Source: Chloroflexota bacterium (GTDB lineage Bacteria > Chloroflexota > Dehalococcoidia > Lucifugimonadales > UBA3495). From it: DNA of 64,000 bases. Below, piece by piece: positions 1 to 64,000 of the stretch. Numbering within the stretch: the first letter of the stretch is position 1; the number at the start of each line of letters is the position of its first letter. Location of the stretch: the NCBI GenBank assembly GCA_027623675.1, contig JAQBVF010000003.1, positions 64,001 through 128,000 of the forward strand. Direction: 5' to 3'. Below the pieces are notes generated by a model. That model made no database searches and was not told the DNA's origin. It saw nothing but the letters and a program-made list of their open reading frames with translations. A program made the position numbers and the translations under genes.

Positions 1-596
1 ACGTTCTTGCTGATCAGGGCGGGAATCAGGTCGAATCCCACGTTGACCATCTCCACGTCGTCGATGGTCAGACCCTGATAACGGAGCATGGTGTCGATCA
101 GGGCTTCGTCAGAGGGCAGGCCCGGCGCGCCGACCTTCTTGCCTTTCAGGTCCTTGGGCTCGACTATCCCGGAATCGGCCAGGGACATCACCGAGTTCAG
201 CGGGTGCTGCACCAGGGCCATGATGGACACGGCTTCGATGCCCTGCTCACGGGCCAGCAGCAGTTCAGGCTGGTAGCTGATGCCGAAATCATCCCGGCCG
301 GCGGCAACCGTCTGCAGCACGGTGGAGGGGTCGCCGGGAACGTAGATCTCCACGTCCAGGCCCTCGTCGGCGAAGTAACCCCGCTCCAGGGCCACATAGA
401 GGCCGGAGTGGTTGGACCAGGGGAACCAGTCGAGGGCAAGTGATACCTTGGTCAATTTCGCGGGCGCTTCGGTGGAAACCGCCGTGGATTCCGCGGCGGG
501 CGCCGGCGTCGGGTCACTGCCGCAGGCCGCGGCCAAGAGCGAGAAGACGAATAGCAGCGAGACCAGTATGGCCGCCCGTTTGGTAATGAATCGCAT
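1..596 (-). CDS. thiY: ABC transporter substrate-binding lipoprotein, ThiY/NMT1-THI5 family (runs off the window)
   Basis: Not in the ORF track. Manual translation from ATG 596 (GGAG upstream): MRFITKRAAILVSLLFVFSLLAAACG (lipobox) ...VSLALDWFPWSNHSGLYVALERGYFADEGLDVEI. Last of three ABC genes behind a TPP riboswitch. Confidence 0.85.
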   Translation of the reverse strand, partial: MRFITKRAAILVSLLFVFSLLAAACGSDPTPAPAAESTAVSTEAPAKLTKVSLALDWFPWSNHSGLYVALERGYFADEGLDVEIYVPGDPSTVLQTVAAGRDDFGISYQPELLLAREQGIEAVSIMALVQHPLNSVMSLADSGIVEPKDLKGKKVGAPGLPSDEALIDTMLRYQGLTIDDVEMVNVGFDLIPALISKN

Positions 597-653
597 CGTA
601 AGGAGTCTCCTTTATATTTATGGTTCGCGGATCTATAAGCCGAGAGTTGGCGC

Positions 654-1451
654 TTAGAGCTGGCGCATGGAATTTGACCGTTTCTCGCTGAAATGCCAGG
701 GCATCATCATCCGTTCGGCCAGCGCCGCCAGCACGAATAGAGTGATACCCATGACCGACAGGACAAGAATGGCGGCGAACACCCTGGCCGTGAGGAACAG
801 GGGCTGGGAGTAGGTGATCAGGTAGCCCAGGCCCTCGCTGGCCCCGACCCATTCGCCGATCACCGCGGCGATCACGCTGACCGAGACACCGATCTTGATG
901 CCTGAGAACATGAAGGGCAGCGCGGTGGGAATCTGCAGCTTGGTGAACACCTGCCACCGGGACGCGCCCAACGCCCGGACCATGTTGATCATGTCGGGGT
1001 CGGCGGCTTTAAGCCCGTCAACCGTGTTCACCGCGATGGGGTAGAAGCAGATCAGGGCCACGATGATAATCTTGGGCGTGAGTCCGTAGCCCACCCAGAT
1101 CAGCAGCAGCGGCGCGATGGCGATGATGGGCACGGTCTGAGATGCGATGACGATGGGATATACCGAGCGTTCCAGCACCCGCGAGTAGGCGATGCCACCG
1201 GCCAGGACCAAGCCCGCTATCAGGGCCGCCAAAAACCCCACCACAATCTCCTTCAGGGTGACCAATGTGTGGTCCCAGAGCAGATCGCTGCTGGAGCTCA
1301 GCTCCTTGGCGATCTCCGACGGCGCGGGCAACTGCCACTTGGGGACATCGGCCAACTGCACCCACAGCTCCCAAGCGGCCACCAGCCCGGCCAAGATGGC
1401 CACGGGCAGGAGCCAAGACAGCATCCCTGACGCTTTCCTTAAGATATTCAT
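654..1451 (-). CDS. thiX: ABC transporter permease (SsuC/TauC/ThiX type)
   Basis: Hydrophobic protein with EAA-like loop (ALGASRWQVFTKLQIPTALP) and VIGEW motif. Start placed at MNILRK. Confidence 0.85.
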   Translation of the reverse strand: MNILRKASGMLSWLLPVAILAGLVAAWELWVQLADVPKWQLPAPSEIAKELSSSSDLLWDHTLVTLKEIVVGFLAALIAGLVLAGGIAYSRVLERSVYPIVIASQTVPIIAIAPLLLIWVGYGLTPKIIIVALICFYPIAVNTVDGLKAADPDMINMVRALGASRWQVFTKLQIPTALPFMFSGIKIGVSVSVIAAVIGEWVGASEGLGYLITYSQPLFLTARVFAAILVLSVMGITLFVLAALAERMMMPWHFSEKRSNSMRQL

Positions 1452-1456
1452 AAGCC

Positions 1457-2293
1457 TCAGCCCGACTGTCCGCCGGAGCGCGTCGCCAGCACCTGCGACC
1501 GCAGGGGGCCCATCAAACTGGATTTGAGCGCGGCGAACTCGGAACTGGTCACCATGTCGTAATGGCGAGGCCGGGGCAACCCCACCTCCAGGGCCAACGC
1601 GGTCTTGCCCGGCCGGGCGGTGAGCAGGTAGACCCGGTCGGACAGCAGCAGCGCTTCGTCGACGTCGTGGGTTATCAACACGATGGTCTTGTTGACCGAC
1701 TCCCATAACTGGAGCAGCCACTCCTGCATCTGAACGCGGGTGAGGGCGTCCAGTGCGCCGAACGGCTCGTCAAGCAGCACCACGTCTTGGTCCAGCAGCA
1801 TCGTCCGGAGAAAGGCCGCCCGCTGCCGCATGCCGCCGGACAGCGCATAGGGATATTGGTGCTCGAATCCCTTCAGGCCGAATTCCTCGGTGAACTCCAG
1901 GGCCCGCTCTCGTGCCTGCCGCTTGGGCATCCCCCGCAGTTCCAGTCCCAGGATCGTGTTGTCCAAGACCGAGCGCCAGGGCAGCAGCAGGTCCTTCTGC
2001 TGCATGTACCCGGTCTGTCCCAAACGCCCGCCGCCGAAGCCATCGCCGGATATCGCGTCGCCGGTGACCCCGGAAAGCTCAACGCTGCCGGAGTCTGGCT
2101 GGTCCAACCCGGCGATGATATTTAAGAGCGTGCTCTTGCCGCAGCCGCTGGGGCCGATGATGCTGACGAACTCGCCCTCGTTCACGGTCAGGTCGATGCC
2201 GTTCAACACAGCCTGCTGTTGGCCGTCGATGACATACGACTTGTTCACCGACTCGATCCGTATTTTTGGCCGGATTGGGGCGTCCATCGACAT
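1457..2293 (-). CDS. thiZ: ABC transporter ATP-binding protein (ThiZ type)
   Basis: Walker A GPSGCGKS, LSGGMRQR signature, Walker B LLDEPF, ITHD. Exact start uncertain (2287-2314). Confidence 0.9.
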   Translation of the reverse strand: MSMDAPIRPKIRIESVNKSYVIDGQQQAVLNGIDLTVNEGEFVSIIGPSGCGKSTLLNIIAGLDQPDSGSVELSGVTGDAISGDGFGGGRLGQTGYMQQKDLLLPWRSVLDNTILGLELRGMPKRQARERALEFTEEFGLKGFEHQYPYALSGGMRQRAAFLRTMLLDQDVVLLDEPFGALDALTRVQMQEWLLQLWESVNKTIVLITHDVDEALLLSDRVYLLTARPGKTALALEVGLPRPRHYDMVTSSEFAALKSSLMGPLRSQVLATRSGGQSG

Positions 2294-2405
2294 TTCGGGC
2301 GTACCTACGGGCAACGAGCCCAGAGTTTGGATGATCTGCTGGCGATAACCGTCTTTGTTCGATCTGCGGGCCGAATGGGTTTGCCTAGATGCCCCATTCG
2401 CCGGG

Positions 2406-2442
2406 CAAAAAAATAGCCGCCAACGGATGAGTTTTGGCGGCC
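2406..2442 (-). terminator. Intrinsic terminator, probable expression platform of the TPP riboswitch
   Basis: Minus strand GCCGCCAA...TTGGCGGC followed by TATTTTTTT, between the aptamer and thiZ. Confidence 0.75.
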
Positions 2443-2463
2443 TAACATAGCAGTTAGAGTTCT

Positions 2464-2566
2464 AGCTCGTTTCCCTCCGCTGGAATTACCCAGATCAGGT
2501 TCGCAAGGGTCGGTGGCAGATGCGGCCTCCCTCTCAGCCCGGCTAAACCGAGCTCCCCTACGTGCC
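2464..2566 (-). promoter_or_regulatory. TPP riboswitch (THI box)
   Basis: Minus strand contains GGGGAGC...GCTGAGAG...GACCCTTG..AACCTGATCTGGGTAATTCCAGCGGAGGGAA, the conserved TPP aptamer elements, upstream of a thiamine-precursor ABC operon. Confidence 0.95.
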
Positions 2567-2605
2567 TAGACGATTAGATTGTTAACCGGGACATCTGTCA
2601 CCAGG

Positions 2606-2635
2606 ATTATAGGAGTGACCCAGATTGGGTGTCAA
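2606..2635 (-). promoter_or_regulatory. Sigma70-type promoter for the riboswitch/thi operon
   Basis: TTGACA-18 nt-TATAAT on the minus strand. Confidence 0.8.
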
Positions 2636-2741
2636 CAGGCCTCTCATTTCGCGCCAGGGTTATTCCATGGTCTGTCGCTCTAGCGCCGATCGGGACCTCT
2701 CCCGGAATCTATCTAAGGCGGGAATCATTGACTGGGATTTC

Positions 2742-2771
2742 TTGACAAAGAATCTGTGCCCACCATACAAT
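2742..2771 (+). promoter_or_regulatory. Sigma70-type promoter for the HMG-CoA-lyase-family gene
   Basis: TTGACA-18 nt-TACAAT. Confidence 0.65.
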
Positions 2772-2916
2772 CCGGCCAACCACGGACTCTCGCCCGAGTG
2801 CTCCCGTACCCGGTGTTTTGGACACGCCCAGGCTCAGGCAAAAAACGCCGGGAAAAAACGCTACAATATAACCGATTCAACAACCGATTCAGACCCGCCC
2901 AATTAAGGAGGCCCCG

Positions 2917-4101
2917 ATGGCAGATTGGCCGAAGGTTAAATACAAGGAAGAAGGCATGCGCGAAGGCATGCAGATCGAAGACGCAAATATCTCCGTTGAC
3001 GACAAGGTCCAACTGCTTGACGCTCTTTCCGAGACGGGCTTGCAGCAGATCGTCGTCGGGTCGTTCGTTAGCCCCAAATGGACCCCCCAGATGGAGCGCA
3101 TCGACGAGATCGTGACCAAGTTCACCCCCAAACCCGGCATCACCTACACGGCATTGGCGCTGAACTCCCGGGGCGTGGAGCGGGCCAGGGCCTACTCTCC
3201 CCCGCTGACCATCGAGCGCGACGGTTACCCCCGCTTGAACTGCCACATGTGCGACGTATTCGTTCGCCGCAACACCAACCGCTCACAGATGGCTGAGATG
3301 GAACGCTGGCCGCAGATTGTCGCCCAGGCCCAAGAGTTGAACATCAAAGAGGCCGGCATCGGGACCAACGCTAGTTGGGGATCCAACTTCATGGGCGAAT
3401 TCCCGGTGGACAACCTCATGACCATGCTCGAGAGGCAGCACAGCATGTGGGACGAGGTTGGCATCGACGTCCGCAGCGTCTCCATGGGCGACCCCATGAG
3501 CCACTGCACGCCGGCCAAGGTTGAAGAGAGCGTCTACCGTGTCAAGGAGATGTGGCCCGAGGTTAACCACATCCGCCTGCACCTGCACAACGGCCGCAAC
3601 ATGGCCATCGCGTCGGCCTATGCCGCCATGCGGGTCCTGGGCCCCGATGACACCCTGGAGTTGGACGGTTCCATCGGAGGTTTCGGCGGCTGCCCCTACT
3701 GCGGCAACGGCCGCGCGACGGGCATGGCCCCCACCGAAGACCTGCTCCACATGATGGAAGACATGGGCATCCCCACGGGCGTGGACATCGACAAGCTGAT
3801 CGACTGCGTCTGGATGGCCGAAGGTATCATGGGACGGGAACTCTACGGCCACGTCTCCAAGGCCGGCCCCCGCCCCAAGACCGTGGACAAGCTCTACGAC
3901 ATCAACGCACCGTTCGTGGAGACCATGGAACAGGCCAAGCACTTCAAGAAGGGACCTAGCGCCTACGAAGGCGGCATCTACCCGTACAGCGAGCCCATCA
4001 CCAGCCCCTACCGGGACCGGGTCAACGCTGGCACGCCCGCCTACGACGACGCCAACGGCGACTTCCCCTGGAAGCAGGACTGGTTCCCCGCCAAGGCCTA
4101 A
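2917..4101 (+). CDS. HMG-CoA lyase-like (DRE-TIM metallolyase) protein
   Basis: EEGMREGMQ (RDG-like motif), SFVSPKW, HLHNGRN, DGSIGGFGGCPY; AAGGAGG RBS. Confidence 0.8.
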   Translation: MADWPKVKYKEEGMREGMQIEDANISVDDKVQLLDALSETGLQQIVVGSFVSPKWTPQMERIDEIVTKFTPKPGITYTALALNSRGVERARAYSPPLTIERDGYPRLNCHMCDVFVRRNTNRSQMAEMERWPQIVAQAQELNIKEAGIGTNASWGSNFMGEFPVDNLMTMLERQHSMWDEVGIDVRSVSMGDPMSHCTPAKVEESVYRVKEMWPEVNHIRLHLHNGRNMAIASAYAAMRVLGPDDTLELDGSIGGFGGCPYCGNGRATGMAPTEDLLHMMEDMGIPTGVDIDKLIDCVWMAEGIMGRELYGHVSKAGPRPKTVDKLYDINAPFVETMEQAKHFKKGPSAYEGGIYPYSEPITSPYRDRVNAGTPAYDDANGDFPWKQDWFPAKA

Positions 4102-4132
4102 CCGGCCCAATTGGAATCAGGAAAACACAAAA

Positions 4133-4169
4133 GTGGCCCCCCGGAACAGCCGGGGGGCCACCCTTTTTT
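4133..4169 (+). terminator. Intrinsic terminator
   Basis: GTGGCCCCCCGG/CCGGGGGGCCAC 12-bp stem followed by a T tract. Confidence 0.8.
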
Positions 4170-4224
4170 ATGGGCAGAGTTGCAGCGGGAGGCGTCCTCT
4201 CCGCCCGCCAATCACCCACGAAGC

Positions 4225-4271
4225 GAAAATCCCCCAACCCTCTTTCGTAAAAGGGGGACTAAGGGGATTTC
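4225..4271. repeat. Isolated nested palindrome (AAATCCCC...CCCTCTTT..AAAAGGGGG...GGGGATTT), REP-like
   Basis: Visible nested inverted repeat; single copy in this window. Confidence 0.45.
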
Positions 4272-4435
4272 GGTTGGCGACAATGATGTTTGATTCTTGC
4301 CGCCGTCTCGACCCACTGGCCCAACCCCGGTAGCCCGCGCCCCCTTTGAGTGCTACGATGACGCCACTCTAGATCGGCGCAGTCACGCCGCTACGCAGCC
4401 GCTGATGCCGCCACCAAATCTCAAGGAGGCCCACC

Positions 4436-5020
4436 ATGGCTTCGGTCAACCCTACCGACCCCAACAAGATTCGTTTGACCGGCGAGAACTCATTCATCCG
4501 CCTGACCGACCAATCAGGCGAGAAGGAAACAACCAGGTCCAGCCACTGGCGGGTGCTATGGTCTCCCGGCGGAGCGGGGCACGTCCTCTTTTTGAAGACT
4601 GAACTCACGGACAGCCAAGTGCGTATCTACTCCGACAACATCGCCTTGACGCGCTGGCTCCAAGATGAGATTGAAACCCTGCTCTACCCCGAATTCGCCG
4701 ACCAGAACACGCAGGTGGTCGACGCCGAATTCACCAAGAAAGGCGACCCCAGCACCTTCTGGACCGAGACGATCGAGAGCGACGAAGAGACCATCGCCAT
4801 GACCTGGCACGACTTCATGGAGCCCTACATGCTGGTGGTGCCGGCGGGCAGCGCCTCGGGACGTCCTCACGGGGTCTATAGCTGCTTCATCCCAGCTAGA
4901 AAGGCCCAATTGACCATCAACGGAGACCTGGCCGAAGGCAAAGTCACCACCGACCGCCGCGGCGACAAAGATAGCAGCTCGGCCTGCCTGGCCTGGTCCG
5001 AGACCTGGGTCCGGCCCTAG
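4436..5020 (+). CDS. Hypothetical protein
   Basis: AAGGAGG RBS and coding-like codon bias; no family recognised. Confidence 0.75.
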   Translation: MASVNPTDPNKIRLTGENSFIRLTDQSGEKETTRSSHWRVLWSPGGAGHVLFLKTELTDSQVRIYSDNIALTRWLQDEIETLLYPEFADQNTQVVDAEFTKKGDPSTFWTETIESDEETIAMTWHDFMEPYMLVVPAGSASGRPHGVYSCFIPARKAQLTINGDLAEGKVTTDRRGDKDSSSACLAWSETWVRP

Positions 5021-5060
5021 GGGCGCCGGAGCCGCTGATTCGCCGCATCTGAGGTAAACA

Positions 5061-5468
5061 ATGACCGACCTAGGTCAGGAAGTGGACCAGCTATTCGTCG
5101 ATTATTTCAGGGATTTTGGCAAGTTAGACCTGGAAGCCATCGTTGCTTATTTCCACCTTCCTTGCATGTTTATCACGCCTACGGGGGTGTTCGTTTTCTC
5201 AACCGCCTCCGAGGTGGAAGGTTTCTGGCGGCCCAGGTTTGACGACCTGAGATCGAACGGTTTTGCCCGCACTGAGCGGTCCGACGCCAGTATCAAGGTG
5301 CTAACCGATGACACGGCGATCGCCAGCAGCAAGGCCACCAGATACTCGAAAGACGAATCGGAGATGGAACGCAGAGGCGCCGTCTTCACGGTGCGCAAGA
5401 CCGATGCTGGATGGAAGATTGTGGCGTTGGTCCATCATTCGCCGGATACCGTGATCAAGGTGTCTTAA
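5061..5468 (+). CDS. NTF2/SnoaL-like fold protein
   Basis: 135 aa; N-terminal DLEAIVAYF and C-terminal RKTDAGWKIVALVH; GAGG RBS. Confidence 0.75.
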   Translation: MTDLGQEVDQLFVDYFRDFGKLDLEAIVAYFHLPCMFITPTGVFVFSTASEVEGFWRPRFDDLRSNGFARTERSDASIKVLTDDTAIASSKATRYSKDESEMERRGAVFTVRKTDAGWKIVALVHHSPDTVIKVS

Positions 5469-5494
5469 CCAGGGCCGGCCAGCAAAGCCAAAAC

Positions 5495-5730
5495 CTAGTA
5501 GAGCAGAATCGTGGGCGCGGCTGAAACCGCGCCCACCGCCTTTGCTTCCGGTGCCCCGCATCAACCAGGTCTGCTCGATGGCGCCCTGGGCAACCGGGAC
5601 CATCGCCATCCGCGTGACCAGGGTGCCGTTGGAATCACGTACCGGGCCGTCCCCACGATTGGTGTCGCAGTTCACGGACCGCCGGTTGGCGTGGTCCACG
5701 ACGCTGACGTAATTCCAACAGCCCCGGACC
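5495..5730 (-). pseudogene. Possible gene remnant
   Basis: One minus frame (NYVSVVDHANRRSV...GTLVTRMAMVPVAQGAIEQTW) has GC-rich third positions but no credible start. Confidence 0.25.
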
Positions 5731-5766
5731 CGGCCTCCGCCGCCTGTTTGGGTTGAGGGCGGGTGG

Positions 5767-6756
5767 CTAGGCTGATGTGCAGGCGATGGCTTTGACGCTC
5801 CCGGCGATCTGGGGAAGAACGTGGGAGGACCAGGTCTCGCCGCCGTCGCGGGTCCCGAACACTTCGCCCTTTCTGGTGCAGAAGTAGACCTGCTCCGGGG
5901 CACGGTCGTTGACCGCCACGCCAAAGGTGGTGCTGCTCGGTTTCACGCCCTTGTCGAAGCGCTCCCAGGTGTCGCCCTGGTCGGTGGACCGCATCACGCC
6001 GCCCTGCTCACTGCCGAAATTCAGACCCACGCAGGCATATAGAGTGTTCGGGTCGTTGGGCGCGGATTCCACGCCGCGCGAGTAGAAGATGTCGGTGAAC
6101 TTGGGAAAGTTCAGGTTGTCCCAGTTCGCGCCCCGGTCGCGGCTCCGCCAGACCCCGGTGCGGTTGGAGATGAACACCGCCGACGAATCGGCGCCGCCAA
6201 CGGTGACGCCGTGCAGGTCCATAAGGTCGACATCGCCGTCAAATTCTTTGTTCACGATGGTCCAGGTCTTGCCGCCGTCGGCGCTGTGGGCCGCGCCGCC
6301 CACTTCTAGGGCCGCGTACATCTGGTCGGGGTCGTTTGCTTCGATGCCGATCCCCAAGATGCGGGTTGCGAAGGCCATCTGCACTGAGTCTTGGTTGACG
6401 ATCGTGGCCAGATGCTCCCAATTCTCGCCGCCGTCGGTCGACTTGAATACCTCGCTGCCTTCGGTGCCCAGAAACATGATGTTGGGGTCGGTGGGGTGGA
6501 ATTTGATCGCCCAAACATGACGGCCCTCGGCCATGTTCATGCGCTCGAAGTTGTCGCCGCCATCCCGGGTGCGGTAGACGCCGCGCTGCGTGCCCACGAA
6601 GATGGTCTTGGCGTCGCCGGGGTGAATGGCTATCGCCCTCACCTGAGGTGCAGGCGGCATTCCCTTGGCCAGCTTCTGCCATTGGCCGTCGGATTCCTCC
6701 TTACGGTAGAGACCGTCCGCTTCCGCGCCGACATAGATCAGAGTCTTTCCAGGCAT
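5767..6756 (-). CDS. BNR/Asp-box beta-propeller protein (YCF48-like)
   Basis: Repeated SxDGGxxW motifs (STDGGENW, SADGGKTW, STDQGDTW, TRDGGETW). Confidence 0.85.
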   Translation of the reverse strand: MPGKTLIYVGAEADGLYRKEESDGQWQKLAKGMPPAPQVRAIAIHPGDAKTIFVGTQRGVYRTRDGGDNFERMNMAEGRHVWAIKFHPTDPNIMFLGTEGSEVFKSTDGGENWEHLATIVNQDSVQMAFATRILGIGIEANDPDQMYAALEVGGAAHSADGGKTWTIVNKEFDGDVDLMDLHGVTVGGADSSAVFISNRTGVWRSRDRGANWDNLNFPKFTDIFYSRGVESAPNDPNTLYACVGLNFGSEQGGVMRSTDQGDTWERFDKGVKPSSTTFGVAVNDRAPEQVYFCTRKGEVFGTRDGGETWSSHVLPQIAGSVKAIACTSA

Positions 6757-7044
6757 ATCCATTCCCTCCAGGCGAATTTCTTTGGTGAATCTCTTGGGTG
6801 AGATTTCGGACTAGGAATGGCGTCATTTTGAGCAGGTGGGAATGTGTTGTCAATCGCGCCTTCTGGACGTTGGTGTCGACCGGGGCCGTGTTGCCTGCCG
6901 CAGGCTCGTTGGTAACAGAAATGGCTGCGTTGTCCCGTGGTTGTTCAGGGTCTCACCGATGTGATGTAGGCGCTGCTTCCGATGAAACTTGAATCCGAAG
7001 ACCGCATCTGTCGACACCCCGGCGATATAGATCGCCACGGCGCC

Positions 7045-7818
7045 CTAGCGGTCCCTGGCGAGCACCAGCCCCCAAACGCTGGCGGCCCCGGCGGACCTAA
7101 GGGCCTCGGCACAGGCGGAGAGGGTGCTGCCCGTGGTCGCGACATCGTCGATGAGCAGTATGGACATGCCCTGGATGTCGGACGATCCAGGGCCGGCGGC
7201 CTGGAAGCTGCGGGCCACGTTTTCGCGGCGTTCGGCCTGGGAGCGGGTGTCCACCTGGGGCGGCCGGTCTTCGGCGCGTACCAGAAGGTCGTCACGCACC
7301 GGCAGGTCCAGCGATCTCCCGGCCTCCCTGGCCAGCAGGAGCGATTGGTTGTAGCCCCGGCGGCGCAATCGGCGGTGATGGAGCGGGACCGGGACCAAAA
7401 CTGAGTCTTCCAGCCGGACCGGGCCGTTCGCCCCAGCCGGGCCGGTGGTCTGGACCTGAAGCTGGTGATGTTTCAGGTAATCGGCCAGCATTCGCCCCAA
7501 CACCGGGGCGGCCACACGCCACCCCCGGTATTTGAGCCGGTGGATGGTTTCGCGGATGTCGCCTTCGAACAGGTACGGGGCTCTGATTCCATCCAACTTC
7601 GGTGGGCGGGTGCGGCAGTCTCCGCATCTACCGGTCACACCGGGTTCGGCGCAGACATCGCAGTAGGGTGGCTCCAACCGTCTGAGGCCGGCCGTGCATT
7701 CTGGGCATAGAACATGGCCCTCTCTGCGGCAGCCAACGCAATTCAACGGCAGCAGCAGTTCCAATGCCGAGCGGACTAAACTTTTCAGATTGGGCGGTCT
7801 CGATAAGGCGGGCATCAT
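7045..7818 (-). CDS. comF: ComF family protein (double zinc ribbon + PRTase)
   Basis: Four CxxC pairs, PVPLH...RGYNQS, LIDDVATTGST. Confidence 0.9.
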   Translation of the reverse strand: MMPALSRPPNLKSLVRSALELLLPLNCVGCRREGHVLCPECTAGLRRLEPPYCDVCAEPGVTGRCGDCRTRPPKLDGIRAPYLFEGDIRETIHRLKYRGWRVAAPVLGRMLADYLKHHQLQVQTTGPAGANGPVRLEDSVLVPVPLHHRRLRRRGYNQSLLLAREAGRSLDLPVRDDLLVRAEDRPPQVDTRSQAERRENVARSFQAAGPGSSDIQGMSILLIDDVATTGSTLSACAEALRSAGAASVWGLVLARDR

Positions 7819-7881
7819 CTCTTCGGCTGAAGGTGGTTCGGGGCAAGAACCTGGGGTATTTCAGGCAAAAAATAGTCCGGC

Positions 7882-7989
7882 TTGACCGAGGATGAGGGCC
7901 TCCGTAACATTAATGTTAGAAGGGTCACAGCTATCGCCCTCCTATCTCCAAATGCTCCGCCCGGTTATCCCTCCGGGTGGAGCTTTTTT
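7882..7989 (+). ncRNA. Candidate small RNA gene 1, with promoter and terminator
   Basis: TTGACC(7882)-17-TAACAT(7905); CTCCTATCTCC at 7939-7949; 11-bp stem 7954-7983 plus TTTTTT. Confidence 0.6.
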
Positions 7990-8096
7990 GTCTGATGTAT
8001 GCCTGATGCTCGTGGAGAAAAGCAAACAAGACCGGGTAATAATACCTGATTATCTGCCGTAATCCGTAGTCGTTACCCTCATATTGAGGCTAAAAC

Positions 8097-8190
8097 TTGA
8101 CCGGTGAGCCGTTGATGGTTAACATAACTTATAGACATGTCGTCTCCTATCTCCGGCGCGCCGTCTGGTCATTTCGACCAGGCGGCGTTT
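8097..8190 (+). ncRNA. Candidate small RNA gene 2, sibling of gene 1
   Basis: TTGACC(8097)-17-TAACAT(8120); CTCCTATCTCC at 8144-8154; 12-bp stem 8159-8187 plus TTT. Confidence 0.55.
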
Positions 8191-8239
8191 CCATGTGCGG
8201 GGATTCTTCCTGTGGGGCGTCCCCCGGACTTTTCCGGAG

Positions 8240-8740
8240 TCATCCCGTTCCTTCCAGGTCATCTCTCCACCGGACCAAGATATCTTGGTCTCTGGGAAAG
8301 GCCAGTTCCGGCAGATGGTCCACGTCGAAGAACCCGACTTCCAGCGCCTCCGGCCCGGCTTCGAGCGTTCCACCGGTCTCCCGAGCGGCGTAGGCGGCCA
8401 CGATCACCGGATTGCCCTCATCCGAGAACAGACCCAGCAGTTCTTTGGTCTCAACCTCGAGTCCCGTTTCCTCCCAGACCTCCCGCGCCGCAGCCTTCTC
8501 CACCACCTCGCCCCGGTCCACGTAGCCGCCGGGCAGCCCCCAGAGTCCGTAGCCAACGTCGGTGGCCCGCCGGATCATCAGCACCCGGCCTTCCCGGTGC
8601 ACGATACAGATGGCCGCTACCTTGGGGTCGTAGAATATTACGCGTTGGCAACCGGCGCACACCAGGCGTTCTTGTCCAAAGACATCTTCGGTTTCCAGCG
8701 TGGCTGCGCATGATGGGCAAAATCTGTCGGTTTGGTTCAT
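8240..8740 (-). CDS. NUDIX hydrolase with N-terminal zinc ribbon
   Basis: FCPSC...CAGC; Nudix box GGYVDRGEVVEKAAAREVWEETG. Confidence 0.9.
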   Translation of the reverse strand: MNQTDRFCPSCAATLETEDVFGQERLVCAGCQRVIFYDPKVAAICIVHREGRVLMIRRATDVGYGLWGLPGGYVDRGEVVEKAAAREVWEETGLEVETKELLGLFSDEGNPVIVAAYAARETGGTLEAGPEALEVGFFDVDHLPELAFPRDQDILVRWRDDLEGTG

Positions 8741-8987
8741 CAGACCACTCGCTCGATCGGACTTGCGGGGCGTGGGGGTTTGGATAAAGCCGCCGCTGAT
8801 TATAATATGCCCTGGCCCGGTGGCATCCACCCGCTTGCCGGCCGAATGCCGCAAGAAAAACGGACCGAGACCTGAGGAGCATAGCTAGATCATTCACCAT
8901 ATCATCAAAGAAGGGTGCGCCAGACTGGGGCGTTTCGCGAGCCCTTACGTCTACGCAACCGGATTTCTGGCGTCAACAGCGGCGGCG

Positions 8988-9491
8988 GTGCTGGTGGTCA
9001 TTCTCATGGTGGTCCTTGGCGAATACACCAAGACCAGAGGCCGGATGCTGCTCACGGCCGTGATGTTTTCGGCGTATTTCTTCGTGAGCGTGGGGCCGGT
9101 CTGGTCGGCGCAAAGAGGGGGCGGTCAGAGGATCCACCGGCTGGCATTGGCCGCCGGCGCAGTTGCCATGTTGCTGCTGCTGGCGGGGGTCTGGGGCACG
9201 CCGAACTCCGACGCCTTCTGGAAGAGCGCCGCCATCGTGACCGTGCTGGCGCTGGTCTTGGCCTATCTGTCGTTGCTGGACCGCGAGCCGGGAGCACTGG
9301 CCCGTGGTTTCGCCGTCAAGGCCGTCGCGGCGGCAACATTACTGGTCTGCGTGGGCATCGCCGCCGGCATCACATGGCCGCCCTACTGGTGGGTCTTCAC
9401 CCTGTCGGTGATCGTGTGGCTGGGCGCGCTGGCCGGCACGCCGGCGATCTGGCTTGCCAAGCGGTTGGGCAGCCGGATTCAGGCCCGCTGA
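8988..9491 (+). CDS. Hypothetical multi-pass membrane protein (start uncertain)
   Basis: Five to six hydrophobic segments; the frame stays open upstream to 8889. Confidence 0.65.
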   Translation: MLVVILMVVLGEYTKTRGRMLLTAVMFSAYFFVSVGPVWSAQRGGGQRIHRLALAAGAVAMLLLLAGVWGTPNSDAFWKSAAIVTVLALVLAYLSLLDREPGALARGFAVKAVAAATLLVCVGIAAGITWPPYWWVFTLSVIVWLGALAGTPAIWLAKRLGSRIQAR

Positions 9492-10414
9492 CTTCGGAGG
9501 AGTTCCTCGACCAACCGCCGCTCCGGCATGGAGTCTTGCGCCCCGGTTTTGGTCACGGCCAGCGCTCCGGCGGCGCAGGCGATGGTCACCGCCGTTGGCA
9601 GGTCTTTGCCCTCGGACAGGGAAACGGCCAGCGCACCGTTGAAAGCGTCGCCGGCGGCCACGGAGTCTATGGCATCCACGCTGAAAGGCAAGACCATGCC
9701 TTGGCTGTTTCGGCTGGCGTAATAGGCGCCCTGGGCTCCCAGCTTAACCACCACCGTGCCCACGCCTCGGCCCAGCAACTCGGATGCGGCCCTGGCGGCC
9801 GATTCCGGCCCGGTAACCGCGAACCCGGCCAACGCTTGAGCTTCGGTCTCGTTGGGGGTGATCACGTCGCAGAGATTGAAAAATCCGTCGGGCACCGGCC
9901 GGACCGGCCCCGGATCGAGCATGACGGTTACTCCCATCTCGTGGGCGGCGCGGGCAACTTCCAGCGACAGTTCCGGCGAGACCTCCAGTTGCAGCAATAA
10001 GGCCGATGCGCCTGGCAAAGCCCGCCGGACAGCCTGGGCTTCCTCAGGTCCGCAGGTGCCGTTGGCGCCCAGGATCTGAGTGATGCAGTTCTGCGCCGTC
10101 TCATCGACGCCGATCACCGCGATCCCCGAGCTTTTGTCTTGATTGACCCTGATGCCTGAGATATCCACTCCGGCGCCGGCCAGAACGTCCAGCAACTGTG
10201 GGCCAAACATATCCTCGCCGACCCGGCCCACCATGGCCGGCCTGGCGCCCATGCGGGCCGCGGCCACGGCCTGGTTGGCGCCCTTGCCGCCGGCGTAGGT
10301 GACGAAGCGGCTGCCCACAACCGTCTCGCCCGGCTGGGGAAACCGGGGTGAAAAGGTCACCAGGTCCATGTTGATGCCGCCCAGGACTACTATCTTTGGC
10401 TGTTGTGGGGTCAT
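9479..10414 (-). CDS. rbsK: Ribokinase
   Basis: GGKGANQAVAAAR, PNETEA, DSVAAGDAFNG. Confidence 0.9.
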   Translation of the reverse strand: MTPQQPKIVVLGGINMDLVTFSPRFPQPGETVVGSRFVTYAGGKGANQAVAAARMGARPAMVGRVGEDMFGPQLLDVLAGAGVDISGIRVNQDKSSGIAVIGVDETAQNCITQILGANGTCGPEEAQAVRRALPGASALLLQLEVSPELSLEVARAAHEMGVTVMLDPGPVRPVPDGFFNLCDVITPNETEAQALAGFAVTGPESAARAASELLGRGVGTVVVKLGAQGAYYASRNSQGMVLPFSVDAIDSVAAGDAFNGALAVSLSEGKDLPTAVTIACAAGALAVTKTGAQDSMPERRLVEELLRSQRA

Positions 10415-10575
10415 TTCACGTCCGTAATCTACCCATGGCGGCATCACGCTAGCACCAAGGCCTGGAAGGGGTCAATCCATGGCCCCAGCAAAGAGAATAC
10501 TAGACCCGTGCTATAATCGCCCAGGCGTATTAGGACGCCTGGCTCACGAGTAAAACCGTTAGTTTCGGAGTAGAC

Positions 10576-11766
10576 ATGATGGCGGCGTTGGACAAGATCA
10601 GAGTCGTCGACCTGACCCGCACACTAGCCGGTCCATTCTGCACCATGCTGCTGGGCGACATGGGCGCCGATGTGATTAAGATTGAAGAACCGTCGGCCGG
10701 CGACGAGACCCGGAAGTGGTACCCGTTCCAGAACGGCGAGAGCACCCAGTTCATGACGTTCAACCGGAACAAGCGTAGTCTGACCGTCAATCTCAAGGAG
10801 CCCGAGGGCATCAAGATAATCAAGGAGTTGGCTGCTGACGCCGACGTGATGATCGAGAGTTTCCGGGCCGGCGCATTAGACCGGATGGGCTTGGGATACA
10901 GCGAGATCAGCGCCATTAATCCGGGCATCGTTTACTGTTCGATCTCAGGCTATGGACGCACCGGCCCGATGGCCGACATGCCGGGCTACGACCTGATAAT
11001 CCAAGCCTACAGCGGGCTGATGGACCTGACGGGCGAGCCCGACGGCGACCCCATGCGCGTCGGATTCTCGCTGGTCGACCTCTTCGCCGGCATGATGTCC
11101 TATGGGACCATCGTGACCGCGCTCATGCAGCGTGTCCAGACCGGCAAGGGGCAGTGGGTGGAAGGATCGCTCCTGGATGGACAGGTTGCCGCCCTCAGCT
11201 ATCATGCCTCCGCATTCATGGGGACCGGCGTGGAGCCCAAACGAATGGGCGCGGGTCACCCCAGTCTGGTGCCCTACCAGAGTTTTGCCGCATCGGACGG
11301 CAACTTCATCGTGGGTTGCGCCAACCAGGGGCTGTACGAGCGACTCTGCAAGGCATTGGGGCGGTCAGACCTGGTCGAAGACCCGCGGTTCGCGACCAAC
11401 ACCGACCGGGTCGAACACCGCGACGAATGTGTTGGCGTGTTCAAAGAGATCTTCAGCCGAAACACCACCGAGCACTGGGTCTCGCTCATCGTCAAGGCCG
11501 GCGTGCCCTGCGGACCCATCAACACGGTCTCCCAGGTGGTCTCCAACCCCCAGGTGTTGGCCCGCAACATGATCGCCGAGGTTGAGCATCCCAACGTACC
11601 CAACATGAGGTTTCCGGCCTCGCCGCTCAAGCTGACCGACTCTCCGGCCACGGTCCGCCTGGCGCCGCCGCTCTTGGGCCAGCACAACGAGCAGGTCTTG
11701 GAGGAGGCGGGTTATTCGCCGGACAAGATCGCCGATCTGATCAAGCGGGGAGTTATCGGAAGCTAG
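10576..11766 (+). CDS. Family III CoA-transferase (CaiB/BaiF)
   Basis: LAGPFCTMLLGDMGADVIKIE, NRNKRS, GYD motif. Confidence 0.92.
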   Translation: MMAALDKIRVVDLTRTLAGPFCTMLLGDMGADVIKIEEPSAGDETRKWYPFQNGESTQFMTFNRNKRSLTVNLKEPEGIKIIKELAADADVMIESFRAGALDRMGLGYSEISAINPGIVYCSISGYGRTGPMADMPGYDLIIQAYSGLMDLTGEPDGDPMRVGFSLVDLFAGMMSYGTIVTALMQRVQTGKGQWVEGSLLDGQVAALSYHASAFMGTGVEPKRMGAGHPSLVPYQSFAASDGNFIVGCANQGLYERLCKALGRSDLVEDPRFATNTDRVEHRDECVGVFKEIFSRNTTEHWVSLIVKAGVPCGPINTVSQVVSNPQVLARNMIAEVEHPNVPNMRFPASPLKLTDSPATVRLAPPLLGQHNEQVLEEAGYSPDKIADLIKRGVIGS

Positions 11767-11816
11767 GGTCCGGCCCTTGTTCAGCAGCGCCGATGCCCGT
11801 ATCCTGGAATGAGAAT

Positions 11817-12533
11817 ATGCCTTCAAAAAAGCTACGGCTGATACATACTTCAGATACCCACCTGGGCGATTCCCACGGCCATCCTGAATCGTCCGATGCC
11901 CTGGTCTCGGTGGTGGACGCCATAGCCCACAACGGCGGCGACATGCTGCTGCTGGTGGGCGATGTGTTCGATAACGAGCGTGTTTCCGACGACGTGCTCG
12001 AGTGGTTCGTGGAGCAGATCGGCCGGACGCAGGTGCCCGCGGTGGTCCTGCCCGGCAACCACGACCTGATTCATGAGACCTCGGTATATCACCGCCAAGC
12101 CTTTAAGAATCCCCCCGGCAACCTGTTCGTTCTCAGGGGAACCGAGGGCGAAACGCTGTCGTTCCCCGGCCTGGGCATCGATCTCTGGGGTCGGGCCATG
12201 CCCATGCACACTCCGGATTTCAGGCCATTGGCGGGGATGCCGGCGCCCGATTCCGATAATTGGCTGGTGGCCTTGGCCCACGGCCATTTCCACTACGAAG
12301 AGGACCGCGACCAGAGGTCTTCCCCCATCTACCCGCAGGAGATCGCCGACGCCGGTTGCCACTACCTGGCTCTCGGCCACTGGGACCGGCATGTGGACGT
12401 GTCGCAGGGGGACGTAACCGCCGTGTACTCAGGATGTCCCCTCGGCCCCATCGGCAGTCCCGGCGCGGGCGAGGTCACCGTGGTCGACCTGGACCCGCAG
12501 ACCGGAGTTTCCTACCGGCAGGTCGCGATTTAA
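11817..12533 (+). CDS. SbcD/Mre11-like metallophosphoesterase
   Basis: HTSDTHLG, GDVFD, PGNHD, AHG, YLALGHWD. Confidence 0.8.
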   Translation: MPSKKLRLIHTSDTHLGDSHGHPESSDALVSVVDAIAHNGGDMLLLVGDVFDNERVSDDVLEWFVEQIGRTQVPAVVLPGNHDLIHETSVYHRQAFKNPPGNLFVLRGTEGETLSFPGLGIDLWGRAMPMHTPDFRPLAGMPAPDSDNWLVALAHGHFHYEEDRDQRSSPIYPQEIADAGCHYLALGHWDRHVDVSQGDVTAVYSGCPLGPIGSPGAGEVTVVDLDPQTGVSYRQVAI

Positions 12534-12560
12534 CTAGGCGGCCCTACTTCCCAACCCCAT

Positions 12561-14090
12561 CTACGGCTGCCCCGTGATCATTGCCGACGCCCGCTCTCCG
12601 ATCATGATGGTAGTAGCGTTGGTGTTGGCGGTAGTGATATCCGGCATGACCGACGCGTCAATGACCCGCAGTCCCTCCACCCCCCGTACCCGGCACCACT
12701 GATCAACCACCGAATTCTTGTCAGATTCCGGCCCCATCCGGCAGGTGCCACAGGTGTGTCCGGCGATGGACAGGGTGCTGGCGATCCAAACCTCCAATAG
12801 CTCGTCGGATTCCATCTGCTCCGTTGTGGGAGAGATGCGGCTGTCGATGACCGCCTCGAATCCCGGGTCCTCGAATATCTGGGCGCACTCCCGCACCGCC
12901 TCCCGCAGCCGTTCCTTATCCGACCGGTCTACCAAGAAGCGGTAGTCCAGCCTGGGCTGAACGCTTGGGTCCGCCGCCGCGAGGGTCAGTTCGCCGGTGC
13001 CCAGGGGAAACTCCAACCGGCAGCCGACGCGTATCTCGTCGGCCTCGTGGCCCATGGGACCGGAGGTTAGCGGCTGGACCTGGATGTCATTCTTGAACGT
13101 GGAGCCCTTGGCGGTAAAACGCAGGCCGACCTGGTTCCTGGGGGAGCCGGGTTCCAGCGAGTATCCGGCCACCGGCTTGAAGCGAAGTGACACCGCCGGG
13201 TGGTTCTTCATGTTCTGGCCCACGGCCGGCGATTCGTGCACCACCGGGATGCCCAGGCGTTCCAGCGGCTCGCGAGGCCCGACGCCCGAGAGCATCAGAA
13301 GCTGGGGAGAGGCGATGGCTCCAGCGCTCAGGATAATCATCTCTCCGGACAGGTTGAACACCTCACCGCCGCTCTCGGCCTCAACTCCCACAGCCTTCTT
13401 GCCCTCAAAGACGACCCGCCGCACGTTCACGTTTGGCTTGATGGTCAGGTTGAGGCGGTTGCGGCTGGGATTGATGTATCCGATGGCGGTGCTGACCCGC
13501 ACGCCGTCAACAAGATTCAGTGGAATGGCGCCGACACCCTCGCCGTCTGGGTCGTTCATGTCCGGGTCGTCCCGGTAGCCGGCGGCCAGGCAAGCTGAGT
13601 GGAAGGCCCTCTGCAGCGGCAGCCAGTTCTCTCGCTTGTGCCGCATCAGGGTTATCGGGCCGGTGGCGCCGTGGAAATCGCCGGAGTAGTCCCGGTCGGT
13701 CTCCAGTTTCCTGAAATAGGGCAGCACCTTGGTGTAGGACCATTCGTCGTTACCCAACTCGGCCCAGTGTTCGAAGTCCCTGGGCAGGCCCCGGAGGAAG
13801 ATCTGGTGATTGATGGCGCTGGTGCCGCCGAACACCTTGCCCCGGGCCACCGCCGCGTTCCTGTTGCCGTTGGGGTCGGTGGTCCCTTCAAATGACCAAT
13901 TGTGGGGTGCGCCGGACTCGGACGCCCGCTGGTTCAGGTCATGCTTGATCTCGTCGGGCATCAGGTCCATGTCCGGGTAATCGGGGCCCGCCTCCAGCAA
14001 CAGCACCGACCGGCTGGGGTCTTCGGATAGCCTGGCGGCCAGCACGCATCCGGCAGAGCCGGCGCCAACGATGATCACGTCGTATCTCAT
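12561..14090 (-). CDS. GMC family oxidoreductase (choline dehydrogenase/MftG-like)
   Basis: GAGSAG, GGTSAIN, SPQLLMLSGVG, H-TCGTCRMG, DASVMP...NTN. Confidence 0.92.
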   Translation of the reverse strand: MRYDVIIVGAGSAGCVLAARLSEDPSRSVLLLEAGPDYPDMDLMPDEIKHDLNQRASESGAPHNWSFEGTTDPNGNRNAAVARGKVFGGTSAINHQIFLRGLPRDFEHWAELGNDEWSYTKVLPYFRKLETDRDYSGDFHGATGPITLMRHKRENWLPLQRAFHSACLAAGYRDDPDMNDPDGEGVGAIPLNLVDGVRVSTAIGYINPSRNRLNLTIKPNVNVRRVVFEGKKAVGVEAESGGEVFNLSGEMIILSAGAIASPQLLMLSGVGPREPLERLGIPVVHESPAVGQNMKNHPAVSLRFKPVAGYSLEPGSPRNQVGLRFTAKGSTFKNDIQVQPLTSGPMGHEADEIRVGCRLEFPLGTGELTLAAADPSVQPRLDYRFLVDRSDKERLREAVRECAQIFEDPGFEAVIDSRISPTTEQMESDELLEVWIASTLSIAGHTCGTCRMGPESDKNSVVDQWCRVRGVEGLRVIDASVMPDITTANTNATTIMIGERASAMITGQP

Positions 14091-14194
14091 CTCACCCTCC
14101 CTAGGTATGGCCAGTGTGCCTGGCCCACATGCGCGCCAATTATAACTTGCTCCGGTTAGAATAACGGAGCAAGAATCTCGAAGGGGGCAACACA

Positions 14195-15145
14195 ATGCCA
14201 ACCGTAAACACAGTATTGGGGCCGGTGGAGACTGGTGACATGGGCTTCACCCTAAGCCACGAGCATCTGGCCACCAACGCCGCCGGCATCCTGCGCACGT
14301 TCCCGGAGTTGATCGACCGTCCGGGGATCATTGAACAGGCCAAGGACACGTTGAAGGAAGCCTACGACGAAGGGCTACGGACAATCATCGACGTTAGCAC
14401 CATCGACCTGGGCCGGGACGTCGAGATGATGAAAGAGGTCTCCCAGGCCACGGGCGTCAAGATCGTCGCCGCCACCGGGAACCACCTGGCCGTGCCGCGC
14501 CCGTTCATCGACCTGACGCCCGATGTCATCGCCGATCTATACGTGCGGGAGATTGAGGTGGGCATCGAGGGGACCGGCGTGAAAGCCGGCATCATCAAGG
14601 TGGCCAGCGATGCGGGCGGGGTCACGGAGGCCCAGGAGATCGTGCTGCGCGCCGCCGGGCAGGCTTGTGTCAGGACCGGCATCCGCATCTCCACCCACAC
14701 CTGGTCGCCCGACCGGGTGGGAGAGCAGCAGGTGCGGATCCTCAAGGAGGAGGGCGTGGACATGAACCTGGTGTACGTCGGCCACAGCAACGACGACACG
14801 GACATGGGCTACCTGTTGGGGCTGCTGGACCAGGGGGTTTGGCTGGGCCTGGACCGGTTCCCCGGCGGACGGCGCGCCAACACACCCCTGTGGGAAGAAC
14901 GCACTCAACTGACAAAGAACCTGATCGACGCCGGCCGCGCCGACCGGATCATGCTCTCCCACGACCATTCGGTGCCCAAGGCCCGCTTCGGCGCCGCCGT
15001 GCAGGAAGAGCGCTACAGATACAATCCCGACGGCTACAACTTCATCACCCGTAACGTCCTGCCCCGCCTGAGAGAGCTGGGCGTCTCTGAAGAAACCGTC
15101 CAGCAGATTATGGTCGACAACCCAAGGCGGTTCTTCGGGGGGTAG
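14195..15145 (+). CDS. Phosphotriesterase-related amidohydrolase
   Basis: TLSHEH, GIIKVA, STHT, YVGH, LSHD, NPRRFF. Confidence 0.9.
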   Translation: MPTVNTVLGPVETGDMGFTLSHEHLATNAAGILRTFPELIDRPGIIEQAKDTLKEAYDEGLRTIIDVSTIDLGRDVEMMKEVSQATGVKIVAATGNHLAVPRPFIDLTPDVIADLYVREIEVGIEGTGVKAGIIKVASDAGGVTEAQEIVLRAAGQACVRTGIRISTHTWSPDRVGEQQVRILKEEGVDMNLVYVGHSNDDTDMGYLLGLLDQGVWLGLDRFPGGRRANTPLWEERTQLTKNLIDAGRADRIMLSHDHSVPKARFGAAVQEERYRYNPDGYNFITRNVLPRLRELGVSEETVQQIMVDNPRRFFGG

Positions 15146-15270
15146 GAGGATGGTGGCCAACGGACCGGCATGCGCGGTGCGTACCTGCCGGTCCCGGTAG
15201 GCGACCGTACCATGCGCCTCTTTGGTTGTACCTAAATAGTTAGTTTCTTGTTACTCAACAGCACAGAAAG

Positions 15271-15548
15271 ATGAGTCATCCCAGAGTTTCATCATGGGCA
15301 TCTGCCGAGCAACCACACTCGCTACCCGTCATTCTGATCCTTCCGCAGAAGGAGAAGAATCTCCTTGCTTGACTTCATGGTGGCTATCGTTCCGTAGGAC
15401 CGGCAGTTGGTCTCCCATCAGCGACGAGATTCCTCGCTTCGCTCGGAATGACCAAGGCGGGCGGAATGACCAAGGCGGGCGGAATGACCAAGGCGGGCGA
15501 AATGACAAATGTGGCGGCATCCACCCAGCAAACTTCGGGATGACTCGT
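15271..15548 (+). mobile_element. REPIN/MITE-like element, copy 1
   Basis: Terminal inverted repeats ATGAGTCATCCCAGAGTTT / AAACTTCGGGATGACTCGT; three 18-bp units GGAATGACCAAGGCGGGC at 15445-15498; homologous to three other loci. Confidence 0.8.
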
Positions 15549-15592
15549 GCTTTTTGTTAGTGAGATGCCGGTCCCTGGAAACGAGTTAAGGC

Positions 15593-15811
15593 TTACTCCC
15601 AGACTCGATCGAAAGTCCGGCTACTACGAAGGATTCTTAGCTTTCCTTTGCAACCCCCGGTCGGGCACCAGGCAAATCGCTCCGGGTATCGCCCTGACTG
15701 TAGGTCATGGATCACGTCATTTGGCACGTACTTACCGCAGTACGGGCATGGAGGCGCGATTGGGTCTTTGTCATTGCCCTCTTTTGGACGCCGTACCCTT
15801 CCTGTTGACAT
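15593..15811 (-). CDS. Small 72-aa protein with CPYC...CPTGGC (possible zinc ribbon)
   Basis: GGAGG RBS before ATG 15811; corresponds to the C-terminal part of the track ORF 15593..16375. Confidence 0.55.
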   Translation of the reverse strand: MSTGRVRRPKEGNDKDPIAPPCPYCGKYVPNDVIHDLQSGRYPERFAWCPTGGCKGKLRILRSSRTFDRVWE

Positions 15812-15936
15812 ATTCTGGCTTCCTCCGATACACGCGTAACCTAGCAGGCGATATCTCCGCTGCTTGTGTGATTCGATTTCTAAGCTGGCTAAAGGCCGGC
15901 CGCGAAAATCTTTTGGCTGATAGCCGGCGGCGACGC

Positions 15937-16701
15937 CTAGGTGGCCGAGTACCCGCCGTCCACGGCCAGTACGGAGCCGGTGACATAGTTGGACGCTTGG
16001 CTGGCCAGGAAGACGGCGGCGCCGCCCAGCTCCGACGCCTCGCCCCAGCGGCCCGTGGGTATGCGGCGGCTGATGTTGTCGTGGCGCTCGGGGTCGCCCT
16101 CGGGGATGCCGCGGGTGAGGTCGGTTACGAACCAGCCGGGAAGGATGGAGTTCACCTGGATGTTGTCCTTGGCCCAGGCGACCGCCAGGCTCTTGGTTAG
16201 TTGCACAACGCCACCCTTGCTGGCAGCGTAGGGCGCGCCCCAATCGCTGCCGAACAGCGAATACATGGAACCGACATTGATGATCTTGCCGCCTCCGGCC
16301 TTGACCATGTGGGGGTAGGCCTCTCGAGACGCCAGGAAAGTGGCCCGCAGGTTCACGTCCACCACCGCGTCCCACTGGGCGGCGGTGAGGTCCTGAGGCA
16401 TTGCCCTGACTGCGATGCCCGAGTTGTTCACCAGGATGTCGAGTCGGCCCATGTGGTCGATGGTGCTGGTGACCATTCGCTGCACCGCCGGTTCTAGGGT
16501 GACGTCCACCGTGATCCCGTGCGCCTCCACCCCCAACGCGCGGATGTCCTCCAGCGCCTGGGCGGTCTTCTCCACGCTGCGGGCGGCGACCACGATGTTG
16601 GCGCCCGCGCCGGCCAGCCCCATGGCGATGCCCAAGCCAAGGCCCCCGTTGCCGCCGGTGACCACGGCGACTTTGCCCGTCAGATCGAACTGCTTCTGCA
16701 T
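15937..16701 (-). CDS. Short-chain dehydrogenase/reductase (KduD/gluconate 5-dehydrogenase-like)
   Basis: TGGNGGLG, NNSG, YAASK, AVDGG. Confidence 0.92.
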   Translation of the reverse strand: MQKQFDLTGKVAVVTGGNGGLGLGIAMGLAGAGANIVVAARSVEKTAQALEDIRALGVEAHGITVDVTLEPAVQRMVTSTIDHMGRLDILVNNSGIAVRAMPQDLTAAQWDAVVDVNLRATFLASREAYPHMVKAGGGKIINVGSMYSLFGSDWGAPYAASKGGVVQLTKSLAVAWAKDNIQVNSILPGWFVTDLTRGIPEGDPERHDNISRRIPTGRWGEASELGGAAVFLASQASNYVTGSVLAVDGGYSAT

Positions 16702-16709
16702 CGTCACTG

Positions 16710-17750
16710 TTAGTTGTCCCGGAACTTGGGAATCACATGCTCTCCGAACAGCCGCAGAGACTTCTCCACCTGCTGCGCCGGTATCTGACCCACGTTGGGG
16801 TTGAGCAGGATGTTTCGGACGCCGATGTCGCGCAGTTCTTCCATCTTGCCGGCCACCGTGGCTGGCGTACCGGCCAGGAAGGCGTGCTCGACCACCTCAC
16901 CGGCTGGGGGAGGCGTGCCGGGAGGGGGCGGCGGCGCTCCACCGGGATTGAACCGCACCCGGGCGTCTAACAAGTGGGCCCGGTATCTCGCCAGGCCCGC
17001 TTCGGCCACGTCCAACCCTTCCTGGTCGCTGTCACAGACGAAAAGGGACCGCTGGGCCCAGGTCTGGTCCAAGGTGCTCTCTATCTGCGCCTCGTTTAGT
17101 CCCGAGTTGTGGAGACCTTCGATGTAGCGGCCGAACCGGTGTTTGAGTGTGTCGATGGTCTGGATGCCGATGAGAACCGGACGCCCGGCTTGGCCCATCG
17201 CGACCATGGATTCCTCGGAGATGCAGGCCCTAACGATGGGTGGGTGGGGTTTCTGGAAGGGCTGGGGCCGAAGACCGGGGAATGACAGGTCCCAGAACCG
17301 GCCTTTGTGGACCACATCAGCTCCGGTCCAGGCTTTGATTAGCAATTCTTCGGCCTCATCCAACATCTCCCTCCCCTTCTCCAGGGTGGTGCCGAAGCCG
17401 ATGTACTCATATTCGTTGTAGGCTGAGCCTCGGCCCGTGCCCATGATGAGCCTGCCGTTGCTCAGGTTATCCAGCAGCGACGTCTGCACCGCCAGGCGCA
17501 CCGGGTGGTGCAAGGCCATCTCGACCACCGCGAACCCAATGAGCACCCGCTTGGTCCTGGCGGCCACGGCGGCGCCGAAGACCACCGGGTCGGCGTAGGC
17601 CACCGCGCCGTCGAAGTGGTGTTCGGTGAGCCAAACGGCGTCGAACCCAACCTCCTCGGCGAGTTCAACCTCCCTTAGGGTCTGGCCGATCACCTGGTGG
17701 TCGGCATTCTGATCGGCGCTGATCGAGAAAACGAAGCTGCCGAAGCGCAT
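16710..17750 (-). CDS. LLM-class flavin-dependent oxidoreductase
   Basis: GFDAVWLTEHHF, HHPVRLA, LSNGRLIMGTGRG, PQPFQKPHPP. Confidence 0.92.
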   Translation of the reverse strand: MRFGSFVFSISADQNADHQVIGQTLREVELAEEVGFDAVWLTEHHFDGAVAYADPVVFGAAVAARTKRVLIGFAVVEMALHHPVRLAVQTSLLDNLSNGRLIMGTGRGSAYNEYEYIGFGTTLEKGREMLDEAEELLIKAWTGADVVHKGRFWDLSFPGLRPQPFQKPHPPIVRACISEESMVAMGQAGRPVLIGIQTIDTLKHRFGRYIEGLHNSGLNEAQIESTLDQTWAQRSLFVCDSDQEGLDVAEAGLARYRAHLLDARVRFNPGGAPPPPPGTPPPAGEVVEHAFLAGTPATVAGKMEELRDIGVRNILLNPNVGQIPAQQVEKSLRLFGEHVIPKFRDN

Positions 17751-17832
17751 AGAAACTCCTGTGGCCTGTCTGTTAGCCCTGCTTGGTCCGGAGGGCGGTC
17801 ATTTACCTGATTGCATCTGGTTTGGCAGCCGA

Positions 17833-19374
17833 TCAGCCTCCGTTTATCCAGTCGGCCATCCGTTCGCCGATCATTATGGTGGTGCAGTTGGTGTTGGCCC
17901 GGATGCAGTCGGGCATGATGGAAGCGTCGGCCACCCTCAGTCCGGTCAGCCCCTTGACCATGCCCTGCTGGTCAACAACCGCCATGGGGTCGGAGTCCGG
18001 CCCCATCTTGCAGGTGCCGGAGATGTGCTGGGTCGTGGTGACGCTGCGTTTGAGCCAGAGGTCCAGAGTCTCATCGGATACGAGGTCTTCGGGCTGGGGC
18101 TCAAGCAACTGCTTCACGATGGGTTTGTAATCGTCGTGTTTCAGGACATCCACGCACTTCCTGACGGCCTCACGCAGTCGAGCGAGGTCACGAGGATCGT
18201 CCTGGAAATAGTTGTAGTTGAGTTCGGGCTGCACGTTGGGGTCGGTGGACGTGATCTCCAGATGACCGGAGCCGTAAGCCAACTCCAAGATGCAGGTGAA
18301 CCTGATGCCCTCGGCCTCAAGCGGGTCGCCGGAGATGGGCGATGAGAACGAAGACGCCATGATCTGTATGTCGTTCCTCAAGTCCGAGCCGGTGGCGGTG
18401 TAGCGGAGGGCCACCTGAGAGCGTGGGTCTTCCGGGTTGAGCGGGAAGTCGTCTTGCACTTGGATGGGAATGCGGACGTTGGGGTGGTCTCGCAGGTTTC
18501 GGCCCACTCCGGGCGCTTCCAGCACCACGGGGATGCCCAGGCGGTCCAGCACTTTGACGGGGCCGACCCCCGACAGCATGAGCAGTTGGGGCGAGCCGAT
18601 GGCGCCGGAGGTCAGGATTATCTCAGAGCCCTCCACCGTGAAACGCTCGCCGTCGCTCTCCACTTCGACCCCGACGGCCCTTTTGCCATCGAAGACCACC
18701 CGGTGGGTCGTAACGTTGGGTTTGATGGTCAGGTTCAGCCGGTGGCGCGCGTCGGCCAGGTAGGTCAGGGCGGTGCTCATGCGGATGCCGTTGGGGTTGT
18801 TCATGGGTATGGGCCCGACACCGGCGGACTCTGGGTGGTTCATGTCCGGGTCGTCGGGATGGCCCTGGGCGCGGAAGCCGGCGTAGAAAGCGTTCTGGGC
18901 GGGAAGCCAAGTGTCACGGGCGTGGCGGCGCACCGGGATCGGACCTTCCGAACCGTGGAAATCGTCATGGATATCGGTGTCGGTCTCCAGTTTCCTCAGG
19001 AAGGGCAGCACGTCGGTGAACCCCCATTGGTCGTTGCCCAAGGCGGCCCAGGCGTCGTAGTCTTCCGGGACGCCCCGGAGCAGCACCTGGCCGTTGATGG
19101 CGCTGGACCCGCCGACCACCCGCCCTCTGGGAACCGGCATGGGCGTGGCCTGCTCCGGCGTGGTGTTGCCCTGGAATGACCAGTTGTGAGGCGCGTCCAC
19201 CGCCGATGCGGTCTGGTTATAGCCGAATTTTAGGTCGTCGGGGTAATGCTCGAAATCGGGATAGTCCGGCCCCGCTTCCAACAGCAGGATGGACTTGTTG
19301 GGGTCCTCGGATAATCTGCTGGCGATGACGCAACCGGCGGAACCGGCGCCGACGATGATGTAGTCGTATCTCAT
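17833..19374 (-). CDS. GMC family oxidoreductase
   Basis: GAGSAG, GGSSAING, QHISGTCKMG, ANTN. Confidence 0.92.
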   Translation of the reverse strand: MRYDYIIVGAGSAGCVIASRLSEDPNKSILLLEAGPDYPDFEHYPDDLKFGYNQTASAVDAPHNWSFQGNTTPEQATPMPVPRGRVVGGSSAINGQVLLRGVPEDYDAWAALGNDQWGFTDVLPFLRKLETDTDIHDDFHGSEGPIPVRRHARDTWLPAQNAFYAGFRAQGHPDDPDMNHPESAGVGPIPMNNPNGIRMSTALTYLADARHRLNLTIKPNVTTHRVVFDGKRAVGVEVESDGERFTVEGSEIILTSGAIGSPQLLMLSGVGPVKVLDRLGIPVVLEAPGVGRNLRDHPNVRIPIQVQDDFPLNPEDPRSQVALRYTATGSDLRNDIQIMASSFSSPISGDPLEAEGIRFTCILELAYGSGHLEITSTDPNVQPELNYNYFQDDPRDLARLREAVRKCVDVLKHDDYKPIVKQLLEPQPEDLVSDETLDLWLKRSVTTTQHISGTCKMGPDSDPMAVVDQQGMVKGLTGLRVADASIMPDCIRANTNCTTIMIGERMADWINGG

Positions 19375-19550
19375 AAGAAGCGTCCTCTCTTGGCGTTCTG
19401 TTTTACCGCTGGGATACATTTTTGCGGGAGGGCCGTGGGGAGGGAATCGGTAGCGTGGCCGCCCTGCTCAAGCGACGGCATTATCGCATATCGGGCCGGT
19501 GGCGGCATACGGGGTGTGGGGGCAGGCTTCGGGATCGGGATTGAGGGCGC

Positions 19551-21410
19551 CTATTCGCTGAGGTTAAAGACGAACCTCAGATTGGAGATGCTGCTCCGCA
19601 GTAGGAAGAAGCGGGCATTTACCTCGGGAATCATGGCGTTGGCTAGAAATAGGCTATCGTTGGACTGGGTCTCGGCGCTTTCCAACTCCAACGAGAGCCA
19701 TTTCAAGATTGTCCCAAAGTATTCTCCGGCTTCTTGATTTACCGCGGCGGCGGCCTCCGGCGGAGATAACTGGTCCAGGTCAGCGATCAGTTTCTTGGAT
19801 GCCTTGACCAAGGCGGCTCGCGTGCGGACCGCCTCATTGGCGTTCTGGCGTTGGAGAATATTCTGCTTTCGTTGGTCTAAGATCGCGTCCCGGTCGGCCA
19901 GGATCACATCAAGAGCCGCCAGGTAGTTTGCTATCGCGGTCTGTTCCGGGTCGGACCAATCGATCAGCCAGGCTTTGAAGTTTGACTCAAACAGGCCCAA
20001 CTTCTGGCCGGTTACCGCCAACATCGAGGATGCCAGGCTCGAGCCTCGTCCAATCTCCGCAACCACATCCCGGCCGGACAGCGGGCCGTAGGTCTCGTTC
20101 AAGTATCGTATGGCCATGTACGCTTCCGCGTATTGGAGGGTAACCAGGTCCTCGGTGGGGCGCTTGTTCCAGTCCGACTGGCGGTCCAGCTCAGCCAGGG
20201 TGAACAGGCTGCCTGCCCGCGCCGCCGTGCGGGCTACGTCAGCAGACCCGAATTGCCGCAGTCTGGACGCTTGAGGGCGGGGGCCGGCTAAAGCGATATC
20301 AAATTCGTAGTATCGGGAGAGTCCCTCAGCCAGCCACGCCGGCAGCGTCTTAGCTTTGGCCACGCCGTCGAGGACCCGGTGAGCGTATTCGTGGGCCAGC
20401 AGCCGCTGCAACTCGGTCGTCGGCAGGTCAGTGCGGATGTAGATCCCGGGCCGGGTCCCGAACGTTTTGTAGTAGCCGTCTTCAAATCCCAGGTTGATGC
20501 CGTCCGACAGACTCACCTCAGCCAGAAGTTCCCGGTTCTCCATCAGATACAGGTTGGGTAGCTCGCCCGTCTTGGTTTCGGTACGGAGGGCCATCAGCAG
20601 GCTGGTGTCGATCAAGAAATCTTGGAGGTCAGCCACCACCGCCTGAGGCACCAGGGCCGAGTAAAAGACGGTTATTCCGGGGCCGTCGTGGCGGGTCAGC
20701 AGCGCCCCGGCCGACGTCTTTATGGTGTCGCCCAGGTCAAACTCGCTCAGGGAATAGGAGGTGGAGGATACGCTGCCCTGCCGGTCGATCGCCACCGACC
20801 AAGCGCCGACGCCATCCCGGGAACCGTACCGTTTCCAATCAAGTTCACCGGAGGTGTTCGGGTACATCTTGAATGAAGTGGCTTTGACCCCGTTTGCGTC
20901 AACGATGTTGACGTCTTCGGCGGTGATCCAGGGCACGACTACCCCTTGAGGGTCGAGGAACGAGACGATAACCGCTTCCCAAGGAGTTAGGCCCGACAAC
21001 GCGAAAGAAACGTCCCGTCCCGCGAACTGTTTATCGGGTGAGATCGTGAGGGAAACACCGCTTCCCAGATCGACTCTGGCGACGCCCGGAGGGGGCGGAG
21101 TGGGAGTTGGCCTCGGGGTGGCGGTCGGCTGAGGGGTAGGCGTGGCGGTCGGCGGTATGGGCGTCGCGGTGGGAGCGGGGGTCAAGGTCGGGACCGGGAC
21201 GGCAGTCGCCGTGGCCGCCGGCGTGGGGCTTGGCGTTGGCCGTGGCGAAGCGGCCGTAGCCGCGGGGCTGGCGGCGGTTGGACCTGGGGTGGCCGTGGCC
21301 GGAGTGGCCGTTGAATCGGACGCAGGCGTTTTCGGCCCGGCGGACGGGGTGCAGGCGGCCAGGCTGATCAGAAGGGCAATCGCAACTAAGACCGCGGTAG
21401 TCAGCTTCAT
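19551..21410 (-). CDS. Lipoprotein with Pro/Thr linker and peptidase-MA-like (gluzincin) domain
   Basis: Lipobox LAAC, PT-rich tract, LAHEYAH...PAWLAEGLS...YAEAY. Confidence 0.75.
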   Translation of the reverse strand: MKLTTAVLVAIALLISLAACTPSAGPKTPASDSTATPATATPGPTAASPAATAASPRPTPSPTPAATATAVPVPTLTPAPTATPIPPTATPTPQPTATPRPTPTPPPPGVARVDLGSGVSLTISPDKQFAGRDVSFALSGLTPWEAVIVSFLDPQGVVVPWITAEDVNIVDANGVKATSFKMYPNTSGELDWKRYGSRDGVGAWSVAIDRQGSVSSTSYSLSEFDLGDTIKTSAGALLTRHDGPGITVFYSALVPQAVVADLQDFLIDTSLLMALRTETKTGELPNLYLMENRELLAEVSLSDGINLGFEDGYYKTFGTRPGIYIRTDLPTTELQRLLAHEYAHRVLDGVAKAKTLPAWLAEGLSRYYEFDIALAGPRPQASRLRQFGSADVARTAARAGSLFTLAELDRQSDWNKRPTEDLVTLQYAEAYMAIRYLNETYGPLSGRDVVAEIGRGSSLASSMLAVTGQKLGLFESNFKAWLIDWSDPEQTAIANYLAALDVILADRDAILDQRKQNILQRQNANEAVRTRAALVKASKKLIADLDQLSPPEAAAAVNQEAGEYFGTILKWLSLELESAETQSNDSLFLANAMIPEVNARFFLLRSSISNLRFVFNLSE

Positions 21411-21699
21411 GACTTGGCGGCTTTGGCACCTGAAGGGCAGGCCGAGAGGCACGGTTGGGATTTGACCAGCATGAATCCAGTCTTACATAGGGGGAGTTCT
21501 AGGGCAAGCAAGGCGTCGCGTCCCACGCTTGGTCTGGACCGGAGGCCCAGACCAGAGGCTCAGACCGGAGACAGAACATGCCGATCGAGATTTTGCCTGG
21601 GTGAAAGAGTCAAACTCGTGTTAGGATAATCTTGATTTTTGAGGCCCATTCCTGGCCGTCTCATCAAGACCGGTCAGGCCATAACGACTGGAGGGTGCC

Positions 21700-22461
21700 A
21701 TGAACGTCCACGTTTACACGCAACCTGGTTGATTCAGCTGCCGGACTGTAGAAGAATTTCTGAAGTCCAACGGTGTTCAGTATGAGCACCACAACGTACT
21801 GGAAGACCAACAAGCCCTGGAGGACCTGCGCGGCCGGGGCATAAAAGCATTGCCGGTGACCATCATCGATGACTCAGAAGTCATCATCGGTTATTTCCCC
21901 AAGAAGCTGATTCCTGCGCTCAAGCTGGATGTGAAAGTTGATCTTTCGGGAAAGACCGAATGGCTGGCCGACAAATACAACAGGATACTCAGCGCGGCTG
22001 TCCGGACCACTGCCCAGTTCTCGCAGGAGCAGCTGGACGCGGAAGTGCCGTGGCGTCCTTGGACCCTGCGGAAGACCGTCCTCCACATCATGTCCTTTCC
22101 CGAGGTGGCCTACCTGAGCCACAAGGTGGGCAGCATGAGCCAGGAGGACATGCGGGCCTCCGACGCACGCCTGGAGCCGGTCTATACCGCCGGCGACATG
22201 GCTGAATACGGTGAAAAGGTGCGCGGCGACATTGTGGCGTTCCTGAACAGCGGCGACATCGATGCCTTCGACCGGGAGGTTCCCGCCCATTACGGCGGCG
22301 AGGTAACGGTTCTGGAACTGCTGAACATCATTTTGAGCCACAGCACCCATCATCTGAAGCAGGTTTATCACCTGATGCAGACCGATCTCGGCATCACCCC
22401 GAAAGACCCAGCCAGCGATGCCGACTTTGAGGGCATCCAAACCCCGGAATCCCTTTTCTAG
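21700..22461 (+). CDS. Probable selenoprotein: glutaredoxin (UxxC) domain fused to a DinB/YfiT-like domain
   Basis: GGAGG RBS, ATG 21700, MNVHVYTQPG-TGA(21730-21732)-FSC, in frame with track ORF 21850..22461; cis-Pro motif ALPV; DinB histidines (VLHI, SHSTHH). Confidence 0.85.
21743..21768 (+). promoter_or_regulatory. Candidate bacterial SECIS element
   Basis: GGACT/AGTCC lower stem, AGAA/TTCT upper stem, loop GAAT beginning with G, 21 nt after the TGA. Confidence 0.6.
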
Positions 22462-22676
22462 GAACCTAGCGTTTCGTCCTGCTTAGGATTGCCGGTCCTT
22501 CCGCGGAGTGCCTGTTGCGCTGCGGAAGGACTGTATCTTTAGAAGGGTTGTATCTTTAGCTTGACCGGCGCACTGGGATGGACGCATTGCCATCCGTCCC
22601 TTTAGGCCGTCCCTTTAGCCTGTCCTTTTAGCGAGATTGGTGTTGTAGAAAAGATCTTACCTTTAGCGGAGTTGAT

Positions 22677-24224
22677 ATGAAATACGACTATATAGTCCTT
22701 GGCGCGGGCTCGGCCGGTTCGATCGTGGCAACCCGCCTCTCCGAAGACCCGTCCAAGAATATCTTGCTGCTCGAGGCGGGCCCCGACTACCCGGATTTCG
22801 AGCGTCTCCCCGAGGAAGTGAAGTTCGGCTACGCCACCGAGATCGACATCATGGTCAGCGACCACAACTGGCAGTTCGTGGGTAAGGCCACCGAGAAAGC
22901 GCCCGAGATGATGGTCCCCAGAGGCAAGGTAACCGGCGGCTCCAGCGCCATCAACGGCCAGGTCTTCCTCAGGGGAGTGCCCGAGGACTACGACTCCTGG
23001 GCCGAGATGGGCAACACCGAATGGAAGTTCCAGGACTGCCTGCCCTATTTCCGCAAGATCGAAACGGACACCGACTTCAGCGACGACTTCCACGGTAATG
23101 AAGGCCCCATCGTGATGCACCGCTTCCCCCGGGACACCTGGCATCCGGCGACCGAGGCCTTCTATCAGGCGTGCCGAGCCGCCGGCTATCCCGATTCCCC
23201 AGACCACAACAACCCTGATTCCACGGGCGTGGGGCCAACCCCGCTGAACAACCCCAACGGCATCCGCATGAGCACCGCGTTGGGCTACTTGGACCAGATC
23301 CGGCACCGCCTCAACGTGACCATCCGGGCCAATTGCCATGTGCAGCGCATCCTGTTCGAGGGCAAGCGGGCCGTGGGCGTCGAGGTTGAGAGCGGCGGTG
23401 AGAGATTCACAGTTGAGGGCGCCGAGATCATCTTGAGCTGCGGGGCCATCGGTTCGCCCCATACCCTGATGCTGTCCGGCGTCGGTCCGGCCGCACACCT
23501 GCAGGAGTTCGGCATACCCGTGGTACATGATGCCCCCGGCGTCGGTCAGAATATGCGCGACCATCCGCTGGTGTTCGTTACCTGGCGCACCAAACCGGAG
23601 GTGGAACTGGACGGCAACGCACCCCGGATGCAGGCCACCCTGCGCTACACCGCCGGCGGGTCAGACCTCCGGAACGACATGAAGGTCTCCATGCAGTCAT
23701 TCGCCACCGGCCGGATCAACCTGGGCGGCGACCGGATGGTTCCCCTGGGCATCCGCATGTCCAGCGGAATCCAGTTGGCCGCCGGGGCCGGAGAACTTCG
23801 GTTGCAGTCGGCGGACCCTTCGGTGCAGCCGTTCTTGGACTACCGTTATCTGGAGGAGGAGTTCGACCGGGCACGCCTGCGGGAGACGGTCCGGATCTGT
23901 GTGGCCCTGGGCGAGGACCCGGCGTTCAAGGACATCATCCAAGAGCGTATCGAGCCCACGGACGCCGAATTGGAGAGCGACGATGCCCTGGACGAGTTTC
24001 TGTACCGGGAGGTGAGCACTTCTCAGCACATATCCTGCACCTGCAAGATGGGGCCGTCTTCCGACCCCATGGCCGTGGTTGACCAGTATGGCAAGGTCCA
24101 TGGCATGGAGGGACTACGGGTGGTTGACGCCTCCATCATGCCCGACTGCATCCGCGCCAACACCAACGTAACCACCATGATGATTGGCGAGCGAGTGGCC
24201 GACTGGATCAAGCAGGGCAAGTAG
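22677..24224 (+). CDS. GMC family oxidoreductase
   Basis: GAGSAG, GGSSAING, QHISCTCKMG; close paralog of 17833..19374. Confidence 0.92.
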   Translation: MKYDYIVLGAGSAGSIVATRLSEDPSKNILLLEAGPDYPDFERLPEEVKFGYATEIDIMVSDHNWQFVGKATEKAPEMMVPRGKVTGGSSAINGQVFLRGVPEDYDSWAEMGNTEWKFQDCLPYFRKIETDTDFSDDFHGNEGPIVMHRFPRDTWHPATEAFYQACRAAGYPDSPDHNNPDSTGVGPTPLNNPNGIRMSTALGYLDQIRHRLNVTIRANCHVQRILFEGKRAVGVEVESGGERFTVEGAEIILSCGAIGSPHTLMLSGVGPAAHLQEFGIPVVHDAPGVGQNMRDHPLVFVTWRTKPEVELDGNAPRMQATLRYTAGGSDLRNDMKVSMQSFATGRINLGGDRMVPLGIRMSSGIQLAAGAGELRLQSADPSVQPFLDYRYLEEEFDRARLRETVRICVALGEDPAFKDIIQERIEPTDAELESDDALDEFLYREVSTSQHISCTCKMGPSSDPMAVVDQYGKVHGMEGLRVVDASIMPDCIRANTNVTTMMIGERVADWIKQGK

Positions 24225-24315
24225 ACGGCGGTTTCCCGCGTAACGGCTTGCAAGGTCCCCTCCCAACCGCGTAGCAGAGGGGACACGGTTCTCCCACGAG
24301 ACGGATCGCAACAAA

Positions 24316-24352
24316 CAGAGGGCTGCAGATCATTCTGCAGCCCTCTGCTTTT
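24316..24352 (+). terminator. Intrinsic terminator (possibly bidirectional)
   Basis: CAGAGGGCTGCAGA/TCTGCAGCCCTCTG 14-bp stem followed by CTTTT. Confidence 0.75.
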
Positions 24353-24382
24353 CCGCCGCGTCATTACGCGGGAGCCTCACCC

Positions 24383-24577
24383 TCATTCGTAGTAGTAGTA
24401 TCGGACCCCTGGAGCTGGGATCCGGTAGTTCCAGTGCGTCCCATCCCCGGAGAGTGGTTCCTGCTCGGCAACCTCGAAGATGTCGAGGGATTTATGCTCA
24501 AGGAATGGGTCGAGTTGGTCCAAACCGCCTTCAATCTCTAGGAGTAGGAATTCGTCTGCCCATGAGATAGCTGCCAT
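24383..24577 (-). CDS. Small acidic hypothetical protein (64 aa) ending RYYYYE
   Basis: GGAGG RBS upstream of GTG-ATG; follows a co-oriented gene. Confidence 0.5.
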   Translation of the reverse strand: MAAISWADEFLLLEIEGGLDQLDPFLEHKSLDIFEVAEQEPLSGDGTHWNYRIPAPGVRYYYYE

Positions 24578-24656
24578 CACAAACCTCCGAGTTTGGATAG
24601 GGGTTGTGGTCTTACGAATCATCTATGGCGGGCGCCGGACATCACCCAATGGTTAA

Positions 24657-25082
24657 TCAGTCAAGGCGCAGCTGGGGCAGCCTGCCGGTATGGCCGAAGC
24701 ATAAAACTCGCCCGTCGTGGGTATGTCCTTGACCCAAGATGGCGGCGACTTTCTTGGAGTCGTTTTCGCTGTAAACATTGGCGACCAGGATGTGCCGGCC
24801 GGCCTTCATGTGTTCTTCGTAATCGTGGGCCGTCGAGGAATCCAACTCCAGCAGGTCCTCCAGGTATTGGAACATCAGATGCAACCGTCCGAACGGCAGG
24901 CCGATGGGATCGGGGTGGAGGGACCTGCGGTGGGCGTAGAACATCTGGATGTTCTGGGGCGGGGAACCGGACGCCAGCAACCGGGCGATGGTCCCCTCCG
25001 ATTCGCTGCAGCCGTCGATCGCCGCCACCAAGAATCGCAGGTCAAACATGGATTCCGGGGTTACCGGTCCTCGAGTTGCCAT
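24657..25082 (-). CDS. Hypothetical protein
   Basis: GGGAGG RBS; plausible alpha/beta protein (YEEHMKAGRHILV). Confidence 0.65.
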   Translation of the reverse strand: MATRGPVTPESMFDLRFLVAAIDGCSESEGTIARLLASGSPPQNIQMFYAHRRSLHPDPIGLPFGRLHLMFQYLEDLLELDSSTAHDYEEHMKAGRHILVANVYSENDSKKVAAILGQGHTHDGRVLCFGHTGRLPQLRLD

Positions 25083-25491
25083 ACCTGCCTCCCTAGCCGC
25101 TATGGATTCCTGGCAGATGCCTGGCCGGGGTCCATGGGGTGTCGCGGTACTGCGGGAAAGTTCCCGGCTGGAAATGTGCGGCAGTTAGCCCCAGAGATTC
25201 GAGCTTCGTGCGGCGAATATGGGAGATATGACGGAAGAATACCTCTGTGAAGATAAATTGTCAAAATAGTGTTAAATATCACAATAAATCGTTACGATAT
25301 TCACAATCTGTGCCCCCTTTATTGGAATGAGTAACACGACAATAGTACGCTCGCCGAACCCCGAGTTGGCGTGGGACTGCCTTTCCTGGCTGTGCCTGGA
25401 CGGCTGACGGGGCGTGTGCGGCGCGGGCGGCCTGGGGACAACAGCAATCGGAGCGGCAACGGTCATTGCTCCGGCGGCGCGATAGGGTGAT

Positions 25492-25529
25492 AAAAAAGGG
25501 GGCTGCGGAGATAATCCGCAGCCCCCTTT
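25492..25529 (-). terminator. Intrinsic terminator after the cyclase gene
   Basis: GGGGGCTGCGGA/TCCGCAGCCCCC stem with flanking A/T tracts. Confidence 0.8.
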
Positions 25530-25549
25530 CGATTCGTCCGGTGAGCCGT

Positions 25550-26479
25550 TTAAAAGACGGCCAGGGGGTTGGTGGGGGAGCCGGTGGCGTTCTTGAAACG
25601 CAGCGGGGCCACGATGAACATGAATTCGTAGCGGCCCAGGCGCTCACAGACGGCGGCCAATTCCTCGCAGTTGCCGGCGTCAATCAGCCACAGTCCCATG
25701 CCGACGATGCCCACGCGGTGGATCGGCAGGCCGATGCCCGGGTAGCCGCTGGGGTCGGCGTCCTGAGAGGCGTCTCCGGCCACCAGGGAGATGCCGCGCT
25801 CCTTCAGCCAGGGCAGCGTCTCGGCGTGCAGCCCGGGGCGGCCCGACACGGGGGCGCCCTTCTCCAGCCGGCGCTTGTACCACCCCAGCCGCAGCATCAG
25901 GGCATCACCCTCTTCCAGGCGAACACCCTGCGCCTTCTCGGCGGCTTCCAGGTCCTCGGTGAAGACGCCTTCGCCGGCCTCCAGCCAGTCGACGCCGCGC
26001 ACCTTGGCGATATCGAGCATTACGCCCCGGGTGATGATGCCGTCTTTGGCGGTGTCGATGTTCAACACCTCGGCTTTGGACTCGCTGCCCACCTGCCCTG
26101 GGTCAAAGCCGTTGTAGAGTTTGCCGTTCCAGGTCTGGTGGCACAGGGCGTCCAGGTGAGAGATGGTCAGACCGTGATAGGAGAACCCTAGAAAGTCGGA
26201 CGTGCCGCCGCCGCCCTGGGCGGGTACGGTGTCTCCGGCCCGGATCATGTAGTGGAGGGGAGGAAGGGTCGTCACATCGGAGGCGATCTCGGGGACGATC
26301 AACCGGGAGCACGACACGCTGATGCCCTCTTTGACCAGGGCCGCCGCCTGGGCGCGCTTGGCGTCGGTGATCAGGTTGAGGGTGCCCAGTTGGTCGTCTT
26401 TACCCCAGCGTCCCCAGTTGCTGAGCGAGTCCATCCAGCCGATGACTTGTTCCTCCGAGGGTATCTGTCTCGTGGCCAT
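25550..26479 (-). CDS. Cyclase family metal-dependent hydrolase (kynurenine formamidase-like)
   Basis: SNWGRWGKDDQLGTLN, HGLTISHLDALCH, ATGSPTNPLA. Confidence 0.9.
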   Translation of the reverse strand: MATRQIPSEEQVIGWMDSLSNWGRWGKDDQLGTLNLITDAKRAQAAALVKEGISVSCSRLIVPEIASDVTTLPPLHYMIRAGDTVPAQGGGGTSDFLGFSYHGLTISHLDALCHQTWNGKLYNGFDPGQVGSESKAEVLNIDTAKDGIITRGVMLDIAKVRGVDWLEAGEGVFTEDLEAAEKAQGVRLEEGDALMLRLGWYKRRLEKGAPVSGRPGLHAETLPWLKERGISLVAGDASQDADPSGYPGIGLPIHRVGIVGMGLWLIDAGNCEELAAVCERLGRYEFMFIVAPLRFKNATGSPTNPLAVF

Positions 26480-26566
26480 GTTCTCTCCTTGGTTTCTTCG
26501 ATTTTTTGTTCAGCTGATTGGGGTCCTTCGACAAGCTCTGGATGAGCGGATCTGTTTGCTGACGCC

Positions 26567-28246
26567 TCACTCCGTCACCAGGGCCTGCACCGTTCCGTCC
26601 ACGAATAGTATCTCGATGGTGCGGGAGACGGCTTCCTCCAGTTGGGCGTGCCCGGTCTGGTTCAGATGCTGGCCCAGGCTGTCTACGATGTCGGCAACGG
26701 ACCGCTGGCCGTCGACCTCGCCGATCACTGCGGCCACCAAGGGACTGCACGGCGTGCCCTCTGGCTGGGAGACGGTGTTTAGGACATGTCCCAGTACGAA
26801 CTCCCCTTCCGCCAGCACCGGTTTGCGCTGGACCGCGACGCCCTCCGCCAGGCGCGGGATGGCGTTCAACAGTTGGTTGCGCTGCGGGTCTCCGGCCAGG
26901 GCGGCCAGCCAACCGGTACGGGCTTGGCGCTCCGATTCCACCGTGCGCACGCTTCGGATGAACTCGTCGGGCGCGTGGCCCCGGTCCAGCACCGCCCTTT
27001 CGTAGCCCCTGGGCGGCTGCCCGGCCACCGCTTGGATGAAGCTATGGCGTGGGGAGTACTCACCCGTGTTGGTGATGCGCCGCGCTTCCCAGAAGTACGA
27101 CTCGGCGGTGAGATTGCTGGAGTAGAACAGGCGGGCCATCTCCCGAAACTGGTTGTACTCCTTCAGGTATAGCTCCTGGTAGACCAGCCCGGCTTCCTCG
27201 GCCATCGTTGGGTTGTTGAGGGCGGTGGTCACGTAGGCCGAGGCTAGCACCCCGGACATGAGGGCCAGATGGACCCCGGAAGAAAAGAGGGGGTCCACGA
27301 AACAGGCGGCGTCGCCGGCCAGGATGTAGCCCGGCCCGAACAGCTTTTCGGAGGTGTACGACCAGTCCAGCGCCACGGTGGCGCCAGGGTCCAAGTCCAT
27401 CTTGGCGTTGGCCAGCATCACGCTCAGGACGCGGCTCTGGGCTATCTGGGCCTCCAAGAACGCCTTGGCCCCATTCTTCTGGATGGCCTCTTGTCCGGTT
27501 TTGGAATCCACCACCGCGCCCACGCTGGTGCGGCCGGTGTGCAGCGGGATGCTCCACAGCCAGCCGTGGGCGTAGGACTCGATGAAGATGTTGTTCTGGT
27601 TGGGTTCGGGCAGTGGCAGCGCGCCGGTGAAATAGCCGTATACCGCCAGGTTCTGGAAGAAGGGGTCCCACCGTTTGGAATCCAGATGCCTGGCCAGCAG
27701 GGTCGATTGCCCGGTGGCGTCCACCACGAAGCGGCACTGGGCCTCGCCGGAAACACCGCCGGGGTTGGTGAACTCCACTCCCACCGCTTCGCCGCCGTCG
27801 AAGATGACCTCGGTGACGTGATGCCCCTCCAGCACGGTTACACCCTGGGACTTGGCATTTTCCAGCAGGATCTGGTCGAACTGGGGACGCCAGACCTGAT
27901 ACGAATGAGGGTAGCGCCGGCTGGTTTCTTTGAAGTACCAACTCCAGGGCGTGTCGCCGCTGCCCCAGACCATGGTCGCGCCGTACTTGGGCAGGAACCC
28001 GGCGCTCTCCACGGCCGGCAGCGCGCCCAGCTCCTCTAACACCGGTATCGAAGCTGGCAGCAGAGATTCGCCGACGTGGTTGCGGGGGAACCTCTCCCGT
28101 TCTAGGACAATCACCTGCCAGCCTTTGCGCGCCAGCATGATGGCTGCGGCGCTGCCCGCCGGGCCCCCGCCGATCACGATAACGTCGGCGCTCAGGTCTA
28201 GGCCGGAATCGTCTCGGGTTACGTCTGAGGGGTCATTGGTGCTCAT
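26567..28246 (-). CDS. Flavin-dependent halogenase (PltA/CmlS-like) with C-terminal winged-helix extension
   Basis: GGGPAG, HVGESL, FLPKYGA (catalytic Lys position), GWLWSIP (WxWxIP), GDAACFVDPLFSSGV. Confidence 0.85.
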   Translation of the reverse strand: MSTNDPSDVTRDDSGLDLSADVIVIGGGPAGSAAAIMLARKGWQVIVLERERFPRNHVGESLLPASIPVLEELGALPAVESAGFLPKYGATMVWGSGDTPWSWYFKETSRRYPHSYQVWRPQFDQILLENAKSQGVTVLEGHHVTEVIFDGGEAVGVEFTNPGGVSGEAQCRFVVDATGQSTLLARHLDSKRWDPFFQNLAVYGYFTGALPLPEPNQNNIFIESYAHGWLWSIPLHTGRTSVGAVVDSKTGQEAIQKNGAKAFLEAQIAQSRVLSVMLANAKMDLDPGATVALDWSYTSEKLFGPGYILAGDAACFVDPLFSSGVHLALMSGVLASAYVTTALNNPTMAEEAGLVYQELYLKEYNQFREMARLFYSSNLTAESYFWEARRITNTGEYSPRHSFIQAVAGQPPRGYERAVLDRGHAPDEFIRSVRTVESERQARTGWLAALAGDPQRNQLLNAIPRLAEGVAVQRKPVLAEGEFVLGHVLNTVSQPEGTPCSPLVAAVIGEVDGQRSVADIVDSLGQHLNQTGHAQLEEAVSRTIEILFVDGTVQALVTE

Positions 28247-28380
28247 AGCGACATATTATGCGCGGGCGGCTCCCGCTTGGGAATCCCCGTTGGGTGGTGT
28301 CCGCTTGGCAGAAACAGATTCCCCCGGCCAAAAGACGATGGCCTGGGGAATCGTTACGCTTTGTCCGGTACGCCGGGCCG

Positions 28381-29640
28381 TTAATCCCCGGCTGGCGCGG
28401 GCGCTTCCTCGAAGGGCTTACCCGTGGCCGGGTTCACCTCGAAGGAGCTGGGCAGTTCCAGATCATTGGCGATCTCGCGGACCGCCGGTATGACCTCTTC
28501 GCCCATGAGCCTCAGGCTGCGCATGGCGTCGTCGTGGGTCATGGCGCCATCGCCGTCCCAGAAGAAGACGCTGCCGGGGCGCAGGTACTCAAGGACGTGA
28601 CGTATCTTGGGAATCACCGTTTTCGGCGTTCCCGTGATGATGGTGTAGTCCTTGATCTGCTGCTCGAAGGGCCGTCCCAACACGCCGCCGGCCCCGCCCC
28701 TGGCCGTGGTTGCCACCGCCTGGGTCGGCAGCACCTGGCTGCGGGACGTAAGACCGGGCAGGCTGGTCAGCGCCGGGTTGTTGGTGCCTTCGTTGCCGGC
28801 CAAGAAGGGGTTGCTCGGGCCCTGGATGTATTTGCGGGCGGTCTGCTCGGCCAACTCCTCGGTCTCGTCCACGTGGACCTTCCAGAGGTAGCCCAGGTTC
28901 TGGGGGCCGGACTCGTAGCCCTGTTCGGCGGCGGCCTCATGGTAAAGGTCGAAGGCCTGTTTGGTCGGATCCATCTCGGTGGAGAGCATGATGTAGGGGA
29001 TGCGCTGTTCCGCGGCCCACATCAGCGAATTTCGGCTGACCACGCCGGGCAGCCAGATCTGAGGGTGGGGCTGCTGGTAGGGACGCACCCAAGGGTTCAC
29101 GTGCCGGAATTGATAATGCTTGCCCTCCCAACGGAAGGGTCCGGGAGTGGTCCAAGCCTTCACGATGAACTCGTGGGCCTCTTTGAACCGTTCCCAGTTG
29201 TAGGCGGGGGGCGCGTTGTGGGCCACGCTTTCGCGGCCGGTGCCACGGACCCATCCCGAGACCAGGCGTCCTTTGGATATGAGGTCAATCATGGAAAGCT
29301 GTTCGACCAGCCAAAGGGGGTCGTCCCAGATGGGCAGGATGTTGCCCAAAAGAACGATCTTGGCCCGGTTGGTGATGCGGGCCAAGATGGACGCCTCAAC
29401 ATTCATCGCGCCGCCCATGCAGAACGGCGTGCTGTGGTGCTCGTTCAGCATCAGGCCGTCGAAGCCCATCTCCTCGGCGTAGACCTTCTCATCGAGGTAG
29501 CGGTTGTACAGGCTGGCGCCCAGCTCGGGGTCGTAGGCGGAGTTGCTAACGCCCAGGTCCTTTATGGGCGTGCCGGTGGCTCCGAAGAACCCCGACTTCT
29601 GGTCCTGGTACGGCCTCTCGGTGAAGTATCCGATGAACAT
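28381..29640 (-). CDS. LLM-class flavin-dependent oxidoreductase
   Basis: GFDGLMLNEHH, DLISKGRL, RPYQQPHPQIW. Confidence 0.92.
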   Translation of the reverse strand: MFIGYFTERPYQDQKSGFFGATGTPIKDLGVSNSAYDPELGASLYNRYLDEKVYAEEMGFDGLMLNEHHSTPFCMGGAMNVEASILARITNRAKIVLLGNILPIWDDPLWLVEQLSMIDLISKGRLVSGWVRGTGRESVAHNAPPAYNWERFKEAHEFIVKAWTTPGPFRWEGKHYQFRHVNPWVRPYQQPHPQIWLPGVVSRNSLMWAAEQRIPYIMLSTEMDPTKQAFDLYHEAAAEQGYESGPQNLGYLWKVHVDETEELAEQTARKYIQGPSNPFLAGNEGTNNPALTSLPGLTSRSQVLPTQAVATTARGGAGGVLGRPFEQQIKDYTIITGTPKTVIPKIRHVLEYLRPGSVFFWDGDGAMTHDDAMRSLRLMGEEVIPAVREIANDLELPSSFEVNPATGKPFEEAPAPAGD

Positions 29641-30078
29641 GGCTCAATTCCTTCCGGTCCGGATGCCAAGATTGGGTCAGGCTGGCTAAAACCATCACGC
29701 TCGTGCTGACGTGTGCCGCATTATAGCATCGGTCTCGGCCCGTTGTGCCGAGTTAGCCGCGGTTCTGGCAGTGGCGTTTGCCTGCGGTGGGGTCGGCTAT
29801 ACCTAAAACCCAAAGCGCGGCGGGCAGCGCCAAGCCGACGGGGTCGGTTCGAGATCTTCACCCCTTAGATCTGGCGGGCCAACTAGGCATCACCCCCCTG
29901 GGTCCACCATGGCCGCGTGGCGAGACCCGTGCAAAACAAGGGTAGCCTACGTCGAAATCCGCTTGAAACGCCCAGACCTATATGATAAGCTTCGCACGCC
30001 TAAAATCAGGCCGTTCGCACTCGTGTAGTAATGCTAACCGGTACCCTTCGAGCCTGTAACTTTTAAGAGAGACTCTTC

Positions 30079-32100
<2,022 letters not shown>

Positions 32101-32118
32101 GCCGTACCGCAAAAAACC

Positions 32119-32154
32119 AAAAAGGGCGTCCCGGTTGACCGGGGCGCCCTTTTT
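32119..32154. terminator. Bidirectional intrinsic terminator
   Basis: AAAAAGGGCGTCCCGG...CCGGGGCGCCCTTTTT between convergent genes. Confidence 0.8.
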
Positions 32155-32217
32155 AATTTGCCGGGATTGCATACGGGTGGTTGGTGCCTATCCCCGGCGG
32201 CTATTCCCTATGCTGGT

Positions 32218-32787
32218 CTAATCGGAGGCTTCGAGGTCCACTATGCGGGCGGTGGCGTCTTCTCCGTCGACTTCCAGGATGCCGATCGTGCCCAAGACGC
32301 CCCGCTTGTGCCGGCGTCCAGGGTAGGTCGGGCTGCCGGGGTTCATGATTAAGACGCCGTCCCAGTTGGTGATCAGTTCCTCGTGTGTGTCGCCGAAAAG
32401 CACCACGTCCACCGGCTCTTTGAACTTGCGGGCCAGGATCTCGCGTCCGTTGCCTTCGGGCAGCACCAGGCTGGCGCCGTCGGGGCTGGTGGGGATCTTT
32501 GGTCCAGGCCACTGGATGTCGTGAATCATGCCGATGGACACCCCCTCAGCCTTTACCACGCGGGTGGTCATGGCCAGCCGGTCTCCGTCTTCCAGCGGGT
32601 CTTCATACCCCCGGACCGCCAGCAATGGGGCCACTTCTTCCAGGTAGTCCAAGACGCCCAAGCACTCCAGGTCGCCGCAGTGGAGAATCAGTTCCACGCC
32701 GCGCAGGGCGTCCCGAATCTTTTCCGGCAGGTCTCTCCCGCTGCCCGCCGAATGTGTGTCTGAAATCACGCCGATCTTTACTGTCAC
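32218..32787 (-). CDS. YfcE/MJ0936-family metallophosphoesterase
   Basis: ISDTH, LHCGD, FGDTH, NPGS; the usual GN and GHTH motifs are altered. Confidence 0.85.
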   Translation of the reverse strand: MTVKIGVISDTHSAGSGRDLPEKIRDALRGVELILHCGDLECLGVLDYLEEVAPLLAVRGYEDPLEDGDRLAMTTRVVKAEGVSIGMIHDIQWPGPKIPTSPDGASLVLPEGNGREILARKFKEPVDVVLFGDTHEELITNWDGVLIMNPGSPTYPGRRHKRGVLGTIGILEVDGEDATARIVDLEASD

Positions 32788-32849
32788 AGGCTCACCGGTA
32801 TCGTGGTAAATTTTTCGCTGCTATGTCGCACCAGGCATGGCCCGGAACG

Positions 32850-33869
32850 TCATATGGCTGCCGGCTGTGGCGCCAGAGCCGCGATGGTGCGGCGAATGGC
32901 CTCCAGGCTGGCGCCGTGGGGGAAAGTGGCGATTGGCATGTCGGCCCCCGCCTGCCGGAATCTTGCCAGTTGGCTGCGGCACTGGTCCGGACCGCCCAGG
33001 ACTGCCACGCTCTCCAGCATCCGCTCCGACACCGAGGCGGCGGCGCGTTCCCGGTCTCCCGAACCCCAAGCTTCCCGCACGGCCTGGGCCTCGGCGGCGA
33101 ATCCGGCGCGGCTGAAACTCTCGAAGTAGAACGTCCCCATCCCGCCGATATAGTACGCCATATGGGCCCGCAGCAGTTGCTCGCCGTGGGCCAGGTCTTG
33201 CGCGTTGTCGGCGGCGTAGCACATCAGATAGGGCGCGGCAGTCACGTCGGCGATGCTTCGGCCAGCCTTGCTGGCGGCGGTGGCGATCTGCTCTTTCAGG
33301 TCCGGCAGGCGTTCACGGTTGGCCCAGATGGGCAGCCAGCCGTCGGCCATCTCGCCGGTCAGGGCCAGGTTCTTGGGCCCCAAGCTGGCGATGTAGATGG
33401 GGATGCGCTCTTGCACCGGCGGGGAAATCATGCGGAACCGTGCCATCTGGTAGAACCGGCCTTGGTGATCGACGGTCCCGCCGGCCAGGGCCTTGCGCAG
33501 AATCTCGATGTACTCGCGGGTCCGGGCCAAGGGGGCGTCGAACGGCACGCCATGCCAGCCTTCAATCACCACCTTGCCGCTGCTGCCCAGGCCCAAGATA
33601 GCCCGGCCCTTGGACAGGATATCCAGCGATGCGACGGTCTGCGCGATGAGCGCCGGGGTCCTGCTGAACACCGTGACGATGCCCGTGCCCAGGCGCAGGT
33701 TCTCGGTATGGCAGGCCACCATGGTCAGCACCGTAAAGGCGTCCCGGCCCCAGGACTCGCCGGTCCAGAACGAGTGATAACCCAGCATGTCGGCCTGTTG
33801 GGCGATGGCGATCACGTCTTCGTCGCCGGTTTCCCGGCTGGCGTTCAGGAATAACCCGATATCGTTCAT
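32850..33869 (-). CDS. LLM-class (probably F420-dependent) oxidoreductase
   Basis: WTGESWGRDAF, LGTGI...SRTPAL, LSKGRAILGLG, GPKNL...ADGW. Confidence 0.9.
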   Translation of the reverse strand: MNDIGLFLNASRETGDEDVIAIAQQADMLGYHSFWTGESWGRDAFTVLTMVACHTENLRLGTGIVTVFSRTPALIAQTVASLDILSKGRAILGLGSSGKVVIEGWHGVPFDAPLARTREYIEILRKALAGGTVDHQGRFYQMARFRMISPPVQERIPIYIASLGPKNLALTGEMADGWLPIWANRERLPDLKEQIATAASKAGRSIADVTAAPYLMCYAADNAQDLAHGEQLLRAHMAYYIGGMGTFYFESFSRAGFAAEAQAVREAWGSGDRERAAASVSERMLESVAVLGGPDQCRSQLARFRQAGADMPIATFPHGASLEAIRRTIAALAPQPAAI

Positions 33870-33998
33870 CGAAGGGTCCTATCGCAACGTTCGCGTTGGG
33901 TGGATGGCGGGAGGTCTCAGCGATTATAGGGGAGGGAGTTGGGTGCGCGCCAGAAACCGGGGACGGTCTGGACAGGCGGCGGCTGACAACGAAAAAGG

Positions 33999-34574
33999 CT
34001 AGTTGCGGCTTTCCCAGAGGGTGAAGTAATCGGGCGAATCGCCCTTGAACGCTTCCGTGACCTGCTGTTCGCTCAACTTCTGCATGATGGTCATCTCCCG
34101 TTCCACCAGGTCGGAGATGGTGCCCTCCCACCGGTCTGACTCGGCGCCTTTGACGCTGGAGTGAATCAGGTCCCTCAGACCGTCCAATATCCTGCCGGTG
34201 TGGGTGGCAAGGGCGCCGCCGCTGACCACGTAGACCACCACCGAGGGGATCTCGTCTTCGTCGTCCACCTGCACCCCCAGCCGGTCCAGGATGAACGTCA
34301 TGGCGATATCACGGACCGTCTCTTCGACGACGACCGGCAGGTTGATGAAGTGGGAGAAGGGGGACTCGTTGGATGAACGCAGCGACTCTGAGAACTCGGC
34401 CTCCACCGTGCGGTAGAACTCGTCGTCGAAGACATCTTCGGTCTTGAGGAGCAGGACCTGGGAGCTGTCTTCCCGGGCGTCAATCACGAGGAATTCGGTT
34501 AGATGAGGAAAGATGCAGAGTTGAATATCCGGACGCCCGCCGCCGGGTAATTGTGGGTTGAACAGTTGTTCCAT
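33999..34574 (-). CDS. Hypothetical protein
   Basis: Acidic 191-aa ORF with coding-like bias; no family recognised. Confidence 0.75.
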   Translation of the reverse strand: MEQLFNPQLPGGGRPDIQLCIFPHLTEFLVIDAREDSSQVLLLKTEDVFDDEFYRTVEAEFSESLRSSNESPFSHFINLPVVVEETVRDIAMTFILDRLGVQVDDEDEIPSVVVYVVSGGALATHTGRILDGLRDLIHSSVKGAESDRWEGTISDLVEREMTIMQKLSEQQVTEAFKGDSPDYFTLWESRN

Positions 34575-34762
34575 GTATCCCGTTTGTTCTGCTTCCTTCA
34601 GGCTTGGCCCACGCTAGAGACATGTGGCCCAAGACACGAGGAACCTTGGGTGGGGCATCGGTGGGCGCCTTGCCAACACTTTAAACCCGGAAAATGTAAT
34701 TTGCCAGCCTTTGCGCCTGGCGGGTCCCTGGGGGCGGAGAACCCAAATCAAACGCGATCAAC

Positions 34763-36262
34763 CTAAAGAAGGTCTGAGATGTCCTTCAATTGCTGGTAGA
34801 GCCAGTGATTGATGTCCTCCCGGTGTACAGAATCGGACATCCGGGTGGCCCGGTCTTTCCGGTCCTCTGGGGACATCGTTATCGCTTGGTGCAGCGCGTT
34901 CATGGTGCCTTCGACGTCGGTGGGTGACACGCTTAGCGCGCCGTCGGCCAGTTGGCGGTGCACCCCGCTGCTGTGTGAGAGCACCAGCACGCCGTCGCGG
35001 CCGTTGACCACCGGCCCTTCCTTGGCGACTAGGTTCATGCCCTCGACCAAGGTGTTCACCAACAGGGCATCGTACAGCTTCATTCCCGCGATCGCCTGAG
35101 TGTAGTTGTTCTCGATGAATGGTAATATCGGCTGCCAATCATCGTTCCCGTGGTTGTTGTTGATCTGCTGGATCACCTGCTGAATCTCGTCCATGTACCG
35201 CTGGTACTGGCGGATGTGGGTCCGGGACGGCACGAGGAAGGCCAGGAATTTAACCCTGCCCTTGAGCTCGGGGTAGCGGTTGAGCAACAGCTCGTAGGCG
35301 CGGAACCCCCGGACGATGTTCTTGTTGGGCTCGGCCCGGTCGATCCGCACGATGGTTATCTCGCCGGTGTCGGCGGCAAGCTTGGACTCGTAGTCCAGGG
35401 CGCGGGGCGAGTTGGCGATGCGCTGCACCTCCTCCACGTTGATGGAGATGGGGTAGACCTTAACCGAGGTTGCATGGCCGTTGCGCATGACCGTGTTATT
35501 GGTTCGGTCGACGCTCACATCTGGGACGAATTCTTCAACGGTGTCAAGGAAGCAACGAACGTCGCCGATGGTCTGGAAGCCCAGCAGGTCGGTGGCACAC
35601 AGCGATTCGCAGATGCGGCGGATGATGTACTCGGGAATCATGTGCCAGTACAGGGGCGTGGGCCAGGGTATGTGTATGAAGTGCTGAATGACAGCGTTGG
35701 GAACTCCCTGCCGCACGAACTCGGGCATCAGGTACAGGTGGTAATCGTGGCCGATGACGATGGGCGCCTGTTCCGTGGAACGGGCTTCTTCGATCACGGC
35801 GTTGGCGAAGGCCTGGTTAACCGGAATGTAGCCCGTTTCCCAGGCGTCGTGTACGGCGGCGTCGACGTTGGGGTTGTACGGCGGGTTCCACATGTAGTGC
35901 TGCAGGAACCAGAGAAGCGGGTTGCAGAGGACGTTGTAGTACTTGTGGTACACGCGCCTGGGAGTGACCACGTAGCGCAGGTTAATCTTGTGGTTGGGCA
36001 GGGGGGACCGTAGGTGGGGACCTTGGCCGTTCTGGGAGACCACCCGGTCGCCCTCCCCCATGGCGCTGGCCACCCAGGTGAACTCGTGGTTCTGCATCAT
36101 CGAGCTAAAAGCGGTGACCACACTGCCGCTGCCCCGGCGGGCTTCCGGGCGGCCTTCGGCGGACATCTGGTGTTCAACCGGGCCGCGGTTACTTACCAAA
36201 ATGAGAGGGCGCTGCGAAAAAACGGCGTTGCAAAGCTCGTTCAGTTCTGCGGCGTCAGCCAT
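34763..36262 (-). CDS. otsA: Trehalose-6-phosphate synthase family (GT20)
   Basis: VSNRGP, HDYHL, FIHIPWP, LLGFQ, YPISI, EGMNLVAKEG. Confidence 0.85.
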   Translation of the reverse strand: MADAAELNELCNAVFSQRPLILVSNRGPVEHQMSAEGRPEARRGSGSVVTAFSSMMQNHEFTWVASAMGEGDRVVSQNGQGPHLRSPLPNHKINLRYVVTPRRVYHKYYNVLCNPLLWFLQHYMWNPPYNPNVDAAVHDAWETGYIPVNQAFANAVIEEARSTEQAPIVIGHDYHLYLMPEFVRQGVPNAVIQHFIHIPWPTPLYWHMIPEYIIRRICESLCATDLLGFQTIGDVRCFLDTVEEFVPDVSVDRTNNTVMRNGHATSVKVYPISINVEEVQRIANSPRALDYESKLAADTGEITIVRIDRAEPNKNIVRGFRAYELLLNRYPELKGRVKFLAFLVPSRTHIRQYQRYMDEIQQVIQQINNNHGNDDWQPILPFIENNYTQAIAGMKLYDALLVNTLVEGMNLVAKEGPVVNGRDGVLVLSHSSGVHRQLADGALSVSPTDVEGTMNALHQAITMSPEDRKDRATRMSDSVHREDINHWLYQQLKDISDLL

Positions 36263-36516
36263 GCTGCGTGCCTGTCAGGATCCTTTTTAGCATCCCGTCA
36301 CCCAAGTCAGAGACGATTCCAGCCGAGACTGGTTTGTTCTGAATAATCGAAGTATTTAATCAAATCCTACGGTTGTGAACGGATTTTGATTAAATGAATA
36401 TAATGATTTCGCCTACCATGTATCGGTTTCGGCAACATCATCGTTCGGTGGATTCCCAGTTGTCAAGACAGATTGCCGGGCCTGGTTCCACGTCTTCGGG
36501 GCATGCCCAGCCTGGC

Positions 36517-37293
36517 TTACGCCGTCCGTCCCGCCAGCTTGGCGATGGCCGGTAAGACCTCTGCCAGCTTGGACACGGTGATATCGGGTTCGGATTCGGG
36601 GTCGTTGGGGTCTTTACGTTCGTCGAACCCGCTGATCCAGACCGTTTTCATCCCGCAACGCTTGGCGCCCACCACGTCATTCATCACGTGGTCGCCCACA
36701 TGTATCGTCTGCTCCGGCGTTGCCTCCATCTGGCGGAGGGTCATCAGGAAAATCGCGGCGGCGGGCTTGGCCAGCTTTACCTCGTCGGAAAAGATCAGGG
36801 TGTGAAAGTATTTCAGCATGCCCCGTTCTTCCAAGTAAGCGCGGAAGGTGAACCCGGGGGTCATACCGGTATTGGAGATCAGCCCGATCCTTAATCCTAA
36901 GTCCGTGACTCCTTGCAGGACCCGAACCGCGTCCTCGTGGGCCGGGGGCGGATGGACCAAGAACGAGTCTGAGTAATGCCGGGCAATCTCATTCATGTAT
37001 CTAGAGTCATTCCGTTCCAGGCGGTCAACCAGCCCGGGACTGATGTGGTTGACGAAGATGGACACCTGCTCTCGGAAATCGACGTCCAAGCCCTTTTCAC
37101 GCAGCTCGCGGCATTGCTGGAAGCAGGACATGTAGGCCCCGTTGATCGCCTCCAGGTCGTAGCTCTCGCCGAAATCCTCGATCTCGGTCCGGGCAGCCTC
37201 AAGCCGGACCAGAGCGCGCGCCTGCCCCAGGTCCCGCTCGTCTAACAACAGGGTCTGCCAAAGGTCAAAGGTTACGGTGGTGATCTCGGCCAA
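36517..37293 (-). CDS. HAD family hydrolase
   Basis: TFDLWQTL, LISN, KP, HVGD...DVVGA; probable TTG start. Confidence 0.85.
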   Translation of the reverse strand: MAEITTVTFDLWQTLLLDERDLGQARALVRLEAARTEIEDFGESYDLEAINGAYMSCFQQCRELREKGLDVDFREQVSIFVNHISPGLVDRLERNDSRYMNEIARHYSDSFLVHPPPAHEDAVRVLQGVTDLGLRIGLISNTGMTPGFTFRAYLEERGMLKYFHTLIFSDEVKLAKPAAAIFLMTLRQMEATPEQTIHVGDHVMNDVVGAKRCGMKTVWISGFDERKDPNDPESEPDITVSKLAEVLPAIAKLAGRTA

Positions 37294-37539
37294 TGCTTCT
37301 TGAACTCCGCTCTGTTCGGCCCTTAGACCGCGATCTAAAAAGCCCAAACTCAATTCTACACGATACGAGGTGCTTTGACCGTGTCCGGACCGTATGGTAC
37401 CGGGAATGACGAATAAGCCAAACTCGGCAACGATGACACCCGGCAAAAATGTTATGCATCTGCGCCCATAAACGGAGATGCAGGGTAACTCGATCAAAGT
37501 CTAGCAGTCATCTCCGCGTTGCCCCCGGCGGCGAGCCGG

Positions 37540-38952
37540 CTAGAGGGGCGGGCGGCGGGTGTGCCAGTCGGTTGCCTGCTCGTAGGCGTGGGCGGCGCGC
37601 AGCACGGTCAACTCGTCGAACGGCTTGCCGGCCAGTTGCAGCCCAATGGGCATCCCCTCGGTCGAGAAGCCGCAGGGCACGGAGATGGCGGGGAAACCAT
37701 TGATGTTGTAGGGACGGGTGTACTGGGTCAGCGCGCCCACCACGCCCACCTCCTGCTCTCCGGCCATCACCCGGGAGGCCAGGATCTCGGGGGCGGTCAC
37801 CGGCTCGGTGGGTCCGGCCAGCAGGTCAACGTCATCCAGCAGCCGCCGTCCTTCCTGGTCCAAGAGAGCGCGGGCCTGCTGCGCCCGCAGATAATCCGCG
37901 GCGCTGATGAACAACCCAGCCTCTAACCGTTGCCGCACCGGCTCATATAGCTGGTGGCCGTCCTTCTCCAGCAGGTCGCGGTGGTAGGCCGTAGCCTCGG
38001 CCATCAACACGGTGCTGGAGATAGCCTGAGACTGGTTGAACATGGGGAATGAGACCTCTTTGACCACCGCCCCCATGCTCTCCAGCAGGCTGACCGCGTC
38101 CTCCACGGCTTTTCTCACCTCGGCGTCCAGAGGGGCATCGAAGTATTCTTTGACCATGCCGATGCGGAGGCCGCGCACGTCGCCCGTAAGGGCGGAAGTG
38201 TAATCGGGGATAGCAACGTTGGCTGAGGCCACATCCTTGGGGTCGTAGCCGGCGATGGCGTTCATGGTGATGGCTGTGTCTTCCACCGTGCGCGTCATGG
38301 GGCCGGGGTGGTCCAGCGACCAGGACAACGGCGTCAACCCGTGGCGGCTGACCAGTCCGTAGGTGGGTTTCAGGCCCACGATGCCGCAGAGCGCGGCGGG
38401 GATGCGGATGGACCCGCCGGTGTCGCTGCCGGTGGTGATCGTGCATTGTCCGGCAGCGTTGGCCGAGCCGGAGCCGCCGCTGGAGCCGCCGGTGACCCTA
38501 TCGGGGTTCCAGGGGTTGTGCATATGGCCGTAGTCAGGGTTCTCGCCCGTCGGCCCATAGGCGAACTGGTGCATGTTTAACTTGCCGAGCAGGATCGCCC
38601 CGGCCCTCCGAAACCTGGCGGCCACGGTACAGTCTTCGGTCGGGACGAAGGTGTCGAAAATCTTGGAGCCGGAGGTTGTGCGCACCCCGCCGGTGTTGTA
38701 CAGGTCTTTCAGGCCGACGGGGATGCCATGCAGCGGGCCTCGGTACCGGCCTGCCTGAATGTCCCTCTCGGCCTGGCGGGCGGCGGTGCGGGACTCGTCG
38801 GCCAGGAGGGTGATGAACGAGTTCAACACCGGCTCGGTCTCTTCGATTCGGGCCAGATGGGCGTCGATTATCTCAACCGGCGAGACCTCTTTCTTCTGGA
38901 CCAGCTTGGCGAGGTCCGCGGCGCTCATGTAGCAGATTTCCAGTTTGTCCAT
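37540..38952 (-). CDS. Amidase-signature enzyme (GatA/AtzE-like)
   Basis: GLKD, GGSSGGS, GSDTGGSIRIPA. Confidence 0.92.
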   Translation of the reverse strand: MDKLEICYMSAADLAKLVQKKEVSPVEIIDAHLARIEETEPVLNSFITLLADESRTAARQAERDIQAGRYRGPLHGIPVGLKDLYNTGGVRTTSGSKIFDTFVPTEDCTVAARFRRAGAILLGKLNMHQFAYGPTGENPDYGHMHNPWNPDRVTGGSSGGSGSANAAGQCTITTGSDTGGSIRIPAALCGIVGLKPTYGLVSRHGLTPLSWSLDHPGPMTRTVEDTAITMNAIAGYDPKDVASANVAIPDYTSALTGDVRGLRIGMVKEYFDAPLDAEVRKAVEDAVSLLESMGAVVKEVSFPMFNQSQAISSTVLMAEATAYHRDLLEKDGHQLYEPVRQRLEAGLFISAADYLRAQQARALLDQEGRRLLDDVDLLAGPTEPVTAPEILASRVMAGEQEVGVVGALTQYTRPYNINGFPAISVPCGFSTEGMPIGLQLAGKPFDELTVLRAAHAYEQATDWHTRRPPL

Positions 38953-39056
38953 CAGGACGGCCTCCCTGGATGTTTGGGCATTTTGGGTAACTTTTACGGA
39001 AAGATGCCGGGGCCGGCGGACCGCCTGCCGGGCCAATTTTCGGGCTGAATTCCGGG

Positions 39057-39251
39057 CTAATTAACCTTGGGGATAAACGCCATGTCCGGCTCGGTGTCGG
39101 TCACGTCAATCTTGCGAATGACATCGGCGCTGATGAATACCCCGCGGGTCTGAGAGTAAAGTTCGTCCAGGTAATCCGGTTCGCCGGTGATGCCCAAGCG
39201 TTCTGCCTGCTGGTCGAACTCCTCTCTGGTTAGCTGTTTATCCGAAGCCAT
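39057..39251 (-). CDS. Small amidase partner protein (GatC/AtzG-like)
   Basis: 64 aa, directly upstream of the amidase, ending DVTDTEPDMAF; GAGG RBS. Confidence 0.65.
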   Translation of the reverse strand: MASDKQLTREEFDQQAERLGITGEPDYLDELYSQTRGVFISADVIRKIDVTDTEPDMAFIPKVN

Positions 39252-39432
39252 TTGGGCACCTCTTGTGGGCGGGTCTGGGCCGCAGTCATTATGGCCGAGG
39301 TTGTCGTGTCTGGCAATCTTGGCGTGATGCGTGGACAGACGCGCCGGCAGGCAACGGTGAAAGGCGCGAAACAGGGGCTAGGAAATAAGCGTTAGGTTGA
39401 TATAATTCACCCTGGCGCGTATAGGCTAATGG

Positions 39433-40299
39433 ATGGCCGTGACCCGGCATGGAATCAATATGCCCTGGTTTTGGAGGCAACATAACGATGTTTCGTCGAG
39501 ACAAAGAGCGGGTGGACCTCTTTGTGACGGTGAGGACCTCCCGGCATTGGCTCTCGAAGTGCCCGTAGCTGATCCCCTACCCCCGGCCCGCCGAAGCGCC
39601 ACCCGCCCCAGGGGAGGGGTGACGTGGGGCACCGGACAGATCATCGCCGGGATCTTCCTGGTCATGTTCTCTCTCTTTGGAGCGGCGGCGCTGGCCTCGC
39701 TTCTGGGCTCGCTGTATCCAGAGCAGAGAGATGCCGTGGCGACCTGGATCAGCGTTCACCTCACGGCCCTGGCGATCGTTGCCGTAGTTTGGGCCCTGGG
39801 GCTGCGTTACACCCGGTACCCCCTGGCGGTGCTCAAGCTCAGCCGGATAAAGGTCCCGAAGAAAAGCACTGTCTTTCTGATGGTTGGGGTCCTGGCCACC
39901 AGTTTGATCGCCACATCGATTTACGGCGGCGTCGTTTCCTGGTTGGGGTGGGACCTGCTCACCCCGCCGGAGCTGAAATCCGACATAGTCTTCAATGGCC
40001 CGGCGGTCCTGCTCTCATTCCAGGCCCTGGCATTCATTACGCCCCTCAGCGAGGAGATATTCTTTCGCGGGTTCGTCTTTGGCGGCTTGTTGGCCCGGTT
40101 TGGGCCGTGGCCGGCCATGGTGATCAGTGGGCTGATCTTCAGTGCCTTTCATCTGTCCCTGGGCGTGGCCGTTCCCATCTTCATCACCGGGTTCCTGCTG
40201 GCCTGGCTGTACTGGCGCACCGGCTCGCTTTGGGCGGCCATCGGGGCGCATGCTGGTCAGAACGCGCTGGCGCTGGGCGTCCAAGCCCTGTCCTCGTAG
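39433..40299 (+). CDS. CPBP/Abi (CAAX-protease-like) intramembrane metalloprotease
   Basis: EEIFFRG, FSAFH, HAGQN; start uncertain. Confidence 0.88.
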   Translation: MAVTRHGINMPWFWRQHNDVSSRQRAGGPLCDGEDLPALALEVPVADPLPPARRSATRPRGGVTWGTGQIIAGIFLVMFSLFGAAALASLLGSLYPEQRDAVATWISVHLTALAIVAVVWALGLRYTRYPLAVLKLSRIKVPKKSTVFLMVGVLATSLIATSIYGGVVSWLGWDLLTPPELKSDIVFNGPAVLLSFQALAFITPLSEEIFFRGFVFGGLLARFGPWPAMVISGLIFSAFHLSLGVAVPIFITGFLLAWLYWRTGSLWAAIGAHAGQNALALGVQALSS

Positions 40300-40421
40300 A
40301 TCTGTGGGGGTAGACACCGTGGGGGTAGTGCGTTAGATTTGCCTATACCGCCAGTCACGCGTGTATCGCGGCGTAATGGTGCGTAAATCTCAGTTCAAGG
40401 CGTGGGCGAAGCTAGTATCCG

Positions 40422-41228
40422 ATGGGCGAAGCTAGAATCAGGCAGATGTTTGATAAAGTCCGGGAGCAGAAGCGTCCCGGATTGATCGTGTTTCTGACCG
40501 CTGGGTTTCCCGACATGAAAGCCACGCTGGAACTGGTGCCGGCCCTGGTTGCGGCGGGGGCCGACATGGTTGAGTTGGGCGTGCCCTTCAGCGACCCCCT
40601 GGCGGAGGGGCCGGTTATCCAGGAGTCCAGCTTCCTGGCCCTGCAGAACGGCACCAGCCTGGAAGACTGCCTGAACGCCGTTGAAACCCTGCGCGATAAG
40701 GTCCCGGAAACGCCGTTGGTCTTGATGGGCTACTACAACCCCATCCACACCTACGGGCTGGTCCCGTTCACGGAGCGCTGCCGGCAGGTTGGCGTGGACG
40801 GGCTGATCGCCGTGGACCTGCCCGGATTCGAATCGGGCCCGCTGATATCGGAGTGCCAGACACGTGACATATCGGTGATACCGCTGCTGGCGCCCACCAG
40901 CACCGATCGGAGCATCAAAGAAGCCTGTGCCGGCGCCAGCGGGTTCATTTACTGCATCAGCGTCACCGGAGTGACCGGCGCCCGCGACCAGGTGTCCGCC
41001 CGCGGCTTCGACCTGCTCGATCGGGTGAAGGCCCACACCGATCTTCCCCTGGCCGTGGGGTTCGGCATCTCGAACCGTGGCCATGTGGAAGAGGTGGGCA
41101 AGACAGCCGAAGCCGCCGTGGTGGGCAGCGCCATGATTCGGGTGATGCTGGACTCGCCCAGAGATGAACTGGTGGAGCGGACCACCCGGTTCGTTGCCGG
41201 GCTGGCAGGGGTCTCGCTTCCCGCTTAA
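40422..41228 (+). CDS. trpA: Tryptophan synthase alpha chain
   Basis: ELGVPFSDPLAEGPVIQ, LMGYYNP, GVTGAR, VGFGIS. Confidence 0.96.
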   Translation: MGEARIRQMFDKVREQKRPGLIVFLTAGFPDMKATLELVPALVAAGADMVELGVPFSDPLAEGPVIQESSFLALQNGTSLEDCLNAVETLRDKVPETPLVLMGYYNPIHTYGLVPFTERCRQVGVDGLIAVDLPGFESGPLISECQTRDISVIPLLAPTSTDRSIKEACAGASGFIYCISVTGVTGARDQVSARGFDLLDRVKAHTDLPLAVGFGISNRGHVEEVGKTAEAAVVGSAMIRVMLDSPRDELVERTTRFVAGLAGVSLPA

Positions 41229-41346
41229 AAGAACAAATCAGAAGAGCCACGTCTTTTGCTGAATCTCGATAGAGATTCGGGAGAGATTCGGGCGTTCGAC
41301 TGCCGGGAGACTCCCGGACCTCAGATTTTTAGGAGAATCTCATTCC

Positions 41347-41700
41347 ATGACAGCTTGCCGCGGAATAAGGGGCGCGACAACCGCCGACGCCAATACCGAG
41401 GAAGCCATACACAGGGCCACCACCGAACTGGTGCAGGAGCTGATCGACGTAAACGATTTGGAAGAGGACTCTCTGGCCGCGGTCTTCTTCACCATGACCC
41501 CAGACCTGGACGCCGGTTTCCCGGCCACCGCCGCCCGCAAGTTGGCCTGGGCCAACGCTCCGCTGATGGATATGACACAAGTGGTCGTGAAGGGCAGCTT
41601 GCCCCGTTGTATCAGGATACTTATACTGGTGAACACGGATAAACCGTCGAAAGACTTGGTGTACGTATACCAACGCGGGGCCAAGGACTTGCGCGCGTAG
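41347..41700 (+). CDS. aroH: Chorismate mutase, AroH class
   Basis: RGIRGATT, FPATAAR, LPRCIR, VY..GA..LR. Confidence 0.93.
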   Translation: MTACRGIRGATTADANTEEAIHRATTELVQELIDVNDLEEDSLAAVFFTMTPDLDAGFPATAARKLAWANAPLMDMTQVVVKGSLPRCIRILILVNTDKPSKDLVYVYQRGAKDLRA

Positions 41701-41924
41701 CGGACCGGGCTATTTTGAGGCTACATGGCGCTGGACCGGCGGGTTTAGCGGGTTAATCAAAGCTAAAACAAACGAGTGGATGGGCCGCGGCGGGCGAGGC
41801 CGCAGGCTTCTGTGGGGAGTGTGGCATTCCGTTTCGGGTCCGTTGGTGCCCTAGATGAAACGGGAAACGATCGGACCCAATACCAATCGGCCATAAGGCC
41901 ATGTACCAAAAGGTGAGTTCTAAG

Positions 41925-42947
41925 ATGATTGTCGTAATGGCGCGGGACACCTCCCCCGATGACTTGGAGAACATACGGGAGCGGATCGAAGCCCGTGGAA
42001 TGAAAGCACAGATCAACCTGGGTATCGAACGGACGGTTGTCGGCGTAGTTGGGTCCATTCCCCCCGACTTCAAAGACGAGATGGAGCTGATGGCCGGGGT
42101 TGCCGAGGTCGTAATGATCTCCAAACCCTATAAGTTGGCCAGCAAAGAATTCCATCCCGACGACACGATAATCACCGTGGGTGACGCTGTGATCGGCGGA
42201 CCGAAGCCCGTGATCATGGCCGGCCCCTGCTCGGTTGAGGACGAAGAGCAGATGGTCTCCACCGCCAAGGCCGTTAAGGCCGCCGGCGCCACGGTGCTGC
42301 GGGGCGGCGCCTTCAAGCCGAGGACCTCTCCCTACAGCTTCCGCGGCATGGGCGAAGACGGGCTGAAACTGCTTCAGTTAGCCAAGGAAGAAACCGGGCT
42401 GCCCATCATCACCGAGGTCATGTCCACTGCCGATGTTGAGACGGTGGCCAAATATGCCGACATCCTCCAGATCGGCGCGCGCAACATGCAGAACTACAGC
42501 CTCCTGGACGAGGTCGGCGTCGTCGGGAAGCCAGTCATGGTTAAGCGGGGCTTGGCTGCCTCATACGAAGAATGGTTGCTGGCCGCCGAATACGTGATGG
42601 CCGGCGGCAACGAGCAGGTGATTCTCTGCGAACGGGGCATCCGCGGCTTCGAAACCTTCACTCGGTTCACTCTGGACGTGGCTGCCGTGCCCGTGATCAA
42701 ACGGCTCAGCCACCTTCCCATCGTGGCCGATCCCAGCCATAGCACCGGCAAGTGGTACCTGGTAACTCCCGTGGCGCTGGCTTCCATTGCCGCCGGAGCC
42801 CACGGTCTGCTGATCGAGGTCCACCCCAACCCGGACATCGCCAAGTGCGACGGGCCCCAGTCGCTCACCTTCGAGAACTTTGACATGCTGATGGAGCAGG
42901 TCAACGCGGTCGCTTCGGTGATGAAACAGCCGGTGGTCGCTAGCTAG
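41925..42947 (+). CDS. aroF: DAHP synthase type I-beta with N-terminal regulatory domain
   Basis: AGPCSVE, RGGAFKPRTSPYSF, QIGARNMQN, DPSH. Confidence 0.95.
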   Translation: MIVVMARDTSPDDLENIRERIEARGMKAQINLGIERTVVGVVGSIPPDFKDEMELMAGVAEVVMISKPYKLASKEFHPDDTIITVGDAVIGGPKPVIMAGPCSVEDEEQMVSTAKAVKAAGATVLRGGAFKPRTSPYSFRGMGEDGLKLLQLAKEETGLPIITEVMSTADVETVAKYADILQIGARNMQNYSLLDEVGVVGKPVMVKRGLAASYEEWLLAAEYVMAGGNEQVILCERGIRGFETFTRFTLDVAAVPVIKRLSHLPIVADPSHSTGKWYLVTPVALASIAAGAHGLLIEVHPNPDIAKCDGPQSLTFENFDMLMEQVNAVASVMKQPVVAS

Positions 42948-42983
42948 CACGGCGATTCTAACGAAGGGCCCGGTTTACAGACC

Positions 42984-43012
42984 AAAGGGAGGGCGATCGC
43001 CCTCCCTTTTTT
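42984..43012 (+). terminator. Intrinsic terminator
   Basis: GGGAGGGCG/CGCCCTCCC followed by TTTTTT. Confidence 0.8.
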
Positions 43013-43262
43013 GTTACCCGAAAAATGACCGTCGGCCTAGTCTGTCGAGGCCGGACCGCACCGTACCAAGCTGTACCGGCGCCTTGAATTATTCCTTGCG
43101 CAAATAATGATAATATCAATGGATAAGTATTGACAGACACGATATAATACTTCAACGCAATAATTATTAACATTTCGAATGCAACCCGGCGAACAGAATC
43201 CCCAACGTGGCAACTATTAGCATGGCGGACCGACTCATGGATAGTAGATTGGGAGGACTTGC

Positions 43263-43907
43263 ATGACCGCGGAGATCACCACACTCGAGCATCCCATCGA
43301 TGCGATGTTTCTGATTCACAAGGCCCTGCGCGGCGAGGCCAACCGCACCGTGGAGCAGGCCAAATGCCTTGAAACTGGGTGCAGTCTACAGCCCTTCAAG
43401 TTGGCGTTCACCGCCTGGGCAACCGCCATCATGTACCACGCCGAGAAGGAAGTCGGCGCCGGGATGTCCGAATCGATGGACCGGTCCCGCTGCAAGACGG
43501 CCCATGACCCCATCGAACGGGTCAAGTGGGCCCTCCTAGAGAAAGAAGACGAAGAATACTCCAGACTGCTCGAAGGCGTGATGGACGTCATGACTGTTCT
43601 GGAAACCGATATCGGCGCCACCAGCGTTATCACCCGCACCAAGCAGCATCTCTACGGCCAGGTACTCGCCCTGCGGGTCGCTCAGGACGACCACCTGGAG
43701 ACCGAAGAAGCCATGATCCTTCCCCTGTTGCGCGATAACCTCACCCCAGAGAACCAGATGAAGGTCGTGGGCGCGTTGCTTATCGACAACGAAGCCGACG
43801 ACAGGCTTTGGGTGATTAACTGGATGTCCCAAGACCTCACTCCCGGCGAGAACGAACTTCTAAAGGCTCTCGAGTCCCGCATCCACCAAGCCCATTCCAT
43901 GGTCTAA
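43263..43907 (+). CDS. Hemerythrin-like domain protein
   Basis: HKALR, HAEKE, HLETEE (H...HxxxE...HxxxEE pattern). Confidence 0.75.
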   Translation: MTAEITTLEHPIDAMFLIHKALRGEANRTVEQAKCLETGCSLQPFKLAFTAWATAIMYHAEKEVGAGMSESMDRSRCKTAHDPIERVKWALLEKEDEEYSRLLEGVMDVMTVLETDIGATSVITRTKQHLYGQVLALRVAQDDHLETEEAMILPLLRDNLTPENQMKVVGALLIDNEADDRLWVINWMSQDLTPGENELLKALESRIHQAHSMV

Positions 43908-43956
43908 CACTGCGCAGAACCAGACTGTTTCCCGCACTTAATATCTAGGTGAGGCG

Positions 43957-44688
43957 ATGTCTAAAGAAAACTTTACGCCCTTAGAACACCCCATCGACGT
44001 GATGCCGTTGATGCACAAGGCATTCCGGGCGGTGACCGGCCGGACCGAGGCGCAGGCCGCCGAAGCCACAACTGTTGAGGATATTGCCCAGTTGAACGAG
44101 GCGTTCGGGTTCTGGGTGGAGCAGATCCGCTACCACGCGGCCGTGGAAGATGAACTTATGACCGGGCCGCTGAAGGGCGACGGGCCCGTCAGGGAATGCG
44201 TCCGAGACAACGAGGACGAGCACGCGGTGCTAGCCGGAAAAGCCGGCGAGTTGGCCCGATTTATCGCCATGGGTAATTCCGCCGGTGTGAAAGAGAGCGT
44301 TCGGGCGGCGGCGTTCACTCTGGAAGAAGAACAACACAAAGAACTGGAGGACCGTTTCCACGAGGTTGAAGACGCCCTCTGCAAGGTCCTGGGCGATAAG
44401 AAAGTAACCGCCCGCACCATCCGTCACATCCACAGCCGTGTTATGCGCGTCCGCATCCTGGAGTTGGACCACTTCGAGAACGAGGAAGCCTTCGTGTGTC
44501 CCCTGGTGCGCGACGAGATCGATGAAGCCGGCCAGCTCTACATCGTCCGCCGGTTGCTAATCGACGACTCGGCGAAAGACCCTCGCTGGGTCATCGACTG
44601 GGTGCACTCCGAATTGGACGAAGCCGACCAAGCCCTGCTAGAAGACCTGGAGGCCCGCTTCCAAGCGGCTGTCGTTCAGCCCGCGTAA
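43957..44688 (+). CDS. Hemerythrin-like domain protein, tandem paralog
   Basis: HKAFR, HAAVED, DEH, HFENEE; shares LEHPID start and LLID...WVI.W end with the upstream gene. Confidence 0.78.
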   Translation: MSKENFTPLEHPIDVMPLMHKAFRAVTGRTEAQAAEATTVEDIAQLNEAFGFWVEQIRYHAAVEDELMTGPLKGDGPVRECVRDNEDEHAVLAGKAGELARFIAMGNSAGVKESVRAAAFTLEEEQHKELEDRFHEVEDALCKVLGDKKVTARTIRHIHSRVMRVRILELDHFENEEAFVCPLVRDEIDEAGQLYIVRRLLIDDSAKDPRWVIDWVHSELDEADQALLEDLEARFQAAVVQPA

Positions 44689-44716
44689 GGCGACTCCGCC
44701 AGACTGAAGACTAAAC

Positions 44717-45044
44717 ATGAGTCACCCCAGAGATTCGTCATGGGCAGCGCGCTACCGGGCAGATGCCGTCATTGCGACTTTCGCCGAAATGGCGGCCGTG
44801 CGGAGCAACCACACTAGTCGCCTGGCATTCTGATCCTTCCGCAGAAGGAGAAGAATCTCTTTGCTTGACTTCAAGGTTGCTATCGTTCCGCGGAACCGGT
44901 AGTTGGTCTCCCATCAGCCACGAGATTCCTCGCTTCGCTCGGAATGACCAAGGCGCTTGGAATGACCAAGGCGCTTGGAATGACCAAGACGGGCGGAATG
45001 ACCAAGGCGGCGGCATCCACTCAGGAAACTCCGCGATGACTCAT
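44717..45044 (+). mobile_element. REPIN/MITE-like element, copy 2 (longest)
   Basis: ATGAGTCACCCCAGAGATT / AAACTCCGCGATGACTCAT ends; four 18-bp GGAATGAC units at 44941-45012. Confidence 0.8.
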
Positions 45045-45072
45045 TTTAATTGTCTTCTGAAAAATCCTGGCG

Positions 45073-46155
45073 TTAGACCAGCACCGGCTCCGTATTCTTG
45101 ACGTAAATCTGGAAGCGGTGGCGGGTGGTGTCGGCGATGATCACCCGGTTGTTCCGGCCCATCCTCACGGCGCACGGCGCCCAGAGCACCCTCTCCGGAG
45201 TGAAGTTGCGGATGCCGTTGCGCTGCCGGATCATGTCGGGGTTGGACTTGAGCTTGGCGATGCCCATGTTGGACAGATGGCCGTCTCCCGTGAACTCGGT
45301 TATGAACCGGCCTTCCGGGGTCAGCACCTGCACCCGGTTGTTGAGCCAATCGGCAATGTAGATGTCGCCGTCCTGGTCCACACAGACGCCCGTAGGACGG
45401 TTGAACTGTCCCACCGGCGCATCGGTGTGGGTGATGCCGCCCTTCACCCGGGCGTTGGTGCAGTCGCCGCCGGTGCCAGGCTGCCCGGCTGCGCCCGGCT
45501 GTCCGAAAGTCGCCAGCCACTTGCCGTCCGGGGTGAACGACTGGACCCGGTCATTGCGCCAGTCGGCCACGAACACGTTGCCGTCTTTGTCCAGGCAGAT
45601 GCCCCAAGGCAGGTTCAACTGGCCCTTCTCGGAGCCCGCCGAACCGAATTGCCCCAGATAATTTCCGTCCAGGTCAAACTTTTGCACCCGGTTGTTGCGG
45701 CTGTCCACGATGTACATGGTCTGGTCTTGGCTGATGGCGATCCCGGAGGGACGGTTAAGCTCGCCGTCGCCGGAGCCTTCGACACCCCAGTGGGAGATGT
45801 ACTCGCCGTCTTGGTCGTACTTGGTAACCCGGTTCAGCCATTCGTCGGTGACGTAGACATTGGTGTCTTGGTCCAGGGCGATACCCACAGGCCAGATGAA
45901 TTGGCCTTTGCCTTCACCGTAGGACCCGAAGGTGGAGATGTACTCTTCTCCCGTCTTGGCATCCAGCCGGAACACTGTCAGGCGGGTGCCGTCGGGCCGG
46001 TCTTCCCGTCCCCGGTTCACGATGTAGGCGATGTCGTCGGAGGTTATGGCAAAGTCGATCGGGTAACGCACGCCGGCGCCGTTATGCTCCGCCCTGGCCG
46101 CGGTGGATTCGTAGGTGAATGTCCGGTCGTTGATGCCAAGAAATACACTAGCCAT
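45073..46155 (-). CDS. NHL-repeat six-bladed beta-propeller protein
   Basis: Repeated GQF..P.GI..D..G.VYV.D..N.RVQ.F units. Confidence 0.9.
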   Translation of the reverse strand: MASVFLGINDRTFTYESTAARAEHNGAGVRYPIDFAITSDDIAYIVNRGREDRPDGTRLTVFRLDAKTGEEYISTFGSYGEGKGQFIWPVGIALDQDTNVYVTDEWLNRVTKYDQDGEYISHWGVEGSGDGELNRPSGIAISQDQTMYIVDSRNNRVQKFDLDGNYLGQFGSAGSEKGQLNLPWGICLDKDGNVFVADWRNDRVQSFTPDGKWLATFGQPGAAGQPGTGGDCTNARVKGGITHTDAPVGQFNRPTGVCVDQDGDIYIADWLNNRVQVLTPEGRFITEFTGDGHLSNMGIAKLKSNPDMIRQRNGIRNFTPERVLWAPCAVRMGRNNRVIIADTTRHRFQIYVKNTEPVLV

Positions 46156-46428
46156 CTACGGTCTCCTTTGCCCATGACCCTGGGCTCTGGGAATAGTGAG
46201 AGAAGTATAAAGCGCGCGGGAGGGCGCCGCGTAGTCCTTCAACTTGCCGTATATCTGCAACCGACGGTGTTGAGCGTCGGTCCCCATCAGACGCCCTGGT
46301 TGGCGGTATCGTACACCAATCCGGCCGGCGGTGAGAACCTGTGTTCAACGTGGCCCCCTCATGGCATCCGAAGTACCACTCCAACCTCCTGTAATAGTTG
46401 CGGGTGACGGCGGATATTGCCCACCCGG

Positions 46429-47211
46429 TTAAAGCCCCGCGTCCGCGGCCGATTTACGCATGGCCTCCAGGTAAACGTTACTCGAGGATTGGATCAGCGT
46501 CTGGACCGTGCCGTGGAAGTACTGGACGCCCAGGCCCATGAACTTGGGCACCAGGTTGTCTGGGCAGCTCACACCGGCGATCTTTCCCGCCTCCCGGATG
46601 ATCTTAACCCCTCGCTCCATCACTTCCTGGACCTCGGGGTGGGTCTGCTGTCCCACGTAACCCATCGACTGGGACAGGTCGCCGGAGCCGATGAAGAAAA
46701 CGTCCACGCCTTCGACCTCGACCATCTCCTCCAGGTTCTCGATGGCCTCTACCTCCTCCAGCATCAGGCAGACCAGGGTGTTTTCATTGGCCTCCGCCGC
46801 GTAGTCCCCGGTGGAGCCGGAAAAGCCGAACCCGGCGGGGCGGCTTCGGCTGAAGATGCCCCGGTTTCCCTGAGGGTAGTACTTGACGGCTTCAACGGCG
46901 TTCTGGGCTTCTTCGGCCGTGTTCACGTGGGGAACCTGCACTCCCCAGGCGCCCCGGTCGAGAAAGGGGCAGATGAATTCCAACTCGTTCCCGATGGGAC
47001 GCACAATGGGCGCCATGCCGGTAAGCTCTGCCGCCCGAATCATGTTTTCTGCGTTTTCCACCGTTACATCACCGTGCTCGTTGTCGAGGAGTATCCAGTC
47101 ATACCCGAGGCTGCCCAGCATCTCGACCATCGTGGCAGAGGGAAAGGTGAGCATGGTCCCAAACACTGCCTTTCCTTCATAAAGTTTCTTTTTCAGGGTA
47201 TTTTGCCGCAT
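46429..47211 (-). CDS. HpcH/HpaI aldolase family protein
   Basis: GYDWILLDNEHG, LDRGA.GV.VPHV, FIGSGDLS. Confidence 0.9.
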   Translation of the reverse strand: MRQNTLKKKLYEGKAVFGTMLTFPSATMVEMLGSLGYDWILLDNEHGDVTVENAENMIRAAELTGMAPIVRPIGNELEFICPFLDRGAWGVQVPHVNTAEEAQNAVEAVKYYPQGNRGIFSRSRPAGFGFSGSTGDYAAEANENTLVCLMLEEVEAIENLEEMVEVEGVDVFFIGSGDLSQSMGYVGQQTHPEVQEVMERGVKIIREAGKIAGVSCPDNLVPKFMGLGVQYFHGTVQTLIQSSSNVYLEAMRKSAADAGL

Positions 47212-47463
47212 CGAAAATCTCCTTTCGGTCTCGGATTCCAGTTGCGCCTGGATGTGACTGGAGTATACTACGCGGCACAACGCCGGGCGTCTGGCTGGTC
47301 CAAGTCGGAAATGGACCGCATTTCGGCCCGTGAAATCGGTTGATTGCGCCCCTCACCAGGCGTCGTTATAATGATGATTATACTGATTGATGATAATCTA
47401 AAAGAGTCACGGCGGCGCTTGCAAGAGTCTCGATTTCGCCCATTCTGATATTGGGAGTGCATC

Positions 47464-48045
47464 ATGTTTCCAGAAGTTACACTGGTACCGCCCACACGTG
47501 AGGATGTCCACCGGCTGAGCGGTTGGCTCAAAGACTCAGATGTGAGCGACGTGTGGTTCGGCGTTGGCAAGAACGGCAAGCCGTTGCACGCCACCTACAA
47601 TCCGGATGACGTGCTTGCGGGCGGTCCCGAAGACTGGAACCAAGTCTTCAACGATGACAACAAGTCCATATTCTCGGTCTACGACGGCCATGGCCAACAC
47701 ATCGGGGAAGGGCAGTTGTTGATCGAATGGCCGCTGTTGGAGGCCCAAGCCCACCTCCTGATCGGCTGCAAAGACATGTGGCATAACCACTATGGGACCA
47801 GCGCTCTCATCGGGCTGCTGGACCACGCTTTCGGTCCGCTGGGTCTCCACCGCGTCTGGGTCGCTGTCCCCGAATACAACGAACCGGGCATGACTATGGT
47901 AAAACACCTGGGGTTCGTGCTGGAGGGGCGCCTGCGGAAGACCCATCCCAAGAACGATGAGTGGTACGATTCTTCCATCCTGGGTCTGCTGGCTGAAGAA
48001 TACCCCAGACGCCGAGCCAGGTTGACGGAAACGACGGTCGGCTAG
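47464..48045 (+). CDS. GNAT N-acetyltransferase (RimJ/RimL-like)
   Basis: LGLHRVW...N...GFVLEGRLR. Confidence 0.85.
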   Translation: MFPEVTLVPPTREDVHRLSGWLKDSDVSDVWFGVGKNGKPLHATYNPDDVLAGGPEDWNQVFNDDNKSIFSVYDGHGQHIGEGQLLIEWPLLEAQAHLLIGCKDMWHNHYGTSALIGLLDHAFGPLGLHRVWVAVPEYNEPGMTMVKHLGFVLEGRLRKTHPKNDEWYDSSILGLLAEEYPRRRARLTETTVG

Positions 48046-48140
48046 CACGGGTCCTTCATCGGTGGGTCGAGGCCGTGGCATGCTTGGCCCGCGTTGCTTG
48101 AAAGCAATCACACTACCCAGGAAATTCGGAGGTACCCGAA

Positions 48141-48836
48141 ATGCCTGTAATCACGATTAACGGCCCGATCGGCTGCGGATCAGTGACCATTGGTCAGATG
48201 GTGGCCGAGCAGATGGGACTGAGTTTCGTCGACCGCCTGGTGTTCACCGAAGCGTCGCGGATAATAGGCACTCCGGTGGGCACTCTCATCGCCAAGGAAC
48301 AGCGCGTTGACCGGTTCCGGGACCGCTTGGGCCGGTTCGTTCAGACCATGCTGGAGCGTTCGGCCATGTCCGGAGTTAGCGGCGAGCCATATTTTGGCCG
48401 GGGTATCGAAAACCTGCCTCCCGAGACGTATATGGACCTGACCGGTGAATCGGGAGTAGGCGGGAAGGTCGATGACAAGACGTTCATCGACGCCATGACC
48501 CAGGTTGTGACCGACATCCACAAAAAAGGCGACGCGGTCATCATCGGCCGCGGCGCCAACCAGATTCTGGCCGACGCCAGCCAAACGCTGCACGTTGGGC
48601 TGCTGGCTCCCCTGGAAGTGAGGGTCGAGACGCTGATGAGCCGGGAGCATTTCGAACGGGACGAGGCTGAGATTCACGTAATCGAGTTGGAACGTGCCAG
48701 AGAGGACTTTGTGAAAAAGTTCTGGAAGGTCCACCCCAACGACCCGCAGCATTACCACATGATTTTAAATATGGGCAAGATGAGCCCCAAAACAGCGGCG
48801 GAGGTCATCGTTCATGCTGCCGGTGATTTGCTTTAG
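48141..48836 (+). CDS. Cytidylate kinase-like family protein
   Basis: VITING.IGCG, VIIGRGAN.IL, DPQHYHMILN. Confidence 0.85.
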   Translation: MPVITINGPIGCGSVTIGQMVAEQMGLSFVDRLVFTEASRIIGTPVGTLIAKEQRVDRFRDRLGRFVQTMLERSAMSGVSGEPYFGRGIENLPPETYMDLTGESGVGGKVDDKTFIDAMTQVVTDIHKKGDAVIIGRGANQILADASQTLHVGLLAPLEVRVETLMSREHFERDEAEIHVIELERAREDFVKKFWKVHPNDPQHYHMILNMGKMSPKTAAEVIVHAAGDLL

Positions 48837-48869
48837 TGCCGGTGTTCCGTCCTAGGTTTGATCCGATAC

Positions 48870-48900
48870 AAAAGGGAACGGATATCTTCCGTTCCCTTTT
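48870..48900 (+). terminator. Intrinsic terminator
   Basis: AAAAGGGAACGGA/TCCGTTCCCTTTT. Confidence 0.75.
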
Positions 48901-48930
48901 GTTCATCATGGCCCAAGGCCCGGTCATAGA

Positions 48931-49740
48931 TTGATCCCCTATTCCGACGCCAGCATCCACCACCGGACATTTCCCGTCGTCAACACCGCTCTGATCGGGA
49001 TCTCGGTCCTCGTGTTCCTGATCGAGATCAGGTTGGGCGGATTTGGCACTCTGACGGGAAACGGCGGAATAAACCTGGATATCTTCTTTTTCAAATGGGG
49101 CTTCATCTCAAGTGAGTTGACGTCCGGAAAGGCATTTGATTCGCTGAATACCGGGTTCCAAGTGGTGAACATCGCGACGCCGGTTCCCACGGAGGCTACT
49201 ATCTTCACGTCCATGTTCATCCATGGCGGCGTGATGCACCTGGCCGGCAACATGATGTTTCTCTGGGTGTTCGGCGACAATCTGGAAGACCGCTTGGGTC
49301 ACGTGAAGTACCTGCTCTTCTATCTGCTGGTGGGAGTGGCCGCGACCCTGAGTCAATGGGCGATCGATACCGGATCCCAGGTCCCTTTGATCGGCGCCAG
49401 CGGCGCCATATCCGGCGTGTTGGGCGCCTACCTGATGATCTACCCGTTCAACCGGATCAAAGCATTAATCATCTTCTACCTGATCACCGTGGTGGAGATG
49501 CGGGCCATGTGGCTTCTGGGGGCCTGGTTCGCGTGGCAGCTGATCCAGGGTGGGTTGTCTTTGGGAATGGCGAACTCGGTCAGCGTGGCGTTCTTCGCCC
49601 ACATCGGCGGGTTTGCCGCGGGGGTGGTTCTGGCAGGGTTGTACAAGCTGGCAATTGGAGAGCCGTTGATCCCGGGCAGTTCATCCGGTGGGGGGTCTCC
49701 CTGGGACCACTGGTATCAAACAGGGCGCTCGAGAGACTGA
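48931..49740 (+). CDS. Rhomboid intramembrane serine protease
   Basis: HLAGNM, GASGA, AHIGGF. Confidence 0.92.
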   Translation: MIPYSDASIHHRTFPVVNTALIGISVLVFLIEIRLGGFGTLTGNGGINLDIFFFKWGFISSELTSGKAFDSLNTGFQVVNIATPVPTEATIFTSMFIHGGVMHLAGNMMFLWVFGDNLEDRLGHVKYLLFYLLVGVAATLSQWAIDTGSQVPLIGASGAISGVLGAYLMIYPFNRIKALIIFYLITVVEMRAMWLLGAWFAWQLIQGGLSLGMANSVSVAFFAHIGGFAAGVVLAGLYKLAIGEPLIPGSSSGGGSPWDHWYQTGRSRD

Positions 49741-49788
49741 CCGGCGCTACTAGGCCCGGTCCGTAATGGGTTGACCGGATCTAGAAAC

Positions 49789-50096
49789 ATGAGTCATCCC
49801 GGAGTTTGCTGAGTGGATGTCGCCGCCGTTGTCATTCCGGCCGCCTTGGTCATTCCGGCCGCTTTTGTCATTCCGATCGAAGAGAGGAATCCCGTAGCTG
49901 ATTGGAGACCAACTACCGGTCCCGCGGAACGATTGCAACCTTGAGTCAAGCAAAGAGATTCTGATCCTTCCGCGGAATGAGAAGAATGACAGGTAGCGAG
50001 TGTGGTTGCTCGGCACGACCGTCATTTCGGCGAAAGTCGAAATGACGGCATCTCCCCGGTAGCGTGCTGCCCGTTGATGAACTGTGGGATCACGTG
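49789..50096 (-). mobile_element. REPIN/MITE-like element, copy 3 (inverted)
   Basis: Reverse-complement homolog of copy 2; ATGAGTCATCCCGGAGTTT at 49789, other end degenerate; three GTCATTCC units from 49831. Confidence 0.8.
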
Positions 50097-50116
50097 CCCG
50101 GCTGCTGCCGCCCGAA

Positions 50117-51511
50117 TCATTCCTCGCCGGTCGCCGAGGGGTAGCCCCGCTCGATCCAGGCGGGGGTGCCGGCTTCGTCCACCACCTGCACGTTTTTCCG
50201 GCCGTCGCGCAGCAGGATGCTGCCGGCGGTGGTGGCCCGCATTCCCGCCGCACAGACGGTGATCAACGGGAGGTCCCGGGGGATCCCGTCCAGGTGATCT
50301 TTCAATTCGCCCAATTCGATGTTCAACGCTCCCTTGATGTGATCACCGGCATACTCTCTGCGTTGCCGGACATCGATGACCATCGGCGCGGATAGATCGT
50401 CCTGCGCCTGCCGGAGGTGCGCCAGGTCCAACCGGTTGGTCGTTTCAACGGGGAGGCCGGCTGACTTCCACGCCCCCATGCCTCCCGCCAAGAACCCGTG
50501 GACCCGGTCGAAGCCGATCCGGATCAACTGCCGCATCATGTCGTCGTGCTGGCTGGCGTTAGCGGATAGCAGCACCAGGGGCTGGCCCCAGGGGACCACC
50601 CACCCGATCCAGGTGGCCATGTTGTCGCCATGGGGCACGGCATACGACCCTGGAACATGCTCTAAGTTGAAGCTGCGTTCGGGCCGGGCGTCGATCAACA
50701 CTGCTTCGTTGTCCAGGTGGCTGCGGACAGACAATGCCGTTAAAGAAGACATCCTGGGAACGCCGCCCAGGATGTCAGGGCCCCGTCGGTTGATGTCGGC
50801 CATGTACTTGTAGTAGCTGGGATACGAACCTAGACCCGTGAGTGCGTATCTGACGAAGCTGGTCTCCTCGGCTTCCGCGGCGAAGGGATTGGTCAGCCGC
50901 TCCTGGGCGATGGTGGAGTGGCCACCGCCGCTTCCGGCCGCCGCCGAGCAGAAAGACCCGCCGCCGTGGGTGGGGTAGACCTCGACCTCGTCGGGCAGTT
51001 TCAGCAGTTTCTCGTGGATGGTGTTGTGGAGCCAACGGGCCAGGAACGGGGCAATCTTGGCGCCGAGCAGGTCAACGCGGGCCGCTCCGCCCAGCATCAG
51101 CGCGCCGCCGGTGAAGATCATGGTCGGCCGGCTGCGCACTTCGACCATGAATGAGACGCTCTCGGGAGTGTGACCGGGGGTATCCACTACCCGGATCTGG
51201 AACTCGCCCAGGTCGAATTCGTCGTTTTCTCTGAGGCGGACCGATGGAAAAAGCAGCCCGCCGGATGCGCTGGCGCCCACCTGGCACCCTGTCTGCTCGG
51301 CCAACTCCCGTACGCCGGAGACGAAGTCGTTATGGATGTGGGTCTCGAAGGCGTAGGCGATACGGGTGCCGTGGTCGGCGGCGATCTTGATGTAACGGTC
51401 CACATCTCGGGCGGGATCGATGACGACACACCGCCCCGATTGTTCTGAGCCCACCACGTAACTGTTATTTGACAGGCTCTCGATCCTGACTGTTTCAACA
51501 AACATTCTCAT
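50117..51511 (-). CDS. MBL-fold persulfide dioxygenase-like protein with two rhodanese domains (CstB-like)
   Basis: ETHIHNDFVSG, TPGHTPE, YPTHGGGSFC, a Cys-less rhodanese-like domain, then a C-terminal rhodanese with CAAGMRA. Confidence 0.85.
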   Translation of the reverse strand: MRMFVETVRIESLSNNSYVVGSEQSGRCVVIDPARDVDRYIKIAADHGTRIAYAFETHIHNDFVSGVRELAEQTGCQVGASASGGLLFPSVRLRENDEFDLGEFQIRVVDTPGHTPESVSFMVEVRSRPTMIFTGGALMLGGAARVDLLGAKIAPFLARWLHNTIHEKLLKLPDEVEVYPTHGGGSFCSAAAGSGGGHSTIAQERLTNPFAAEAEETSFVRYALTGLGSYPSYYKYMADINRRGPDILGGVPRMSSLTALSVRSHLDNEAVLIDARPERSFNLEHVPGSYAVPHGDNMATWIGWVVPWGQPLVLLSANASQHDDMMRQLIRIGFDRVHGFLAGGMGAWKSAGLPVETTNRLDLAHLRQAQDDLSAPMVIDVRQRREYAGDHIKGALNIELGELKDHLDGIPRDLPLITVCAAGMRATTAGSILLRDGRKNVQVVDEAGTPAWIERGYPSATGEE

Positions 51512-51600
51512 CCACCCCTAGAAGCAAAAGTTTGTCACCGTTAGCGCACGCCCGGCCAAGCGTCCTTGGCTGTATGGGCGAACTATGGCGTTAGGCGTTA

Positions 51601-51629
51601 ATTGTATACCGCCGGCGGTATTCGGTCAC
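51601..51629 (-). promoter_or_regulatory. Promoter with a palindromic CsoR/CstR-type operator in its spacer
   Basis: GTGACC-17-TACAAT on the minus strand; perfect palindrome ATACCGCCGGCGGTAT at 51606-51621. Confidence 0.6.
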
Positions 51630-51656
51630 CGAGGCGGCTGGGAGGGGGGTTGGCAG

Positions 51657-52724
51657 CTACCCCGTCCGTACGGTGATCGGGACCGAATGGACCGAGTTGA
51701 CCTGGTAGCCGCGATAGTTCCAGTCGGCCAACATGGGCTGTACGTTGCCGGAACTATCGGTGGCCCGGCAGCGCAGCAATGAGTGGCCCAAGCTGGTGGC
51801 GTTCCATTCGATCTTCCAACGCTGCCACGAGTAATCACCGGACGGCCCTTCCAGATCGGCCTTCCGCCAACTGCGGCCGTCGTCGGTGCTGACCTCCACC
51901 TTGGTGATGTGGCCGTCGCCCGACCAGGCCACGCCTTTCACGGTGTGGGTGCCGGGTTCTACGACCGAGCCCCGGACGGGCGTGCTGATCAAAGACTTCA
52001 CCTTGAGCCTGCTGACACGGGTTGCCTCAGCGTCGCTCTTGCCATCGGTGGCGGGGTAGATGCGGTAGTCAAGCTCGTGGAACCCGCCGTTAGGGTGGTC
52101 CATCACGGCGATCTTGGAGAGCCATTTGACCGAGGCCATGCCGTACCAGCCTGGTATCAGCAGCCGGATGGGGAAACCGTGGTCCCTGGGTATGGGCTCG
52201 CCGTTCATCTCATAGGCCAATATCGTGTCGAGATCCAACGTCTTCGCCAGTGGCAAGCTCATGGCGTAGCTCATCTCTGTGCCGGCCTGGGGGACTCTGC
52301 CTGAATCTTCACCTTCGAAGAGAACGTCGGTGGCGATGCCTTTGAGGGACGCTTGGTCCAATACCGTCTTGAGGGAAACGCCTTTCCACCGGGCTACGCT
52401 GACCGCGCCGTTGTCCCATTGAACGCCTTCAGCTGGGGGCTGCATGGTGGAGCGGCTGTTGCCGGCGCACTCCATAACACAGATTACTTCGCGGCTGGGC
52501 ATCTTGAGCAGGTCGTCGTAGCTGAGGCTGAGGGGGTTATCTACGTCGCCGGAGACGGACAGGGACCAATCGGCGGTATCGATCTGGGGGGCGGGGAAAT
52601 GGCTGCGGATGAAGTGGCCTTGGGTGGGGGAGACGGGCACGTGTATATCTGGCAGGAATACCCCCGCACAAAGGGGGTCTTCAGATAGAACATTAAGGTC
52701 ACCAGCGGTTTTTTCGTCTGGCAT
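51657..52724 (-). CDS. Sulfite oxidase family molybdopterin enzyme
   Basis: FIRSH, ECAGNSR, DHGFPIRL..PGWYG..SVKW, Moco dimerisation domain. Confidence 0.9.
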   Translation of the reverse strand: MPDEKTAGDLNVLSEDPLCAGVFLPDIHVPVSPTQGHFIRSHFPAPQIDTADWSLSVSGDVDNPLSLSYDDLLKMPSREVICVMECAGNSRSTMQPPAEGVQWDNGAVSVARWKGVSLKTVLDQASLKGIATDVLFEGEDSGRVPQAGTEMSYAMSLPLAKTLDLDTILAYEMNGEPIPRDHGFPIRLLIPGWYGMASVKWLSKIAVMDHPNGGFHELDYRIYPATDGKSDAEATRVSRLKVKSLISTPVRGSVVEPGTHTVKGVAWSGDGHITKVEVSTDDGRSWRKADLEGPSGDYSWQRWKIEWNATSLGHSLLRCRATDSSGNVQPMLADWNYRGYQVNSVHSVPITVRTG

Positions 52725-52962
52725 AGCTTTCTCCTTTCAGATTTGATCTGCGCCTGGACGAGGCACGGCTTGTGTGTGATCTAGCTGTGAAGAAACGGAA
52801 TCATAACACCAACGCCGAACTGGGGCCGGGAAAACGTCTAACCTGCCGGCGCTTCCGGACAGCCGAGGCGTCACCGGCAACAGATCTAACGCCGCCTGCG
52901 GGTGGGAAGGTCCTAAAGGCATGGCCGGCTTGGTTGAAGCTATGCCCTGGCGCTTCATCCGC

Positions 52963-53106
52963 TTAGTTGCTCGCGGCGGAAGTTTCGCCGGCGGGGCTGG
53001 AACCGCTCACCGTGCAGCCATGGCTCGCCGTGGTCGCCAGGAGGATCGAGCCGATGACAATGAGCATCATCAATGACCGGCTGGCGCGTAGTTTAAATAT
53101 GCGCAT
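52963..53106 (-). CDS. Possible 47-aa peptide with a signal-peptide-like N-terminus
   Basis: MRIFKLRASRSLMMLIVIGSILLATTASHGC...; GGAG upstream; may be a remnant. Confidence 0.3.
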   Translation of the reverse strand: MRIFKLRASRSLMMLIVIGSILLATTASHGCTVSGSSPAGETSAASN

Positions 53107-53509
53107 CCTGAATATTCACTCCGTATCTGGGTCCGGTTTAGAGTCGCGGGCGGGGCGCCAGTTGGGCATCAGACCGGGTGTCCCCTGCCGTGTAAAAACG
53201 CAATTGGCAGTATATCTTAACCGGCCTTGGCCAGTACAGTAGTGATCCCGGTCCGAAGATCGACTTGCATGGGCCTTAGACCGCCGCGGCAACCGCTGCC
53301 GTTGCTCCTGAAGACCTAGAGCGCCGTCATCCAGGCGGTGGACGGGGCAGGCGCGGGTTCGAGCCTGAAATGATGATGAAGAATGGCGGGATTGTGATAA
53401 TATATGCCAAGGCATATTCGGCCCGCCTATCTCGCCAAGATATGCACGCCTCTGGGCGTTTAAATCATGCTTGAGAACTATCCCGAAAATAAGATCGAGG
53501 AGCGATAGA

Positions 53510-55831
53510 ATGCCTGACTACCAGCCCAACGCGGTCCTCTCCAACGAAGAATTTGCCGTGGTCGGTTCCAGGCCGGTCCGTCATGATGGCGCCGACAAAG
53601 TAACCGGACGCGCCAGGTACGGCGCGGATACCAAATTACCTGGCATGCTGTACGGCAAGATGCTTCGCAGCCCCCACGCTCACGCGGTCATAAAATCGGT
53701 CGATACCAGCGCCGCCGAGGCCCATCCGGGCGTCTACGCAGTGGTCACCTCAGCCGATTGGCCCGAGACTTCAATGAAGCTCACCGACCTGGCCGAAGGC
53801 TCGCTGCATAACCTGGGCTTCCTGAGCATGAACATCCTGGCCAGAGGCAAGGCTTTGTACAAGGGCCACCCCATCGCCGCCGTGGCCGCGGTCAGTCCCC
53901 ACGTGGCTGAAGAAGCAGCGGCCTTGATCAAAGTGGACTATGAAGTCTTGAAGCCGGTGCTATCCGCAGAGGAGGGGATGAAGCCCGACGCTCCCATCCT
54001 GCACGAGCGCCTGGCCGCGGTAACGAGCCCGGCCCTGCGCCCCGGCGGACTGTTGGATGACGACGCCGAAAGCATGCGGACCAACATCGCCAACAAATTT
54101 GAGTTCGTCCTAGGCGACGTTGAACAGGGCTTCAAAGACGCCGACGTGATCGTCGAGAAAGAAACCACCACCCAGGCGGTGCACCAGGGCTACATCGAAC
54201 CCCAGGCAGGCGTGGCCCACTGGCAGGTCGACGGCAAAGTGACCGTGTGGTCCAGCAGCCAGGGGCAGTTCACCGTTCGCGACCAGACCGCCCGGTTCCT
54301 GGGCATCCCGGTCTCCCAGGTCAAAGCCGTTCCCATGGAGATCGGCGGCGGCTTCGGCGCGAAGGGCATCACCTATGTGGAGCCGATCGCGGCGTTGCTG
54401 TCGCGTAAGTCGGGCCGGCCGGTGAAAGTCCAATTGACCCGGACCGAGGTCTTCGAGGGCACCGGACCCACCTCCGGAACCAAGATCAAAGTGAAGCTGG
54501 GCGCAACCAAAGAGGGCAAGCTGATCGCCGCTGAAGCCGAACTGATCTATGAGGCGGGCGCTTTCCCCGGCTCCCCGGTGGGCGCCGGCGTCCAGTGCAT
54601 GATGGGTCAATACGACATTCCAAACGGCCACCTGACCGCCTACGACGTAGTGGTCAACCGGCCCAAAGCGGCGGCCTACCGGGCGCCGGGCGCTCCGGCC
54701 TCGGCGTTCTGCATGGAAACCGCCATCGACGAACTGAGCCGGAAACTGGGGATCGACCCCCTGGAATTCCGCCTGATGAACAGCGCCAAGGAGGGCGTGC
54801 GGCGGGTTACCGGTCCCATGACACCCAAGGTTGGGTACATCGAGACCCTGCAGGCCACCAAGGACCACGATCACTACAACACCAAGTTGGAAGGCAAGTA
54901 CCGGGGACGCGGCGTCGCCACCGGGTTCTGGGGCAACAACTCCGGTCCTTCCTCGGCGGTAGCCGTGGTCAATTCCGACGGCACCGTCAGCTTGACCGAG
55001 GGTTCGCCGGACATCGGCGGCAGCCGGGTCGCCATGGCCCTGCACGTGGCAGAGGTGCTGAACATTCCCGTTGAGGACATCAAGCCCCAGGTTGGCGACA
55101 CCGATTCCATCGGCTTCACCTCCAACACGGGCGGCAGCAGCGTCACCTTCAAGTCCGGCTGGGCGTGCTATAACGCCGCCCAGAGCGTGAAGCAGCAGAT
55201 GATCGACCGGGCCGCCAAGATCTGGGAGATACCCGGTGAGGACGTGGAGTACAAAGAGGCCGTCCTACAGCATAAGTCGGACCCCGAACTAAAGTTGACC
55301 TTCAAGCAGATCGCCGCGCGGATGATTCCCACCGGCGGTCCCATAGTGGGGTCCGCCGGCGTCAACCCGCCCGGCCCCGGCCCGTCCATCGGCTCCCATA
55401 TCGTCGACGTGGAGGTCGACACCGACACGGGCAAGGTTAGCATCCTGCGTTATACCGCAGTGCAAGACGCCGGCAAAGCCATCCACCCGTCCTACGTCGA
55501 AGGCCAGATCCAAGGCGGCGTGGTGCAGGGCATCGGCTGGGCTCTCAACGAGGAGTACGTCTACAACGACAGCGGCGTCATGCAGAACAGCAGCTTCTTG
55601 GACTACCGGATGCCCACGTCGCTGGACCTGCCCATGATTGACACGGTGATCGTGGAAGTGGCCAACCCTAACCACCCCTACGGCGTCAGGGGAGTCGGCG
55701 AAGTGCCGATCGTGCCTCCGATGGCGGCCATATCCAACGCGATCTTCGATGCTATCGGCGTGCGCATGAACGACCTGCCCATGTCCCCGGACAAGGTCTT
55801 GGAAGCTCTCTGGGCCAAAGAGGGCAAGTAG
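53510..55831 (+). CDS. Xanthine dehydrogenase family molybdopterin-binding large subunit
   Basis: KVTGRARY, LRSPHAHA, IGGGFGAK, AYRAPG, GQIQGG..QG, GVGE. Confidence 0.92.
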   Translation: MPDYQPNAVLSNEEFAVVGSRPVRHDGADKVTGRARYGADTKLPGMLYGKMLRSPHAHAVIKSVDTSAAEAHPGVYAVVTSADWPETSMKLTDLAEGSLHNLGFLSMNILARGKALYKGHPIAAVAAVSPHVAEEAAALIKVDYEVLKPVLSAEEGMKPDAPILHERLAAVTSPALRPGGLLDDDAESMRTNIANKFEFVLGDVEQGFKDADVIVEKETTTQAVHQGYIEPQAGVAHWQVDGKVTVWSSSQGQFTVRDQTARFLGIPVSQVKAVPMEIGGGFGAKGITYVEPIAALLSRKSGRPVKVQLTRTEVFEGTGPTSGTKIKVKLGATKEGKLIAAEAELIYEAGAFPGSPVGAGVQCMMGQYDIPNGHLTAYDVVVNRPKAAAYRAPGAPASAFCMETAIDELSRKLGIDPLEFRLMNSAKEGVRRVTGPMTPKVGYIETLQATKDHDHYNTKLEGKYRGRGVATGFWGNNSGPSSAVAVVNSDGTVSLTEGSPDIGGSRVAMALHVAEVLNIPVEDIKPQVGDTDSIGFTSNTGGSSVTFKSGWACYNAAQSVKQQMIDRAAKIWEIPGEDVEYKEAVLQHKSDPELKLTFKQIAARMIPTGGPIVGSAGVNPPGPGPSIGSHIVDVEVDTDTGKVSILRYTAVQDAGKAIHPSYVEGQIQGGVVQGIGWALNEEYVYNDSGVMQNSSFLDYRMPTSLDLPMIDTVIVEVANPNHPYGVRGVGEVPIVPPMAAISNAIFDAIGVRMNDLPMSPDKVLEALWAKEGK

Positions 55832-55837
55832 CCCAGG

Positions 55838-56107
55838 ATGGCTGAGGTCTGGATCCCGCCCAAGCTGCAACAGCTAACGGGCGGCAAGCAGCAGGTCCAA
55901 GCGGAGGGCCGTACCGTGCGCCAGGTGATTACCAGCCTGGAGCGGGACTACCCTGGCATCAGGGAATTCCTCTGCGACGACGAGGAGGACGACCTGACTC
56001 CGGGTCTTGCCGTGATCGTGGACGGAGAAGTCAGCCTACTGGGGATGTTGGAGAAGGTACAGGAGAACAGCGAGATACACTTTCTCCCCGCTATGGGCGG
56101 CGGCTGA
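55838..56107 (+). CDS. moaD: MoaD/ThiS-family sulfur carrier
   Basis: 89 aa ending FLPAMGGG. Confidence 0.8.
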   Translation: MAEVWIPPKLQQLTGGKQQVQAEGRTVRQVITSLERDYPGIREFLCDDEEDDLTPGLAVIVDGEVSLLGMLEKVQENSEIHFLPAMGGG

Positions 56108-56252
56108 ACCGGCGATGCGTCGCCTATAACCGACGCCGATGGAGAATGGACAATGTGGCGGGGCCTGCGGAAACGCTGGCCCCGCCACTTGCTTATGATC
56201 CCAAGTTCAAGATTCAAGCCGGTCTAGAGATTAGATACAGGGGGAGCGCGTA

Positions 56253-56741
56253 ATGATTAACCGATCAACCGGAAGCAAGACTGATCAAGGCCTGATACGG
56301 GTCCGCCCTAAACTCAGCAGCCAGGCGGAACGGGAAATGCGCCGGGACACTCCGTTGCGCCAGGCCCGCACCTGCTACGGCCATCTGGCTGGGGTCGCCG
56401 GTGTGGCGTTGCTGGACGACCTGCTTGGACGGGGCTGGCTGGTGGAGTCACCAACTCCGGCAACCGGCAGCCGGGTTGGCTACGACCTCACCGAACAGGG
56501 GCGGCTGGCGCTGGAAGCATTGGGCCTGGACACCGAAGCCGCCGCCCAGACCTCCGGCAACTTCGCCTTTGGCTGTTTGGACTGGACCGAGCGGCGGCAG
56601 CACCTTGGCGGAGCGTTGGGCCGCGCTGTGACCGCGCATCTTGGGGAAAAAGGCGTGGTTGCACGAACGCCTGGGGTCAGGGAAGTGAGCCTGAAGAGTA
56701 GCCCGGAAGCCTGGTTGGAGGGCGCCGCCCCTAGCCGTTAG
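56253..56741 (+). CDS. Winged-helix protein resembling the C-terminal half of long ArsR-family regulators
   Basis: ARTCYGHLAG and CLDWTERRQHLGGALG motifs. Confidence 0.75.
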   Translation: MINRSTGSKTDQGLIRVRPKLSSQAEREMRRDTPLRQARTCYGHLAGVAGVALLDDLLGRGWLVESPTPATGSRVGYDLTEQGRLALEALGLDTEAAAQTSGNFAFGCLDWTERRQHLGGALGRAVTAHLGEKGVVARTPGVREVSLKSSPEAWLEGAAPSR

Positions 56742-56803
56742 AGTACCCGTCCCTTCTGGCCGCCGGCGACCGGGACGTGAAGAACGGGAATGTGGAGCAG
56801 CTG

Positions 56804-57382
56804 CTAGGCCTGCACCGCGCCCCGGAAGCGGTCGCGGATCTGCTTCGGAGTGTGGGAGACACGGGGGATGCCCTCGGCTGAAGGACGGGCGGGGGCGATG
56901 CCGCACTTGACCAGTATCAGGCTGAGTTGGCCGCCGGCAGTGGCCTCAGTGAGTGCGGAGTCTAGGGTCTCGATCTTTTCAACGCGGCGGGTCCTGGGGT
57001 AGCCGGCGGTGGCGGCGGTTTGGGCCAGGTCGAAGTTGGCGCTGATGGACGGTTGGCCGCCGGTGGATTCGTAGGCCTCGTTGTCCAGAATGATGTGGAC
57101 CAGGTTGGCCGGGGCTTCCCAGGCTACGAGCGGCAGCGTTCCCAGGCTCATCAAGGCGCTACCGTCGCCCTCCAGCACGAAGACGCGTTTATGGGGGACC
57201 CGGACGGCCAGGCCCAGCCCCATTGCCGATGCCAAGCCCATGGAGCCGATCATGTAGACGTTTCCGGGCCGGTCGTCCAGCGCGAACAATTCCCTGGAGA
57301 TCATGCCGGTGGTGCTCACCAGTAGGTCGTTTGCTCGTACGTGCTCCAGTATCCTGCCGATGGCGTCGTAGCGGCTGATCAA
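56804..57382 (-). CDS. comE: Sulfopyruvate/phosphonopyruvate decarboxylase beta subunit
   Basis: YMIGSMG, TPP motif EGDGS.LM...LDN, STGGQ. Confidence 0.8.
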   Translation of the reverse strand: MISRYDAIGRILEHVRANDLLVSTTGMISRELFALDDRPGNVYMIGSMGLASAMGLGLAVRVPHKRVFVLEGDGSALMSLGTLPLVAWEAPANLVHIILDNEAYESTGGQPSISANFDLAQTAATAGYPRTRRVEKIETLDSALTEATAGGQLSLILVKCGIAPARPSAEGIPRVSHTPKQIRDRFRGAVQA

Positions 57383-57891
57383 GATATCACCCCAGCCTGG
57401 ACCAGAAGCGCACCCGGAACCGACCGGTCGTTGATGGCGGCCAGCAGCCGGTCCAGGGCTAACTCCAGGTTGTCCTGCTCCAGGATTTGGGAGGGCATCT
57501 CAAGCAGGTCGAAGAATTGGGGTGTTTTGGCGCCCATGATCCAGTGCTCCGGGGCGTCGTTGGGCGGACCGCCGTAGCCGCGCCAGCCGACGATGATCAA
57601 CGCCGGAATCTTGTACATCAAGTTGAACGACGTCAGCGGGTTGACCAGGTTGCCCACTCCGGAGTTCTGCATGATTACCCCGCCGATCTCTCCCGGTTTG
57701 CCCGGTTCTCCAACAAAGTAGGCCGAGCTGGCGATGCCGAGGGCCACATCCTCTCTGACCGCTGGTATGTAGCGGATGTCAGGGTCGGCCAACATCAGGT
57801 TGTAGGCGGCGCTGAACGTGGAATCAGGCACCCCGGAGAAGAAAGTCACTCCCCGCTGTTTCAATGCTCCCCAGAATTGATGGGCGTCCAT
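57379..57891 (-). CDS. comD: Sulfopyruvate/phosphonopyruvate decarboxylase alpha subunit
   Basis: FFSGVPDS, RED, MQNSG.GN, WRG; 4-nt overlap with the beta subunit gene. Confidence 0.8.
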   Translation of the reverse strand: MDAHQFWGALKQRGVTFFSGVPDSTFSAAYNLMLADPDIRYIPAVREDVALGIASSAYFVGEPGKPGEIGGVIMQNSGVGNLVNPLTSFNLMYKIPALIIVGWRGYGGPPNDAPEHWIMGAKTPQFFDLLEMPSQILEQDNLELALDRLLAAINDRSVPGALLVQAGVIS

Positions 57892-57944
57892 AGTCGCTCC
57901 CCGGCCGGCGGATCACGCCAGACTAACATATCTTAGCCTCCAAG

Positions 57945-58008
57945 TTGACCAACGGTCCGGCAAGGAGTACGATTGTAATCATAAACCCACCCCCAGGGGG
58001 TATGGGTT
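57945..58008 (+). promoter_or_regulatory. Promoter and CsoR operator of the cop operon
   Basis: TTGACC(57945)-17-TACGAT(57968); C/G-tract pseudo-palindrome AACCCACCCCCAGGGGGTATGGGTT at 57984-58008. Confidence 0.75.
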
Positions 58009-58020
58009 GGAGGATTGGAG

Positions 58021-58287
58021 ATGATTCCCGAGGTTAAAGGAGACGCCCTCAAGCGTCTGAGCTACATCGAAGGGCACCTCTCCGGCATCAGAAAGATGCT
58101 TGAGGAGGACAAATACTGCGTCGACGTGCTGAAACAGACCTATGCCGTGCGCCGGGCCATCGAAAAGATGGAAAGCCTGCTGCTGGAAGGGCACCTCAAG
58201 TCGTGCGTGCTGGATGGCATCCAGACCGGCCGCGCCGAAGAGATAGTTGAAGAGCTCAAGGACCTGTATATCCTGTCGAACAGATAG
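58021..58287 (+). CDS. csoR: CsoR-family copper-sensing repressor
   Basis: RL..IEGH..GI, YC.DVL.Q, HLKSC (C-H-C fingerprint); upstream of copA. Confidence 0.9.
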   Translation: MIPEVKGDALKRLSYIEGHLSGIRKMLEEDKYCVDVLKQTYAVRRAIEKMESLLLEGHLKSCVLDGIQTGRAEEIVEELKDLYILSNR

Positions 58288-58306
58288 GAAACGACGGAGA
58301 ACGACA

Positions 58307-58912
58307 ATGGCTGCATACGTGATTGGCGACATCAAAGTGACCGACCAAGCGACTTTTGCCAAGTATGCCGCAGCGGTGCCCTCCAGCAGCGGGGCGTTCG
58401 GCGGCAGATACCTGGTGCGTGGACCGGGCAAATGTGAGACCGCCGAAGGCGACTGGCTCCCGGAACGCTTTGTACTGGCTGAATATAAAGACGTGGACAC
58501 CATCAAGGCCTGGTACTACTCGCCGGAGTACAAAGCGCTTACGAAGCTTCGGCAGAGCGCTTCCACCGGGAACCTGGTCGCCGCCGAAGGGGCGGGCCCC
58601 GGCGTACAAGGAAGTGAGACGGGGGGAGCGGGGTACCTGATCGGTGATATCGAAGTAACCGACCCGGCCACCTACGCCAAGTACGCGGCGGGCGTGCCGG
58701 ATACGGTGGCGGCATACGGCGGGATATACCTGGTTCGCGGGGCCTCGGGCGAGGTGTTTGAAGGGTCATGGACCCCCAAGCGGTTGGTGGTGCTGGAGTT
58801 CGAGAGCATGGAACGGGCCAAGGCCTGGTACAACTCGCCGGAATACGCCGATCTGAAGAATCTGCGCCAAAGCGCCTCCAAGGGCAATCTGATATTCGCC
58901 GACGGCGCCTAG
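58307..58912 (+). CDS. Tandem DUF1330 domain protein
   Basis: Two repeats of Y.IGDI.VTD...Y...GG.YLVRG...EG.W.P.R.V..E......AWY.SPEY. Confidence 0.85.
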   Translation: MAAYVIGDIKVTDQATFAKYAAAVPSSSGAFGGRYLVRGPGKCETAEGDWLPERFVLAEYKDVDTIKAWYYSPEYKALTKLRQSASTGNLVAAEGAGPGVQGSETGGAGYLIGDIEVTDPATYAKYAAGVPDTVAAYGGIYLVRGASGEVFEGSWTPKRLVVLEFESMERAKAWYNSPEYADLKNLRQSASKGNLIFADGA

Positions 58913-58936
58913 CATCCGCAGCCGATAGGAAGAAAC

Positions 58937-61453
58937 ATGGCTACAACCAAAGACGGCATCAAGAAGATTAACCTCCCCGTCGAGGGCATGACCTGCGCCG
59001 CCTGCGTGGGCCACGTGGAGAACGCCCTGAACGGCGTTCCCGGCATGGTCCACGCCTCGGTCAACCTGGGCACCGAGAAAGCTTCGGTGGAGTTCGATTC
59101 CTCCAAGGTGTCCATCGTGCAGTTGCAGGAGGCCGTTTCCAGCGCCGGATACAAGCTGGGCACCCAATCGGCCTCGCTGAACATCGGAGGCATGACCTGT
59201 GCCGCCTGCGTGGGCCACGTGGAAAACGCCCTGCTGGGCGTGCCGGGAGTATCCCACGCTAGCGTGAACCTGGGCGTGGAAAGAGCATCGGTGGAGTTCA
59301 TGCCTGGCATGGTGGAACTTTCCGATCTGCAGAAAGCGGTGGAGGACTCCGGTTACCGGGTCGAGGGCTTCAACGACGCCGGAGGCCAAGAACGGGAGCT
59401 GGAACGCCTTTCCAAGGCGAAAGAGATACGGGAACTTCGTAGCCGTCTGATCGTGGCTGGTGGCGGAGCCATCTTGTTGTTCCTGGGCACTTTTGACGCC
59501 CTGCCCTGGGTTTCCAAGTTCATGGGGCAAGGATACTATCCCTTCCTGCTCTGGGCGTTGGCTACGCCGGTGCAATTCTGGGCTGGTTCAAATTTCTACA
59601 CCTCTGGCCTGGGGGCACTGAAACACGGCACGTCCAACATGCACACCCTCATCGCCATGGGCACCTCGGTGGCCTATGGTTATAGCGTGGCGGTGGTGTT
59701 GCTAAACGCATTCTCGCCGGGCGTGCTGGCGGACAATGGAATTGAGGCCAAGGTCTACTTTGACACTGCGGCAATCATCGTGGCGCTGATCCTATTGGGC
59801 CGCTTCCTGGAGGCCGGCGCCAGGGGCCGCACCTCGGAGGCCATCAGGCGTCTGATCGGGATGCGCCCCATCTCGGCGCGGGTGGTCCGTGACGGTGAAG
59901 AAGTGGACATACCTGTCGACCAGGTCGTTCCCGGAGACGTGGTGATGGTTCGCCCCGGAGAGAAGATTCCGGTGGATGGCATGGTCACCGACGGCTATTC
60001 GGCGGTGGACGAGTCCATGCTCACCGGCGAAAGCATGCCCGTTGAGAAGAGCCCTGGTCAGCGGGTCTACGGCGCAACCATAAACTCCAATGGCGCCATG
60101 TATTTCGAGGCCACCCAGGTGGGCGGCGAGACTGTCCTGGCCCAGATCATCCGCCTGGTCGAGGAAGCCCAGGGCTCTAAAGCGCCCATCCAGCGGCTGG
60201 CCGACCAGGTCGCGTCCTACTTCGTCCCGGCAGTCATTGTCGTTTCCCTGGCGGCGTTCCTGTTTTGGATGCTGCTGGGTCCGGCCCCGGCGTTGACCTT
60301 CGCCACCCTGGTGCTGGTGTCGGTCCTAATCATCGCCTGCCCCTGCGCCCTGGGCTTGGCTACGCCCACGGCCATCATAGTGGGAACCGGCAAGGGAGCG
60401 GAAAGTGGGGTACTGATCAAGCAGGCGCAGGCCCTGGAGATCGCTCATAAGGTTGATACAGTGGTCCTGGACAAGACGGGCACCCTCACCACCGGAAAGC
60501 CCGTGGTTACCGACCTGATCGCCTCTGGCGGCTCCGAGCTGGAGCTATTGTCCCTGGCGGCTTCGGCGGAGCGCGGTTCTGAGCACCCACTGGGCGAGGC
60601 CATCGTGATCGAAGCCCAGAACCGGGGTCTTGAGCTTGCCGCGGTGTCAGGGTTCCAGGCGATCCCCGGCAGGGGCATATCGGCCCAGGTGGACGGCCGG
60701 ACGGTCCGGTTCGGGAACCAGCTATTGATGGAAGAGGCCGGAGTATCTTTGGAAGGCCTGCTTGAGAAGGCGTCGGCGCTGGCGGCAGAGGGCAAGACTC
60801 CCATGTACCTGGCTGCGGACGACGTGGCGATGGGGCTGATCGCAGTGGCCGATACGGTGAAACCCGAGGCGTATGAGGGGTTGGCCAAACTGCGGAGGAT
60901 GGGACTTGACGTGGTTATGCTGACCGGCGACAACGCCAAGACGGCCCACGCCATCGCCATTCAACTGGGCGTGGACCGGGTCGAGGCCGAGGTACTGCCC
61001 CAAGATAAAGCGGCGGTGGTCAAGCGGCTCCAGGAGGAAGGCCGGGTGGTGGCCATGGTGGGCGACGGCATCAACGACGCCCCGGCGCTGGCCCAGGCGG
61101 ACGTGGGAATGGCCATGGCCAGCGGCACGGACGTGGCCATGGAGTCGGCTGACATAACGCTGATGCGCAGCGACGTCAACGGCGTGGCGATGGCTTTGGA
61201 GCTGAGCCGGCAGACCATCCGCACCATCAAACAGAACCTGTTCTGGGCGTTCTTCTATAACGTGATGCTGATTCCCGTGGCGGCCGGGGCGTTGTACCCT
61301 GTATTCCAGGGACTTGGCGGCGTACCGGGCGGCCTGAACTTCTTCTTCGGTGAGCAGGGCTTCTTGAATCCGGCCCTAGCTGCGTTGGCCATGGCTTTCA
61401 GCTCGGTTACGGTGGTCACAAACTCACTGAGATTACGGCATGCTAAGGTCTAA
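58937..61453 (+). CDS. copA: Cu(I)-translocating P1B-type ATPase
   Basis: Two GMTCAAC domains, [22 protein letters not shown] and MAFSS. Confidence 0.96.
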
Positions 61454-61523
61454 CAAGATATCTAAAGCGTCTGATCGCGCATCAAACAACGGGACTTAAA
61501 CGGAGATTTTGGAGGAAAGGAAA

Positions 61524-61829
61524 ATGGCTACAGCGATCGACCCGATCTGCCAGATGGAAGTGGACACCGAGAACCCGCCGGGCGGCCAGAGCGAATACGC
61601 AGGCGCCACGTACTACTTCTGCGCTCCCGGTTGCAAGGTGGCCTTCGATAAAGAGCCGGAGAAGTACGCTGGCGGGGCCGAGTCTGAAGGAGATGACCAC
61701 GGCCACGGCCACGATCACGGTGATCATGGCCACAGTCACGGCCATCACATGCCCGAGAACCAACCTGAGATGAAACCGGCGGCGGCAAGCAGGCCGGGGT
61801 TCTTTGCCCGCCTCTTCGGCAAGAAGTAG
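61524..61829 (+). CDS. YHS/TRASH domain protein with His-rich tail
   Basis: DPICQM...YYFCAPGC...F; HGHGHDHGDHGHSHGHH. Confidence 0.85.
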   Translation: MATAIDPICQMEVDTENPPGGQSEYAGATYYFCAPGCKVAFDKEPEKYAGGAESEGDDHGHGHDHGDHGHSHGHHMPENQPEMKPAAASRPGFFARLFGKK

Positions 61830-61902
61830 CGGCCGGCCGTCCTTCGGGGAGTCTCGTTTTCACGTGGGGCTTTGCCCTAAAATCGTCATCCAGACGGGGA
61901 AC

Positions 61903-62127
61903 ATGGGTCATCCGGGTAGCGTGCTGACTGCCTGTCATTCTTTGCCTGACTTCAAGGTTGCCATCGTTCCGCGGGACCGGCAGTTGGTCTCCTATCGGCG
62001 ACGGGATTCCTCGCTTCACTCGGAATGACCGAGGCGGCCGGAATGACATACGTGGCCGGGGAATGACCGAGGCGGCCGGAATGACAGGCGTGGCGGCATC
62101 CACCCAGCACACTGGAGGATGACGCAT
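61903..62127 (+). mobile_element. REPIN/MITE-like element, copy 4 (internally deleted)
   Basis: AACATGGGTCATCC / GGATGACGCATGTT ends; four GGAATGAC units from 62022. Confidence 0.78.
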
Positions 62128-62241
62128 GTTACTTGCACCGGTCAGGCTGAGGGGGAGGAGATTGTTCCTCAGAATAACCCGGTGTTGTACGACCGTTGAT
62201 GGGGCAGGATGCCAACGAGGGCTTGGCCTGACGTTGCGGCC

Positions 62242-63999
62242 TTAGGCTGTGGCCCCGTGACAGCGTTTGTATTTCTTGCCGCTGCCGCAGGGGCATGCGG
62301 CGTTTCGGCCAATCTTTCCAGCCTTGCCCAACGGCGCCGTGCCGCGGTTCTTGTCATTGACCGCCTGCATGGGGCTGATCGGGGCGGCTGCCTGGCGGCG
62401 TGTCCCCGGAGCGGTCTGCTCGGTCAAAACGGCGTGGAAGACCGTGCGGATAACCTCGTTCTCGATACCCGCCTGCAGGTCGGAGAACATCTTGTGGCCC
62501 TCTGCGCGGTAGACGACCAACGGGTCGCGCTGACCGTAGGCTTGCAGTCCGACACCGGTCCTCAGGTTCTCCATGCTGGTCAGGTGCTGGACCCAGTGGT
62601 TGTCGATGGCCCGCAGCAGCAATAGCTTCTCCACGGTGCGCATCTGCTCTTCGCCCAGCTCCTCTTCCCTGGCCTGGTAGATGGTCTCGGCGTATTCGTC
62701 CAGTATCTCCGTTATCTGTTCCCGCCCCCATTCGTAGACTTGGTCCTCGGTGGCCAGTTCTGGCGGCACGGGGCAGATCTGGCTGATCTCGGAGATCAGC
62801 TCGGTGGGATTCCAGTCATCGACGTGTTTCCCGGGCAGGTAGGTGGCGGCCCTTTCGGCGAAGGTCCGGCGCAGCATATTGACGAATTTGTCCCTTAGGG
62901 ACTCGCCGGACAAGGCCTGATGCCGGTCCTTGTAGATGATTTCCCGCTGATTGTTAAGGACATCGTCGTATTCCAGCAGGTGCTTGCGCATGTCGAAGTG
63001 GTAGCCTTCCACCTTGATCTGAGCGCTGCCGATGGACTTGGTGATGATCCGGTTCTCCACCGGGGTGTCTTCGTCCAGGCCCGTCCAGCTCATCACCGTC
63101 TTGATGCGGTCGCCGCCGAACCGCTGCATCAGATCGTCTTCCAGGGATACGTAGAACTGGGAGATGCCCGGGTCGCCTTGACGTCCGGCGCGGCCTCGTA
63201 GCTGGTTGTCGATGCGCCGGGCGTCGTGGTGCTCGGTGCCGAGAACGTGGAGACCGCCCAGGCTGATCACCTGGTCGTGTTCTTCCTTCCAGCCTTCGCG
63301 GTCGGTGTCGGCGCCGCCGAGCACGATGTCGGTGCCGCGACCGGCCATATTGGTGGACACGGTCACCGAACCCAAGCGGCCGGCCTGGGCGACGATGCTG
63401 GCCTCATGTTGGTGGTTCTTGGCGTTCAACACCTGGTGGGGAACGCCCCGATTCTTGAGGCGGTCGCTCAGGTACTCAGAATCTTCGACCGCCGTTGTTC
63501 CGACCAGTACGGGGATATTTTGTTCGTGCAATCTGGCGATGTCTTCCGTGACGACGTTCCACTTTCCGTCCTCAGTCTGGAATACCAGGTCTGAACGGTC
63601 TTCCCGGCGCATGGGCAGGTTGGTGGGCACCGCCACGACCTCCAGCCCGTAAATCTTGTAGAACTCGTCCGACTCTGTAAGCGCGGTGCCGGTCATTCCA
63701 GCCAGCTTATCGTAGAGGCGGAAGTAGTTCTGTAGGGTGATCGTTGCGTAGGTGATGCTCTCGCGCTGGATCTTGATGCCTTCTTTGGCTTCCACCGCCT
63801 GGTGCAGCCCGTCGGACCAGCGCCGGCCCGGCTGGAGACGCCCGGTATACTCATCAACGATGATTACCTCGCCGTCCTGGACCACGTAATCCCGGTCGCG
63901 GATCTTGGATATTTCAGCGGTGAGGGCGTTCTCCATGTAGTGGACCTGGTGGTAATTCTCCGGGTCGTAGAGGTTGGCGGTGTTGGTCCACTGCTCCAT
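62242..63999 (-). CDS. secA: Preprotein translocase SecA (5' part outside the window)
   Basis: IVDEYTGR, GLHQAVEAKE, TNMAGRGTDI, RIDNQLRGRAGRQGDPG, SEC-C motif CPCGSGKKYKRCHG. Confidence 0.97.
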   Translation of the reverse strand: MEQWTNTANLYDPENYHQVHYMENALTAEISKIRDRDYVVQDGEVIIVDEYTGRLQPGRRWSDGLHQAVEAKEGIKIQRESITYATITLQNYFRLYDKLAGMTGTALTESDEFYKIYGLEVVAVPTNLPMRREDRSDLVFQTEDGKWNVVTEDIARLHEQNIPVLVGTTAVEDSEYLSDRLKNRGVPHQVLNAKNHQHEASIVAQAGRLGSVTVSTNMAGRGTDIVLGGADTDREGWKEEHDQVISLGGLHVLGTEHHDARRIDNQLRGRAGRQGDPGISQFYVSLEDDLMQRFGGDRIKTVMSWTGLDEDTPVENRIITKSIGSAQIKVEGYHFDMRKHLLEYDDVLNNQREIIYKDRHQALSGESLRDKFVNMLRRTFAERAATYLPGKHVDDWNPTELISEISQICPVPPELATEDQVYEWGREQITEILDEYAETIYQAREEELGEEQMRTVEKLLLLRAIDNHWVQHLTSMENLRTGVGLQAYGQRDPLVVYRAEGHKMFSDLQAGIENEVIRTVFHAVLTEQTAPGTRRQAAAPISPMQAVNDKNRGTAPLGKAGKIGRNAACPCGSGKKYKRCHGATA

Positions 64000-64000
64000 C

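Follow-up and report, generated by a model that had tools for sequence, protein, structure and literature searches.

The locus at 21700..22461 of the window (the whole 64,000-nucleotide stretch of Chloroflexota DNA that was analysed) raises the question of whether a TGA at the eleventh codon of an otherwise open frame ends translation or encodes selenocysteine (Sec), and what kind of protein would be produced in the second case. Based on the analyses described below, we suggest that the gene encodes a 253-residue selenoprotein in which a Sec redox module serves a DinB metal site. We give this explanation as a whole a probability of roughly 0.85.

Gene organization

One open frame on the forward strand runs from the ATG at 21700 through the TGA at 21730..21732 to the TAG at 22459..22461, giving 253 codons with TGA read as U. 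The read-through product starts with MNVHVYTQPG-U-FSC. Upstream of the ATG lies GGAGGG (21690..21695), in which a ribosome-binding site, GGAGG (21690..21694, forward strand), is read directly 5 nt before the start codon. Both GGAGG and ATG are conserved across orthologs, whereas the DNA farther upstream diverges; in the ortholog alignment, the GGAGG columns are less variable than the 30-nt pre-ATG average of 0.45. This layout, with its GGAGG, its start, the same-frame TGA and the length of 253 aa, agrees with that of an earlier note made from the sequence alone, which had also observed that the frame is otherwise opened at a TTG. Indeed, table-11 ORF finding starts at TTG 21850..21852 (forward strand) and yields a shortened 203-aa "DinB family protein".

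The complete coding sequence (21700..22461, forward strand, Sec as codon 11) is delineated by the translation, two Pfam domains and an AlphaFold2 model of the full protein, which was built with Cys substituted for Sec and reached a pLDDT of 92.9 and a pTM of 0.90. A promoter and terminator scan of 21400..22750 returned one promoter-like site against 0.8 expected, and no terminator. Assembled contigs of two RNA libraries bridge the TGA; they come from relatives with at least 80% likeness, and these contigs (X17 records 4 and 5; X20 records 20 and 21) are no reliable guide to transcription or to the codon.

A glutaredoxin-like domain fused to a DinB bundle

The N-terminal part is a glutaredoxin-like domain of the thioredoxin fold (Pfam residues 3–59; 21706..21876, forward strand), supported by structure matches. 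PF00462 matched these residues with an E-value of 1.4e-9 and 38.5 bits (cut-off 22.9), the match spanning the UGA, and the thioredoxin fold extends to about residue 73. In the AlphaFold2 model, the motif U11-F-S-C14, whose second redox residue is C14 (21739..21741, forward strand, from the translation), precedes a helix at residues 12–23, while the cis-Pro position is occupied by P52, invariant in an alignment of 35 sequences. A profile search matched the PDB glutaredoxin 7c10 (E 2.6e-19) and also the NrdH structure 1h75; Foldseek gave TM scores on target of 0.87–0.95 to 1h75, 7c10, 7c12 and 3zit, with 1h75 as the top match. GST-like Foldseek matches, which concerned the N-terminal domain only, were rejected (rmsd 13–17 Å, TM about 0.3).

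The earlier note had placed the TGA in an NrdH/glutaredoxin motif. The TGA does stand at the first CxxC position of a glutaredoxin domain, but "NrdH" is too specific because the NrdH models TIGR02194 and NF007657 remained below their cut-offs (48.8 versus 85.75 bits and 36.2 versus 131 bits). The protein shares the small glutaredoxin-like fold with NrdH-redoxin (E. coli 1h75; TIGR02194), and the motifs CVQC and WSGFRP, which we take to be the NrdH signatures, are absent from its sequence. No ribonucleotide-reductase context is apparent beside the gene.

The closest parallel in architecture of the motif is the clostridial Sec-glutaredoxin with its Cys paralog cGrx1 (7c10/7c12), which has the same thioredoxin fold and Sec as the first residue of a near-N-terminal U-x-x-C; the model superposes on 7c10 with TM 0.90–0.95 and 38–40% identity. 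The similarity to the UXX-star glutaredoxin-like selenoproteins is distant, and all four models scored below cut-off (NF041212, 36.5 versus 66 bits; NF041114, NF041211 and NF047338, 24.8 versus 100, 20.5 versus 72 and 16.3 versus 97 bits). In UXX-star proteins, Sec presumably lies three residues from the C-terminus, as the name implies; in the present 253-residue protein, it is at position 11. Grx (PF00462, UxxC) is listed as a known selenoprotein in the accessible text of a 2026 review (PMC13188914), and "Grx-like" UxxC proteins of marine metagenomes are listed, with 42 sequences, in that of the GOS study (PMC2398784). Those are single-domain proteins of about 75–100 residues, whereas the protein described here carries the motif UFSC and an additional DinB part of about 170 residues; a DinB fusion is not mentioned in the main text of either article.

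The C-terminal part is a DinB_2 four-helix bundle (Pfam residues 102–222; 22003..22365, forward strand), with 40.6 bits to PF12867 against a cut-off of 24.8. The helices of the model in this part cover residues 86–104, 123–143, 164–183 and 204–228, and Foldseek gave TM scores on target of 0.69–0.83 to 2p1a, 6iz2 and 1rxq (YfiT). The DinB-type His residues pointed out earlier are conserved: from the alignment, H129 (22084..22086), H214 (22339..22341) and H218 (22351..22353), all on the forward strand, form a putative metal-binding triad; among the 35 sequences, the first and the last of these never vary, and H214 has a conservation of at least 90%. In the same alignment, the DinB domain has no Cys that is conserved. 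The four-helix bundle and three-His site are common to the DinB/YfiT proteins compared (YfiT/BstA, mycothiol S-transferase, DR0053 (6iz2) and BCE_2162 (2p1a)). The characterised members, however, are stand-alone proteins that lack Sec and work with a diffusible thiol, whereas here a redoxin is fused at the N-terminus.

The same two domains, with the His triad and a similar length, occur in Cys-form Grx-DinB proteins of marine Alpha- and Gammaproteobacteria (P0152; loci L092–L171), retrieved with a four-sequence alignment. These are 21–29% identical to the Sec form, carry the motif CSSC (80 of the 80 fetched proteobacterial loci) and lack a hairpin signal downstream of the Cys codon. Several residues that the Cys forms conserve, namely an Arg, a Trp and a C-terminal GLPxP...WD, differ in the Sec form. 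A literature search found no experimental study of this Cys-form family.

Proposed function and the source of reducing equivalents

We suggest the following scheme for the protein. The UGA at codon 11 would be decoded as Sec by the host SelA, SelB, SelD and tRNA-Sec, aided by a hairpin at 21743..21768. Sec11 and Cys14 would constitute the U-x-x-C redox centre of the glutaredoxin-like domain, which is joined in one chain to the DinB bundle with its three-His site and packs against it in the model. In the proposed selenenylsulfide/dithiol cycle, the nucleophilic attack would come from the Sec11 selenolate, and the cycle may serve chemistry at the DinB metal site. Such chemistry could be a reduction, or the transfer of a thiol or selenol to a bound electrophile or to an oxidised substrate. 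We consider it rather probable that the two domains are redox partners. Whether the module is fed by thioredoxin reductase and does not depend on a low-molecular-weight thiol is an evenly balanced matter, and thioredoxin reductase is a more likely reductant of the module than glutathione.

Thioredoxin reductase was found in the genome (362 bits, above the cut-off), and characterised NrdH proteins are reduced by this enzyme. Neither glutathione synthetase (gshB) nor BshC had a match in the 91.4%-complete genome, and an MshC-like match below threshold (329 versus 485 bits) is probably a cysteinyl-tRNA synthetase; this search covered one marker gene for each of the three thiol pathways.

These results bear on an alternative that we regard as unlikely, although it keeps some weight, in which the DinB part is itself a low-molecular-weight-thiol S-transferase and the Sec-glutaredoxin binds or recycles a diffusible thiol, e.g., glutathione. 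A precedent exists in the superfamily: according to the accessible text of a 2024 review (PMC10950700), DinB/YfiT proteins include bacillithiol and mycothiol S-transferases whose metal is held by conserved His residues. The His triad is retained here, and among solved structures, the clostridial glutaredoxin 7c10 is nearest to the N-terminal domain. Furthermore, the Cys-form family is found mainly in Proteobacteria, which as a group make glutathione. On the other hand, the YfiT/BstA equivalog for bacillithiol transferases (NF009807; cut-off 160 bits) gave only 19 bits, and the markers of glutathione and bacillithiol synthesis had no match, with that of mycothiol below threshold, in a genome that is 91% complete. 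The coupling to low-molecular-weight thiol conjugation proposed in the earlier note is thus unsupported, because none of these synthesis markers was found and thioredoxin reductase is present.

The gene neighbourhood was inspected in both forms. Around the Sec loci, 27 of 28 crude flanking ORFs had no Pfam family; these are probably shadow ORFs produced by naive calling in short GC-rich flanks. The flanks of the Cys forms (68 of 111 extracted ORFs scanned) contained varied, non-recurrent families, with repeats (aconitase, AtuA, MFS) confined to close kin. No conserved neighbourhood partner was found among the flanking ORFs scanned.

Conservation of the UGA codon and the selenocysteine machinery

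The Sec reading of the UGA (21730..21732, forward strand), with U11 as the opening residue of the U-F-S-C redox motif, rests on conservation of the codon and on Cys in homologs. In 60 related genomes, each of the 38 full-length matches contained one TGA, and a pattern check confirmed it at the first position of U-x-x-C/S in 37 of these 38 relatives. The position is common to four diverged groups (U-FSC, U-FTC, U-ATC and U-FHS), invariant in 30 of 30 aligned orthologs, and occupied by TGA at the motif codon in all 53 metagenome loci that were parsed out of 55 returned. The recurrence of this TGA in the genomes of 37 relatives and in 53 metagenome loci takes the observation beyond chance. The pairing of TGA with Cys, by which the earlier note had proposed to check its reading, was also recovered: all 34 distant full-length homologs (21–29% identity) have Cys, as CxxC, aligned to U11 and C14.

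The other check named there concerned the decoding genes, and selA, selB, selD and tRNA-Sec are all present in the same 3.07-Mb assembly. Profile searches gave 554.8 bits for selA (cut-off 268) and 347.7 bits for selB (cut-off 242); selD (380.3 bits), which itself contains one in-frame TGA, and tRNA-Sec (70.4 bits) were above their curated cut-offs. ARAGORN likewise reported a tRNA-SeC with the anticodon tca. TGA also terminates 7 of the 32 long ORFs of the window and is an ordinary stop codon here.

A very improbable reading, and one largely refuted, is that this UGA is a true stop as well, so that a DinB-only protein would be made from an internal GTG or TTG and the first ten codons would be a leader or a tiny uORF. 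It is the result of table-11 ORF finding and of all public annotations. Against it, substitutions in the ten codons preceding the TGA follow the same coding pattern as those in the codons downstream: the variability of the alignment columns at the three codon positions is 0.063/0.027/0.257 on the 5' side of the TGA and 0.070/0.038/0.227 on the 3' side, compared with 0.447 in the 30 nt preceding the ATG. As judged from this alignment, the ten codons evolve as coding sequence. The conserved ribosome-binding site and ATG also argue against a true stop, as do the distant homologs, whose full-length sequences have Cys in place of the UGA. In addition, the annotated starts vary (237, 233, 220, 214 and 203 aa), and each cuts into the glutaredoxin fold.

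That the UGA is read as another amino acid (Trp or Cys, by a near-cognate tRNA), that the gene is a pseudogene or that the TGA is an assembly error is equally improbable, given that the TGA is invariant, under purifying selection, in dozens of assemblies made independently, that the Sec machinery is complete, and that the UGA stands at the position of the catalytic Cys of homologs. Two database entries seem to favour such a reading, with Trp (P0115) or Arg (P0108, 253 aa, one member sequence) at residue 11. The Trp is the gene caller's reading, because DNA 98% identical to P0115 has TGA there, and the Arg is known from the protein entry alone. An additional in-frame TAG occurs in two relatives (G019 and G367). 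Contigs of two DNA runs containing the stretch show no difference across it, which counts against an assembly error, the runs probably being from the source sample and so non-independent.

Hairpin downstream of the UGA

A putative SECIS hairpin begins 10 nt after the UGA (21743..21768, forward strand), as indicated by minimum-free-energy (MFE) folding and synonymous-shuffle nulls. It consists of an outer stem GGACU/AGUCC, an inner stem UAGAA/UUCUG and an apical loop GAAU (21754..21757), and it is the MFE structure of 21725..21790 (-22.7 kcal/mol). The stem-loop with a G-starting apical loop drawn in the earlier note is therefore the one obtained by folding. Compared with dinucleotide shuffles, the fold of 21725..21790 has a z of -3.44, and 1 of 200 shuffles was equally good.

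Applied to an alignment of the regions following the UGA in 37 sequences, RNAalifold returned no meaningful consensus (-0.66 kcal/mol), because the hairpin register varies among the sequences; for this reason, per-sequence folding with synonymous-codon nulls was used. The Sec genes had a mean z of -1.32 (n = 37; 12 at p ≤ 0.05) versus -0.01 in the Cys-form genes (n = 77; 5 at p ≤ 0.05), and the mean MFE was -12.99 against a null of -9.48 in the former and -8.05 against -8.12 in the latter. The Mann–Whitney test on z between the two sets gave p = 1e-7, which is overstated because the relatives are non-independent. The excess stability per gene is modest, and z is near 0 in several orthologs.

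Hairpin cells were paired in 75.4% of cases versus 33–56% in slid registers. Covariation was seen at two hairpin pairs (pair 18–35 is G-C in 32 sequences and U-A in another 11), and the measure that counts pairs altered on both sides was not above shuffles (492 of 500). The controls for covariation carry some bias, since the structure under test was taken from one of the sequences, and these are related to each other. Rfam at permissive E-values returned for 21600..21900 only chance snoRNA-like matches on the opposite strand. In the same genome, hairpins in comparable positions follow the UGA codons of two other genes, selD and a stand-alone gene for a Grx-like protein. The same fold contains a second hairpin, GGUGUUCA-GUA-UGAGCACC, with an 8-bp stem 40 nt after the UGA (21772..21790, forward strand). 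Orthologs hardly differ in its sequence, even at third codon positions, and this hairpin may extend the SECIS or be incidental.

Taken together, the conservation of the UGA, the Cys homologs, the Sec machinery and the hairpin strongly support the hidden selenoprotein of the earlier note, and the grounds it had named against one (missing Sec machinery, no TGA in homologs, an assembly error) were each looked into without overturning it. The gene almost certainly encodes a real Sec-containing protein.

Annotation and biological significance

All 120 database relatives listed are shortened or mistranslated, and 118 of them are 201–238 aa long and named "DinB family protein". Entries identical to the window (P0019, P0022 (203 aa) and P0032 (201 aa)) start at or near TTG 21850. 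The truncation by standard gene callers that had been anticipated is thus real, and across an abundant marine lineage the catalytic residue is systematically missing from the annotation. The gene is present in nearly every examined genome of this Chloroflexota clade and in many metagenomes.

No NCBIfam model was over cut-off for the two-domain architecture, and a Grx-DinB selenoprotein is unmentioned in the searchable selenoproteome literature. Thioredoxin-fold UxxC selenoproteins are a well-known kind, of which the DinB-fused form is a new variant. A more tentative idea, which we hold to be possible though rather doubtful, is that the fused Sec-redoxin replaces the diffusible thiol of other DinB-fold transferases, with a tethered selenolate acting at the three-His site and being recharged by thioredoxin reductase. 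If true, such proteins would form a new class of enzymes, namely self-contained reductases or transferases that depend on a selenol and are assisted by a metal, in a lineage in which glutathione, bacillithiol or mycothiol synthesis was not detected.

The selenoprotein would be the first link of selenocysteine with the DinB superfamily. Most members of this superfamily have no known substrate, and the constant fusion to a redoxin offers a lead on the chemistry that they perform. Finally, the Sec forms of Chloroflexota and the Cys forms of Proteobacteria provide a natural pair for probing the catalytic contribution of Sec.

Gene Organization and Domain Architecture

A GGAGGG ribosome-binding site (RBS; 21690–21695, + strand) was found upstream of an ATG at 21700 (+), which shares its frame with a TGA at 21730–21732 (+), with which the redox motif begins, and with the TAG stop at 22459–22461 (+), up to which this single frame is open. 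Ordinary ORF finding gives a 203-residue ORF starting at TTG 21850, and reading the TGA as selenocysteine (Sec) gives 253 residues with the N-terminus MNVHVYTQPG-U-FSC. The layout described in the earlier note (RBS, ATG, TGA at the redox motif, one frame) is present in the window in all its elements.

The Pfam Glutaredoxin domain was matched at residues 3–59 (E 1.4e-9, 38.5 bits, cut-off 22.9), and therefore the UGA lies inside the redoxin domain. DinB_2 was matched at residues 102–222 (E 4.3e-10, 40.6 bits, cut-off 24.8), so that the proposed glutaredoxin–DinB fusion is borne out in the read-through protein. The AlphaFold2 model, built on an alignment of the query and 34 full-length relatives (21–29% identity to the query), had a pLDDT of 92.9 and a pTM of 0.90. 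It comprises a beta-alpha-beta redoxin (residues 3–73) and a C-terminal half of four long helices (86–104, 123–143, 164–183 and 204–228). Foldseek matched the N-terminal half to NrdH (1h75), the Bacillus thioredoxin-like protein 3zit and clostridial Grx1 (7c10, 7c12; TM on target 0.90–0.95, 38–40% identity), and the C-terminal half to the DinB/YfiT proteins 2p1a, 6iz2 and 1rxq (TM on target 0.69–0.83). A sequence-profile search agreed with both assignments, and no solved chain spanning both halves was among the structure matches. Foldseek matches to GST structures were spurious (rmsd 13–17 Å).

The RBS and ATG are retained in orthologs. Across 30 orthologs, column variability at codon positions 1/2/3 was 0.063/0.027/0.257 in the ten codons from ATG to TGA and 0.070/0.038/0.227 in the twenty codons past it. 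The TGA columns did not vary, and overall variability in the 30 nt upstream of the ATG was 0.447.

Conservation of the In-Frame TGA

When 60 related genomes were searched with read-through of stops, 38 full-length matches were found outside the window's own assembly (G000): 18 from the same genus, 12 orthologs from the family's other genera, and 8 paralogs at a greater distance. A further match (G026:C219) starts at residue 24, does not cover the site and was left out. Of the 19 same-genus genomes, only G001, which is 62% complete, had no match. All 38 carry one in-frame TGA, and in 37 of them a pattern match on DNA shows that U-x-x-C/S begins with it. This is so in four diverged groups: the PG-U-FSC orthologs, the RPG-U-FTC paralogs, G-U-ATC, and a single CA-U-FHS. 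The remaining match, from genome G019, falls outside the motif pattern and contains an additional TAG in frame. In 400 genomes sampled evenly from the phylum, full-length matches came from only five further genomes (TGA in 5/5, one also with TAG), and among 55 loci from a metagenome scan all 53 that cover the site have TGA. Homologs with TGA at this position, which the earlier note had named as a check, are thus numerous. Because the same TGA recurs in independent assemblies, an assembly error or a nonsense mutation, which the note had proposed as grounds for refutation, is ruled out. Contigs from two DNA runs did not differ from the gene, although both runs probably represent the source sample and are then not independent.

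The paralog groups (loci L053–L057, L058, L059 and L060) share 28–39% identity with the query; their motifs are U-FTC, U-ATC and U-FHS, the last without a resolving Cys. An ortholog and a U-FTC paralog occur together in five related genomes. The copies with an extra TAG beside the TGA (G019:C5:17102-17860 and G367:C560:2944-3705) may be pseudogenes or assembly errors.

Pairing of Selenocysteine with Cysteine

When 1.84 billion representatives were searched exhaustively without a profile, 656 relatives were recovered, the closest being N-terminally truncated calls, with many full-length ones from ~32% identity downward. All 34 full-length relatives in the alignment have Cys at both positions, U11 and C14, which confirms the expected Cys/TGA pairing at residue 11. 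In the same 35 sequences, the cis-Pro position P52 and the DinB histidines H129 and H218 are invariant, H214 is at least 90% conserved, and the DinB half has no conserved Cys. A genome scan with four Cys-form queries (homologs with Cys at codon 11) gave 589 loci or more. Of these, 80 were retained, most of them from MAGs of marine Alpha- and Gammaproteobacteria (Rhodospirillales, SAR116, Pelagibacteraceae, Thioglobus and others), and every one has CSSC. Two 253-residue database proteins have W (P0115) and R (P0108) at position 11; the W is the gene caller's reading, since DNA 98% identical to P0115 has TGA.

Selenocysteine Machinery and Stop Codon Usage

The G000 assembly (3.07 Mb, 48 contigs, 91.4% complete) contains the whole set of Sec genes sought: selA (554.8 bits), selB (347.7 bits), selD (380.3 bits, with one in-frame TGA) and tRNA-Sec (70.4 bits; called by ARAGORN as tRNA-SeC, anticodon tca). 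The organism has not reassigned TGA, which terminates 7 of 32 long ORFs in the window, one of them a GMC oxidoreductase whose Pfam match reaches the end of the C-terminal domain model.

Among the 32 window ORFs of at least 250 aa, TGA is the rarest stop (7 TGA, 14 TAG, 11 TAA) at a G+C content of 61.5%. Such a low share is uncommon in GC-rich genomes and may be linked to heavy Sec use. The selD gene (G000:C3:53424-54344, − strand) is itself a selenoprotein gene, with TGA in ...SHCAG-U-AAKL and a strong hairpin ~19 nt past it. A stand-alone glutaredoxin-like gene of ~79 residues (G000:C26:59974-60165, − strand) has TGA in YTQPDG-U-HFC and an 8-bp stem with a triloop beginning 15 nt past the UGA. 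Many similar single-domain genes, each with one TGA, occur in the sample of phylum genomes.

Hairpin Downstream of the UGA

Folding of 21725–21790 (−22.7 kcal/mol, z −3.44; 1 of 200 dinucleotide shuffles equally good) reproduced the stem-loop noted earlier at 21743–21768 (+), with its G-starting apical loop, GAAU. A second hairpin (21772–21790, +), with a stem of 8 bp and a GUA loop, follows 40 nt past the UGA. Its sequence is almost constant in orthologs, third codon positions included, and it may belong to an extended SECIS or serve some other purpose.

A single consensus structure was not obtained across the Sec-form sequences (TGA at codon 11) because codon choice for E-E-F or K-E-F shifts the register of the stem, and three other tests were therefore used. 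The UGA and 15 following codons were folded against shuffles that left both the protein sequence and the codon usage of each gene unchanged. The 37 Sec-form genes had a mean MFE of −12.99 kcal/mol against a null mean of −9.48 (mean z −1.32; p ≤ 0.05 in 12), and a separate run gave −1.31 and 11/37. The 77 Cys-form genes, which encode a like T-K-E-F-L peptide at the corresponding region, gave −8.05 against −8.12 kcal/mol (mean z −0.01; p ≤ 0.05 in 5); three of the 80 loci were excluded for N in the coding sequence. The Mann–Whitney p of 1e-7 between the two sets of z values is overstated, as the sequences are related.

Covariation was assessed in the window's own stem register over 57 ortholog sequences (55 distinct). 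Paired cells made up 75.4%, versus 33–56% with a slid partner. At pair 18–35, 32 sequences have G-C and 11 have U-A; at pair 19–34, 14 have C-G and 8 have U-A. The covariation score exceeded 500/500 shuffles, but the count of pairs changed on both sides did not exceed the shuffles (492 of 500), for a structure derived from one member and sequences that are related. In the paralogs, an almost perfect ACGAAAGA-GUU-UCUUUCGU hairpin occupies the equivalent place with invariant synonymous sites, and selD and the stand-alone glutaredoxin-like gene of G000 have stable hairpins soon after their UGA. A SECIS role of the hairpin is supported but not proven.

Proposed Function and Gene Context

The protein is a UxxC redoxin fused to a His3 DinB domain. 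In thioredoxin-fold UxxC selenoproteins, Sec takes the place of the attacking Cys. In characterised DinB-fold enzymes (BstA, MST), the metal binds and activates a thiol, according to PMC10950700. We suggest that the Sec11 selenolate would attack a substrate, or an intermediate bound to the enzyme, in or close to the metal site, that C14 would then resolve the selenenylsulfide, and that an external reductase would recharge the pair.

With one marker per thiol pathway, glutathione synthetase and BshC had no match in the 91%-complete G000, and an MshC-like match (329 bits vs cut-off 485) is probably CysRS. One thioredoxin reductase lies above the cut-off and two close below (G000:C17:59491-60387, C17:48508-49410 and C41:44913-45806). 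Given the missing glutathione synthetase and BshC matches, the presence of thioredoxin reductase and the NrdH-like domain, these one-marker searches in an incomplete genome tilt toward a module fed by thioredoxin reductase. They tilt against the low-molecular-weight-thiol conjugation first envisaged.

The gene is flanked by GMC-family FAD oxidoreductase paralogs at 17833–19419 (−) and 22677–24224 (+). Directly upstream on the opposite strand is a Peptidase_MA_2-domain, MA-clan peptidase-like protein (19551–21452, −). A 320-aa ORF without a family (22602–23564, −) appears to be a shadow ORF of the GMC gene. These surroundings give no clue to function, and no conserved neighbour partner was found among Cys-form loci.

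Annotation and Prevalence

Based on the above results, we consider the gene a real selenoprotein with a probability of roughly 0.93. Published sources describe Sec-glutaredoxin as an established selenoprotein (PMC13188914) and count 'Grx-like' UxxC sequences in the GOS survey (PMC2398784). The literature searched held no description of a DinB-containing selenoprotein, although the GOS supplements may list members as 'Grx-like'. The main text of the 2026 review (PMC13188914) lacks DinB, mycothiol, bacillithiol, PF12867 and SAR202, and the deep-Sep main text and four supplement files lack DinB and any term beginning with Chloroflex. In the literature searched, SAR202 was not co-mentioned with 'selenoprotein', and with 'selenocysteine' only in single mentions. 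The combination of a Sec-redoxin with DinB is new; thioredoxin-fold UxxC selenoproteins as a kind were already known.

No NCBIfam model reaches its cut-off for the read-through protein. The best 120 database relatives, from Chloroflexi, Dehalococcoidia and SAR202-cluster MAGs, are named 'DinB family protein' or 'damage-inducible protein DinB', and these source names suggest that the window's organism is itself a member of the SAR202 cluster. As predicted of gene callers, 118 of them are truncated at the N-terminus (201–238 aa), and the other two, P0115 and probably P0108, mistranslate the codon. The Sec-redoxin–DinB gene is widespread and consistently mis-annotated.
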